Positions 1 through 38,480 of a DNA stretch of 38,480 nt are shown here, piece by piece; position 1 is the first letter of the stretch; each line of letters starts with the position of its first letter. The stretch comes from a virus (taxonomy: Duplodnaviria; Caudoviricetes), in IMG/VR virus record IMGVR_UViG_3300045996_001293, positions 1 to 38,480 of that record. One strand, written 5' to 3'. The notes beneath the pieces were generated by a model that did not search any database, was not told the origin of the DNA, and worked only from the letters and a program-made list of their open reading frames with translations. The translations under genes were made by a program, and so were the position numbers.

Positions 1-11
1 CCTTTGCTCAT
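1..11 (-). CDS. Probable start of a downstream gene running off the window (MSK...), possibly a lysis gene
   Basis: ATG at 9-11 overlaps the TGA (8-10) of the upstream membrane protein gene, the same ATGA coupling used across the window; only 3 codons are visible. Confidence 0.3.
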
Positions 12-292
12 GAGGGCTTGACCGCGTCCCGGCCCTCCCGGAAGAGGGCCAGCCCTTCCTTGGCGGCGGGGAGCACCCGGCCCCGGAAGCTGGGCACCGC
101 CAGGACGCCCGTGACGAGCACGGCGGCCCAGATGCCAATGCTCCAGGCGCTCCGCTCGGGGCGGGCGAGCTCGGCCTCCAGATGGCCGTGGGCCCACCAG
201 ATGATGAACCCGCCCACGAGCAGGTCGAGGAGGAGCTTGAGGACCCGGTCCGGGTCCACCTTGAGGGCGAGGAACTCCTGCCAGGACGTCAT
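8..292 (-). CDS. Small membrane protein with two hydrophobic helices, holin-like
   Basis: 94 aa; hydrophobic segments LLLDLLVGGFIIWWA and WSIGIWAAVLVTGVLAV, charged C-terminus; follows the tail module; ATGA-coupled. Confidence 0.6.
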   Translation of the reverse strand: MTSWQEFLALKVDPDRVLKLLLDLLVGGFIIWWAHGHLEAELARPERSAWSIGIWAAVLVTGVLAVPSFRGRVLPAAKEGLALFREGRDAVKPS

Positions 293-735
293 GTGATGGG
301 GGGTTGGTAGCCGCGCTGCGCCGCGAGGAACCCGGCTATGTGGGCTACGGATTGGGCGGTGGCGCTGGCCTCTTTCTGGAGCTCGCGGAACGAGCGGTCT
401 GTGTTGTCGGCAATTCGTTCGACGGCGTGGGTCTGCTTCTCCAGCCCGTTGGTGAGCGTATGGACCAAGGCGTTGCCCTGTTCCTTCAGCGCGGCCTCGA
501 ACGCAATGAGTGAATCAGTGTTGGCGCCGGTCTGCTCCACGGCGGCGTCATACACGGCCACGCGGTCCTTGTACATGGTGTCCACCTGGGTCTTGAGGTC
601 GGACTCCGCCAGCCGCATGCCGAGGGCCCACAGGCCCCGGAGCAGGGACTTCCAGGTGAACGCGGCGGCAGTGAGCGCCCCGGCCAAGAGGAGCGGCCAC
701 AGGGCTGCCGTGGGTATAGGGATAGTGGCTTGCAT
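289..735 (-). CDS. Membrane-anchored coiled-coil protein, lysis module (holin/antiholin-like)
   Basis: 148 aa; N-terminal hydrophobic helix then a heptad-like helical region; position after tail tip genes. Confidence 0.55.
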   Translation of the reverse strand: MQATIPIPTAALWPLLLAGALTAAAFTWKSLLRGLWALGMRLAESDLKTQVDTMYKDRVAVYDAAVEQTGANTDSLIAFEAALKEQGNALVHTLTNGLEKQTHAVERIADNTDRSFRELQKEASATAQSVAHIAGFLAAQRGYQPPIT

Positions 736-795
736 ACGCGGGGGGTTCCGGGGAGGAAGCCCCAGAGTCGCGCGGACGCTCGACTTGCCCTAGCG

Positions 796-1527
796 TTAGA
801 TGATTTGCGCAGAGCCGTTGGTCGCCCGGGGGCGGAAATACAAGAGCGCCTGCAACGTGAGTTTGCTCGTCGTGACGCGGGCCGGTTCGGCCCCCACGAG
901 GGCGTCCAGTTTGAGCTTGCTAACCATCAGCCCGTTCGGGATGCCGCCCACGAGGGCGTCCAGTTTGAGCTTGGAGACGGTGATCGCGTTGTCCCATCCA
1001 CCGATTAGTGCCGTGGACTGGAGCTTGTAGACGTTGAATGTGGTGGGGGTGAACGGCCCGGTGAACACGCGGGTCTGGCCGAGCGTCCAGGTGTATCCGG
1101 AGTATTCCGCCGAGTGATTGTACCACCGGGCTCCCAAATCGGCGGGGTCGTCGGTGGTCCGTTGCAGGACAAAGCGGTTGGGTCCCTGATCCGTACAGCA
1201 ATCTGACCGCTGCCCCAAGAAGAACTCTTCCACCTCAACGTTGGCACCAACACCGTAATCTCGACCGAGCCACGCGCCATACGCACCATACATAGTGCCT
1301 TGGCCGTTCATCAGGACGGCCCACCGGGTGGTCAACAGCCCATCAAACGCATTGGACGCCGCGTGCCCGGTGGTCCCGATTGTGGCGTCCGCTTGGCCCG
1401 AGTAGATAGCAACGCCGCCGTTCTGGGCGGCGCCTCCTGCCGTGGCCCGGAGCTCGAGCTCGCCGATCGACACAGCCGTGGACCCGTTGACCGAGCGAAC
1501 AAAGATGCGGTAGGCGCGTGCCCCCAT
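796..1527 (-). CDS. Minor tail protein with discoidin (F5/8 type C)-like carbohydrate-binding domain
   Basis: YRIFV..IGELEL, AASNAFDG..TRW, WLGRDYG, P..F.LQ motifs; C-terminal triple repeat SKL(K/T)L(D/Q)AL. Confidence 0.65.
   Translation of the reverse strand: MGARAYRIFVRSVNGSTAVSIGELELRATAGGAAQNGGVAIYSGQADATIGTTGHAASNAFDGLLTTRWAVLMNGQGTMYGAYGAWLGRDYGVGANVEVEEFFLGQRSDCCTDQGPNRFVLQRTTDDPADLGARWYNHSAEYSGYTWTLGQTRVFTGPFTPTTFNVYKLQSTALIGGWDNAITVSKLKLDALVGGIPNGLMVSKLKLDALVGAEPARVTTSKLTLQALLYFRPRATNGSAQII
893..973. repeat. 27-bp perfect direct repeat (893-919 and 947-973, period 54) encoding SKLKLDALVG
   Basis: cccacgagggcgtccagtttgagcttg occurs twice; a third, degenerate copy is seen at protein level (SKLTLQALL). 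Confidence 0.9.
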
Positions 1528-1530
1528 GGG

Positions 1531-2574
1531 TTACGCGGCCTCGCAGCCGACTTCTGCCGCGTTGTACTCGGCAATGGTCCAGGGGAGGCCGGTCGCCGGA
1601 TTCAGCTCCCAGATATACATGACCGTGACAAAGCCGATGCCGCTGATAGGGATGGAGGGCGAGTAGTAATTGGTGCCACTCACGCGCACGAATAGCTTCA
1701 CATCGTTCGGCCCGGTCGAGCCGCACCGCACATCTGCGGCGGCCCGCACCGCCATGATGGGCGCCGTGGCCGCCGTGCCGGCCAAGTCGGCAACCGTGCC
1801 GGAGAACCCGTCCCCGGCTGTGTCCAGAGTGAGCCCGTTCGCCCGGTTGAGCGTCGTTTCGTTCACATCCGTATAGACGCCCGAGTCCTGCCCAGCCACG
1901 GCGCCTGCCCCGTTGATCGCCGGGTTCACCACCTGCAGCCCATACGGTTGATAGTCCACCGTCGTGAGCAGATGCATGGCCCAGTAGTAGTCACCACCCC
2001 CGAAGCCGGTGTCGTTGCTCCAGCCCCAGAAGTCCACGACCTCAATCGTGCTCACGCCGATGAGCTTCGTGTCGCCGGTCATGGAGGCGAGCAATATGCC
2101 GTCGCGATACCACTTCAGCACCCCGGTGGTGTCGTGAATGTCCACCTCGAGCGTATGGAAGTGGACGCCAGCGGGCTCTGTTTGCGTGACGCCCACCGCC
2201 ACCCACGTGGGCGACCCCGGCGTGCTGCTCGTGTTGTACTGCAGGGTCATGTTCCGGGTCGCGGTCACGTGACAGATCCGGAACACCTCCAGCCCGGAGG
2301 TGAGGTTCTTGAAGACCAGCCACTTCAACGTGTGCGTGTTGAAGCTCCCGACGTCGCCGCAGTTGGCCAGGAATTGCAGCCGGAATGACGCCAACGCCGC
2401 ACCGCCCCACTTCTGGTCCGTGAAGTAGATGCTGTGGCTCGGTGTCAGATAGGCCGCGTTGCTGTAGATGGCCGTCTTTACCAGCGCCGTATCCATACCA
2501 TGGCCCGACGTGACGACGGTGCCACCAATCAGCGAGACGTCGATGTCGTCATTGCCGTAGCCGATGATACCCAT
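1531..2574 (-). CDS. Minor tail / receptor-binding protein, lectin (ConA/LamG)-like beta-sandwich
   Basis: 347 aa, beta-rich; HTLEVDI..GVLKWYRDG segment; C-terminal WELNPATGLPWT motif typical of tail tip proteins; tail module position. Confidence 0.6.
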   Translation of the reverse strand: MGIIGYGNDDIDVSLIGGTVVTSGHGMDTALVKTAIYSNAAYLTPSHSIYFTDQKWGGAALASFRLQFLANCGDVGSFNTHTLKWLVFKNLTSGLEVFRICHVTATRNMTLQYNTSSTPGSPTWVAVGVTQTEPAGVHFHTLEVDIHDTTGVLKWYRDGILLASMTGDTKLIGVSTIEVVDFWGWSNDTGFGGGDYYWAMHLLTTVDYQPYGLQVVNPAINGAGAVAGQDSGVYTDVNETTLNRANGLTLDTAGDGFSGTVADLAGTAATAPIMAVRAAADVRCGSTGPNDVKLFVRVSGTNYYSPSIPISGIGFVTVMYIWELNPATGLPWTIAEYNAAEVGCEAA

Positions 2575-2575
2575 G

Positions 2576-4957
2576 TTATGTCTCTACGGTGAGGGTGAAC
2601 ACCAGCGAAGTGATGGCGTTGGGGTTGGTCAACGTCTCCAGTGTGACGACGATTTCGTCGTTTTCCAGACACGCCTTGTTCGCCCATGCTGCTGCGGAGC
2701 CGCTGGCTTCAGACACGCCAGACAGGGTGAGCGTTCCACCCCCAAGATCCACCAACGCCCCACCTGCCTCCTCCACCTTCTTGACCGTGAAGGTAGCGTC
2801 GAGCGTGGCTTGTGAGCGGTCGGCCTTGAGGGCCCGAACCTTCCAGCGCGCAGCCGTGAAGTCAAACCCCGGCATCAGCGCCAACCAATCCCCCGCCGCG
2901 CCCATGGTCGCCCCGTTCCCAAACGGGAACACCAGGCTCCGTTCGGTGCTGGGGGCCACGGGGGCTTCGGGGAGCCAGTTGGTCCCGTCGAACACCAAGA
3001 TGTCCCCCGCCGCTGCGCCTCCTGGCAGGAGCTGGGTGGTCGGGTTGACCATCCCGTCCACCGTGGCAATGACCACCGGCGCCCCGGCGCTCCCCGTGGG
3101 GAGTCCCGCCACCAAGGGTCCCGTGTAGGGCGTGAGCCGGGCATAGAGCTTCAGGCCGAAGTCCGCCACAGGGACAAAGTCCGAGTAGGTGAGGACATCC
3201 GCGGGCAGCACGAACTGGTAGTACGTGGGGAACGGGGTGTAGTTGCTCGTGGCGAACGTGGGGTCCGCGGAGATTTCAATCTTGAGCGACTCCGCAAACG
3301 GACCTTTGGTCACGATGAGGTCGAACGTGGTGCCGGCGTTGGCGAGTGTGATGTTGGGGCTCGTGATCACCGGGACCAGCGCGGGCGTGTACACCACCCG
3401 CACGAGGGGCGTTCCCATCACTCCCCCCAGCGCGGGCCCGCTGTACGGCGTGGCCTGCACGTAGAACGTCTTGTCGCGCTGGGCGGTGGAGAGCGGAACC
3501 AGGTTCGCAAAATCTACCGTCCCATACGGGAGCGTGGTCGTGGTGTCGGAAATGCTGGTGGCGAAGGTGGGGTCTTCTGAGATGCGGACCCGCACGGAGC
3601 GCGTCTGCTTGTTCACGGTGCCGGCATACTGGATGCCCGCAAGCCGGGCCAGCCCCGTGTTCAGTTCCTGGAAGCTCGCCGACAGGTCCACAATTGAGGC
3701 GACCGAGCCCGAGCCCCCGCGCCCGAGGTCAATCCACGTCTGGTACCGCAGGGACGGCTGGCCGCGCATCCCGAGCTTGGTCTTGAGGACGTGGTTTTCC
3801 CAACGCTTGGTGTACGTCTGGATGGCCCCATACTGGTCATCGTCGAAGACCTGATAGTCCGGGGTCAGCTTGACATAGTCCCGCAGCTTGACCCACCACA
3901 GGCCAGGCACCGTGAGTTCGTACTCCACCGTGGGGAACTGCACATCGCTGAGCACCCGATCCGCAAAGTCCCCTGCCGGGGTGTCTGCCGTGACCTGGGT
4001 CTCCGCCGACAGGTCAATGTCCAGAATGCGGACACCATACCGGGTGCTCGCCACGCTGGGGAGCACCGTGGGGCGCTGGATGGTCGTGCGTCCCCCGGTG
4101 GTGCTCTCGTAGGTGAGCCGCACCACGGTGCGGACGCTTTCCAGCTTGGTGGCGACGGTCGGCAGGTCGGTGACCGTGTACGCCTCAATGGTGTAGTCCG
4201 GGCCGACGGGGGTCAGGTTAGGCTTTGTAATACGGACGTCAAACTCCCCGTCGATGGCCCCGGGCAACACCTCGAGGAGGCACGAGGCTTTGTCGGCGGC
4301 GGCGGCCATGGCGGGCCACAGGTTCCCCCGCGCGACTTGATGGAGCACCATGTCGAACAGCGCGGGGTCGTCCTCCACCACAGTGTACCCGCCCGGGCCC
4401 CAGTCGTCCAGCATCTGCTGGAGGACCGTCGCCAGCGGGACGGGGACCGCATCATTGCCATAGAACGTGGGGTCGGTGATGGTGGCGTCCATGAGCTCAC
4501 CCTCGAGCCCGCGCCCCACGAGGTTGATGGTGTTGGCCGGGAGGTTGACGAGAATCTCGTCCACAATGCCCCGCCCCATTTCCACGTAGTTGGTGTCGTC
4601 GGGAACCATTCCTGTGAGCATCACGACCTGGTCTACCATCCAGTACCGGCGCACATCCAGGAACGGGGCCCATACGCCCGTACTGTCCGCGTTGAGCGGG
4701 GAGTTGAAGCGATACGGGCTCAGGGACAGCGTACCGTGTTGCCGCGCCACCAGTGCGGTGAAGGCGTAGGTGTGCGCGTCCACGTGATGGGAGAGTTCAG
4801 CAGCAATCTGGAAGTCGTGCGGTCCCCCCAGGTCGCTGGCCAGCATGCCCACGAACACCCAGTCCCCGTTCGGGTCTGTGAGCCACAACCGTTGGAAACA
4901 GGAGAACACTCCCGATTCCACCAGCTCACGATCGGCGGTGGTGAAGGTGTACGGCAT
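2576..4957 (-). CDS. Tail tip/hub protein with two Fn3-like repeats and a C-terminal fibre-like domain
   Basis: 793 aa; second gene after the tape measure; repeated segments ISEDPTFATS..YVQATPYSGP and ISADPTFATS..YARLTPYTGP; GDILVFDGTNWLP motif. Confidence 0.7.
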   Translation of the reverse strand: MPYTFTTADRELVESGVFSCFQRLWLTDPNGDWVFVGMLASDLGGPHDFQIAAELSHHVDAHTYAFTALVARQHGTLSLSPYRFNSPLNADSTGVWAPFLDVRRYWMVDQVVMLTGMVPDDTNYVEMGRGIVDEILVNLPANTINLVGRGLEGELMDATITDPTFYGNDAVPVPLATVLQQMLDDWGPGGYTVVEDDPALFDMVLHQVARGNLWPAMAAAADKASCLLEVLPGAIDGEFDVRITKPNLTPVGPDYTIEAYTVTDLPTVATKLESVRTVVRLTYESTTGGRTTIQRPTVLPSVASTRYGVRILDIDLSAETQVTADTPAGDFADRVLSDVQFPTVEYELTVPGLWWVKLRDYVKLTPDYQVFDDDQYGAIQTYTKRWENHVLKTKLGMRGQPSLRYQTWIDLGRGGSGSVASIVDLSASFQELNTGLARLAGIQYAGTVNKQTRSVRVRISEDPTFATSISDTTTTLPYGTVDFANLVPLSTAQRDKTFYVQATPYSGPALGGVMGTPLVRVVYTPALVPVITSPNITLANAGTTFDLIVTKGPFAESLKIEISADPTFATSNYTPFPTYYQFVLPADVLTYSDFVPVADFGLKLYARLTPYTGPLVAGLPTGSAGAPVVIATVDGMVNPTTQLLPGGAAAGDILVFDGTNWLPEAPVAPSTERSLVFPFGNGATMGAAGDWLALMPGFDFTAARWKVRALKADRSQATLDATFTVKKVEEAGGALVDLGGGTLTLSGVSEASGSAAAWANKACLENDEIVVTLETLTNPNAITSLVFTLTVET

Positions 4958-5917
4958 TTAGAGCGAGGCTATGTCGCCGGAAATGAGCAGCACCGGATCC
5001 TGTCGGGGACCGGGCACGCTGCCGTGGTAGAAAAACTGTCGGGTGGCGTCGTCCGTTTGGCCGCACTTCAAGGCAAGGCGGGACCACAACTCAATGTACA
5101 GTCGGTCCCCAGCTTGCAATTGGAAGTTCAACGGCGAGGGGAACTCCATGACAACGGTGGACCAACCCAGGCCTCCCAAGGTGCCGTAGTACCCCGTCTC
5201 CCATGGGCCCAATACGTTAGCCCCGCCGCGCCGCAGGTACAGCAGGGCTTTGGTGGACTGAAGTTCCCAGGTGGTGGCCGTTCCCCCGCCGCTGTCCGTT
5301 TCAAAACGAATCGAGGGGGTTCCTACCACGTATCCCGCTGCGAGCTCAACGGACAACCACTTGGCCTCGGGAGTGGCCGAAAACACGGTCGCCGGTACAC
5401 CGGGGCACGCGGCAGTGGGCGGCACCAATGTCGTGCCCACGCTGACTCCGCTGGAGGAGTCTCCCGGGTAGCTACCATCGGGGGTGGACACCAAAGCACC
5501 CCCCATATCGGGAGACGCCACACTGCTGAGCAAGAACTCAAAGGCGCCCGGCACGGCGCTCAGGGGGTCCGGGCATTCGGTCATGTCGATACTGAGCTCC
5601 CAACTGATGAGCCCCTGCATGATCTTCCCCTCGATGACGGCCGACACGTAGATGGGGGTGAGCCCGTTGTCGAACGCCTCGCTGGAGCATAGCACCTTGG
5701 CCCTGTTCGCGAAGGTGGCCCGAATCAGGGTGCTCGTGGTGTTGTCCAGCTCTGTGGTGATGACCCGGGCCCGGATGCGCTCGCCCACCACAGCGTTGAT
5801 CTCGTTGCCGAGGATGGACTGGGCGATTTCGCCAATCTCTATGGGGGCGAGCTTGACAGCCTCTCGGCAGTCTACCGCAATGTCCAGGGTCCCTACCCCG
5901 ATGGTGAGGATGCTCAT
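4958..5917 (-). CDS. Distal tail (Dit)-like protein with C-terminal extension
   Basis: 319 aa, immediately downstream of and overlapping the tape measure stop; call is mainly positional. Confidence 0.55.
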   Translation of the reverse strand: MSILTIGVGTLDIAVDCREAVKLAPIEIGEIAQSILGNEINAVVGERIRARVITTELDNTTSTLIRATFANRAKVLCSSEAFDNGLTPIYVSAVIEGKIMQGLISWELSIDMTECPDPLSAVPGAFEFLLSSVASPDMGGALVSTPDGSYPGDSSSGVSVGTTLVPPTAACPGVPATVFSATPEAKWLSVELAAGYVVGTPSIRFETDSGGGTATTWELQSTKALLYLRRGGANVLGPWETGYYGTLGGLGWSTVVMEFPSPLNFQLQAGDRLYIELWSRLALKCGQTDDATRQFFYHGSVPGPRQDPVLLISGDIASL

Positions 5918-8900
5918 AGCCGGTCCAGAACCTTGCTCAGCTCGACCGCCCGCCCGGTGCGGGTGCCCGCCTTGCGCTTGAGGATGGTGATGAACCCGTC
6001 AAACAACGCCTCGGGGTTCGGCGGCGTGGTGGGGAAGTGGAAGTTGGCGTCCCCGTCCCAATGGAAGACGTTGATGGCGTCCTCGTCCTTGGGAGCGGGG
6101 GCGAGCGTTTGCTGAACCGCCGCAGGTGGGGCGAAGGTGACTTGCTGAATCGGCGGCGGCGCCGCTGTGGTGGGAGCTGGGGCGTAGGTGGTGCTGGGGC
6201 GACTGGGCGGCGTGAGCTGGTCGGGCGACCACCCAGCGCTCCCGGGGGTGGCCCCACGCTGATAGGCCACGCCGAACATGCCGATGTAGTCCTGCACCTT
6301 GAAGCCGGCAGGACCGTTCCGTACCGTGGTGGCAAAGCCCGTGAGCGCGCCGGTCGCCAGGTCGATGGCGAACTTGTGGCGCTCGGCGGCCTGCGCGAGC
6401 TCGAGCTCGGTCTGCGCTCGGCGCTCGTCCGCGTCCACCTCGTCGCCAAAGGACTTCTTGAGGTCCTCCAGTTCGCGGCGCTGGCTATTGGCGAACGACT
6501 CCTTGGCCGCGTCCACGTTCTTCCCGCTGGCCGACAAGTACCGGACCCGGTAATCCTCCGTGGTGCGCTTGAGTTCAAGCTGGACCGCCTCCTTGAGCTG
6601 GGAGATGCGCTTGTCCATGAGCTCGCCCATTTCCTTCAGTGCGGCGTTCCGGTTGGCCACCTGCTGGCTATGCCGGCCCCCGCCCTGATAGGCGTTCTCA
6701 ATGGCCTTCCGCATTTCCTCGCGCTCGCGGTTGATCTGCGCGATGCTGGCGCCCGTCTGGTCGCCCTTGACGGAGGACCGGAGCCCCTCCATGGAGAGCT
6801 TGAGCTCCTTCTGCGCTTCGGCCATCTGCTTGGCCGCTTCCTTGGCGGCCTTGCCCACGCCGATGATGCCGCCAATGAAGCCCGCCACGCCGCCAATGAT
6901 GGCGCCGGGGACCCCGCCCACGCTGGCGCCCGCCATCGCCCCGGCGGCGGCGCCGCCAAGGGCCCCGCGCACGTAGTTGCCCGCCATGCCGTGCTTGGGG
7001 CTATACAGCGCCGAGCCGGTGGTGTAGCCTGCGGCCAGTCCCATGACCCCGCTCCCAATGCGCCCGCCCCACACGCCGAGCTTGGGGTCGCTGCTTGGGG
7101 CGAAGCCGAACCCGTCTTCCGCCCGGGGCACCGCGTCCTTGGTGGGTACGCCGTTCATTGCCCCCTTGGGGAGGCGGAGCGAATCCACGCTGCCGAACAG
7201 CCGCTTCATGAGCTGGTCGCTCGCGAGCTCGGCAGCCCAATCCAGGAACTTGCCCCGGAGCCGGTCCAGCATCTGACCGAAGATGTCGGCTCCGCCGTTC
7301 GCAATCTGGGTGAAGATGGCCACGAACTCCTGCTTCACCTCTGACGCCATGCGCTTGTATTCCTGGACCGCCTCCCGGCGCTTCTGCTCCTCGGCCCGCT
7401 CGAGTTGGGTCTGGGCCTGCTTCTCCTTCTCCTTCTGGTCCTTGACGGCGCTGTCGCCGATCTCAGCGTTGTAGAGCCGGTTGGCCGCTGCAATCGTCGC
7501 TGCGCGAGCGGCAGGATCCGCGATCTTCTCAGCCCCGCGCACAGCCTGCAGGTATTTCTCAGCAGCGGCAGCATCCTCGGTGGCCTGCGTGCCTATCCGA
7601 CGGGCTGCCGTCAGCGCTTCCTGCCGCTCGGCGGCGGCGGTGATGGCGTTGACGTTGCTGTACTGGGTCGTGAGCTTGGTCCACGAGCTGGACATTTCCG
7701 CCACGGCCACGAGCTCATTCCGCAGGGACTCATAATACGCCTGCGTGGTGGTGAGCGCCTTGGTCTTGGCATCGTGGGTCTGGTCGAACGCCTGCTTCTC
7801 GGCGGCCTTGCGGGCCACCAGGAGCTGGATTGCTTCCGTCTCCTTGGTGTAGGCGTCGGCGCCCTGCTTGGCGGCAGCCAGCAGGCGGCCCGCGTACCCG
7901 AGCTCGTCCGCCCGGGCCTTGGCCCCTTCCTCCCGCGCCTTGGTCTGCTGCTTGATTTCCTCGGTGAGGCGCTTGCGCTCAGACTCCGCCTCGCTGGCCG
8001 TCTTGTTGGCCTCCTCGTGGGCCCGGGCCTGTCCGGTAATCTGCTCAGCGAGGTACTTGGCGGCCACCGCCGCGTCGTGCGCGGCCCCCTTCTCCTGCTT
8101 CAACGCATCCGCGTAGGTGAGGGAGGCCGCTGCCACGAGCCCCTGCTCCTTGAGGAGCTTGACGTAGAAGTCCTGCGCCTTGTCCTCGGTGGCGTAGCGG
8201 TCCTCCACGCGCTTTTCGGCCTTGGCGCCCCCGGTGCGTAGGGCGTAGGTCTTGTTCTGCTGACGAACCAGGTTGTCCAGCTCGGGCCCCACGCCCGCCA
8301 GTCCGCCATAGGCGCGCGTCATGCGGTCCGCCGTGGCGGCGACCTGGGCGTTCTCGATGCTTATGTCGTTCAGCTTCTTCTGCATCCCCTCCAACACGCC
8401 GGTGGTGCGCAGCACCTCCTGGGCGAACCGCTGGAGCATGGGGTGCTCGGACCCGAACTTGATCACCTCGGCGTTGTATTCCTTGACGGAGATTTTGCCG
8501 TGCTCGAACTGGGTGTTGAGTCCCCGGAGCATTTCATTGAACTTCCGGACTTCGGCCATGCGGAAGTTGGCCACCTTGGGATCCACGGCCTCGGCCAGAT
8601 CTGCTCCCCACTGGCGGAGCACTCGCTTCATCTCCTGGAAGTCTGCCCCGCCCACCCAGTCCGACGGCTTGTAGCTCATCAGGGTGGGCTTCTTGGTGCT
8701 GAAGTTCTTCAGGACTTTGTCGGTCTCCTCCCGGAGCTCCTTGATCTCCTTGGTGGGCGCGTCCAGCTTGAGCGTGCTGAGGGTGCCCAGCGCCTTATGG
8801 AGCTCGGTGGTATTGTGGAGGGACGCCTTGGCGGATTCATTGTACTTGTACTGCGCCTCCGCTGCGGCGTTGGTCGGGCCCTGAACGCCCTTCCACACCA

Positions 8901-9783
8901 TGCCCAGCCCCGCCACCACCGCCACCATCCCCAACATCATGGGGAGGCTCATGCCGAGCAGCCCCACGGTGGAGGTGATACGCCCCACGAGCGGGGGAAT
9001 GCCAATCATGGACGACGCGGCCGACACCAGGGACTCGCGCATTTCGCCCAGCCGCATGCCGCTGCCCCGCGCGGAGCGCCCCATGCGGTCATGGCTGAGG
9101 GCGAGCTTGTCCAACTCTCCGCTCAGTTGGCGCGCCTGCTGGATAGGCGCCATGTTCCCCGCGCCTGCCGGACGGGTGAAGATGGGGGAGGAACCGATCT
9201 TGTTCTGAAGCTCGGCCTTGTAGAACTCGGCCATCTGGCGGGCTGCCGCTTGGGCGCCCTTCTTATCCACGAGCCCGTCCTGCAGGGCCTTGTTCAACGC
9301 GCCCTTGCTCCCCTCGACCCGGGCCTTCAGGTCGGCGAGGTAGTTCTTGGCGGTGTCGCCCTTGAGGAGCTTCTCCTGGAGCTGGGCCGTCTTCTCCTGC
9401 TCGGCCCGGACAGCGGCCTCCTGGGCCTTGGCCTTGTCGCGGACCTTCTGGCGGTCCTCCTCCAGCTTGGCCTCGCGGGTGAGCGCCTGATCCATGAGGC
9501 GCCGGGCTTCCATCTGCTCCTGGGACGCGCCTCGAGCCCCGCTCGCGGCGTCGCGCTGGGCGGACATCTTGGCCTGGATGGCCCGGAGCTCGGCCTCCTG
9601 GGCCGCCTTGATTTCGTCACTGGCCCCCACGACCGTGCGTGCCGTCTTCTTGGCCGCCTGCTCAATCTCCTCGAGGGAGCGGACATACATCTTGCCCGCA
9701 CTGGAGGCTTCAGCCGTGTCAAACCCAAGGCTGAGTTGGACCTGCTCACCCCCACCACCGCTGCTGGCTGATTCGTCGGCCAT
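5914..9783 (-). CDS. Tape measure protein
   Basis: 1289 aa, Ala/Lys/Glu-rich helical sequence with Gly-rich hydrophobic stretches; follows the tail chaperone pair. Confidence 0.92.
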   Translation of the reverse strand: MADESASSGGGGEQVQLSLGFDTAEASSAGKMYVRSLEEIEQAAKKTARTVVGASDEIKAAQEAELRAIQAKMSAQRDAASGARGASQEQMEARRLMDQALTREAKLEEDRQKVRDKAKAQEAAVRAEQEKTAQLQEKLLKGDTAKNYLADLKARVEGSKGALNKALQDGLVDKKGAQAAARQMAEFYKAELQNKIGSSPIFTRPAGAGNMAPIQQARQLSGELDKLALSHDRMGRSARGSGMRLGEMRESLVSAASSMIGIPPLVGRITSTVGLLGMSLPMMLGMVAVVAGLGMVWKGVQGPTNAAAEAQYKYNESAKASLHNTTELHKALGTLSTLKLDAPTKEIKELREETDKVLKNFSTKKPTLMSYKPSDWVGGADFQEMKRVLRQWGADLAEAVDPKVANFRMAEVRKFNEMLRGLNTQFEHGKISVKEYNAEVIKFGSEHPMLQRFAQEVLRTTGVLEGMQKKLNDISIENAQVAATADRMTRAYGGLAGVGPELDNLVRQQNKTYALRTGGAKAEKRVEDRYATEDKAQDFYVKLLKEQGLVAAASLTYADALKQEKGAAHDAAVAAKYLAEQITGQARAHEEANKTASEAESERKRLTEEIKQQTKAREEGAKARADELGYAGRLLAAAKQGADAYTKETEAIQLLVARKAAEKQAFDQTHDAKTKALTTTQAYYESLRNELVAVAEMSSSWTKLTTQYSNVNAITAAAERQEALTAARRIGTQATEDAAAAEKYLQAVRGAEKIADPAARAATIAAANRLYNAEIGDSAVKDQKEKEKQAQTQLERAEEQKRREAVQEYKRMASEVKQEFVAIFTQIANGGADIFGQMLDRLRGKFLDWAAELASDQLMKRLFGSVDSLRLPKGAMNGVPTKDAVPRAEDGFGFAPSSDPKLGVWGGRIGSGVMGLAAGYTTGSALYSPKHGMAGNYVRGALGGAAAGAMAGASVGGVPGAIIGGVAGFIGGIIGVGKAAKEAAKQMAEAQKELKLSMEGLRSSVKGDQTGASIAQINREREEMRKAIENAYQGGGRHSQQVANRNAALKEMGELMDKRISQLKEAVQLELKRTTEDYRVRYLSASGKNVDAAKESFANSQRRELEDLKKSFGDEVDADERRAQTELELAQAAERHKFAIDLATGALTGFATTVRNGPAGFKVQDYIGMFGVAYQRGATPGSAGWSPDQLTPPSRPSTTYAPAPTTAAPPPIQQVTFAPPAAVQQTLAPAPKDEDAINVFHWDGDANFHFPTTPPNPEALFDGFITILKRKAGTRTGRAVELSKVLDRL

Positions 9784-9787
9784 GGTT

Positions 9788-10132
9788 CTACTTTTTGGTG
9801 GGGGTGTTGAGCTTGAGGAATTCCTCGTCTAGCACGTCCAGTAGCTGGAGAAACTCGTCTAGGTCCTCCGGTTTGACCAAGCCCAGGTCCTTGGCGCGTT
9901 GACTGATTTCCGCGTAGGCCAGTGCGCGGGGGAAGGTGCCGGCCATGGTGACGTCCCACGCTCGGCGCTTACTCAGCACCTGGAACGACTTCCATGCCTC
10001 GCGACAGCAGGGGAGCAACTCGGGACCCACGAGATCCCGAGTTGACTGTTTCAGCTCCAGGGCCGCTGCCAGGAGCCCCTTCTGCTTCCCCTTTAGCTTG
10101 TGCTGGTGTCGGAGGACGGCAGTGAGTTTCCC
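9788..10132 (-). CDS. Tail assembly chaperone C-terminal extension (gpGT-like), expressed by -1 frameshift
   Basis: The -1 frame is open from the GGGAAAC site (KLTAVLRHQHKLKGKQKGLLAAALELKQSTRDLV) into the listed ORF 9788..10030. Confidence 0.8.
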   Translation of the reverse strand, partial: GKLTAVLRHQHKLKGKQKGLLAAALELKQSTRDLVGPELLPCCREAWKSFQVLSKRRAWDVTMAGTFPRALAYAEISQRAKDLGLVKPEDLDEFLQLLDVLDEEFLKLNTPTKK

Positions 10133-10533
10133 TCCATCACGGCCAGCTCGGCGGGCTTGAAGGTCTCTTCCTGTCGGGCCAGGAACTGTACTTCCTGGCG
10201 GAACCGAGGGTACTTGGTGACGAACTCCTTGGCCGCCGCCTTGCTGTACGTGGTGCCGTCGGGATGGTTCCGCCAGTCCACGAGGATGACGCCGATCACG
10301 AGCTCCGTGTTGTACTCATCCTGATACTTGGGCGGGAGCCCGTCGTGGGCGAGCATGATGGCGCGGAACTTTTTGTCCAGGTCACGGGCGAAGTCCCGCA
10401 CGATGTGGGCGTTGTCGCTGCGGACCTTGACTTCCATGCCGCCGCGCAGCATGGCCCAGGCACCGTCCTGCTCCGCCTGCTGGTCCGTGCCAAACAGCGC
10501 GTCGAACGACTTTTTGATGGGGGTGGTTGACAT
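10093..10533 (-). CDS. Tail assembly chaperone (gpG-like)
   Basis: 146 aa; F.TD...EQDGAW and ILVDW motifs; GAGGA upstream; between tail tube and tape measure; ends in a slippery site. Confidence 0.85.
   Translation of the reverse strand: MSTTPIKKSFDALFGTDQQAEQDGAWAMLRGGMEVKVRSDNAHIVRDFARDLDKKFRAIMLAHDGLPPKYQDEYNTELVIGVILVDWRNHPDGTTYSKAAAKEFVTKYPRFRQEVQFLARQEETFKPAELAVMEGNSLPSSDTSTS
10126..10132 (-). other. Programmed -1 ribosomal frameshift slippery site G GGA AAC
   Basis: X XXY YYZ heptamer in the correct phase (GAG GGA AAC) near the end of the chaperone gene, between tail tube and tape measure. Confidence 0.85.
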
Positions 10534-10559
10534 TTCCGTCCTCGTGGGTGAATCGGGGA

Positions 10560-10591
10560 ACGCCCTGGAGCCGGGAGGGGCTCCAGGGCGT
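10560..10591 (-). terminator. GC-rich stem-loop after the tail tube gene (partial terminator or mRNA stabiliser)
   Basis: 13-bp perfect stem acgccctggagcc / ggctccagggcgt with a 6-nt loop; no clear U-tract. Confidence 0.6.
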
Positions 10592-10639
10592 GGGGGACTC
10601 TACCTCCCGATGCCGGTTTGTGTACCGGGACCTACCTGC

Positions 10640-12139
10640 TCAGGTGCCGTACTCCTCGAACCGGCTGATGGCGAAGGAGTAGCCCAACTGCGGGTGCTTG
10701 ATGCCCTGCGCTTCCGTGTCCAGCATGCGGTCCGTGTCGATGCCCGGCGTGGTGGGGTTCCCGGCGCCGTACTTCAGGCGCGGGATGTCGTACAGCATCG
10801 CCTTGCGCGCCACCGCGTCCACCACGGGGAGGAACAGCCCGCTCGCCGTGGAGCTCCGGATCTTGTTGAGGACGGTGTTGTCCCCGTAGTACATGCTGAG
10901 GGTCGCCTTGATCACGTGGCGACCCATCCCGATACCCACGCTCACCAGCGACCCGAGCCCGTTGTTGCGGCGCAGGTTGTTGTTGACCGTGAGCACCACC
11001 TTCTGGAGGATGTTCACCCCGCTGAACGCCGTGCCGTTCTCCAGCACCGCGCCGATGTTGGCCGAGGTGTTGAACACGTCGTTCGTGGGGGCCGCCACGT
11101 CCGTGGCGCCCGTGGTACGGGTGGTGGAGTTCTCGGCATTGAGCCCGAGGAAGGTGGTCTTCCCCCTGGCGATGCTCTGCTGGTCGAACTCCCACTCCTT
11201 CTCCGCCACGACGTGGCTCTCGAACAGGTCGTACTCCGGCACCGCGATGTCCTGATACTGGACCTCGAGGCTGTAGCTGCGTCGCGTGGTACCGTTGCGG
11301 AGCGAGTCGCCGATGTAGACCCGAATCTCCTGGCCCGTGCCGGCGTCCGCCACCCAGCCCGCAGGCACGATGTCGAACGGCAGCGACGTGGCCGTGATGG
11401 CGCGGCTGGCCGTGGGGGCAATCCGGCACCACCCGCCCGGGTTGGTCACGTAGGCGTTGTCCGCGGTTTCGCTGCCCACGTACACCCACTGGCCCTGATA
11501 CAGGCCGAGCGTGGTGAAGTCCAGCGCCGTGGAGGTGAGTCCCTGCGTGGCCGCGCCGCCTGCCACCGCCACCAGGTCGCTCGTGGCCCCTTCGAAGCCC
11601 ACGACCTTGAGGCGTGCGCCCACGTCCGGGGAGGCGTCCACCGTGCCGCCCGTCATTTCGACGTTGGTGCCGCTCGAGGTGGCTGCCGCCCGGAACAGCC
11701 GGTTGTTCCCAGCGTCCGCGAAGCCGCTCGCCCGCACCAGCATGCCCTCCGCGTAGGCGCCGGTCTGACCCTTCACGCCGCTGCTGGCCGCGACGGTGTA
11801 CTCCGTGGCGCTGACGGCGGTGATGCGCGCGGGCGCGGCGGTGGTGTTCTCGCGCTCGGGCGTGCGGAGCCACGTGCTCCGGAGGGCGCCCTGATCGATG
11901 GTGTGATCCGCGTCGAAGCTCTGCTCCTGCGGCAGGTCACCCCCGGCCTCGAAGCCCAGGGTGATCAGGTCCTTGACGTTGCCGTCGGCGGAGAGCTCCT
12001 TGCTGTCGTCGGTCTTCTTGGCGTGCGCCAGGTTGACCGCCGTCACGCGGAGGTTTTCGAACGCAGGAGTGGCGGGAGTGCCAGCCAGATAGCTGTCCTC
12101 CTCCACAATCCCTACGGCGGTGCGGTTGGCGTCGCTCAT
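10640..12139 (-). CDS. Major tail tube protein with inserted accessory domains
   Basis: 499 aa; N-terminal MSDANRT.VGIVEE...GTPATP, SKEL.ADG, RSYSLEVQY.D, LTVNNNLR motifs of siphovirus tube proteins; gene order. Confidence 0.85.
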   Translation of the reverse strand: MSDANRTAVGIVEEDSYLAGTPATPAFENLRVTAVNLAHAKKTDDSKELSADGNVKDLITLGFEAGGDLPQEQSFDADHTIDQGALRSTWLRTPERENTTAAPARITAVSATEYTVAASSGVKGQTGAYAEGMLVRASGFADAGNNRLFRAAATSSGTNVEMTGGTVDASPDVGARLKVVGFEGATSDLVAVAGGAATQGLTSTALDFTTLGLYQGQWVYVGSETADNAYVTNPGGWCRIAPTASRAITATSLPFDIVPAGWVADAGTGQEIRVYIGDSLRNGTTRRSYSLEVQYQDIAVPEYDLFESHVVAEKEWEFDQQSIARGKTTFLGLNAENSTTRTTGATDVAAPTNDVFNTSANIGAVLENGTAFSGVNILQKVVLTVNNNLRRNNGLGSLVSVGIGMGRHVIKATLSMYYGDNTVLNKIRSSTASGLFLPVVDAVARKAMLYDIPRLKYGAGNPTTPGIDTDRMLDTEAQGIKHPQLGYSFAISRFEEYGT

Positions 12140-12149
12140 GGTACAGTCC

Positions 12150-12839
12150 TCAAGGGGTTACGGTGGAGTTGACGAGCATATCCGCCTGGAAGCGGATGGA
12201 CAACAGAGTAGAAGCCCACTCCGTCTCCTGGGCGCCGTCGGCTGGGGAGCAACTGTAGATGGTGACCTTCTGGGTGTTGTATACCAGTTCAGTGCCGGGA
12301 GAGCATACGCGACTCACGGCATCTGTCATACCGTCCAATCCGTGGCTGCCCGCGTTCTTGGGGTAGAAGATGCCAAGCTGGTAGAGTCCCTGGAGCCGGA
12401 GCCGGAACTGCTGCTGGCCGAGACCCTGGCGCGTCTCGGGGCCGTACTTGTAGCTTTCCCGCCACCAGGGTTGGCCCACCGTCGGCACGTACTTGACGTT
12501 GCCGTCGGCCTGTCCCAGTGGAGCGCCTGCCACCACGCTGATGGCCCCGGCGCTGGTCTGGTTGGCCCATACCCGGCTGGTGTCTTCGGGGAGGCGGAGC
12601 GTGAGCTGGGTGCTGGCGGGGAGGGCGGTGATGTACGCCACGCCGTTGTTGTCGCCGGTGAACCCGCCAATCAACACCTCGTCCCCGGCGCTGAAGCGGT
12701 CGGTGAGGAAGCTGCCCCCGTCGGTCCGGGTCAGGAGCCCGGCAGCGGTCAGTGTGGCCCCGGTCGGGGCAGCGGTAGCCTTGATAACCGTGGCCAGCAG
12801 GTTCCGAAGGGCGAGCCGACTGCTCTGTTGGAGACTCAT
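12150..12839 (-). CDS. Tail terminator-like protein with an inserted beta domain
   Basis: YVPTVGQPWWRE, GLYQLGIFYPKNAG, W...LSIRFQA motifs; ATG at 12839 overlaps the upstream stop; precedes the tail tube. Confidence 0.75.
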   Translation of the reverse strand: MSLQQSSRLALRNLLATVIKATAAPTGATLTAAGLLTRTDGGSFLTDRFSAGDEVLIGGFTGDNNGVAYITALPASTQLTLRLPEDTSRVWANQTSAGAISVVAGAPLGQADGNVKYVPTVGQPWWRESYKYGPETRQGLGQQQFRLRLQGLYQLGIFYPKNAGSHGLDGMTDAVSRVCSPGTELVYNTQKVTIYSCSPADGAQETEWASTLLSIRFQADMLVNSTVTP

Positions 12840-13309
12840 TTCCACCCCTGTTGCTTCTTGACTTTGGCGACGATGGCGGGGAGCGCGTTGGCCGCCACTG
12901 CGACCATTCCCACGGGGGCCTGCTTACTGTGGCCGCGCTCGAGCGGGAGGATATGCTCAGCGTTGTTATTGAGCCGGACTTCCTGGCCTGGAACAATGGA
13001 GGCGATTTCTGCAAGCGCCGCCGCGTCAAAATCGATGACGGCAATCTTGTCCTTGCCCCGGCTGCTTTGGTCAATGTCCGGGAGCGCGGGGGCCTGGCCC
13101 TTGCCGTCAATGGAGAGCCACCAGGAGGCTCGGGCGTAGCCGGTATCCACCGGCGTGCCGGGGCTGAACTCGTTGCCCACAATCACCCCTTCACACACCT
13201 CGAGGATGATGCCCTGCACCAAGCGCTTGATGGCGCGGGGCATGGCCGTTTTCTGCTTGTCCAGCACCGCCGTGAACTCTTTGATGTGGACCTTGCGGAC
13301 GCGGGTCAC
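12836..13309 (-). CDS. Neck/tail completion protein (HK97 gp10-like)
   Basis: TPVDTGYARASW, NNAEHILPLERGHSKQAPVGMV motifs; GTG at 13309 overlaps the upstream TGA. Confidence 0.88.
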   Translation of the reverse strand: MTRVRKVHIKEFTAVLDKQKTAMPRAIKRLVQGIILEVCEGVIVGNEFSPGTPVDTGYARASWWLSIDGKGQAPALPDIDQSSRGKDKIAVIDFDAAALAEIASIVPGQEVRLNNNAEHILPLERGHSKQAPVGMVAVAANALPAIVAKVKKQQGWK

Positions 13310-14136
13310 TTCTCGAGCTCCACGCTGAACAACACCGGGCGCCGGTTGTCTGGGCCCAGCGGCTTGCTCCGGGCCACCTTCCACGTGTCGTTGCCAATCC
13401 CGAACACCTCGTCCCCATACTTGATGTTGACCGGGCAAGAGGCGCCCGCCACCAGCAACCGGCGCCGGGACTCTTGCGGACTGTCCCCGGCTTCCGCGCC
13501 CGGGAGCACGACTCCCTTGATGGAGTAGTCGGTGTAGAGCGGGTCGGTCACCTGATCAGTGAGGCGGGTGGTCCGCACGGGGGCCGCGTCTGGGTAGTGC
13601 CGGAGCGTGACGGAGAGCCCCTTCGCTTGCACGAGGCGCAACGCAAGCGCCGTTTGTGGGGCATACGTCACCGAGGCCAGGATTGGCTCACCTGCGCTGC
13701 CCTCGAGTGTGCAGCGGTGCAGAATGGGCCCGGCGTCGTCTGGGTTCAGGGTTCGGGTATCCACCACGCGCCAATTGCGCCCCTCCACCCCTAGCACCCA
13801 ATCCCCCGGTCCTGGGGTCACGTCCAGGTCCAGCCCCGCAATCAACACCTGCCGCCCGCTGGTCACGCCGTCGCCCGTGCCGGGGAACACGGCGGCAATG
13901 ATGGGGTAGTCGGTGTGACCGGGGTCGGTGAGCTGATCCGTCAGACGGTTTCGGGTGGGGGCCGTGTCAGGAACACGGCGCAATGTCCCCGCGAAGCCCT
14001 TGGCCGTGAGGAGGCGGAGCGCCAGCGCTCGCTGGGGGTCGTATGTGGTGTCTGCGGGGTCGGCAACGACCGGCGTGCTGGGCGCGGCTCCCGTGGGGGA
14101 GCCGGACCACAACAGCAGCGCCAGGAGGTTCAACAC
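13306..14136 (-). CDS. Head-closure-like protein made of two tandem homologous domains
   Basis: TYDPQRALALRLLTAKG... and TYAPQTALALRLVQAKG... each ending GD.V.G....W.V....L.PD...P.L; directly upstream of the gp10-like gene. Confidence 0.7.
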   Translation of the reverse strand: MLNLLALLLWSGSPTGAAPSTPVVADPADTTYDPQRALALRLLTAKGFAGTLRRVPDTAPTRNRLTDQLTDPGHTDYPIIAAVFPGTGDGVTSGRQVLIAGLDLDVTPGPGDWVLGVEGRNWRVVDTRTLNPDDAGPILHRCTLEGSAGEPILASVTYAPQTALALRLVQAKGLSVTLRHYPDAAPVRTTRLTDQVTDPLYTDYSIKGVVLPGAEAGDSPQESRRRLLVAGASCPVNIKYGDEVFGIGNDTWKVARSKPLGPDNRRPVLFSVELEK

Positions 14137-14138
14137 GG

Positions 14139-15314
14139 TCAGGCCGAGGCGCTGATGATGGCGTCCTGCTCTTCGCGCGTGAGGGTCCTGGTGTAGGCCG
14201 TGGTACCGTCCCCGTGCAGGACCGTAAGCACGCCGGTGCCCGTGTCGATGGTGAACCGCATGAGCCCCCCGGCCAGCGCCTGACTGACGGTGGGCGTGGT
14301 GTTGCTCCCGCCCTGCTGATTCCGCCCCAGGAGCGCGTCGGCGTTCTGGGCGGCGGTGGGGATGTCGCCGGTGGCGGCGGGGCTCGCCGGGAGGTTGTCG
14401 GTCTTGGCCTTGATAGCCGCGATCTCTGTGTCCAGGTACCCGGCGACGGTGGCGAGGTTGGTGTTGACCGTTCCGAACGAGCTCGCAATGTCGGACGCGT
14501 CCGCCGGGTCGCTGGGGAGGTTGTCGGTCTTGGCCTTGATAGCGGTGACGTCGGGCGCTGTGGCCGCGCCGTAGGCCGCGAGCGCAGCAGCAGCAGCAGC
14601 CTGCGCGCCCGCGCTGGACAGGTTGTTCAGTGCCGCAATGGCGGCGAGGACCGCGTCGTCAGCCGTCCCCAGCGCGGTGGCCAACTCGGCGTTCGTGGGC
14701 AAGTCTGCTACTGCCGTGGTGAGCGCCGGCAGTTCTGTGTCCAGGAAGTCGTCAATCGTATCCAGCTTGGTGTTCACGGTCGCAAAGCTGGCCGCAATGT
14801 CCGAGGCGTCGGCGGGGTCGCTGGGGAGGTTGTCGGTCTTGGCCTTGATGGCGGTCACGTCGGGTGCCGTGGCGGTATTATGGGCGGTGAGTGCGTCCGC
14901 CACTTCCGACTGAACTTCCGCGTCCCACGCGGCATTCCAGGGGAGCGCGGACAGCCCCGCCCCGTTGGCCCCAATACGGGCGTAGGAGTCCCCCGTCTGG
15001 GCCACATGCGACGTGAACGCCGCAGGGAGCGTGAACACCAGGACCCCCACCACCTCGATGTCGGCCGTGACGCTCTTGCCCGAGAACAGGAGGGCGTCGG
15101 CGTCGGTTTCGCCCTGAGTCAGGTCGAACAAGTACCACCCTTTCTGGTTGACGGCATCAATCTCGGTGGCCGAGGTGTCCGTCAACGCGACCGCGCCCGC
15201 GTAGGCTTTGTTGACATACGCGGTGATGTTGGCTGCGTCGCCCGCCTTGCCCTTGCCGGTTGCGGTGTCGAAGGCGAACAGCGCAATCTTCTGGCCCGCC
15301 ACATTTTTGAACAT
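14139..15314 (-). CDS. Virion fibre-like protein with IKAKTDNLP repeats
   Basis: 391 aa, Ala/Thr/Asp-rich; three IKAKTDNLP(S/A) repeats; N-terminal beta domain (EIDAVNQKGWY). Confidence 0.65.
   Translation of the reverse strand: MFKNVAGQKIALFAFDTATGKGKAGDAANITAYVNKAYAGAVALTDTSATEIDAVNQKGWYLFDLTQGETDADALLFSGKSVTADIEVVGVLVFTLPAAFTSHVAQTGDSYARIGANGAGLSALPWNAAWDAEVQSEVADALTAHNTATAPDVTAIKAKTDNLPSDPADASDIAASFATVNTKLDTIDDFLDTELPALTTAVADLPTNAELATALGTADDAVLAAIAALNNLSSAGAQAAAAAALAAYGAATAPDVTAIKAKTDNLPSDPADASDIASSFGTVNTNLATVAGYLDTEIAAIKAKTDNLPASPAATGDIPTAAQNADALLGRNQQGGSNTTPTVSQALAGGLMRFTIDTGTGVLTVLHGDGTTAYTRTLTREEQDAIISASA
14389..14849. repeat. Intragenic direct repeats: 35-bp identical copies at 14506-14540 and 14815-14849, partial third copy at 14389-14414
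   Basis: gggtcgctggggaggttgtcggtcttggccttgat is present twice exactly. Confidence 0.9.
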
Positions 15315-15330
15315 CGGTCAAGCTCCTGTG

Positions 15331-17310
15331 TTATGCGGCAGACGGCCAGCGTGAGTAGTGGCGCCGAGCAGCGCCTCGAGCGTTGGTGGGCCAGAGGACT
15401 CCCTCGTTCGCGTCGAACCAATCCTTGATCACTATCCCCGCCTCGTTGTAGCCTGTGGTGGTGAGGTGGCCGCCATCGGTCGCGGGGTCGTTGTAGTAGG
15501 TGGCGTTGAAGCACCGCTTGTCGGCCAGGACCCCCACCTCGAACAGACCCCCCACGGCGGCAAGGTCCAACACGTAATCACAATGCGCGGTGGGGTTCGC
15601 CCGGAGCTCGTCATTGAAGTCGCTGGCGATTTGTCCGATGGCGCTGAACCCGCCTGTTGACGCCGTGGCTCCGCCGACATACCAGATCTTCGCGTCCGGC
15701 ACCGTACACATGACGAACTTGATGCCCACGGCCTGACACGCGGCGTGGTAGTCGTCCACCACATCGAGCAACTCGGCCAGCGTGTCAATCCCGAGCCCCA
15801 CGGTGTTCAGCGTGTTGAGGACTTCGTTGACCACCACGATGACCGGGCCCGTGCGGGCCGCGTCCTTGTACACGCTGATGTCCCGGTCGAACCAGTCGAG
15901 CATCTTTGGGAACTGATCCCCGTTCCGCCCAACATTGTATTGGTGAATCTCCTTCATGAGCGGCATCTGCGCGAGCAACGTCCCGCGCGAGCCGGTGTTC
16001 CGGTTGGCGGCCACGTAGGCCCACGTGGTGGTGCCGGTGGCGAGCGTTGCTAACAGGTCATCAGACCCGGAGTTGCCCTGTACCAACGAGTTGCCGCTGA
16101 ATACCACAGTCGGGTTGGTGCTCTGCTCGGCGAGCGCGCCGAACTGGGACTCGGCCCACGCGGTCAGTGCGTTGAGGAACGTGTTGTCGGGCTCCCCGGT
16201 GTAGACCAGGAGCGCACAAATTTCGCCCGCGCCGTAGGTGGCACCGAGTCGTCCCAGCACCAACTTCGTGTTGGCGTTTGTGGCGTCGAACACCCGCCCA
16301 TGCCGCGCCACCGGCACCCCAGCAATCCCAAACTTGTAGACCGCGCCCACATTAGAGTCGGTGGCGTCCGTGTGCCACCCGTTCTTCCCAATCCAAACCA
16401 AGCGTCGGTTCGCGTCACGCGCATAACCGGGCGCCGGGGTAAACGCCCCGGCCCATTTATTGCCAGAGCCCCCCACGCCCGCGCCGTCGCTGGCGATGGT
16501 CCCTTGCCAGAAGCCCCCTTGCGGGCGGATCATCATGAACGGGTAGGTCGTGGCCGAGGTTTCGTCTGCGGCAATGCCCGCGAGCGGACCGTCGCCGGTG
16601 GCCTTCATCACCGCAAACACGTGGACGGGGTTCGGGGCTGCGGCAGACCCAATCAGTTTGGTCAACGCGGCGCCCGTGGTGGTCATGAAGTCGTCCGTTC
16701 CGTCCAGGGTCAGCGACGAGTCCTGGCCCACGGTTCCGTTGACGGTGGGGCGATTGCCTGACGTGGCCTGTGCGAAGGTCCGCCCGGGGGTGCGCCCCCC
16801 AAGCCCGCCCAGCGCGTCCCGGACTCCCGAGGCGGCCCCGCCCACGACATCAACGTTGAAGCGCAGGTCGTACACTTCAGGGAAGACGCTGTTCCCGCCG
16901 TTGTCGTCCACAAAGTCCTGGAGGGATTGCAGTTCCGCGCCCACCACGTAGAACTCCGTGGTGGTCACGTCGGCGACCCCAGACGCGGACGCCGTCAACG
17001 TGAAGGCGCCGCCTTGGTGGTTCGAAGGAATCAGGTTACTGAACGTGGCAATACCCGCCACAGCGGCTACCGTCACGGTGCCCCCCAGCGAGCCGTAGGC
17101 GTTCGCGGGAGACCACGCCAGCGTGATATCGCCGGTGAAACTGGTATCGGTGGTGGAGCCGTCGGTGGTCATTCGCACCACCACCGGCGACATCACAGCG
17201 CTTGGCGCCGTGGTGGATGCCGGTTGCGTGTCCACCACCAACGCGGGAACGGCGGGACTCGCAAGGAGCCCCGCCTCCGCCGCGCCTCCGAACCAGAAAT
17301 ACGCCGACAT
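15331..17310 (-). CDS. Multidomain virion protein: Ig-like, LamG-like and SGNH/GDSL esterase
   Basis: 659 aa; Ig-like GTVTVAAVAGIATFSNL; QATSGNRPT..LDGTDDFM LamG-like; SGNH blocks FSGNSL, NVGRNG, NEVLN, DGGH. Confidence 0.75.
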   Translation of the reverse strand: MSAYFWFGGAAEAGLLASPAVPALVVDTQPASTTAPSAVMSPVVVRMTTDGSTTDTSFTGDITLAWSPANAYGSLGGTVTVAAVAGIATFSNLIPSNHQGGAFTLTASASGVADVTTTEFYVVGAELQSLQDFVDDNGGNSVFPEVYDLRFNVDVVGGAASGVRDALGGLGGRTPGRTFAQATSGNRPTVNGTVGQDSSLTLDGTDDFMTTTGAALTKLIGSAAAPNPVHVFAVMKATGDGPLAGIAADETSATTYPFMMIRPQGGFWQGTIASDGAGVGGSGNKWAGAFTPAPGYARDANRRLVWIGKNGWHTDATDSNVGAVYKFGIAGVPVARHGRVFDATNANTKLVLGRLGATYGAGEICALLVYTGEPDNTFLNALTAWAESQFGALAEQSTNPTVVFSGNSLVQGNSGSDDLLATLATGTTTWAYVAANRNTGSRGTLLAQMPLMKEIHQYNVGRNGDQFPKMLDWFDRDISVYKDAARTGPVIVVVNEVLNTLNTVGLGIDTLAELLDVVDDYHAACQAVGIKFVMCTVPDAKIWYVGGATASTGGFSAIGQIASDFNDELRANPTAHCDYVLDLAAVGGLFEVGVLADKRCFNATYYNDPATDGGHLTTTGYNEAGIVIKDWFDANEGVLWPTNARGAARRHYSRWPSAA

Positions 17311-17312
17311 GG

Positions 17313-17663
17313 CTAGGCGATTTTGCGAACACTAGCGTCGAACGCGCAATCCGCCCCGGCGATTTTCTGGATGGTGAAGTCGAATCCGTTCAAGAGCACG
17401 AGCGTGGGCGTGACAAACAGCTCCGATTGTACTCCCAGGAGGGTCTGAGAGAAGCACACACGCTTGGTGCCGCCGGTGGCTTCCACCTTCTCGTAGATGC
17501 GGATCTTGAACTCGTCGCCCTTCACCATAGCGCTCGCGTCCACCCACAACTGATAGACCCCGGCCACCGCGATGGTTTGAAGGCTGGTGGTCCCTGACAC
17601 GATCGACAGCTCCGAGGAGCCAACGGTCACGCCGTCCAATTCATACGGCTCCGTGATAGCCAT
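17313..17663 (-). CDS. Small beta-rich hypothetical virion protein
   Basis: 116 aa ORF tightly packed in the structural operon with matching codon bias. Confidence 0.6.
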   Translation of the reverse strand: MAITEPYELDGVTVGSSELSIVSGTTSLQTIAVAGVYQLWVDASAMVKGDEFKIRIYEKVEATGGTKRVCFSQTLLGVQSELFVTPTLVLLNGFDFTIQKIAGADCAFDASVRKIA

Positions 17664-17669
17664 GGGAGG

Positions 17670-18503
17670 TTAGCTCACAGCGTAGATGAGGCCCCCGTAA
17701 GCGTCGTCATTCGACGCCGCCGAATTGGAGGCAAGCATGGTCAGGCGTGTACCAGCAGGGACGTCACGGAACGCCGGCAGGGGGAAGTCCAAGGGGCCCG
17801 TGCAATCCTCGTTGCCGAGCGAGATGAACTCCCACGTGCCAATCCGCTCCTCCACCGAGGCGCCGATGCCGATCCCAATACTGAGGCCGCTCTGCCCGAG
17901 CGTGCTGTCCGTTTCAGGCTGGAACCCCGGCAGGAAGGCGAAGTGGTCTTCGCTGGTGGCGGCAGTGAGCTGCGTGGCTGTGGCGGCGCCGCCGCTCGTG
18001 GCTGGGACCACGGTTTGACCGCGCACGTTGTTCACTTGCGTGCCGTAGGTGGTGACCTTCCGCCCCACGCGGAAGGGGGGCGGGCCTCCCCCATACAGCT
18101 TGATGATGCACCGGGCGCTGATGCCCGTGCGCACGCTGGCGAATCGGGCGGCAATCCGGACGCCCGCAGGGATGTGGAGCGGGAAGAACCACGCATACCC
18201 GCCCTGGCCTGCCGCGCGAGCGTAGCCGCACAACAGGGCGGAAATCAGGACATCATCCGTCGCCCCGCCAATGAGGATGTCCATGGCGGCTTGGGCGATG
18301 GTCGCCGAGGCGCCGGTCTCCGAAATCCAAATGGAGATGCCCCACGAATTCTGCGTGTTGTTCGCCGCCGAAATGATCTCGGTGACGGCGCCGTCGAGCG
18401 TGGTGGAGGCATTACATGGGACTGCGGTGCCGGGGGTGTTGCTCCCGACGATGCCTTGGTTGGTGATGACCTTGACCGCACCCTTTTGAGGGACCCAGAG
18501 CAT
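17670..18503 (-). CDS. Hypothetical beta-rich virion protein with two similar halves
   Basis: 277 aa; halves end FFPLHIPAGVRIAAR and AFRDVPAGTRLTML; AGGA upstream. Confidence 0.6.
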   Translation of the reverse strand: MLWVPQKGAVKVITNQGIVGSNTPGTAVPCNASTTLDGAVTEIISAANNTQNSWGISIWISETGASATIAQAAMDILIGGATDDVLISALLCGYARAAGQGGYAWFFPLHIPAGVRIAARFASVRTGISARCIIKLYGGGPPPFRVGRKVTTYGTQVNNVRGQTVVPATSGGAATATQLTAATSEDHFAFLPGFQPETDSTLGQSGLSIGIGIGASVEERIGTWEFISLGNEDCTGPLDFPLPAFRDVPAGTRLTMLASNSAASNDDAYGGLIYAVS

Positions 18504-18515
18504 GAGCGGTTCCTG

Positions 18516-19112
18516 TTAGGGTTCGTATGCAGAGCCGTCGTCAGCGCCCGAGGGGTTGCTGTAGGTCCCTGCCGTGAATTCCACCGCATCGTCCGGCGTG
18601 GCTTGATACGGGACCGGGAGCGTGGTGCCGGGGGTCAGGCACAGCGGGGCCAACAGCCCGTCCACCTCGCTCATGAGCGTCTCCGGGGAGGCGCCCTCGA
18701 AGTAGGTGGTGCTGATGACGTCCACGGTCTCGGTCTGCACTGCCCCGCCTCGAGCGAGGTCAGGCTGCAGGCTCCCGGGCGACGCGCCCGCGCGAATGGC
18801 CAGCAGACACTGGGCGTCCTGCAGGCGCCAACTGATGTAGTCGTTGTCGAGCTCAGGGCCCCGGTACTCGGAGGCGTCGTCGCGCGGCCAGGCGTTCCGC
18901 TGGGTGGCGGTGCGGCGCGTCCCCCGGTAGGTGTACCGGCGCTCGTTGTTGAGGTACAGCATGGCCTCGTGGAGCGCGGCCTCCTGCTGTGTGGAGCTCA
19001 ACGCGGCCCAGCCGGTGAGGTTCCGGGCTGCGGCGAACGTGGTCACGTTCGCAGCGGTTTGGTAGCTATTGGCCCCGGTTGGGAGCGTTCCGTCCTCGAC
19101 AATGATTGCCAT
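18516..19112 (-). CDS. Head-tail adaptor (family often annotated DnaT-like ssDNA-binding protein)
   Basis: IIVEDGT..GANSY, YRGTR...TQ..AWPR, AQCLLA, ETVDVISTTY motifs; position after the capsid genes. Confidence 0.85.
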   Translation of the reverse strand: MAIIVEDGTLPTGANSYQTAANVTTFAAARNLTGWAALSSTQQEAALHEAMLYLNNERRYTYRGTRRTATQRNAWPRDDASEYRGPELDNDYISWRLQDAQCLLAIRAGASPGSLQPDLARGGAVQTETVDVISTTYFEGASPETLMSEVDGLLAPLCLTPGTTLPVPYQATPDDAVEFTAGTYSNPSGADDGSAYEP

Positions 19113-19142
19113 GACCAGCTAGGGGAGGGGTGGGAACGGGGC

Positions 19143-19177
19143 AGGATTGGCCCAGAACGTGCGTCTGGGCCAATCCT
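19143..19177 (-). terminator. Stem-loop after the capsid gene cluster
   Basis: 14-bp perfect stem aggattggcccaga / tctgggccaatcct, 7-nt loop, intergenic; no strong U-tract. Confidence 0.65.
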
Positions 19178-19191
19178 CGGTGCACCGAGTG

Positions 19192-19563
19192 CTACTCCTG
19201 CGCCATGCTGATGAGCGTCCGAACCTCCAGGGCCAGGTCGGCGTGCGACTGTGCCGGGTCCAGGTCCATGTCGAACTTCTCCTTGGCGTAGGTGACCAGG
19301 TCCTCGACGGTCATCTTCTCCAGGTCCAGCGCGTTGACCGCTGGGTCCAGCACGGGCGCCGGGGCGTCCGGCTCCGGTTTGACGGGCCGGTACGCGACGA
19401 ACTTGTTCTCCAGGCGGGTCTCCAGCGAGCCCTCGGGCCAGTGCTCCAGGTCCTCGGGCGTGATGGCGTCTCCCTTCTGGTACTGCTTCCCCTGGACGTT
19501 GAACCCATCCGCATGGATGCAGATCAACGCCAGGGTCACCGTGAGCTTCGTCGTGGTGGCCAT
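19192..19563 (-). CDS. Post-capsid small protein with C-terminal helix-extension-helix (Rho-N/HeH-like) domain
   Basis: 123 aa; YQKGDAI N-terminal module, Pro-rich linker, LEKMTVEDLVTYAKEKFDMDL. Confidence 0.6.
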   Translation of the reverse strand: MATTTKLTVTLALICIHADGFNVQGKQYQKGDAITPEDLEHWPEGSLETRLENKFVAYRPVKPEPDAPAPVLDPAVNALDLEKMTVEDLVTYAKEKFDMDLDPAQSHADLALEVRTLISMAQE

Positions 19564-19564
19564 G

Positions 19565-20536
19565 TTACGCCACCACGCTGGCGAAGAAGTAGCCCATGCT
19601 GCTGGCCACGATCTTCATATCCGACGCCATCTCGGACTCGATGCGGTCGGAGCTCAGGAGCTCCGCGCGAATCCGCTTGGTGCGGAAGCCGTTCTGGGCG
19701 CCGGTGAAGCCCGCCCAGTTGAACGTGTAGCCCGCCGTGGGCGTCATGAGCGACGGCGACGGGGCGCTGTAGCAGAGCAGCGCGTGCTTGCCCCCGATGA
19801 ACGCCATGGAGCTCGCGGCGCCCTCGACCGCCGTCTCGTACACGCTCTCGAGCACCAGGACGCGCTCGATGTCGAAGTACCGGGCCAGCATGGCCAGGTT
19901 GATGGAGTCCGCCGAGGTGTACTTGAACTGGTCCTTGATGGCCGCGCACAGGCGCAGCGCGCTCAGAACCTCGGCGCCGATCACCAGCGTGTTGGGCTTG
20001 AAGCCCGTGGCGCGCTGGATGGTCAGCTTGCCCGTCTCCACGTCGGCGTTGGGGTTGGCCGTCGCCGCGACCGACCACAGCGTGCCCGGGGTGATGTCCG
20101 TCCCCCAGACGCCCGCCTTGAAGAACGAGTTGACCCACTTGCGCTCCCGACGAATCAGGAGCTTCTGGGTGACGTACTCCGTGGCCGCCTTGTCCAGGCT
20201 GAGGACCGAGTCCGCGTTGGCGCGGGTCTGGTCGTCGATGTCCTTGTGGAACGCCTCCACGAGGCAGGAGTACGAGGCCGTGCTGACCTGGAACCCACCA
20301 CCCGCCGACTCGGTGCCCGGCGCGCGAGGCTTGGCCTCGTCGCGGAGGAAGTCCGCCTTGTCGAACAGGTAGTACAGATTGCTCTGCTGGGAAACAGGAA
20401 CGTTCGGGAACACCTTGTCCGCGATGAAGGACGAGGCGGCCTGCACGTAGGCGACGCTGATGTTCGTCAGCGGCGCGTTGACGTGCACGTCACCCGGAGT
20501 GGGCGACGCCTTCTGGATGCGAGTCCGTGGAGCCAT
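19565..20536 (-). CDS. Major capsid protein (HK97 fold, lambda gpE-like family)
   Basis: 323 aa from ATG 20536; PLTNISVAY, FIADKVFPNVPV, TGFKPNTLVIG, PTAGYTFNW motifs; follows scaffold and cement genes. Confidence 0.9.
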   Translation of the reverse strand: MAPRTRIQKASPTPGDVHVNAPLTNISVAYVQAASSFIADKVFPNVPVSQQSNLYYLFDKADFLRDEAKPRAPGTESAGGGFQVSTASYSCLVEAFHKDIDDQTRANADSVLSLDKAATEYVTQKLLIRRERKWVNSFFKAGVWGTDITPGTLWSVAATANPNADVETGKLTIQRATGFKPNTLVIGAEVLSALRLCAAIKDQFKYTSADSINLAMLARYFDIERVLVLESVYETAVEGAASSMAFIGGKHALLCYSAPSPSLMTPTAGYTFNWAGFTGAQNGFRTKRIRAELLSSDRIESEMASDMKIVASSMGYFFASVVA

Positions 20537-20570
20537 GGGGAAGGGTCTCTCAGGGGAGGGTGACGTGGGC

Positions 20571-20948
20571 TTACGGGATGAGGCGCGACTGCGCGCCCAG
20601 GAGCACTTCGACGACGTCGCCGGAGACACCACCCTTGAGCAGAATGCCCAGGGAGCGGTTGGTGGCCGTCGCCGCTGCCACAGCGGCGCCGTTGGCGTCG
20701 CTCATGACTTCGGCACCCGCCGAGAGGGTGGCCGCGAGAATGACCTTGCTGACGCCGGTGATCATGACGTCGGCTGCCGCGCCCGAGGCGGGCTTGTTCT
20801 GCAGGATGCCGATCGGCTTGTCGGTGCTGGCGGCGCAGACGGTGATGGTGAGGTCACCGCTGACCTTGACGAAACGGTGCTGCTTCGTGCTGTTGTCGGC
20901 CGAGGCCGTCAGAAAGCCGATGCACAGCCCGCGCTGTTCGGTTGCCAT
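20571..20948 (-). CDS. Capsid cement/decoration protein (DUF2190-like)
   Basis: 125 aa; PIGILQNKP.SG.AADV..TGVSKV, GAEVMSDANGAAV, GDVVEVLL; directly upstream of the capsid gene. Confidence 0.8.
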   Translation of the reverse strand: MATEQRGLCIGFLTASADNSTKQHRFVKVSGDLTITVCAASTDKPIGILQNKPASGAAADVMITGVSKVILAATLSAGAEVMSDANGAAVAAATATNRSLGILLKGGVSGDVVEVLLGAQSRLIP

Positions 20949-20994
20949 GGGAAAGCTCCAGAGGGGGAAGGAGGGGGAGTGGGGCTGTGCGGGA

Positions 20995-21894
20995 CTACTG
21001 GGCGTCGCCGGTGAGGCTGGCCTCGTAGGCGTCCGGGTCTTCCACGAGCGCCTTGGTGATCGCCTGCGCCTGCGTGAGCTTGGGGTCCGACTTGCGGAGC
21101 TCCTCGGCGCGCTTCTCGATGGTGGCGCTGATGCTCGGCGCGTCCGTGTCGTTGGAGCCGAGCTCCTCGGTCAGCTTGGCCGACTTGGTGACCGTGGCGA
21201 GCTGGCCCACGATGGTGCCCAGTGCCGCCTGACCCGCCGCGTCCAACTGCTTGAGCAGCGCGACGACCGGCTCGGTCTGCAGGCCGGTCTCGCCCACGAG
21301 CGCGGTCGCCTTGGCGACGAGCTCGCGCTGCGCGGCTTCCTGGGCCGCCTTCTCGACCTGCTCCTTGGCCTCGCTGGCCGCCTTCTCGATGCTCTCGATG
21401 TAGGCCAGCGCGGCAGGCGTCAGGCCCTTGCGGATTTCCTCGGGCGTGTTCATGTCCTGGTCCTTGGTGATGGAAGTGGGGGCGCCCGAGTTGGGCGTGG
21501 AATCGACGGGCTCCTGGTTAACGCCAGGCACGTTCTTGGCAAAGGCTTCCTCCTCCTCCACCAACTCCTCGTCGTCGTCCTCGTCCTCCTCCCCCTTGGT
21601 GACGGCGCCTATCACGCTGTCTCGAAACTCGTCCAGGCTCTTGTTGATGAGGGCAATCCGCCCCTCGGGGGTGAGGTCGTCGGCCAGGACGATGCTGTCG
21701 AGCGACTGGCCGAGCAGGTCCAGGAGCTGGGGCGGCTCCTCGCTCTTGGTGACGCGGCCGAACAGCCGGTCCAGGAGGGACGGCTTGGGGGCCTCCCGCT
21801 TGAACAGGCTGACGCGCGCATGCTGGTTGGCGGGGTGGTCCACGAGGGAGAGCTCCTTGAGGAGGATGTTGCGGAGGGAGCGGCGCTTGGTCAT
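20995..21894 (-). CDS. Capsid scaffolding protein with N-terminal prohead-protease-like ELSLVDHPAN segment
   Basis: 299 aa; acidic tract and coiled coil; many [VILF]-x-K sites; between protease and capsid genes. Confidence 0.8.
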   Translation of the reverse strand: MTKRRSLRNILLKELSLVDHPANQHARVSLFKREAPKPSLLDRLFGRVTKSEEPPQLLDLLGQSLDSIVLADDLTPEGRIALINKSLDEFRDSVIGAVTKGEEDEDDDEELVEEEEAFAKNVPGVNQEPVDSTPNSGAPTSITKDQDMNTPEEIRKGLTPAALAYIESIEKAASEAKEQVEKAAQEAAQRELVAKATALVGETGLQTEPVVALLKQLDAAGQAALGTIVGQLATVTKSAKLTEELGSNDTDAPSISATIEKRAEELRKSDPKLTQAQAITKALVEDPDAYEASLTGDAQ

Positions 21895-21903
21895 GGGAGG
21901 GTC

Positions 21904-23112
21904 TCAGGTGGGAAGTAGCTGACGGAACGTCTTGGCGACGAGCCCCAGAGCCGCGTCTTCCTTCTGCTTGGCCTTGAGCTCCTTCTCCTCTTCCTTGGGG
22001 TCGCGCTTCCCGCCCGCCTTGAGGTGGGCCGCCATGTGCGCCTCGAGCTCGGTGGCGGAGAGGGGGATCTTGCTGCGGGGCTTCAGGAGTGCGGCGCTTT
22101 GCTCCGTGGTGAGGTGGCAGTGGGCGCAGGCGTGGTCCGTGATAGCCTTGGCGCGGTGCTTCTCGGTGCCCGGCGCGTGGGGAATGGGCCCGCTGTTCTC
22201 GCGTGCCTTGGTGGCCTGCTCCTCCGCCTTGGTGGGTTTGGCCTTGAGGAGCTCAGCAAAAGACGCGGCTTTCTTGACACGGGGGTTGATCATCTGGGCA
22301 GCCTGTTCGTGGTGGCGACGAGCCTGCGTGAAGTGTTCGCGTCCGACGTCGAGCCGGGCGATTTCCCAGTCCTCGCTGGGGGCCTGACCCACGCCCGCCA
22401 TGAAGTGCTGCCCCGCTGCCGTGTGGGCGCGTCCCGCTGCCGTGTGGGATTCCACGGAGGGAAGCTTGGTCGCTGCTTCGCTGGCGAGGTTGGCGTCCCG
22501 GTGGATGACGGTGGCTTCGCGCCGGGTCTCGGGTGCCATGTCTGCGACCGCGGCCTTGAAGCGCCCGCCCTTGCCACGTGGATGATCGCTCTCGCTCCAC
22601 TTGGTCAGGAGCTCCACGTAGTCGTGGCGCTCGCCCTCGCCGCCAATGGAGAACGCCTTGAGCTCGCCCTTCTTGACGCGCATCCACGTGGCGTCGTCCG
22701 GCACGTGCATGCCCACGAACCAGCCTTCCCGGCCCAGGTCCACGCCGAGCGCGTCCTGGAGCTCCTTGGTGAAGACGATGCTGTCCACCACGGTTCCCAC
22801 CCGGTGGCCCTTGTGCATGGCCTTTCCGGTGCGGTCGTCCATGAACTTGTGAACAGTTTTCTGAAGCTCGCCCGTGTCCACGACGTCGCCCTGCCGGTCG
22901 GTGACGGGTTGGCCCTTCTCCACACTCACGAGCGCCCAGCCCCACACGAGGCGCTGCTCGTCGTCGAACTTCTGGACCGTCTCGGGCGGGGTCAGGAACC
23001 GCTTGACGAGCGCTTCGACCTCGGGCTGGACCTCTTCCGGCGCACGACCGGCGTCCACCGCCTCGGCGGTCAGCGTCAACAGATCGTGGGCGAATTGCGC
23101 GGCTGGGTACAT
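21904..23112 (-). CDS. XkdF-like prohead serine protease with a long C-terminal extension
   Basis: KFDDEQRLVWGWA, DRQGD, AMH, GWFVG, W.RVKKGELKAFSIGG motifs; start taken as ATG 23112 because the longer ORF overlaps the upstream gene; extension begins WSESDHPRGKGGRF. Confidence 0.88.
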   Translation of the reverse strand: MYPAAQFAHDLLTLTAEAVDAGRAPEEVQPEVEALVKRFLTPPETVQKFDDEQRLVWGWALVSVEKGQPVTDRQGDVVDTGELQKTVHKFMDDRTGKAMHKGHRVGTVVDSIVFTKELQDALGVDLGREGWFVGMHVPDDATWMRVKKGELKAFSIGGEGERHDYVELLTKWSESDHPRGKGGRFKAAVADMAPETRREATVIHRDANLASEAATKLPSVESHTAAGRAHTAAGQHFMAGVGQAPSEDWEIARLDVGREHFTQARRHHEQAAQMINPRVKKAASFAELLKAKPTKAEEQATKARENSGPIPHAPGTEKHRAKAITDHACAHCHLTTEQSAALLKPRSKIPLSATELEAHMAAHLKAGGKRDPKEEEKELKAKQKEDAALGLVAKTFRQLLPT

Positions 23113-23134
23113 GGCAGGGGCAAGAGGAGGGAGG

Positions 23135-23150
23135 CCGCAACATAGGCGCC
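23135..23150 (-). promoter_or_regulatory. Conserved intergenic motif GGCGCCTATGTTGCGG (candidate late promoter)
   Basis: 14/16 identical to 24346-24361; contains -10-like TATGTT; same distance to the downstream ATG. Confidence 0.45.
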
Positions 23151-23165
23151 TCCCCCGCTGTTGGC

Positions 23166-24323
23166 CTAACCCCGTGCGTGCTGGAGTGCCCGAATTCCTT
23201 CCTGGTAATCCGCGAACCCTTGGATGTTGTGGGCCCGCGTTGGGGGGAGAATGAGCACGGGCGCCGTGGGGCGGTAGCCGGGGAACCCCAGCCCGCGCGA
23301 GAAGCTTGTGGAGTGCTGCCATGCGCCCATGCGCACGCCGATCACCGTGCGCGGCCCGGGGTGACGGGTCTCCACGGCGGCCACGTGATTGTCGCCAATA
23401 CAGAGCGCATCCGGCAGGAGGGTCCGGCCCTCCGTGTCCGTGGGCCACTCGTTGACCATTTCCTCGAGCCACCGCCAGCAGGCGTGCGTGATATTGAGGG
23501 CGCTGTGGCGCCGGTACTTGTGCCGGGTCGCAATGACCCAGCGCGCGGTCGTCTCGCCGGTCGTGGGGCTCACAATCTCCACCACGTAGATCAGCTCATC
23601 CGGCGCGTAGTGCACATGGTGCCGCTCGGCCAGGAGCTTGAGGTGGTCCAGCCCGACCAAGGCCCGGAGCCACGCGTCATGGTTGCCGTCGGTCATGCCG
23701 ACCAAGCGCCCCTTGAAGCGGCCCACGAGCAGGTCCAGAATGCGGAACTCCTCCGGCACGTCCTTGGCGTCCGTGGGCTTGTGCTTGATGGGGTTGTCGC
23801 CAAGGTCCCCTACGGCCAGCGCCCAGAGCCCCTCCGCCGCGCCCACGGCATCCGCGTAGGCAAACAGCGCGCGCAGGTCCGTGGCCGACTTGGGGGTCAC
23901 GTGCCAGTCCGAGCTCACGGTGAGTCCCACGGGCTTGTCACTGACGAACCGCAGGGTGACGTAGCTTTGGGCCCGGGCTTTGGCCACCGCGGAGTCCGTG
24001 GCGGTCAGGACGCGCTGGAGGAACGCCTCGTCACTCTCGGGCTGCGTCTCCTCCGGGGCAATGATAGTACACAGGTCCGGGCCCGTCGATTGCGGGGCAA
24101 CCACTTCTCGCGTGAGAGTGATGCCCGGGAGCGTCAGTGGGGCAACGTGGAACTCCGCGTCTGCCGGCCAGTGCCCCGCGTTCCGCAGGGTGTATTTCCG
24201 GCAGCTGATGCTGTGGGCGGACCGGCCCATGGCGTGGGCGACTTGGGCGAGGTTGCCCCGGTGTTGCTTCCAAGCCGCGAGGAGGCGAGCGTCATCCTCG
24301 GGGGTCCAGGTCTGTCGGGCCAT
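23166..24323 (-). CDS. N-terminal HTH (Myb/GcrA-like) plus calcineurin-like metallophosphoesterase
   Basis: WTPEDDARL...QVAHAMGRS.HSI HTH; SDWH, VGDLGD, GNHD, RHKY.RHS, GDNH metal-binding motifs. Confidence 0.85.
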   Translation of the reverse strand: MARQTWTPEDDARLLAAWKQHRGNLAQVAHAMGRSAHSISCRKYTLRNAGHWPADAEFHVAPLTLPGITLTREVVAPQSTGPDLCTIIAPEETQPESDEAFLQRVLTATDSAVAKARAQSYVTLRFVSDKPVGLTVSSDWHVTPKSATDLRALFAYADAVGAAEGLWALAVGDLGDNPIKHKPTDAKDVPEEFRILDLLVGRFKGRLVGMTDGNHDAWLRALVGLDHLKLLAERHHVHYAPDELIYVVEIVSPTTGETTARWVIATRHKYRRHSALNITHACWRWLEEMVNEWPTDTEGRTLLPDALCIGDNHVAAVETRHPGPRTVIGVRMGAWQHSTSFSRGLGFPGYRPTAPVLILPPTRAHNIQGFADYQEGIRALQHARG

Positions 24324-24345
24324 AGCCCCTACGGTGTGGGAGGAA

Positions 24346-24361
24346 CCACAACATAGGAGCC
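24346..24361 (-). promoter_or_regulatory. Conserved intergenic motif GGCTCCTATGTTGTGG (candidate late promoter)
   Basis: 14/16 identical to 23135-23150; same spacing to the next ATG. Confidence 0.45.
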
Positions 24362-24388
24362 ATCAGCCCGCTTGGGGAAAACGTCCGA

Positions 24389-24715
24389 TTACCGGACGGT
24401 GGCCGCCACCAACGCGCGCAGCGCGGGCTCGAGCTCGTCCAATGGGAGGACCTTGGTGACCGCTTGCTGGATGAGGGCCTCGGCTTGCGTGCGGAAGTTG
24501 GAGACGTCCTTCCCGTTCACGTACTCCTGGAGCTCGGCGTAGATGGCATCCAGCTCGGCTTGAAGCTGTTCGGGGGAGTCGCCCCGGGTGAGGGCCTCGG
24601 CCGTCTTGGCGCACAGGGCACCCAGGTACAGGAAATAGGGCCACGTGGGCTCGGCTGCCGCCTCGCGCTCCAGGAACTCCCCCAGCCCGTCGTTGCGTTC
24701 GTGTACGCTGCTCAC
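24389..24715 (-). CDS. Small acidic helical protein coupled to the ADP-ribosyltransferase gene (candidate immunity/partner)
   Basis: GTG at 24715 overlaps the upstream TGA (alternative ATG at 24724); about 108 aa. Confidence 0.6.
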   Translation of the reverse strand: MSSVHERNDGLGEFLEREAAAEPTWPYFLYLGALCAKTAEALTRGDSPEQLQAELDAIYAELQEYVNGKDVSNFRTQAEALIQQAVTKVLPLDELEPALRALVAATVR

Positions 24716-27417
24716 TTGACCCATCCTGTCTGTTGGTGGGGCGGGAGTACGGTGGCCTTGATCACGAGTTGGCCGTTCTTGTACTCCACGTGGTCCACGT
24801 GGTACCGGGTGTTGCGGGGCAGGAGCACCTCGTACTCATAGGCGCTCGTGCTTCCCTGTGAGTTCAAGTATAGCCCTCTTGTACCCTTCGGCACGTTCAG
24901 GTGCAGGCTCGTGTTGGCGTAGCTTCCGAAGCTCCCGTGCAAGCTGGTGCTCATGAACGCCGGGTCCTCGATGATGCGGCCCAAGAGGGACTTCCCCTTC
25001 TGCCCTTCGTGCAGCTTGGACCCAAAGTTTCGGATCACACGCAGGTCCCGGTCCAGCACCGCGTTGCCGAGCGCCTTGTCCAGATTGCGGATCTTCTCTG
25101 TGGCGGCGCCCCCACTCCGGAGGTGGGAGTTGATGCTGGAGTACCCGCTCCCCTGATAGCTGCTGAGTGCCTGCGCCTGCGGCCCCGGGAGCGCGGCGCG
25201 GTACTGGGCGGCGGCCTTGTTGAGGTGCTCGTGTTGCACCTGTGGGAAGTCCGCTCGCGGGCCCGGAGTGTTGAGGCTCTTCCCCACGACCTTGAGCGTG
25301 CTGACCGTCTCCCCCACGTCCGCAGCCTTGAACGGCTTGCTCGCTTCCCACGCATTGACCTTGGCGAGGAGCTCGCCCTTGTAGGTCTGGAGGCTGGGAG
25401 CGTACACGGGAATGTTGGCGAGGGCCCCAGCGGGATCCGGTGCGTTGTAGGCATCCTGGAGCGCCTTGACCTTCTTCTTGAACAACTCCTGTTGGTCCAC
25501 CGGGTACTTGGTGTCCACGGCGGGCGCCGGGGGCAGCGCGGGCATGGGGTGCTTCTTGCCTGCGGCGCTCGCGAGCGGGCTGGGCGTGGTGTCAATGACG
25601 ACTTCCGGTGCCTTGAAGTGGACCGTGCTCCCCTTGAGCTGTCCCTCGAGCGAGGCAATGGCCTCGGTCTTGTAGGCGACCGTGACCGATGAGGGGACCG
25701 TGGGCGGGGTCTTGAGCGCCTTCAACCCGGCCAAGTCCCCCTTGTCGTGGAGCTCCTTGATGTGGTCGAGGTGGGCGGAGGTGTTGGGATACTGGTCGTT
25801 GTAGACGTCGTGCTGGATCACAGCGGGGTGGCTGGCGGGGTGCGTGAACGGCGTGATGGCCGTGGGGCTGCCTGCCGTCGCCTTGGCCGGGCTGAGCATG
25901 GCCGCCTTGTAGTCCTTGGCGGCGGGGCTCGAGGGCTTGTACGCCATGACCCCCGCGTGGTCCCCCTTGGCGTGGAGGTTCTGCAGGTCCTGAATCTCGT
26001 ACCCGGTGCCGGTGCTCGGCTGGTAGTGGACCTGGTTTCCGTTGACGTCCCAGAAGGCGTAGTCGCCCGTGCCGCCCATGTACGTGCTGGTGGGGAGGGG
26101 TCCCAACGTTGGTGCGGCTCCTCCCACGGCCCCCGCTGCCTGCTGGGCCTTCAGCGAGGCAATAGCCGCCTTCTTGTACGGCGTGGTGACCTGCCCGCTC
26201 TGGAACTTCTCGAGCCCGTCCAGGTCGCCCGTGTCATGGAGCTCCTTGATTTTGTGGAGCTTGTGATCCACGCCGCCACTGCCCGTGCCGCTGGCATAGG
26301 ACTGCATGGACGGGTGGGTGTCGAACGGCTCCAGGGGCGTGATGGTCTTGGGTCCTGCGGTGACGGTGGGGGTCAGCCCCTTCGGCTTGTTGGCGAGGAT
26401 GGCCTTTTTGTATGTGGATGCCGCCGTGTAGCCCGGCTCGTTGAGCGCTTCGACCGCGTCGAAGCCTCCCTTGTTGTATGCGGCCTGGAGCTCCTTGATC
26501 TCCTTCATCTCAGAATCGAGCAAGTCGCCGGGGGCGTAGCCGGTGGTGGCCGCGTTGACCGGGGGCAGCTTGGGCTTGAGGAAGCCCTTGGCGGGCGCCT
26601 TGCTCGCGAGCAGGTCCGCCTTGTAGTCCTTTCCTGCGGCGGACATGGGCTGGTACGCCTCTACGGCGGCAGCGCCCTTGGCGTGGGCGGCTTTGAGTTT
26701 GCCGAGATCGTGATCCGACTCAATGGTGCCGTCGGCATGGTGGCCGTAGGTTTCCCAACCGCTGACGTCATCCGTATGCGTGGGCGGCAAAGGCCCCAGC
26801 TTCTTGGGAGCTGCGACGGTGACCGCCTGCGTCAGCTTCCCGTTGCTGTGGTGGGCGTAGAGAGCCGCCTGATACTCCTTGAGCGCCTTGGGGGAGCTCG
26901 CGGGCAGAGCGATCTTGTTGAGGTCCTCCACGGACTGGGCCGCCTGCATCTGGGAGGCGAGCTTCCCGTGGTACTTCCCAATGGGTCCGTTCGTGTTGAG
27001 CGTGGGGAAGTCCGGTGGGGGGAGCTTGGCCGCCTGCGTCATGGCCGCCATGCCCTTGGCTTCCGCCAGGTACTTGTGGTATTTGACGCTGTTGGGGTGG
27101 TTGCTCACGCTGTACTTGGGGAGCTTCTCGAGCGCCCCCACGGGGTCGTCGCTGGCAAGGGCCTCGTTGATGGCGAGGAACTTCTTGTTGAGCCCTGCCG
27201 CCGCGTCGGACTGGCCCCCGGACCACGGGGTCTTGAGCCCGGGGATGTACTTCGCCTTGGGGATACCGGCAATGAACTTGCCGTCCGGCCCGCGCGGGTG
27301 CTCCACCTCAATGAAGGCGGCAGCCACGCTCTTGAGCACGTCCCCCAGCGTCCGGGGCGCCTCCTCGTCCTGGGCTGTGGTGGCGAGAGTCGCCCGCAAC
27401 GCATCAATGTCAAGCAC
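24712..27417 (-). CDS. Large repeat protein with C-terminal VIP2/Alt-like ADP-ribosyltransferase domain
   Basis: GGAGG then GTG at 27417; N-terminal HPRGPDGKF; helical repeats; Y.G.GY..IN..LR, VIR, FMSTS, YEYEVLLPRNTRY (R-S-ExE signature). Confidence 0.9.
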   Translation of the reverse strand: MLDIDALRATLATTAQDEEAPRTLGDVLKSVAAAFIEVEHPRGPDGKFIAGIPKAKYIPGLKTPWSGGQSDAAAGLNKKFLAINEALASDDPVGALEKLPKYSVSNHPNSVKYHKYLAEAKGMAAMTQAAKLPPPDFPTLNTNGPIGKYHGKLASQMQAAQSVEDLNKIALPASSPKALKEYQAALYAHHSNGKLTQAVTVAAPKKLGPLPPTHTDDVSGWETYGHHADGTIESDHDLGKLKAAHAKGAAAVEAYQPMSAAGKDYKADLLASKAPAKGFLKPKLPPVNAATTGYAPGDLLDSEMKEIKELQAAYNKGGFDAVEALNEPGYTAASTYKKAILANKPKGLTPTVTAGPKTITPLEPFDTHPSMQSYASGTGSGGVDHKLHKIKELHDTGDLDGLEKFQSGQVTTPYKKAAIASLKAQQAAGAVGGAAPTLGPLPTSTYMGGTGDYAFWDVNGNQVHYQPSTGTGYEIQDLQNLHAKGDHAGVMAYKPSSPAAKDYKAAMLSPAKATAGSPTAITPFTHPASHPAVIQHDVYNDQYPNTSAHLDHIKELHDKGDLAGLKALKTPPTVPSSVTVAYKTEAIASLEGQLKGSTVHFKAPEVVIDTTPSPLASAAGKKHPMPALPPAPAVDTKYPVDQQELFKKKVKALQDAYNAPDPAGALANIPVYAPSLQTYKGELLAKVNAWEASKPFKAADVGETVSTLKVVGKSLNTPGPRADFPQVQHEHLNKAAAQYRAALPGPQAQALSSYQGSGYSSINSHLRSGGAATEKIRNLDKALGNAVLDRDLRVIRNFGSKLHEGQKGKSLLGRIIEDPAFMSTSLHGSFGSYANTSLHLNVPKGTRGLYLNSQGSTSAYEYEVLLPRNTRYHVDHVEYKNGQLVIKATVLPPHQQTGWVK

Positions 27418-28909
27418 GGACTCGCCTCCCGAGTGGCCGGTATGGCGACCACACACTGTCAAGGATGTACTTCTCCAGCGCGACCTTGGGCGTGTTCTGC
27501 AACACGCCGCTCACGGTGGTGCTCACGTCTTTCTGTAGCTGGGCGAACTCCCGCTCCGTGCTCGCTCGGTGGCGCCCCTTGAGGGCGTTGACCGCTGCTG
27601 CGGTGCCGTGCGCCGTGCGGATGTCCTTCAGCAGCAGCTTCCGGTCCCCGGTCAATGTCTTGAACAGGTCCCGGACCTTGCCCTCGTCCGTGTCGAACAA
27701 CCGCTCCTCGCCTGCGCGCTGTCGGAGCTTTACGTGCTTGGCCAGCACGCGGTCCTCCACGGACGTGGTGTACAACTTACCGTTCTTGGCCTGGAACGCA
27801 AAGTCCACGCGGTCGCCCACCACGGTGGCGGCGCTGGTGGGCATGTTGGTGGCACCGAACGCCTTGATGGCGGCGCCGGTGTCGCGGTCACTGCCCGGGC
27901 GCATCCCCGTCTTGGCAATGAGCCGGAGCGCCAGGGCGTCGTCGCCGCTGGCCCCGTCCAGCTTTGTGTTGAACGTTTCCCATTGGTCCGCGAGCGAGCG
28001 CACCCGCTTCGTCTTGAGCGCAGAGTTGGCCTGCTCCGTGGCGTCCAGGTAGAACCGCTTGCTGCGCCCCTTGGCGTCCGTCACCTCGCCCACGTAGCTG
28101 CGCCCGGAGTGGGAGTTGGGCGGGAAGTACCGCTGGTTGGTGTAGCCCGGCGCTGCGAAGCCCTTGCCCGCAATCTCGTTCAGGTGAGACTGGGCCAGCT
28201 CATCCAACGGATTGCCGTCCTCGCCGAGCCAAATGGCGGGACGCTTGGCCTTCTTGGGGAGCGGGCCCGCAATGGCTAGGCTCGAGACGAACTGTCCCTG
28301 ACTGTCGCGCGGGTGCTCGTGCTCCTCGAACGTGGGCTGGGCACGCTTGGCAAAGACGTCCGTACCACGCGGGCCCGCCACCTCGGGTCCGAACTCCAAT
28401 GGGAACGGTGGGGTGTTGAACTCCTCCGGCAGCGGCCCGTTGTAGTACAGTGTGACGTGCGGGGTGTACGCCGGGTAGTCCCAAGTGGCCCCATGCCGGC
28501 GTGCGCCTTTCCACCGAGCTTGCAACGAGGGGCTGCGGAGCTTTAGGACCACCGCCCGGTCAGTCCCGAGCCGTTGCCAGCCGAGGAAGTCCCGTTGCGG
28601 CACAACGAGCGTGTCCTCCTCGGCCAGCCACGGGAACGCGCGGCGGCTGTGGACAATCGTCACGTGCAGGTTGGCGTCCAGCGGGGGCAGCCCCTCCTCT
28701 TGGGCCCACTCCCGGAGCTTGGCGTCGCACGCGGGGGTCAGGGCCCTGGCCACGTACAGCCCCGGGTCGGGTACCAGGAGCGCCTTGAGCATGGCGGCGA
28801 GCGCCTTGCGGCGTCGCTTCATGGGCTTCCATGTTGCGCTATCCGCGTGGACGTCGCCGGGGGTCAGGTCCTTCGTGACCGCGCGGAACGCCTCAGCCCA
28901 AGAGCCCAT
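27410..28909 (-). CDS. Fusion of Acb1-like 2H phosphoesterase and DNA topoisomerase IB catalytic domain
   Basis: LYVAR..WAQEEG, LHVTIVHSR, GATWDYPAYTPHVTLYY (two HxT); linker HPRDSQGQF; then GMRPGS, FGAT, F.AKNGK, KDIRT.HGT, LQNTPKVALEKYI (R-K-R-N-Y); start uncertain (28909 or 28821). Confidence 0.85.
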   Translation of the reverse strand: MGSWAEAFRAVTKDLTPGDVHADSATWKPMKRRRKALAAMLKALLVPDPGLYVARALTPACDAKLREWAQEEGLPPLDANLHVTIVHSRRAFPWLAEEDTLVVPQRDFLGWQRLGTDRAVVLKLRSPSLQARWKGARRHGATWDYPAYTPHVTLYYNGPLPEEFNTPPFPLEFGPEVAGPRGTDVFAKRAQPTFEEHEHPRDSQGQFVSSLAIAGPLPKKAKRPAIWLGEDGNPLDELAQSHLNEIAGKGFAAPGYTNQRYFPPNSHSGRSYVGEVTDAKGRSKRFYLDATEQANSALKTKRVRSLADQWETFNTKLDGASGDDALALRLIAKTGMRPGSDRDTGAAIKAFGATNMPTSAATVVGDRVDFAFQAKNGKLYTTSVEDRVLAKHVKLRQRAGEERLFDTDEGKVRDLFKTLTGDRKLLLKDIRTAHGTAAAVNALKGRHRASTEREFAQLQKDVSTTVSGVLQNTPKVALEKYILDSVWSPYRPLGRRVRA

Positions 28910-29834
28910 CAAGCACCATCCGGATGAAGATCACGCACCGGCAGTTCGGGTGCGCCGCTGGACCCATGATCGTGCTTCCGTCCGGCATGACAAAGGGTTC
29001 GTGAAACGCCACCCCCTCGGGGTTGAGCTCCGGAATGGGCTTGCACATGGGGCAGACGCGCTCGTCCTTCGCCACGTGCCAGAACCGGCGGAGCTCGTGC
29101 GCCTGGACCTTGCCTTCCTGAATGGCCTGCTGCCACTTGAGGTGCCCGCCCTTCCACAGCGCGGTGATGCTCTCCGTGCGCGCGACGGTTTCCGCCCGCT
29201 GCTTGAGGAGCTTCTCCTCGAACCGCTTGACGTGCGTCTCAATGGCGTCCGGGGTCAGGGCGCTCTTGGCCTCGGCGGCCCGGAGAATGCTCCGGTCGAA
29301 CCGCTTGTCCCGGGTGTTGCGCCGCAGGGCTTCCTTGAGCGGCTGGCCCTTCGCGCCCCCGCTGAGGAGCTTGCGGTAGTTGTGTACCGCTTGCACGTCC
29401 TTGGGGGCCATGCCCACCAATGGACGGAGCTGGATTGCCGTCGTGGTGGGGTGAACACCGCCCCGGAGCCCCAGCTCCAGGTGGTGGAGCACTCCCGCGC
29501 GCAGCTCCGCGGACACGTTCTGCACCAGCTTCAACTCACTCTGGCGCAGCGCCGTGCTGACGGCGGGGTTGAAGAGGTTGAAGTTGACGCTCAGGAGCCC
29601 GGGAATCCGCTGTGCGCCACCCACCACGGCCTCCCGCAGGAGCGCCTGGAACTCGCTGAGGTCCAGGTGCTGGAGCAGGAGCTCCGGGTTGTTGGTGCGG
29701 ACCACCTCCGCCAGGAGCTCGGGGCTGGCCCCCGTCTTGAGGTGCGCCACCGCGCGCTGGAAGGCGTCCCGGAGCTTGGGCTCGAGCCGGGTGGCGTAGG
29801 CATCCAGCTCGGCCCAAACGGCCTCGTCGCTCAT
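28893..29834 (-). CDS. Head morphogenesis protein (Mu gpF / SPP1 gp7 family)
   Basis: RAETVARTE, W.VAKDERVCPMC, GPAAHPNCRC; follows the portal gene. Confidence 0.92.
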   Translation of the reverse strand: MSDEAVWAELDAYATRLEPKLRDAFQRAVAHLKTGASPELLAEVVRTNNPELLLQHLDLSEFQALLREAVVGGAQRIPGLLSVNFNLFNPAVSTALRQSELKLVQNVSAELRAGVLHHLELGLRGGVHPTTTAIQLRPLVGMAPKDVQAVHNYRKLLSGGAKGQPLKEALRRNTRDKRFDRSILRAAEAKSALTPDAIETHVKRFEEKLLKQRAETVARTESITALWKGGHLKWQQAIQEGKVQAHELRRFWHVAKDERVCPMCKPIPELNPEGVAFHEPFVMPDGSTIMGPAAHPNCRCVIFIRMVLDGLLG

Positions 29835-29944
29835 TTCTTGGGCTTACAGCCCGCGCACACGCGCGTCGGAATGCCCTTGAGCTCGACCACGCGAGTGTCC
29901 GAGCGATAAAGCCGGCAGAGGGCGCACTGGAGAAGCCGGGCCAT
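29831..29944 (-). CDS. 37-aa zinc-ribbon-like peptide (not in the ORF track)
   Basis: MARLLQCALCRLYRSDTRVVELKGIPTRVCAGCKPKK; starts 3 nt after the portal stop and ends in an ATGA overlap with the MuF gene. Confidence 0.65.
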   Translation of the reverse strand: MARLLQCALCRLYRSDTRVVELKGIPTRVCAGCKPKK

Positions 29945-29947
29945 GGC

Positions 29948-31258
29948 CTAGCCCTGCGTGACGGTGTGGGGCAGGTTGGCCACGGACTTGAGGTGCTGCT
30001 CGAGCTTCGGGTCGGGGAACAATTGCGCGCCCGCGCCCGCAATGGACGTGATGAAGGCGCCCAGCGCCTCGAGGTTCGGCGCCTGGAAGTCGCCCGGCTT
30101 GAGCGTGGGGCGGAGCTTTTCGTCGAAATTGTTGAACTTCCACAACCGCCCCACGAGGTGACGGTTGATTTGGTCTCCAATCACCCCGAGGAACGCTCCG
30201 CCCGCCTTGGCAAAGAGGTCCGTTTTGTCGCTACTGAGGGCGAACGACCCCACGGCTTCCTGACCGAGCATGATGAAGTCCGTCATCATTGAGCTGAGCA
30301 TCCGCCGGTCGTAGCGGTCCACAATGGGGCTCAGGTCAGCGGGCTTCTTGTTGTCCGCCACCACGAACCCCAGGTCGTACAGTGGGGTCTTGGTCTCGTG
30401 GTGGACGTCGCTGGGAATCACCACGCTCCCCATGCGGTCCGCCGCCACCCGGTCCGCCATCTGGCGCCACATGTTCCCAATCGCGAGCTCGGGCCCGCTC
30501 AACCCGCTCTCCAGGTACTTGCCCGGAATGCGCGCCACCACGATGCCTGCCGCGCGCACCGCCGCGCGTCCCTCCGCCTCCTCGATGGTGTTCTTGCGGA
30601 GGTACGTGATGTAGGCGTTGCGCAGAATGCTGCGCCCTTCCGGGCTGCGGAGGCGCGGCGAGGTGGTGAAGTTGAGCAGCTTGTCGCGGGGGATCAGGGC
30701 GTTGGGGCGCCCCAACACGAACTGCTCCAGCCCCAGGAGCTCGCCCGCCTCGTCGAAGTGCCACTGATGCACGGTCTCTTGCGACCGGAGGGCAATCTTC
30801 CCCACGCCGAGGGTGCCGTCCGTGAAGGCGCTGGATTGGCGCGGATCACGCTTGGGGCCTCGGCGGACCTTGTACACCACCTCCATGGGGGCGAAGCCGT
30901 ACTCCAGCATGGAGAGGGCCTCCGCCACGAGGTCCCCGAAGGGGTACATCATGTCCTGGAACAGCACAGACTCGAGCCACTCCTTGGCTTCCACGGCTTC
31001 CGGCGTGTCGTCCTTGGGGTCAATGGTCCACTGGACGTTCCGCAGGAGCATGGTGAACGCGAACAGCGACGCGCCGATGATGGGGTCGTTGTCCGCCATC
31101 TCGCGGTACTTCTTGGCGCCCTGAACCCCCCGGAGCTGGGGGAGGAAGTCCTGGTAGAGGAAGCCCTCGCGCGGGGTCGCGCCCGGGAGCCCTGAGTGAC
31201 CGAGCTCGTGGAGGGCTTCGCCCCGGCTGATAGTGCCGTCCGTCTCGTTGTCAGCCAT
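29948..31258 (-). CDS. Portal protein (DUF935/Mu gp29-like)
   Basis: 436 aa; FLPQLRG..G.K.YREM.DNDP, SMLEYGFAPMEVVYK, PEGRSILRNAY, GSFALS motifs; follows terL. Confidence 0.92.
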   Translation of the reverse strand: MADNETDGTISRGEALHELGHSGLPGATPREGFLYQDFLPQLRGVQGAKKYREMADNDPIIGASLFAFTMLLRNVQWTIDPKDDTPEAVEAKEWLESVLFQDMMYPFGDLVAEALSMLEYGFAPMEVVYKVRRGPKRDPRQSSAFTDGTLGVGKIALRSQETVHQWHFDEAGELLGLEQFVLGRPNALIPRDKLLNFTTSPRLRSPEGRSILRNAYITYLRKNTIEEAEGRAAVRAAGIVVARIPGKYLESGLSGPELAIGNMWRQMADRVAADRMGSVVIPSDVHHETKTPLYDLGFVVADNKKPADLSPIVDRYDRRMLSSMMTDFIMLGQEAVGSFALSSDKTDLFAKAGGAFLGVIGDQINRHLVGRLWKFNNFDEKLRPTLKPGDFQAPNLEALGAFITSIAGAGAQLFPDPKLEQHLKSVANLPHTVTQG

Positions 31259-32537
31259 TGGTCAGGAGCTCGGAGCCAAAGGGGGAATGGAGCACGCCGC
31301 CTTCCACGTTGGCGGACGGAATGTGATGCGCGAGGATGTTCCACTTCTGCCACAGGACGTAGCCCAGGGCGTCCGGCAAGTGGTCCAGCCCTGCGTCCTT
31401 GTCCTGCTGGTTAGTGCCTTCCTTCCACGTCAAACCTTCCAAGCACTTCGTGAGGCGAGGGGTCGTCGAGGGACGCAGGGTGAGGCGACGCCGCCCACTA
31501 CCGGACTTGAGAAGGCTTTGCACGTTGTTGACACGGTCATGCACGCGCGGGTTACTGCGGTTCACCAACACCTCAAAGCCGTTCGCCGCGAGGATAGACA
31601 GGTCCGTTTGCCCCAAGGGCGCGTTGGTACCCTGCTGTGCTCCCGACGCATCCGGGCACACGATCATACGCCGGTCCGGGTACTTGGCCCGGAGCGCCTC
31701 GCACATTTCCTGAGTGTTACTGCTCTGGAGCTCGAGCTCCCCCAACACCTGCGGCCACCCGAGGCAGTCCTGCACAATGACCGCGCTCATGGGGTTGATG
31801 TTGAAGTCCATGCCCACGTACAGGTCGCGCCCGAGGTCAATGATGGCGCTATCCCAGTTGCCCGTGGGCCAGCCGTGGCGCGTGAAGTTGGCGTAGACGC
31901 GACCCTGGAGCGTCTCAAAGCTGGCCTCGAACTCCTGGCGGAAGACGCGCGGGTCCAGGTCAGCGCGGGCCTCGAGGATTTCACTCTGGAACACCCGCCC
32001 GCCATGCGCAGTGGTGAAGGTGAACGCCTCCCAGCCGGGCTTCTTGGCCACACCGCGCATGTGCGCGTCATAGAAGTGGTTGTAGCCCTTGGGCGTCCCG
32101 AAGAAGCCCGCACGCCCCTGCTTGTCCGCCAAGGCGGGGCGGATGACCTCGTCCCACGTGATGGGGTCAATGTCGGCGAACTCGTCAAAGTCCGCCAGGT
32201 CCAGGCCCGGGCCCCGGAGGCTGTCCGGGTTGTTGGCTCCCAGCAACTGGACCCGGCTCCCGTTCACGAGCTCAATGGAGAGCTCGGACTCGTTCTTCCG
32301 GCGGATGTACGCCGGGGGGATCATGTCCTTCAGGGGACGCCAGAAGATGTCCTTCCCCTGCTTGTACGTGGGGAAAATGACCCGGCATTCCTGGTTCGGC
32401 TTACACACCGCCTGATGGTACTGCCGCACCCCGATGAGCGTGGTCTTCCCAAAGCGGCGGCCTGCCACGAGCGTGACAAACCGGGCCGCACTCCGGAAGA
32501 CGCGCGACTGCGCGACACCAAGGGCGGGGGCGCTCAC
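31251..32537 (-). CDS. terL: Terminase large subunit
   Basis: Walker A AGRRFGKT, LRGPGLD, Walker B DFDEFA, GTPKG, nuclease GMDFN and DHLPDALGY; GTG at 32537 overlaps the upstream TGA. Confidence 0.96.
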   Translation of the reverse strand: MSAPALGVAQSRVFRSAARFVTLVAGRRFGKTTLIGVRQYHQAVCKPNQECRVIFPTYKQGKDIFWRPLKDMIPPAYIRRKNESELSIELVNGSRVQLLGANNPDSLRGPGLDLADFDEFADIDPITWDEVIRPALADKQGRAGFFGTPKGYNHFYDAHMRGVAKKPGWEAFTFTTAHGGRVFQSEILEARADLDPRVFRQEFEASFETLQGRVYANFTRHGWPTGNWDSAIIDLGRDLYVGMDFNINPMSAVIVQDCLGWPQVLGELELQSSNTQEMCEALRAKYPDRRMIVCPDASGAQQGTNAPLGQTDLSILAANGFEVLVNRSNPRVHDRVNNVQSLLKSGSGRRRLTLRPSTTPRLTKCLEGLTWKEGTNQQDKDAGLDHLPDALGYVLWQKWNILAHHIPSANVEGGVLHSPFGSELLTNG

Positions 32538-32710
32538 TTGTCGAGCCGGGCGTGATACTTGACGTGCGTGAGGATGCCCGCCACGCTCTGGGCGAACACA
32601 TACCCGCGCCACGCCCGCGTCCCGGCGAGCTCGCGCCAATCCACCTCGTTGGTGGGGACGTCCTCCCCATCCCGAGGGCCGCCATACGCCGTCACAAAGC
32701 CGGGTTTCAT
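32534..32710 (-). CDS. Hypothetical protein (58 aa, GGPRDG motif)
   Basis: MKPGFVTAYGGPRDGE...; ATGA/GTGA-coupled on both sides. Confidence 0.65.
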   Translation of the reverse strand: MKPGFVTAYGGPRDGEDVPTNEVDWRELAGTRAWRGYVFAQSVAGILTHVKYHARLDK

Positions 32711-33009
32711 GCGGCGTGTACCTCGCCATGACGGATGAACCCGTGCCACCCCTGCCGCACCACGCGGTTGGTGTCGGGCTCCACCTCGTACTCGTTGATG
32801 CTGGGGCTCAGGGAGAGCGTGTCGGGGTACGCGCCTGTGGCGGCCCAACGGTAGGTGCCGTCCGGCTGCTGGCCAGCGGTGCGCCCCACCCGAACCCGCA
32901 ACGTGTGGAACGGGCCAAAGGGGCAGTCGCCCCCGAGGGGGCACAGGAACAGCAACACGCCGTCCTCGAGCGTGCCTTTCAAACGCGGGTCCAGGTCAAT
33001 GAGTCGCAT
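32707..33009 (-). CDS. DUF6527-like small metal-binding protein
   Basis: GGAGGAG then ATG 33009; FLCP..C...H, W..TG...DTLSLSPSI, WHGFIRHGEV pattern. Confidence 0.7.
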   Translation of the reverse strand: MRLIDLDPRLKGTLEDGVLLFLCPLGGDCPFGPFHTLRVRVGRTAGQQPDGTYRWAATGAYPDTLSLSPSINEYEVEPDTNRVVRQGWHGFIRHGEVHAA

Positions 33010-33506
33010 GGGGTACTCCTCCGACGTTGCGGCTTGCGGGGGCGGGGTGGACCAAGACACGTGTCGCAGGCAGTGCGTGGGCGGCCTCGGCGCACTTCAA
33101 TCAGGCCGCCGCACGCGCACGTGCGCGGGGTGCGCTTGTGGTAACGCCGGTAGTACGTCTGGTTCCAGCCTGCGCGCCGGGCGGGAATGCACTGGGCGCA
33201 GAACCGGGCTTTGCTGTTCTCGACCCCGGAGGCGCAGACTTGGCACCTGAGCTGGCCCGGGGCCACGGGCGGGAGCAATTGTTGCGGGGCGGCCTGTTTC
33301 TGGTTGCGAGTGACCCCTTCGAGGCAGGGGTAGCACCGCACGCGGGTCCGGCCATTGCCGTCAGACTCCAGCACTTGCCGGCGACCGCAGTCGTGGGCGT
33401 CCGCCCAGCCGATGATTTTGAACGGGGGCGGCATGACCCTTCCTCCTGCTGGCATGGGTTGGGAACTTTCCTTGGGGGGAATCGAGCGCGCGGTAGCGAA
33501 GCTCAC
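32979..33506 (-). CDS. Cys-rich multi-zinc-ribbon protein
   Basis: HDCG, CYPC, CQVC, CAQC, CACG, CDTC; GTGA-coupled to the upstream gene. Confidence 0.6.
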   Translation of the reverse strand: MSFATARSIPPKESSQPMPAGGRVMPPPFKIIGWADAHDCGRRQVLESDGNGRTRVRCYPCLEGVTRNQKQAAPQQLLPPVAPGQLRCQVCASGVENSKARFCAQCIPARRAGWNQTYYRRYHKRTPRTCACGGLIEVRRGRPRTACDTCLGPPRPRKPQRRRSTPCDSLTWTRV

Positions 33507-33937
33507 GGCACAGGGTCCGGCTTGCCCTCGGGCAGCGGGGCGTCCTCAGCGGCCAGCGGGAACACGGGCGCCGGGAGCTTGGCCACGTCTGCCGGGTCCA
33601 TCTCCGCGGTACCCACGAAGCCCAGCCCCACACGGGCGTAGAGCTCCGCGATGGCAATGACGTCCTTGAGCGGCGTGGTGAACACCCCCTCGTGCTGTGC
33701 GTCAATAGCCTGCTCCAGCCGGGGGCGGATGCGCGCATCGAACACGTGCTGCATGGAGAGGCGAATCTCGCCACGGGTGCGGCCACTGAGCTGCGTCCCC
33801 ACGCCGAGCGCCTTGAACGGCTCGAGACTCGGGGGTGGCGCTGGGGCGTCCGCCGGGGGCGTCACAGGCTTCAGGGTCCGCTCATTGGCGGGCCCCTTGC
33901 GCTTGCGGCGCTGATTGCGGTTAGGCTTCTGTGGCAT
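33503..33937 (-). CDS. Hypothetical protein, candidate terminase small subunit
   Basis: 144 aa from ATG 33937; basic N-terminus and helical core; first gene of the operon leading to terL; call is positional only. Confidence 0.45.
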   Translation of the reverse strand: MPQKPNRNQRRKRKGPANERTLKPVTPPADAPAPPPSLEPFKALGVGTQLSGRTRGEIRLSMQHVFDARIRPRLEQAIDAQHEGVFTTPLKDVIAIAELYARVGLGFVGTAEMDPADVAKLPAPVFPLAAEDAPLPEGKPDPVP

Positions 33938-34110
33938 AGGCCCACGGTACACTCACGCGGGCTCTTGGACTACCTCAAGTGCACCGTGGTAGTGGTTGTA
34001 GACAGAGCGACCATAGCTACAACCCACCTTCCACGCGCCTATCCTCCACTCCTCTCACGTTTACAACAAAACCCGTTGTACTCGTGGTACACTTTTCGTT
34101 TTTTATTCTC
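33938..34110. promoter_or_regulatory. Largest intergenic region, AT-enriched, with inverted and direct repeats; likely late-operon control or packaging region
   Basis: Four TACAAC/GTTGTA boxes, two GGTACACT copies, minus-strand TACCGT 6 nt before ATG 33937, T-tract near 34093-34108. Confidence 0.55.
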
Positions 34111-34162
34111 GCGTTGACCCACACGCGTCATGGAGGAGAGAGGGACCACCACCGACTATGCT

Positions 34163-34816
34163 CTAGAACAGCGCGAGCTGGGTTGGCGGGCCACTCAAGT
34201 GCTCCCAACACACCACGCACGTAGGCGCACGCTGACCCGGGACCCCCACCTCAACCACAATCGGCTTGGCGCACCGGGGGCAGGCCGTGGCATTGAGCAA
34301 CACGTCCTTGGCCACGGGAAAGGTGTTCGGTCCCCACACCAAGCTCTGCCCGCGCCCGAACCCCATGGGGAGCTCCGTGTCCTCCCCTTCCAGGAAGGTG
34401 TCAAACAATACCTCCCCCTTGGTCGTCACAGCCCACGCCGCCCAGCCTCGCTTCGCAAAGAGGTGCACTGCCTCCACACTCGACGCCTTCGCCTTGACCC
34501 GGGCCAACCCCCGCTTCCGCGCTGCCGCCTCGGCATGGTCGAGCAACACGCGCATGCTCCCGGTGCGCCGGAACGCGGGGTCCGTGTGGAGCCCGTAGAC
34601 GTTCAGGTGCGTCCGAGTGAAGCCCACGGCGCACAGGGCCGTGACCAGGGTCCCGGCGTGGAGCCCGTACACCGTGGCGCCCCTCCACTTGTACACTCGG
34701 AACTCGGCGAGAAGCGCCCGCTCGTTGGCGAGCGCCTTGCTCTTGCCGAGCTTCCCCCGGAACCGCTTCGTGTACAGATCCACGTCCTGAATGGTCGCGA
34801 GCTCTACGACGCGCAC
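34163..34816 (-). CDS. GNAT-family acetyltransferase with C-terminal zinc ribbon
   Basis: GAGGG then GTG 34816; motif A LHTDPAFRRTGSMRVLL, motif B EAVHLFAKRGW; CPRC..CVVC. Confidence 0.8.
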   Translation of the reverse strand: MRVVELATIQDVDLYTKRFRGKLGKSKALANERALLAEFRVYKWRGATVYGLHAGTLVTALCAVGFTRTHLNVYGLHTDPAFRRTGSMRVLLDHAEAAARKRGLARVKAKASSVEAVHLFAKRGWAAWAVTTKGEVLFDTFLEGEDTELPMGFGRGQSLVWGPNTFPVAKDVLLNATACPRCAKPIVVEVGVPGQRAPTCVVCWEHLSGPPTQLALF

Positions 34817-35289
34817 AGCGCCCTCACAAAGTCTAGGGTGGCGAACCAATTCGCCCCCTGCCCCCACTGCCGGGTGGGACGGTTAATGGCGTCCGTGCTG
34901 ACAATGAACTTTAGCCATTCCGGGCGTCCGTCGGCGCGCCAGTAGTACCAATCCTCGGTCCCTACACGCAGCAGGATGCCACAGCGCCCGCCGTTCCGCG
35001 CCCAGCGGTTCAGCCAGAACGCCTGCGCGGGCTGGAGCCCGTGGCCGCCATAGGTCAACACGGGCGTGGTGCTCAGGTCTTTGGGGAGCGCCTTGAGCCA
35101 CTTGAGCTCCAGGAGCCCGGTCAACGGTTGGCCGTCCGTGTGGAACTTATGGTTCCCCTGTTGGTCTACGGGTTTGAGCGTCCAGAGCGTGTCGGGAATG
35201 CCGTCGTTGAAGCGGTCCGTGAGGCGCTCCACGTGGAGGAACGGCTTCAGCTTGGGCTGGAGGTACTCCCACATATTATTTTCGCTCAC
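34804..35289 (-). CDS. PD-(D/E)xK nuclease (VRR-NUC / Holliday junction resolvase-like)
   Basis: SE..MW, GIPD, LLELK, LQPAQAFWL..W.RNGG motifs; GTG 35289 overlaps the upstream TGA. Confidence 0.85.
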   Translation of the reverse strand: MSENNMWEYLQPKLKPFLHVERLTDRFNDGIPDTLWTLKPVDQQGNHKFHTDGQPLTGLLELKWLKALPKDLSTTPVLTYGGHGLQPAQAFWLNRWARNGGRCGILLRVGTEDWYYWRADGRPEWLKFIVSTDAINRPTRQWGQGANWFATLDFVRALCAS

Positions 35290-35642
35290 GGCACGAGCTC
35301 CACGGGTTGAGGTTCCAGAATCAATTCCGACAACAGGAGCGGGGCCAACGAGGTGCTCTCCTCGGGGAGGGTACACACCTCGACGGTCTTGCTGAGCACC
35401 AACCGCCCGAGCCCCGGGGGCACCCACGTCACCGTCACATAGTCCGCCACGTTCTCCCTGGTCCGTTCCATCACGTGACAGTACAGCTTCCGCCACAGGG
35501 CCACCGAGAGCCCTATGTGAACCTGGAACGTGTCCGGGTCCTCAATGGCCGCCCAGCGATAGCCCTCGAGCTGGAACACATGGACGTGGGGTCGCGGGGC
35601 CAGGAGCTTGGCCAGCGCGGTCAGCATGACCTCCTGCTTCAT
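35286..35642 (-). CDS. Hypothetical protein
   Basis: MKQEVMLTAL...; ATGA/GTGA-coupled on both sides. Confidence 0.6.
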   Translation of the reverse strand: MKQEVMLTALAKLLAPRPHVHVFQLEGYRWAAIEDPDTFQVHIGLSVALWRKLYCHVMERTRENVADYVTVTWVPPGLGRLVLSKTVEVCTLPEESTSLAPLLLSELILEPQPVELVP

Positions 35643-35899
35643 GCGTTCCCCTTGGTGAAGCGGAGGCACGGGCAGAGTTGAAGCGTGAGGCGGAGCCCGG
35701 TCCCCCGGTACGGCTGGGTGCGCACCGCGACGCCCGTCCCGTGGCACGTCTCACAAAACACGGTAGTGGTGACCGCGTAGCCTTGCGCCCGCGCCTCGTC
35801 TACGGAGAGCCCAAGGGTGGTGAGTTGCTCCTGAAGCCACTGCGACTTGAGCGTGACGCTCGCCATGGCGACCCGGGCGAGGCTATCGTTGAGAGTCAT
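35639..35899 (-). CDS. Hypothetical protein with CxxCxGxG...CxC zinc-binding motif
   Basis: 86 aa; CETCHGTG and CPC. Confidence 0.6.
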   Translation of the reverse strand: MTLNDSLARVAMASVTLKSQWLQEQLTTLGLSVDEARAQGYAVTTTVFCETCHGTGVAVRTQPYRGTGLRLTLQLCPCLRFTKGNA

Positions 35900-36101
35900 G
35901 GGGGGCGGGACCGTTTCGCTTGCCGATGTCGCTCACGTGGACCGCGAGCCGCGCAAAGGCGTTGAAGATTTGTTCTTGGTGGTCGCTGGGAATCCGCTCG
36001 CTGTCGGGCCCTCCTCGGGTGACCTCGCGAGCCAGCCGGACTTTCTGTTGGAACTCCTCAGCGAGTTGATCGAGGAGCCACGTATCACTACGGCGGAGCA
36101 T
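35883..36101 (-). CDS. Hypothetical protein
   Basis: 72 aa; AAGGAG upstream of ATG. Confidence 0.6.
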   Translation of the reverse strand: MLRRSDTWLLDQLAEEFQQKVRLAREVTRGGPDSERIPSDHQEQIFNAFARLAVHVSDIGKRNGPAPHDSQR

Positions 36102-36108
36102 TGGGGCA

Positions 36109-36372
36109 CTACTCCTTGTCGAGAGAGCTTCCGTTGAGTTTCGCCAGGTTGATGGTGGTGATCAACACGTCATGGTGGTGTTGGCGCGCGTGCCAACGTC
36201 CGGTCTCCGTGACCTTGTGTATAGGGTTCTTGATGTCGGGGAAGGTGCCCGTGTCAATGGTCCGTTCGTACGGACACTGTTGACACTTGGCGGTCGTGAT
36301 GGTGCGGTGCCCCACTGGCATGAGGGGGGCTTGACGTCGTGGGTGGAACTTGTTTCCCTTGCGAAAGACCAT
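36109..36372 (-). CDS. Hypothetical protein with CxxC...HxxxHxH motif
   Basis: 87 aa; GGAG upstream; CQQC and HARQHHH. Confidence 0.6.
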   Translation of the reverse strand: MVFRKGNKFHPRRQAPLMPVGHRTITTAKCQQCPYERTIDTGTFPDIKNPIHKVTETGRWHARQHHHDVLITTINLAKLNGSSLDKE

Positions 36373-36382
36373 AGCGGAGAAG

Positions 36383-36736
36383 CTACTCCGCTTGCTCCGC
36401 GAGGAAAGCGTCCCCCACCTGAGCCTCCACGCGGTCCATCAGCTCTTTGAGCCAGCTCCGGTACATGCCCTGCTCCTCGAGCGCCAGAAGCCAGAGCAGG
36501 TTCCACCGCACATCCACGGGGAGGACGGTGAGCCCGCACTCCGCGGTGCCGCCGTGGGCGGGGGCCTTCCGGATAGCGCTCAGGTGTACGTGGAACTCGC
36601 GCTCGGTGCCCTGCTCGCGCACGGCGATGACGTCGCCCACCCGGTACTCAGCCCGGATGCTATGCGTGAGCGTCCGGTGCATGAGGGCAAAGAGCGCCGG
36701 GGAGACCGTCAGGGTCTTGAGGTCCGGCGGGGTCAC
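36383..36736 (-). CDS. Hypothetical protein, possible ASCH/DUF3850-like fold
   Basis: GTG 36736 overlaps the upstream TGA; segment IRAEYRVGDVIAVREQGTER resembles the ASCH-like core. Confidence 0.5.
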   Translation of the reverse strand: MTPPDLKTLTVSPALFALMHRTLTHSIRAEYRVGDVIAVREQGTEREFHVHLSAIRKAPAHGGTAECGLTVLPVDVRWNLLWLLALEEQGMYRSWLKELMDRVEAQVGDAFLAEQAE

Positions 36737-36819
36737 AGCAGGGCCGCAAGCGCGATCAAGCCGAGGCCAACGACGACACCAATCATGGCGCCGTCCCGAA
36801 TCTGTTGTTTGGTTGTCAT
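36733..36819 (-). CDS. 28-aa single-pass membrane peptide
   Basis: MTTKQQIRDGAMIGVVVGLGLIALAALL; ATGA and GTGA overlaps on both sides. Confidence 0.55.
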   Translation of the reverse strand: MTTKQQIRDGAMIGVVVGLGLIALAALL

Positions 36820-37070
36820 GGTTTGGGGCGAGAAGGGAGGGGACCAATACAGCGTATGGGCTTGTCGCGAAAGGGCTCTCCACGCGGGGTCCAGTACGCA
36901 AAGAGCCCCTGCCACCAGAGGTAGTCCTTGGGACTGATGGACCGGGCTTCGAGCGTGCGCTCGAGCGCGACGCTGCCCGTGCGACTGGGGTGCTCCGGAT
37001 CCTGATAGCGTACCAGGATCCGGTCCAGTTGATCGACGGTGTCAATCACCTCGCCGCCGACGGTCCGCAT
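36816..37070 (-). CDS. Hypothetical protein
   Basis: 84 aa; starts 3 nt after the upstream stop and is ATGA-coupled downstream. Confidence 0.6.
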   Translation of the reverse strand: MRTVGGEVIDTVDQLDRILVRYQDPEHPSRTGSVALERTLEARSISPKDYLWWQGLFAYWTPRGEPFRDKPIRCIGPLPSRPKP

Positions 37071-37073
37071 GGC

Positions 37074-38480
37074 CTACGGCGCCACCCCGGCCACCGCCGC
37101 GTTGACCTTGGCGGTGTCCGCACCAATCGGCGTGCCGTCATACCCCACGGGGAGCGTGGCCGGGAGCGCCGGAACGCACCATTTGAACTTGTCCGCTCCG
37201 CAGGTATACGGCGCCGTCTCCACGGCGAGGTTGGTACGCCACACCGTGCCGGGCGTCCGGGGGACGCCGCCACTGGAGTGGACGCCGTAGTCCCCGGTAT
37301 AGCCGACGTTGGCGTCGTACAGGAACGCCGTGTTGGCGCCGCCATCGAGGCTGATGAGCTTTAAGCTGGGCTTCGCGTTGAGCATCGTGTTGTGGATGAT
37401 GGTCACGTGGGCGACGTCGCCCAGGACCTGCCACGGGATACCCTCGGCGCCGGCAAACGACTCGGCGATGTTGTGATAGATGGTAAACCGGGCCGCCGCG
37501 CTATCCACGGGGGCCCAGCCCGGCTTTGCGGCGATGTTGATTCCGCTCCCAATCATGCGGAACTTGTTGTACCGGATGGTCACATCCCGCGTGGTGCTCT
37601 GGCGGGCGCTGCCGTCCTGGTTCTCCGCCTTGAGGAGCATGGCGTACCCGGCCTGAGCGCTCGCCCAGACGTTCTCGATCACGTTGCCTTCCACGAGCAG
37701 GCGGCGCGCGTGCTTGGATTCGATGATCGTCTTGGTGAGCCACTTCCCCTTCCACGCAAGGGGGCGACTGAGGTGGTTCCGGGTGATGGTGATGTCCGTG
37801 GGGGTGAGCCCGGGCACGGCGGGGTCGGCGCCGCCGAACATCACGCCCATGTGCCCGCCCGCCAGGTAGTTGTCGTGAATGAGGAACGGGCCCGGCCCGT
37901 TGTACCCAATCAGCGCCTGCGAGTCCTGGTCATAGTAGTGGCAATCGTCCAGGTAGCTGCGGAGGACCGAGGTGCTTCCGCTGTTGAGGGTCACGCACCG
38001 CTTCAGGTTCATCACGGCGTTGCCGTGCACCCAGACGCGGTCCAGGATGATGTTGGTGGGAATGGAGGCGACCGTCGTCTGAATAGGGCCCGAGTCGCCG
38101 AGCCGCACGAGCATGTTCACCTCGGCCACGCCTGCGGCCACGGTCACCTCGAGCTCGGCGAGCCGCCAGCCGCTGGTGCCGGGCGCCGTGCCAATAGCGG
38201 CGCTGTAGCCGGGCGTCACAATGCGCGCGAGCCCCACGGCGGTGGCGGGGGTGATGCGGCCCACGCCCTCGGTCTTGTCGGTGCGGACGGTCACCCAGCC
38301 GATACAGCCTCGTGCCGGAAGGGCGAAGTTGCCGGTGTAGGTGGCGCCCGCCGCCAGGAGGAGCTCGTCGCCGCAGGTAGCCGCGTTGAGGTACGTCTGG
38401 AGGTTGGCCCCGGCTGGGACCTTGGTCGCACGAGTGGGCACGGTGGCCGCGAGCGGCCCCGTGACGCGGGGGAGCTCGGC
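37074..38480 (-). CDS. Right-handed parallel beta-helix (pectin lyase-like) protein, 5' truncated
   Basis: Frame is open to the window edge (AELPRVTGPLAAT...); LQ..LNAA.CGD.L.L.AGATYTGNF.LP, NGPGPFLIHDNYL, DITITRNHL, KHARRLLVEGNVIEN repeats. Confidence 0.8.
   Translation of the reverse strand, partial: AELPRVTGPLAATVPTRATKVPAGANLQTYLNAATCGDELLLAAGATYTGNFALPARGCIGWVTVRTDKTEGVGRITPATAVGLARIVTPGYSAAIGTAPGTSGWRLAELEVTVAAGVAEVNMLVRLGDSGPIQTTVASIPTNIILDRVWVHGNAVMNLKRCVTLNSGSTSVLRSYLDDCHYYDQDSQALIGYNGPGPFLIHDNYLAGGHMGVMFGGADPAVPGLTPTDITITRNHLSRPLAWKGKWLTKTIIESKHARRLLVEGNVIENVWASAQAGYAMLLKAENQDGSARQSTTRDVTIRYNKFRMIGSGINIAAKPGWAPVDSAAARFTIYHNIAESFAGAEGIPWQVLGDVAHVTIIHNTMLNAKPSLKLISLDGGANTAFLYDANVGYTGDYGVHSSGGVPRTPGTVWRTNLAVETAPYTCGADKFKWCVPALPATLPVGYDGTPIGADTAKVNAAVAGVAP

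Follow-up and report, generated by a model that had tools for sequence, protein, structure and literature searches.

A gene positioned amid the head-building genes of an uncultured soil phage encodes a single protein in which an Acb1-family 2H phosphodiesterase domain is joined to a type IB topoisomerase (TopIB). The window analyzed here is the whole 38,480-nucleotide stretch of IMG/VR record IMGVR_UViG_3300045996_001293, and all the features described below are encoded on its minus strand. Sequence comparisons with relatives indicate that the TopIB moves between many partners as a head-cargo module, and that its pairing with Acb1 represents a shuffled cassette. Head-packaged 2H enzymes were already predicted in 2017; new here are a leader resembling the capsid arm, a lysine that looks like a cut site, and an HPR tag common to three cargo proteins.

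An Acb1-TopIB protein encoded in the head operon

The fusion gene (27410..28909, 499 aa) overlaps the stop of the gene for the MuF minor head protein upstream (28893..29834) and the start of an ADP-ribosyltransferase (ART) gene downstream, confirming the adjacency to MuF reported in the first-pass annotation. The neighborhood further comprises, on the MuF side, the portal protein (Portal_Mu; 29948..31258) and the terminase large subunit (31251..32729, taken as the longest ORF, with the true start possibly further in). On the other side, the ART gene is a second cargo gene (24712..27417; 901 aa counted from the GTG at 27417), which carries its own copy of the tag (27274-27315) and a C-terminal ADP-ribosyltransferase domain with R, STS and ExE motifs (about 24745-25221). 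It is followed by an XkdF-type prohead protease with a tag-bearing C-terminal extension (21904..23112, tag at 22558-22599), a scaffold-like protein with many hydrophobic-x-Lys sites (20995..21894) and the major capsid protein (19565..20536), whose N-arm contains the sequence TPGDVH (20483-20500). Scans of the window for promoters and terminators yielded no signal above chance level.

The reading frame is open over 27410-28912, with a TTG at 28912, from which residues are numbered here, and an ATG at 28909. Third-position GC lies between 0.78 and 0.96 in all ten 50-codon blocks of the ORF, with no break at the junction of the two domains. A 3,283-base contig from one public run (X2) spans 25650-28932 and a contig from another (X1) spans 28179-29304, including the junction, both with zero differences, though X1 or X2 may be the source sample; in two further runs (X3, X4) the fusion region is covered in pieces only. 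Moreover, the survey of this architecture that the first-pass annotation had called for recovered Acb1 and TopIB in one chain in five other proteins (P0002, P0003, P0005, P0053 and P0100). Thus, the concern that the fusion might be an assembly artefact is ruled out by the spanning contigs, the unbroken coding signal and these further fused proteins, and the ORF encodes one real protein.

The Acb1 domain (aa 50-186; 28355..28765) scores 91.7 bits against the Pfam model Acb1 (PF23474; curated cut-off 27) over aa 51-179 and retrieves the FBB1 Acb1 structure 7t26 in a PDB sequence search (E 9e-11). Its predicted model likewise has 7t26 as the top fold match (E 5e-10, TM 0.82 by target, rmsd 2.2), whereas LigT folds match at E 4e-4 or weaker; in a tree it joins a T4-like Acb1 and is split from three LigT-like head 2H domains with 100/99 support. 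The alternative identity raised at the outset, namely an RNA-ligase-type or LigT 2H protein, is rejected on both these grounds, and the original Acb1-like call is upheld. Both HxT motifs lie in the one ORF (HVT 83-85 at 28658..28666; HVT 152-154 at 28451..28459), and the tetrad is retained, with H83, T85, H152 and T154 corresponding to H44, T46, H113 and T115 of T4 Acb1. Alignment to 7t26 and a T4-like Acb1 places Y53, W111 and Y146 at the base-stacking aromatics Y12, W74 and F107. The lid aromatic W147 is matched by V185 going by spacing, or by F186 one place further, whereas other head-type members have W or Y. The position of E141, which contacts adenine in the T4 enzyme, is occupied by G179; this Glu is also missing from several other head-type members, and is a specificity residue of T4 Acb1 that is not required family-wide. 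Relative to T4 and FBB1 Acb1 (PDB 7t26, 7t27; PMC9117128), the domain shares the fold, both HxT motifs and the stacking aromatics, but has Gly in place of E141 and Val or Phe in place of W147, and differs in being a module of a head-operon fusion rather than a stand-alone protein of 152 residues. It is predicted to cleave cyclic di- and trinucleotide alarm signals.

The TopIB (27437..28240) comprises a small N-terminal domain and a catalytic domain with R338, K376, K429, R432, N473 and Y482. It matches Pfam Topoisom_I (PF01028) at 27.6 bits (cut-off 23.7) and Deinococcus radiodurans TopIB (2f4q) in a PDB sequence search (E 1.5e-5). The Pfam model for the TopIB N-terminal domain finds no match in the window's protein, although it matches most relatives; the structure model (pLDDT 91) nonetheless begins with a helix and three strands, and Foldseek aligns 264-274 of its columns to full-length TopIBs. 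The D. radiodurans enzyme is matched at E 1e-11 and variola TopIB at TM 0.67; tyrosine recombinases (E 2.5e-3 or weaker) and protelomerases come well behind, and both were rejected as identities. The structure comparison thus bears out the earlier proposal for each half, with FBB1 Acb1 and D. radiodurans TopIB as the best matches. The proposed R-K-R-N-Y set is likewise borne out: R338 (27899-27901), K376 (27785-27787), R432 (27617-27619), N473 (27494-27496) and Y482 (27467-27469) align to R137, K174, R239, N280 and Y289 of the D. radiodurans protein, whose residues were hand-counted on the alignment (PMC2666729 gives 237 for the second Arg). The Asn is the bacterial state of the pentad; among 66 aligned TopIB relatives R, K and R are invariant, and N and Y occur in at least 90%. 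The enzyme shares with bacterial TopIBs (D. radiodurans 2f4q/3m4a; Pseudomonas aeruginosa, PMC2666729) the two-domain fold and, residue by residue, the catalytic set, whereas the phage enzymes form a branch of their own, separate from cellular TopIBs (100/100), and are distinguished by an SDxDT-type insert, the tag and the head-gene setting. The GenBank-annotated TopIBs of the jumbo phages PaBG, RHph_N46 and PhiXhv-12 are likewise phage-encoded but lack the tag and have no annotated head genes in their 2.5-4 kb flanks. The TopIB half looks intact and is predicted to relax DNA.

Two alternative activities, one for each half, were considered. The 2H domain might act on RNA 2',3'-cyclic phosphate ends, or on some signal other than those of CBASS, as hinted by the PHROGs family label 'RNA ligase', the loss of E141 together with the uncertain W147, and the presence of RtcB and polynucleotide kinase near TopIB in two relatives. 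Nevertheless, the affinity to Acb1 by sequence, fold and tree, the conserved aromatics and HxT motifs, and the cleavage of both cGAMP and cAAA by all nine additional homologues of Acb1 that Hobbs et al. (2022, PMC9117128) assayed make this reading highly improbable. The TopIB fold might for its part serve a strand-transfer or covalent-capture enzyme that joins or caps genome ends or damages host DNA, rather than a relaxase. Poxvirus TopIB is able to join DNA ends in vitro. The branch leading to the window's enzyme is long (1.09 changes per column, 100/100), and this enzyme lacks the Pfam N-terminal match and has an altered motif after Y482. Yet its fold and catalytic residues are those of relaxing TopIBs, and P. 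aeruginosa TopIB, which has an identical Asn-type set, is a DNA-relaxing enzyme (PMC2666729), such that we regard strand transfer as very unlikely.

Leader, lysine site and tag

Two segments lay outside the first-pass annotation: the leader (aa 2-45; 28778..28909) and a tagged linker (aa 187-207). The leader consists of a helix ending in Lys, a capsid N-arm-like segment and a basic patch. Its KDLTPGDVH segment (28847..28873) has TPGDVH in common with the N-arm of the major capsid protein and is a candidate capsid-docking mimic; the pattern KDLTPGD-H is invariant in 4/4 leaders. An arm-like segment also opens a distant TopIB cargo gene (28.6 bits), and it is found at the end of 17 ORFs that precede the gene for the capsid protein, all from close relatives, of which the one checked is an XkdF protease. 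Within the window, the likeness of the leader to the capsid N-arm is modest: it takes rank 3 among 65,812 positions, and a chance match on the opposite strand scores higher. Of 2,000 shuffles, 721 produce some 6-mer in common with proteins of the window, and narrower tests of the leader-arm match, which gave 7/20,000 and 41/5,000, were designed after the match was known.

The Acb1 domain is followed by FAK (28346..28354), a putative site for the prohead protease after Lys, proposed because hydrophobic-x-Lys recurs at module borders. Ahead of the TopIB is the tag of the form HPR-x3-G-x-F (28289..28330), common to the three head-cargo proteins of the window: in a scan of 60,696 window positions, the fusion scores highest (31.9 bits), followed by the protease tail (31.7) and the ART gene (18.4), with the next position at 7.4. 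In a leave-one-out analysis, the tag occurs upstream of TopIB in 38 of 138 relatives, as against 0/138 inside the core; in its strict form it is missing from 100 of the 138, and it does not occur in any of 11 TopIBs that are cellular, from jumbo phages or encoded alone in cultured phages. Related architectures repeat these elements: in P0002 a Lys and the tag precede the ART module and again the TopIB module, and in P0100 F-x-x-I-L-K recurs ahead of several modules. The leader and the tag are short, separable candidate signals for capsid loading. In many relatives the TopIB is followed by an acidic partner peptide (aligned from 26 hand-picked sequences), which might serve to hold the enzyme away from DNA inside the head; a profile search for it gives no match in the window, whether in the N-terminal part of the ART protein or in any other place.

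A mobile topoisomerase, probably head cargo

Among the best 150 TopIB relatives, 104 are at least 380 aa long; 29 different proteins of these are fused to head components (portal in 17, MuF in 11, prohead protease in 2), and the further domains found in the set are Acb1 (4), other 2H (4), InPase (8) and ART (3). The TopIB is joined to the C-terminal side of portals belonging to four Pfam families. At the genomic level, 16 of 17 non-duplicate viral TopIB loci (19 loci including two duplicates) lie within or close to genes for the head or for packaging. Four TopIBs (L024, L025, L018 and BS162P1) show neither the tag nor a head context within the scanned stretches. Searches of 50,697 records turned up no cultured phage with a head-module TopIB, the matches being TopIBs of jumbo phages together with a solo gene from a Bacteroides phage. 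A head-linked role of the TopIB cargo is well supported by gene context and by the portal, MuF and protease fusions.

The first-pass annotation had viewed the protein as a polyprotein delivering two enzymes at infection. The head linkage accords with this view, in which delivery at infection is the predicted step. Acb1-TopIB fusions fall at three places on the TopIB tree, and a single origin is rejected by the AU test (p 7e-5; 45 of 76 TopIB rows, including 6 fusion rows). With a mobile TopIB that has many partners, and with Acb1 fusions scattered over more than one clade, the two enzymes do not make up a machine dedicated to this pair. A quick 76-row tree sets the head-cargo TopIBs apart from those of jumbo phages (SH-aLRT 97), but a careful 45-row tree gives no resolution on this point, and such a clade is not claimed. 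Other combinations occur in P0002, which carries an ART besides Acb1 and TopIB, and in another protein (L045) with Acb1 fused straight to an XkdF protease.

These architectures parallel the polyvalent and portal- or MuF-fused effectors of Iyer et al. (2017, PMC5512222; 2022, PMC9503650), who predicted that head-packaged 2H domains destroy immune nucleotides. Like those, the window's protein has its gene amid those for terminase, portal and head proteins and unites two conflict-type enzymes in a single chain; ART and InPase companions recur, and one TopIB relative (L127) contains the polyvalent-protein markers LPD1 and LPD5. The difference is that their 2H domains are fused to MuF or portal, whereas the window's protein has no MuF, portal or LPD domain of its own, and instead has the leader and tag. 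A topoisomerase cargo is not named in the main texts of either paper, nor in the 2022 supplement.

Where the enzymes might act

We propose, with roughly even confidence, that the fusion is a capsid-loaded, protease-split cargo whose two enzymes enter the next host with the DNA. Loading into the prohead would rely on docking by the leader, with its likeness to the capsid arm, and by the HPR tag. The phage's own prohead protease would likely cut after Lys189, and the lid region of Acb1 would then lie at a free C-terminus, the arrangement of T4 and FBB1 Acb1 (PMC9117128). In the new host, the predicted task of Acb1 is to destroy alarm signals made of cyclic di- and trinucleotides, and that of the topoisomerase is relaxation of the entering genome, which may ease the first transcription, as with the virion-borne poxvirus enzyme, or alternatively blunt defences dependent on negative supercoils. 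The two enzymes would thus be independent cassettes on one common delivery route.

The main rival to this packaged-cargo proposal is late action in the producing cell, with Acb1 made alongside the CBASS-triggering prohead protease and capsid, TopIB relieving the torsion of transcribed or packaged DNA, and virion copies being passengers. T4 Acb1 starts to act some 15 min after the onset of infection, and late assembly proteins are reported to determine CBASS activation. If CBASS fires late as reported, Acb1 from a late operon could act in the producing cell, and injected Acb1 may be too early or too scarce. The direct Acb1-XkdF fusion and the undetected acidic partner in the window point the same way. 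Against this, fusion to portal or MuF (28 of 104 relatives) is needless for simple co-transcription, as is a tag held in common with an ADP-ribosyltransferase, T4 Alt being a head-packaged enzyme of that class (PMC5512222); we consider late action less likely than packaged cargo. Weighing against packaging as well, phage G's Acb1 was not seen in the proteomic data of the study of that phage. The TopIB might also remain in the head as a swivel that releases twist during packaging or ejection, with only Acb1 or neither enzyme reaching the host, as its independence of ATP (PMC2666729) and its attachment to portals would permit. The companions Acb1, ART, InPase, GNAT and LPD domains have no obvious job in a capsid. 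Packaged linear DNA, moreover, has free ends, and we judge such a swivel unlikely.

A broader form of the packaged-cargo proposal, which we put forward as doubtful, is that many uncultured phages, forming a large group, use a modular capsid-loading code (N-arm copy, Lys site and HPR tag) to pack interchangeable enzymes, with TopIB relaxing the incoming genome such that supercoil-dependent systems, e.g. CRISPR R-loop formation, fail, and Acb1 clearing alarms from the first minute. If packaging holds, these phages would set their own genome topology from the moment of entry, and the role of incoming-DNA supercoiling in early transcription or defence would become testable. Acb1 in a packaged cassette would amount to an anti-CBASS enzyme made in advance, and would directly test whether the signals of CBASS appear soon enough to be countered by injected proteins.

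Poxviruses are known to carry a topoisomerase in the virion, and our literature search found no paper on a phage head-module TopIB or on a virion-borne topoisomerase of tailed phages. Vaccinia TopIB belongs to the same enzyme class; it is encapsidated, going by a title cited in PMC12188299, and is reported to act mainly in early transcription (PMC12188299). It differs in its His in the pentad, its freedom from fusion or tag, and its setting in a virus of eukaryotes that packages a transcription apparatus of its own. A precedent for protection through DNA topology is AcrIIA22 (PMC8545432), where relieving DNA torsion shields a mobile element from SpyCas9, although that protein is a small PC4-like nickase of unrelated fold with no link to the virion.

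A fused Acb1-TopIB cassette among phage head genes

The gene at 27410-28909 (-), whose 499-residue product comprises a leader (residues 2-45), an Acb1-type 2H domain, a linker with a short HPR-x3-G-x-F motif (the HPR tag) and a TopIB domain, is a real, intact-looking two-enzyme cassette within a phage head operon. The motif coordinates of the first-pass annotation were all correct, and its two domain calls are borne out by Pfam matches to Acb1 in the N-terminal half (91.7 bits) and to Topoisom_I in the C-terminal half (27.6 bits), as well as by a comparison with solved structures that returned two matches only, FBB1 Acb1 and D. radiodurans TopIB. Its concern that the fusion might be an assembly artefact is answered by a 3,283-base contig from public sequencing run X2, which crosses the whole gene with 0 differences, and by a contig from run X1 that crosses the junction, though either run may be the source sample. 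The window is one entire virus record of 38,480 bases with an estimated completeness of 46%, and at least half of its words were found in soil metagenomes of four studies (4 of 6 runs among those listed).

The minus-strand order is terminase, portal, MuF, the Acb1-TopIB fusion, a 901-residue ADP-ribosyltransferase (ART) gene, a 111-residue gene, metallophosphoesterase, XkdF-type prohead protease, scaffold, cement and major capsid protein. Both ends of the fusion gene overlap a neighbour: it shares bases with the MuF stop, and its own stop shares bases with the GTG that starts ART, upstream of which stands GGGAGG.

The Acb1 and TopIB halves and their relatives

The Acb1 half is modelled with pLDDT 85.7 and has Acb1 as its best fold match, LigT being far weaker. 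A grouping with RNA-ligase-type 2H proteins, which the first-pass annotation had named as the outcome that would count against Acb1, was not recovered: the domain falls with a T4-like Acb1 and three LigT-like 2H domains stand apart at 100/99, in an 18-row tree with inner branches lacking resolution. Both HxT motifs and the counterparts of Y12, W74 and F107, residues named by Hobbs et al. (PMC9117128), are retained; since Gly occupies the E141 position and Val or Phe the W147 position, the substrate range may differ from that of T4 Acb1. Other head-module fusions of Acb1 are to the portal in cultured Synechococcus phage Ssp-JY40, to an XkdF protease (locus L045) and to DUF2213 proteins. In Citrobacter phage Citrof4 (L028, 571-1194), a T4-like Acb1 carries a 45-residue C-terminal extension past the lid.

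The TopIB half (model pLDDT 91) resembles the TopIBs of bacteria and poxviruses more closely than it does recombinases, with R338, K376, R432, N473 and Y482 aligning with the D. radiodurans catalytic set; Asn in place of His in the pentad is described as the bacterial state in PMC2647283 and PMC2666729. Some head-module TopIBs have Asp at the pentad Asn position (L053, 5840-7684; L126). With an E threshold of 0.001 a full profile search recovered 1,757 clusters, and with 1e-10 it recovered 1,241; these counts include ordinary cellular TopIBs. Among 104 relatives of at least 380 residues, drawn from the best 150 of the 1,757 clusters and scanned at E 1e-4 (a few of the matches fall under the Pfam cut-off), a portal domain is present in 17, MuF in 11 and prohead protease in 2 (29 different proteins); Acb1 is found in 4, another 2H domain in 4, InPase in 8 and ART in 3. 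In the 17 viral loci left from 19 after removal of two duplicates, TopIB is fused to portal, MuF or protease in 6, has portal or MuF nearby in 7 and terminase or capsid alone within 7 kb in 3, with no head gene seen at 1. The nine loci on genome contigs comprise three portal fusions, two adjoining a portal, one with LPD1 and LPD5, and three with no head domain. An acidic peptide following TopIB in many relatives was confirmed there; a search of the window did not find it. One contig in an archaeal bin (L123, 1-12859) encodes a 2,328-residue portal-TopIB fusion followed by a 1,906-residue protein with five ART-PolyVal stretches. In a Castellaniella genome bin (L120, 5554-6942), a portal fragment with tag and TopIB is flanked by a LysR gene on one side and a transposase on the other, perhaps a prophage relic.

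In trees, phage and cellular TopIBs split at 100/100; a quick tree also set head-cargo TopIBs apart from those of jumbo phages, with support, but a careful one did not resolve that split. The six Acb1-TopIB proteins require three changes on the TopIB tree, where a single clade for them was rejected: either the pairing has several origins or its modules are reshuffled.

Tag, leader and a possible route into the head

The HPR tag stands in front of TopIB, and further copies open the ART gene and follow the protease domain. With a profile trained on relatives, excluding the query and P0002-P0012 (relative proteins), these three tags were the top three of 60,696 window positions. It lies upstream of TopIB in 38 of 138 relatives, within the core in 0/138, and in none of 11 control TopIBs; when 79 capsid-gene loci were scored, it appeared in 3 frames on the upstream side of the capsid gene and in 0 on the downstream side. 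It is also found in a small head-region gene of cultured Edwardsiella phage ZHS (L027, 2116-3071), where an Acb1-like gene annotated 'prohead protease' lies between terminase and portal and is followed by a 114-residue gene with a strong tag. Elsewhere other short Gly-rich motifs (e.g. RTPEGA..YG.PIG, GSGNFGH.GRPG and CGTG.GGF..GN.C) take its place before TopIB (P0044, P0055, P0086, P0109, P0123 and others), which suggests alternative tags. A Lys following hydrophobic residues usually lies directly ahead of the tag, and among the larger window proteins such sites are densest in scaffold and protease; we infer that these are candidate prohead-protease sites.

The leader shares TPGDVH with the N-terminal arm of the major capsid protein, in a stretch conserved over 48 capsid proteins, and ranks 3 of 65,812 positions for arm likeness. 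In capsids of the HK97 fold, this arm binds adjacent subunits. Some 6-mer in common with the window's proteins arose in 721 of 2,000 shuffles, and one in common with the capsid protein in 41 of 5,000, a test chosen after the match was seen; taken alone, the likeness is weak. It is strengthened by three homologous leaders, by a distant TopIB cargo (L051) that begins with an arm-like segment, and by arm-like tails on 17 related ORFs upstream of the capsid gene, out of 20 non-capsid frames above 15 bits among 2,946.

The reading we consider most likely, with middling confidence, is that the fusion would be produced together with head proteins, dock inside the prohead and be cleaved after Lys189 (FAK), releasing an Acb1 whose lid lies at the C-terminus and a tagged TopIB, both of which would pass into the next cell. 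There TopIB would relax the arriving DNA, either helping the first round of transcription, as is reported for the vaccinia topoisomerase (PMC12188299), or weakening defences that depend on torsion, as AcrIIA22 weakens Cas9 (PMC8545432). Late action in the producing cell is the main rival, because T4 Acb1 activity starts at ~15 minutes and assembly proteins are reported to determine CBASS activation; we consider it less likely. Smaller rivals are TopIB as an internal swivel or in a strand-transfer role, and a 2H domain acting on a non-CBASS substrate.

Iyer et al. (2017, PMC5512222; 2022, PMC9503650) predicted that 2H domains joined to MuF or portal proteins are packaged and counter immune nucleotides. 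Topoisomerase cargo is absent from both main texts and one 2022 supplement, though the 2017 supplement could list such architectures. Our literature search, thin for subscription journals, returned no paper on a phage head-module TopIB or Acb1-TopIB fusion; PMC13728456 and two preprints contained nothing further on fusions, and one preprint reports that phage G Acb1 is missing from its proteomic data. The window cassette is a variant of head-linked polyvalent cargo that includes a topoisomerase, a cargo type not found in print by this search.

Other genes of the window

The tagged 901-residue protein (24712-27417 (-)), whose long central part is rich in repeats and which ends in an ADP-ribosyltransferase of the R-S-E type, is likely a second, Alt-like cargo. 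The metallophosphoesterase (23166-24323 (-)), inside the head operon, is fused to a Myb-like helix-turn-helix and is without the HPR tag. The 111-residue gene (24389-24724 (-); TAEALTRGDSPEQLQAELDAI), with no family or Atlas match, resembles by eye the N-terminus of the prohead protease (first 40 residues, TAEAVDAGRAPEEVQPEVEAL, about 22990-23112 (-)); a second variant in run X2, with five bases changed, lies inside it at 24635-24665. The protease runs ~220 residues past its tag (21904-22560 (-)) without a clear family, this tail including a CxxCH stretch with a weak cytochrome-like Pfam match (E 0.004). A GNAT acetyltransferase gene lies upstream of terminase (34163-34867 (-)).
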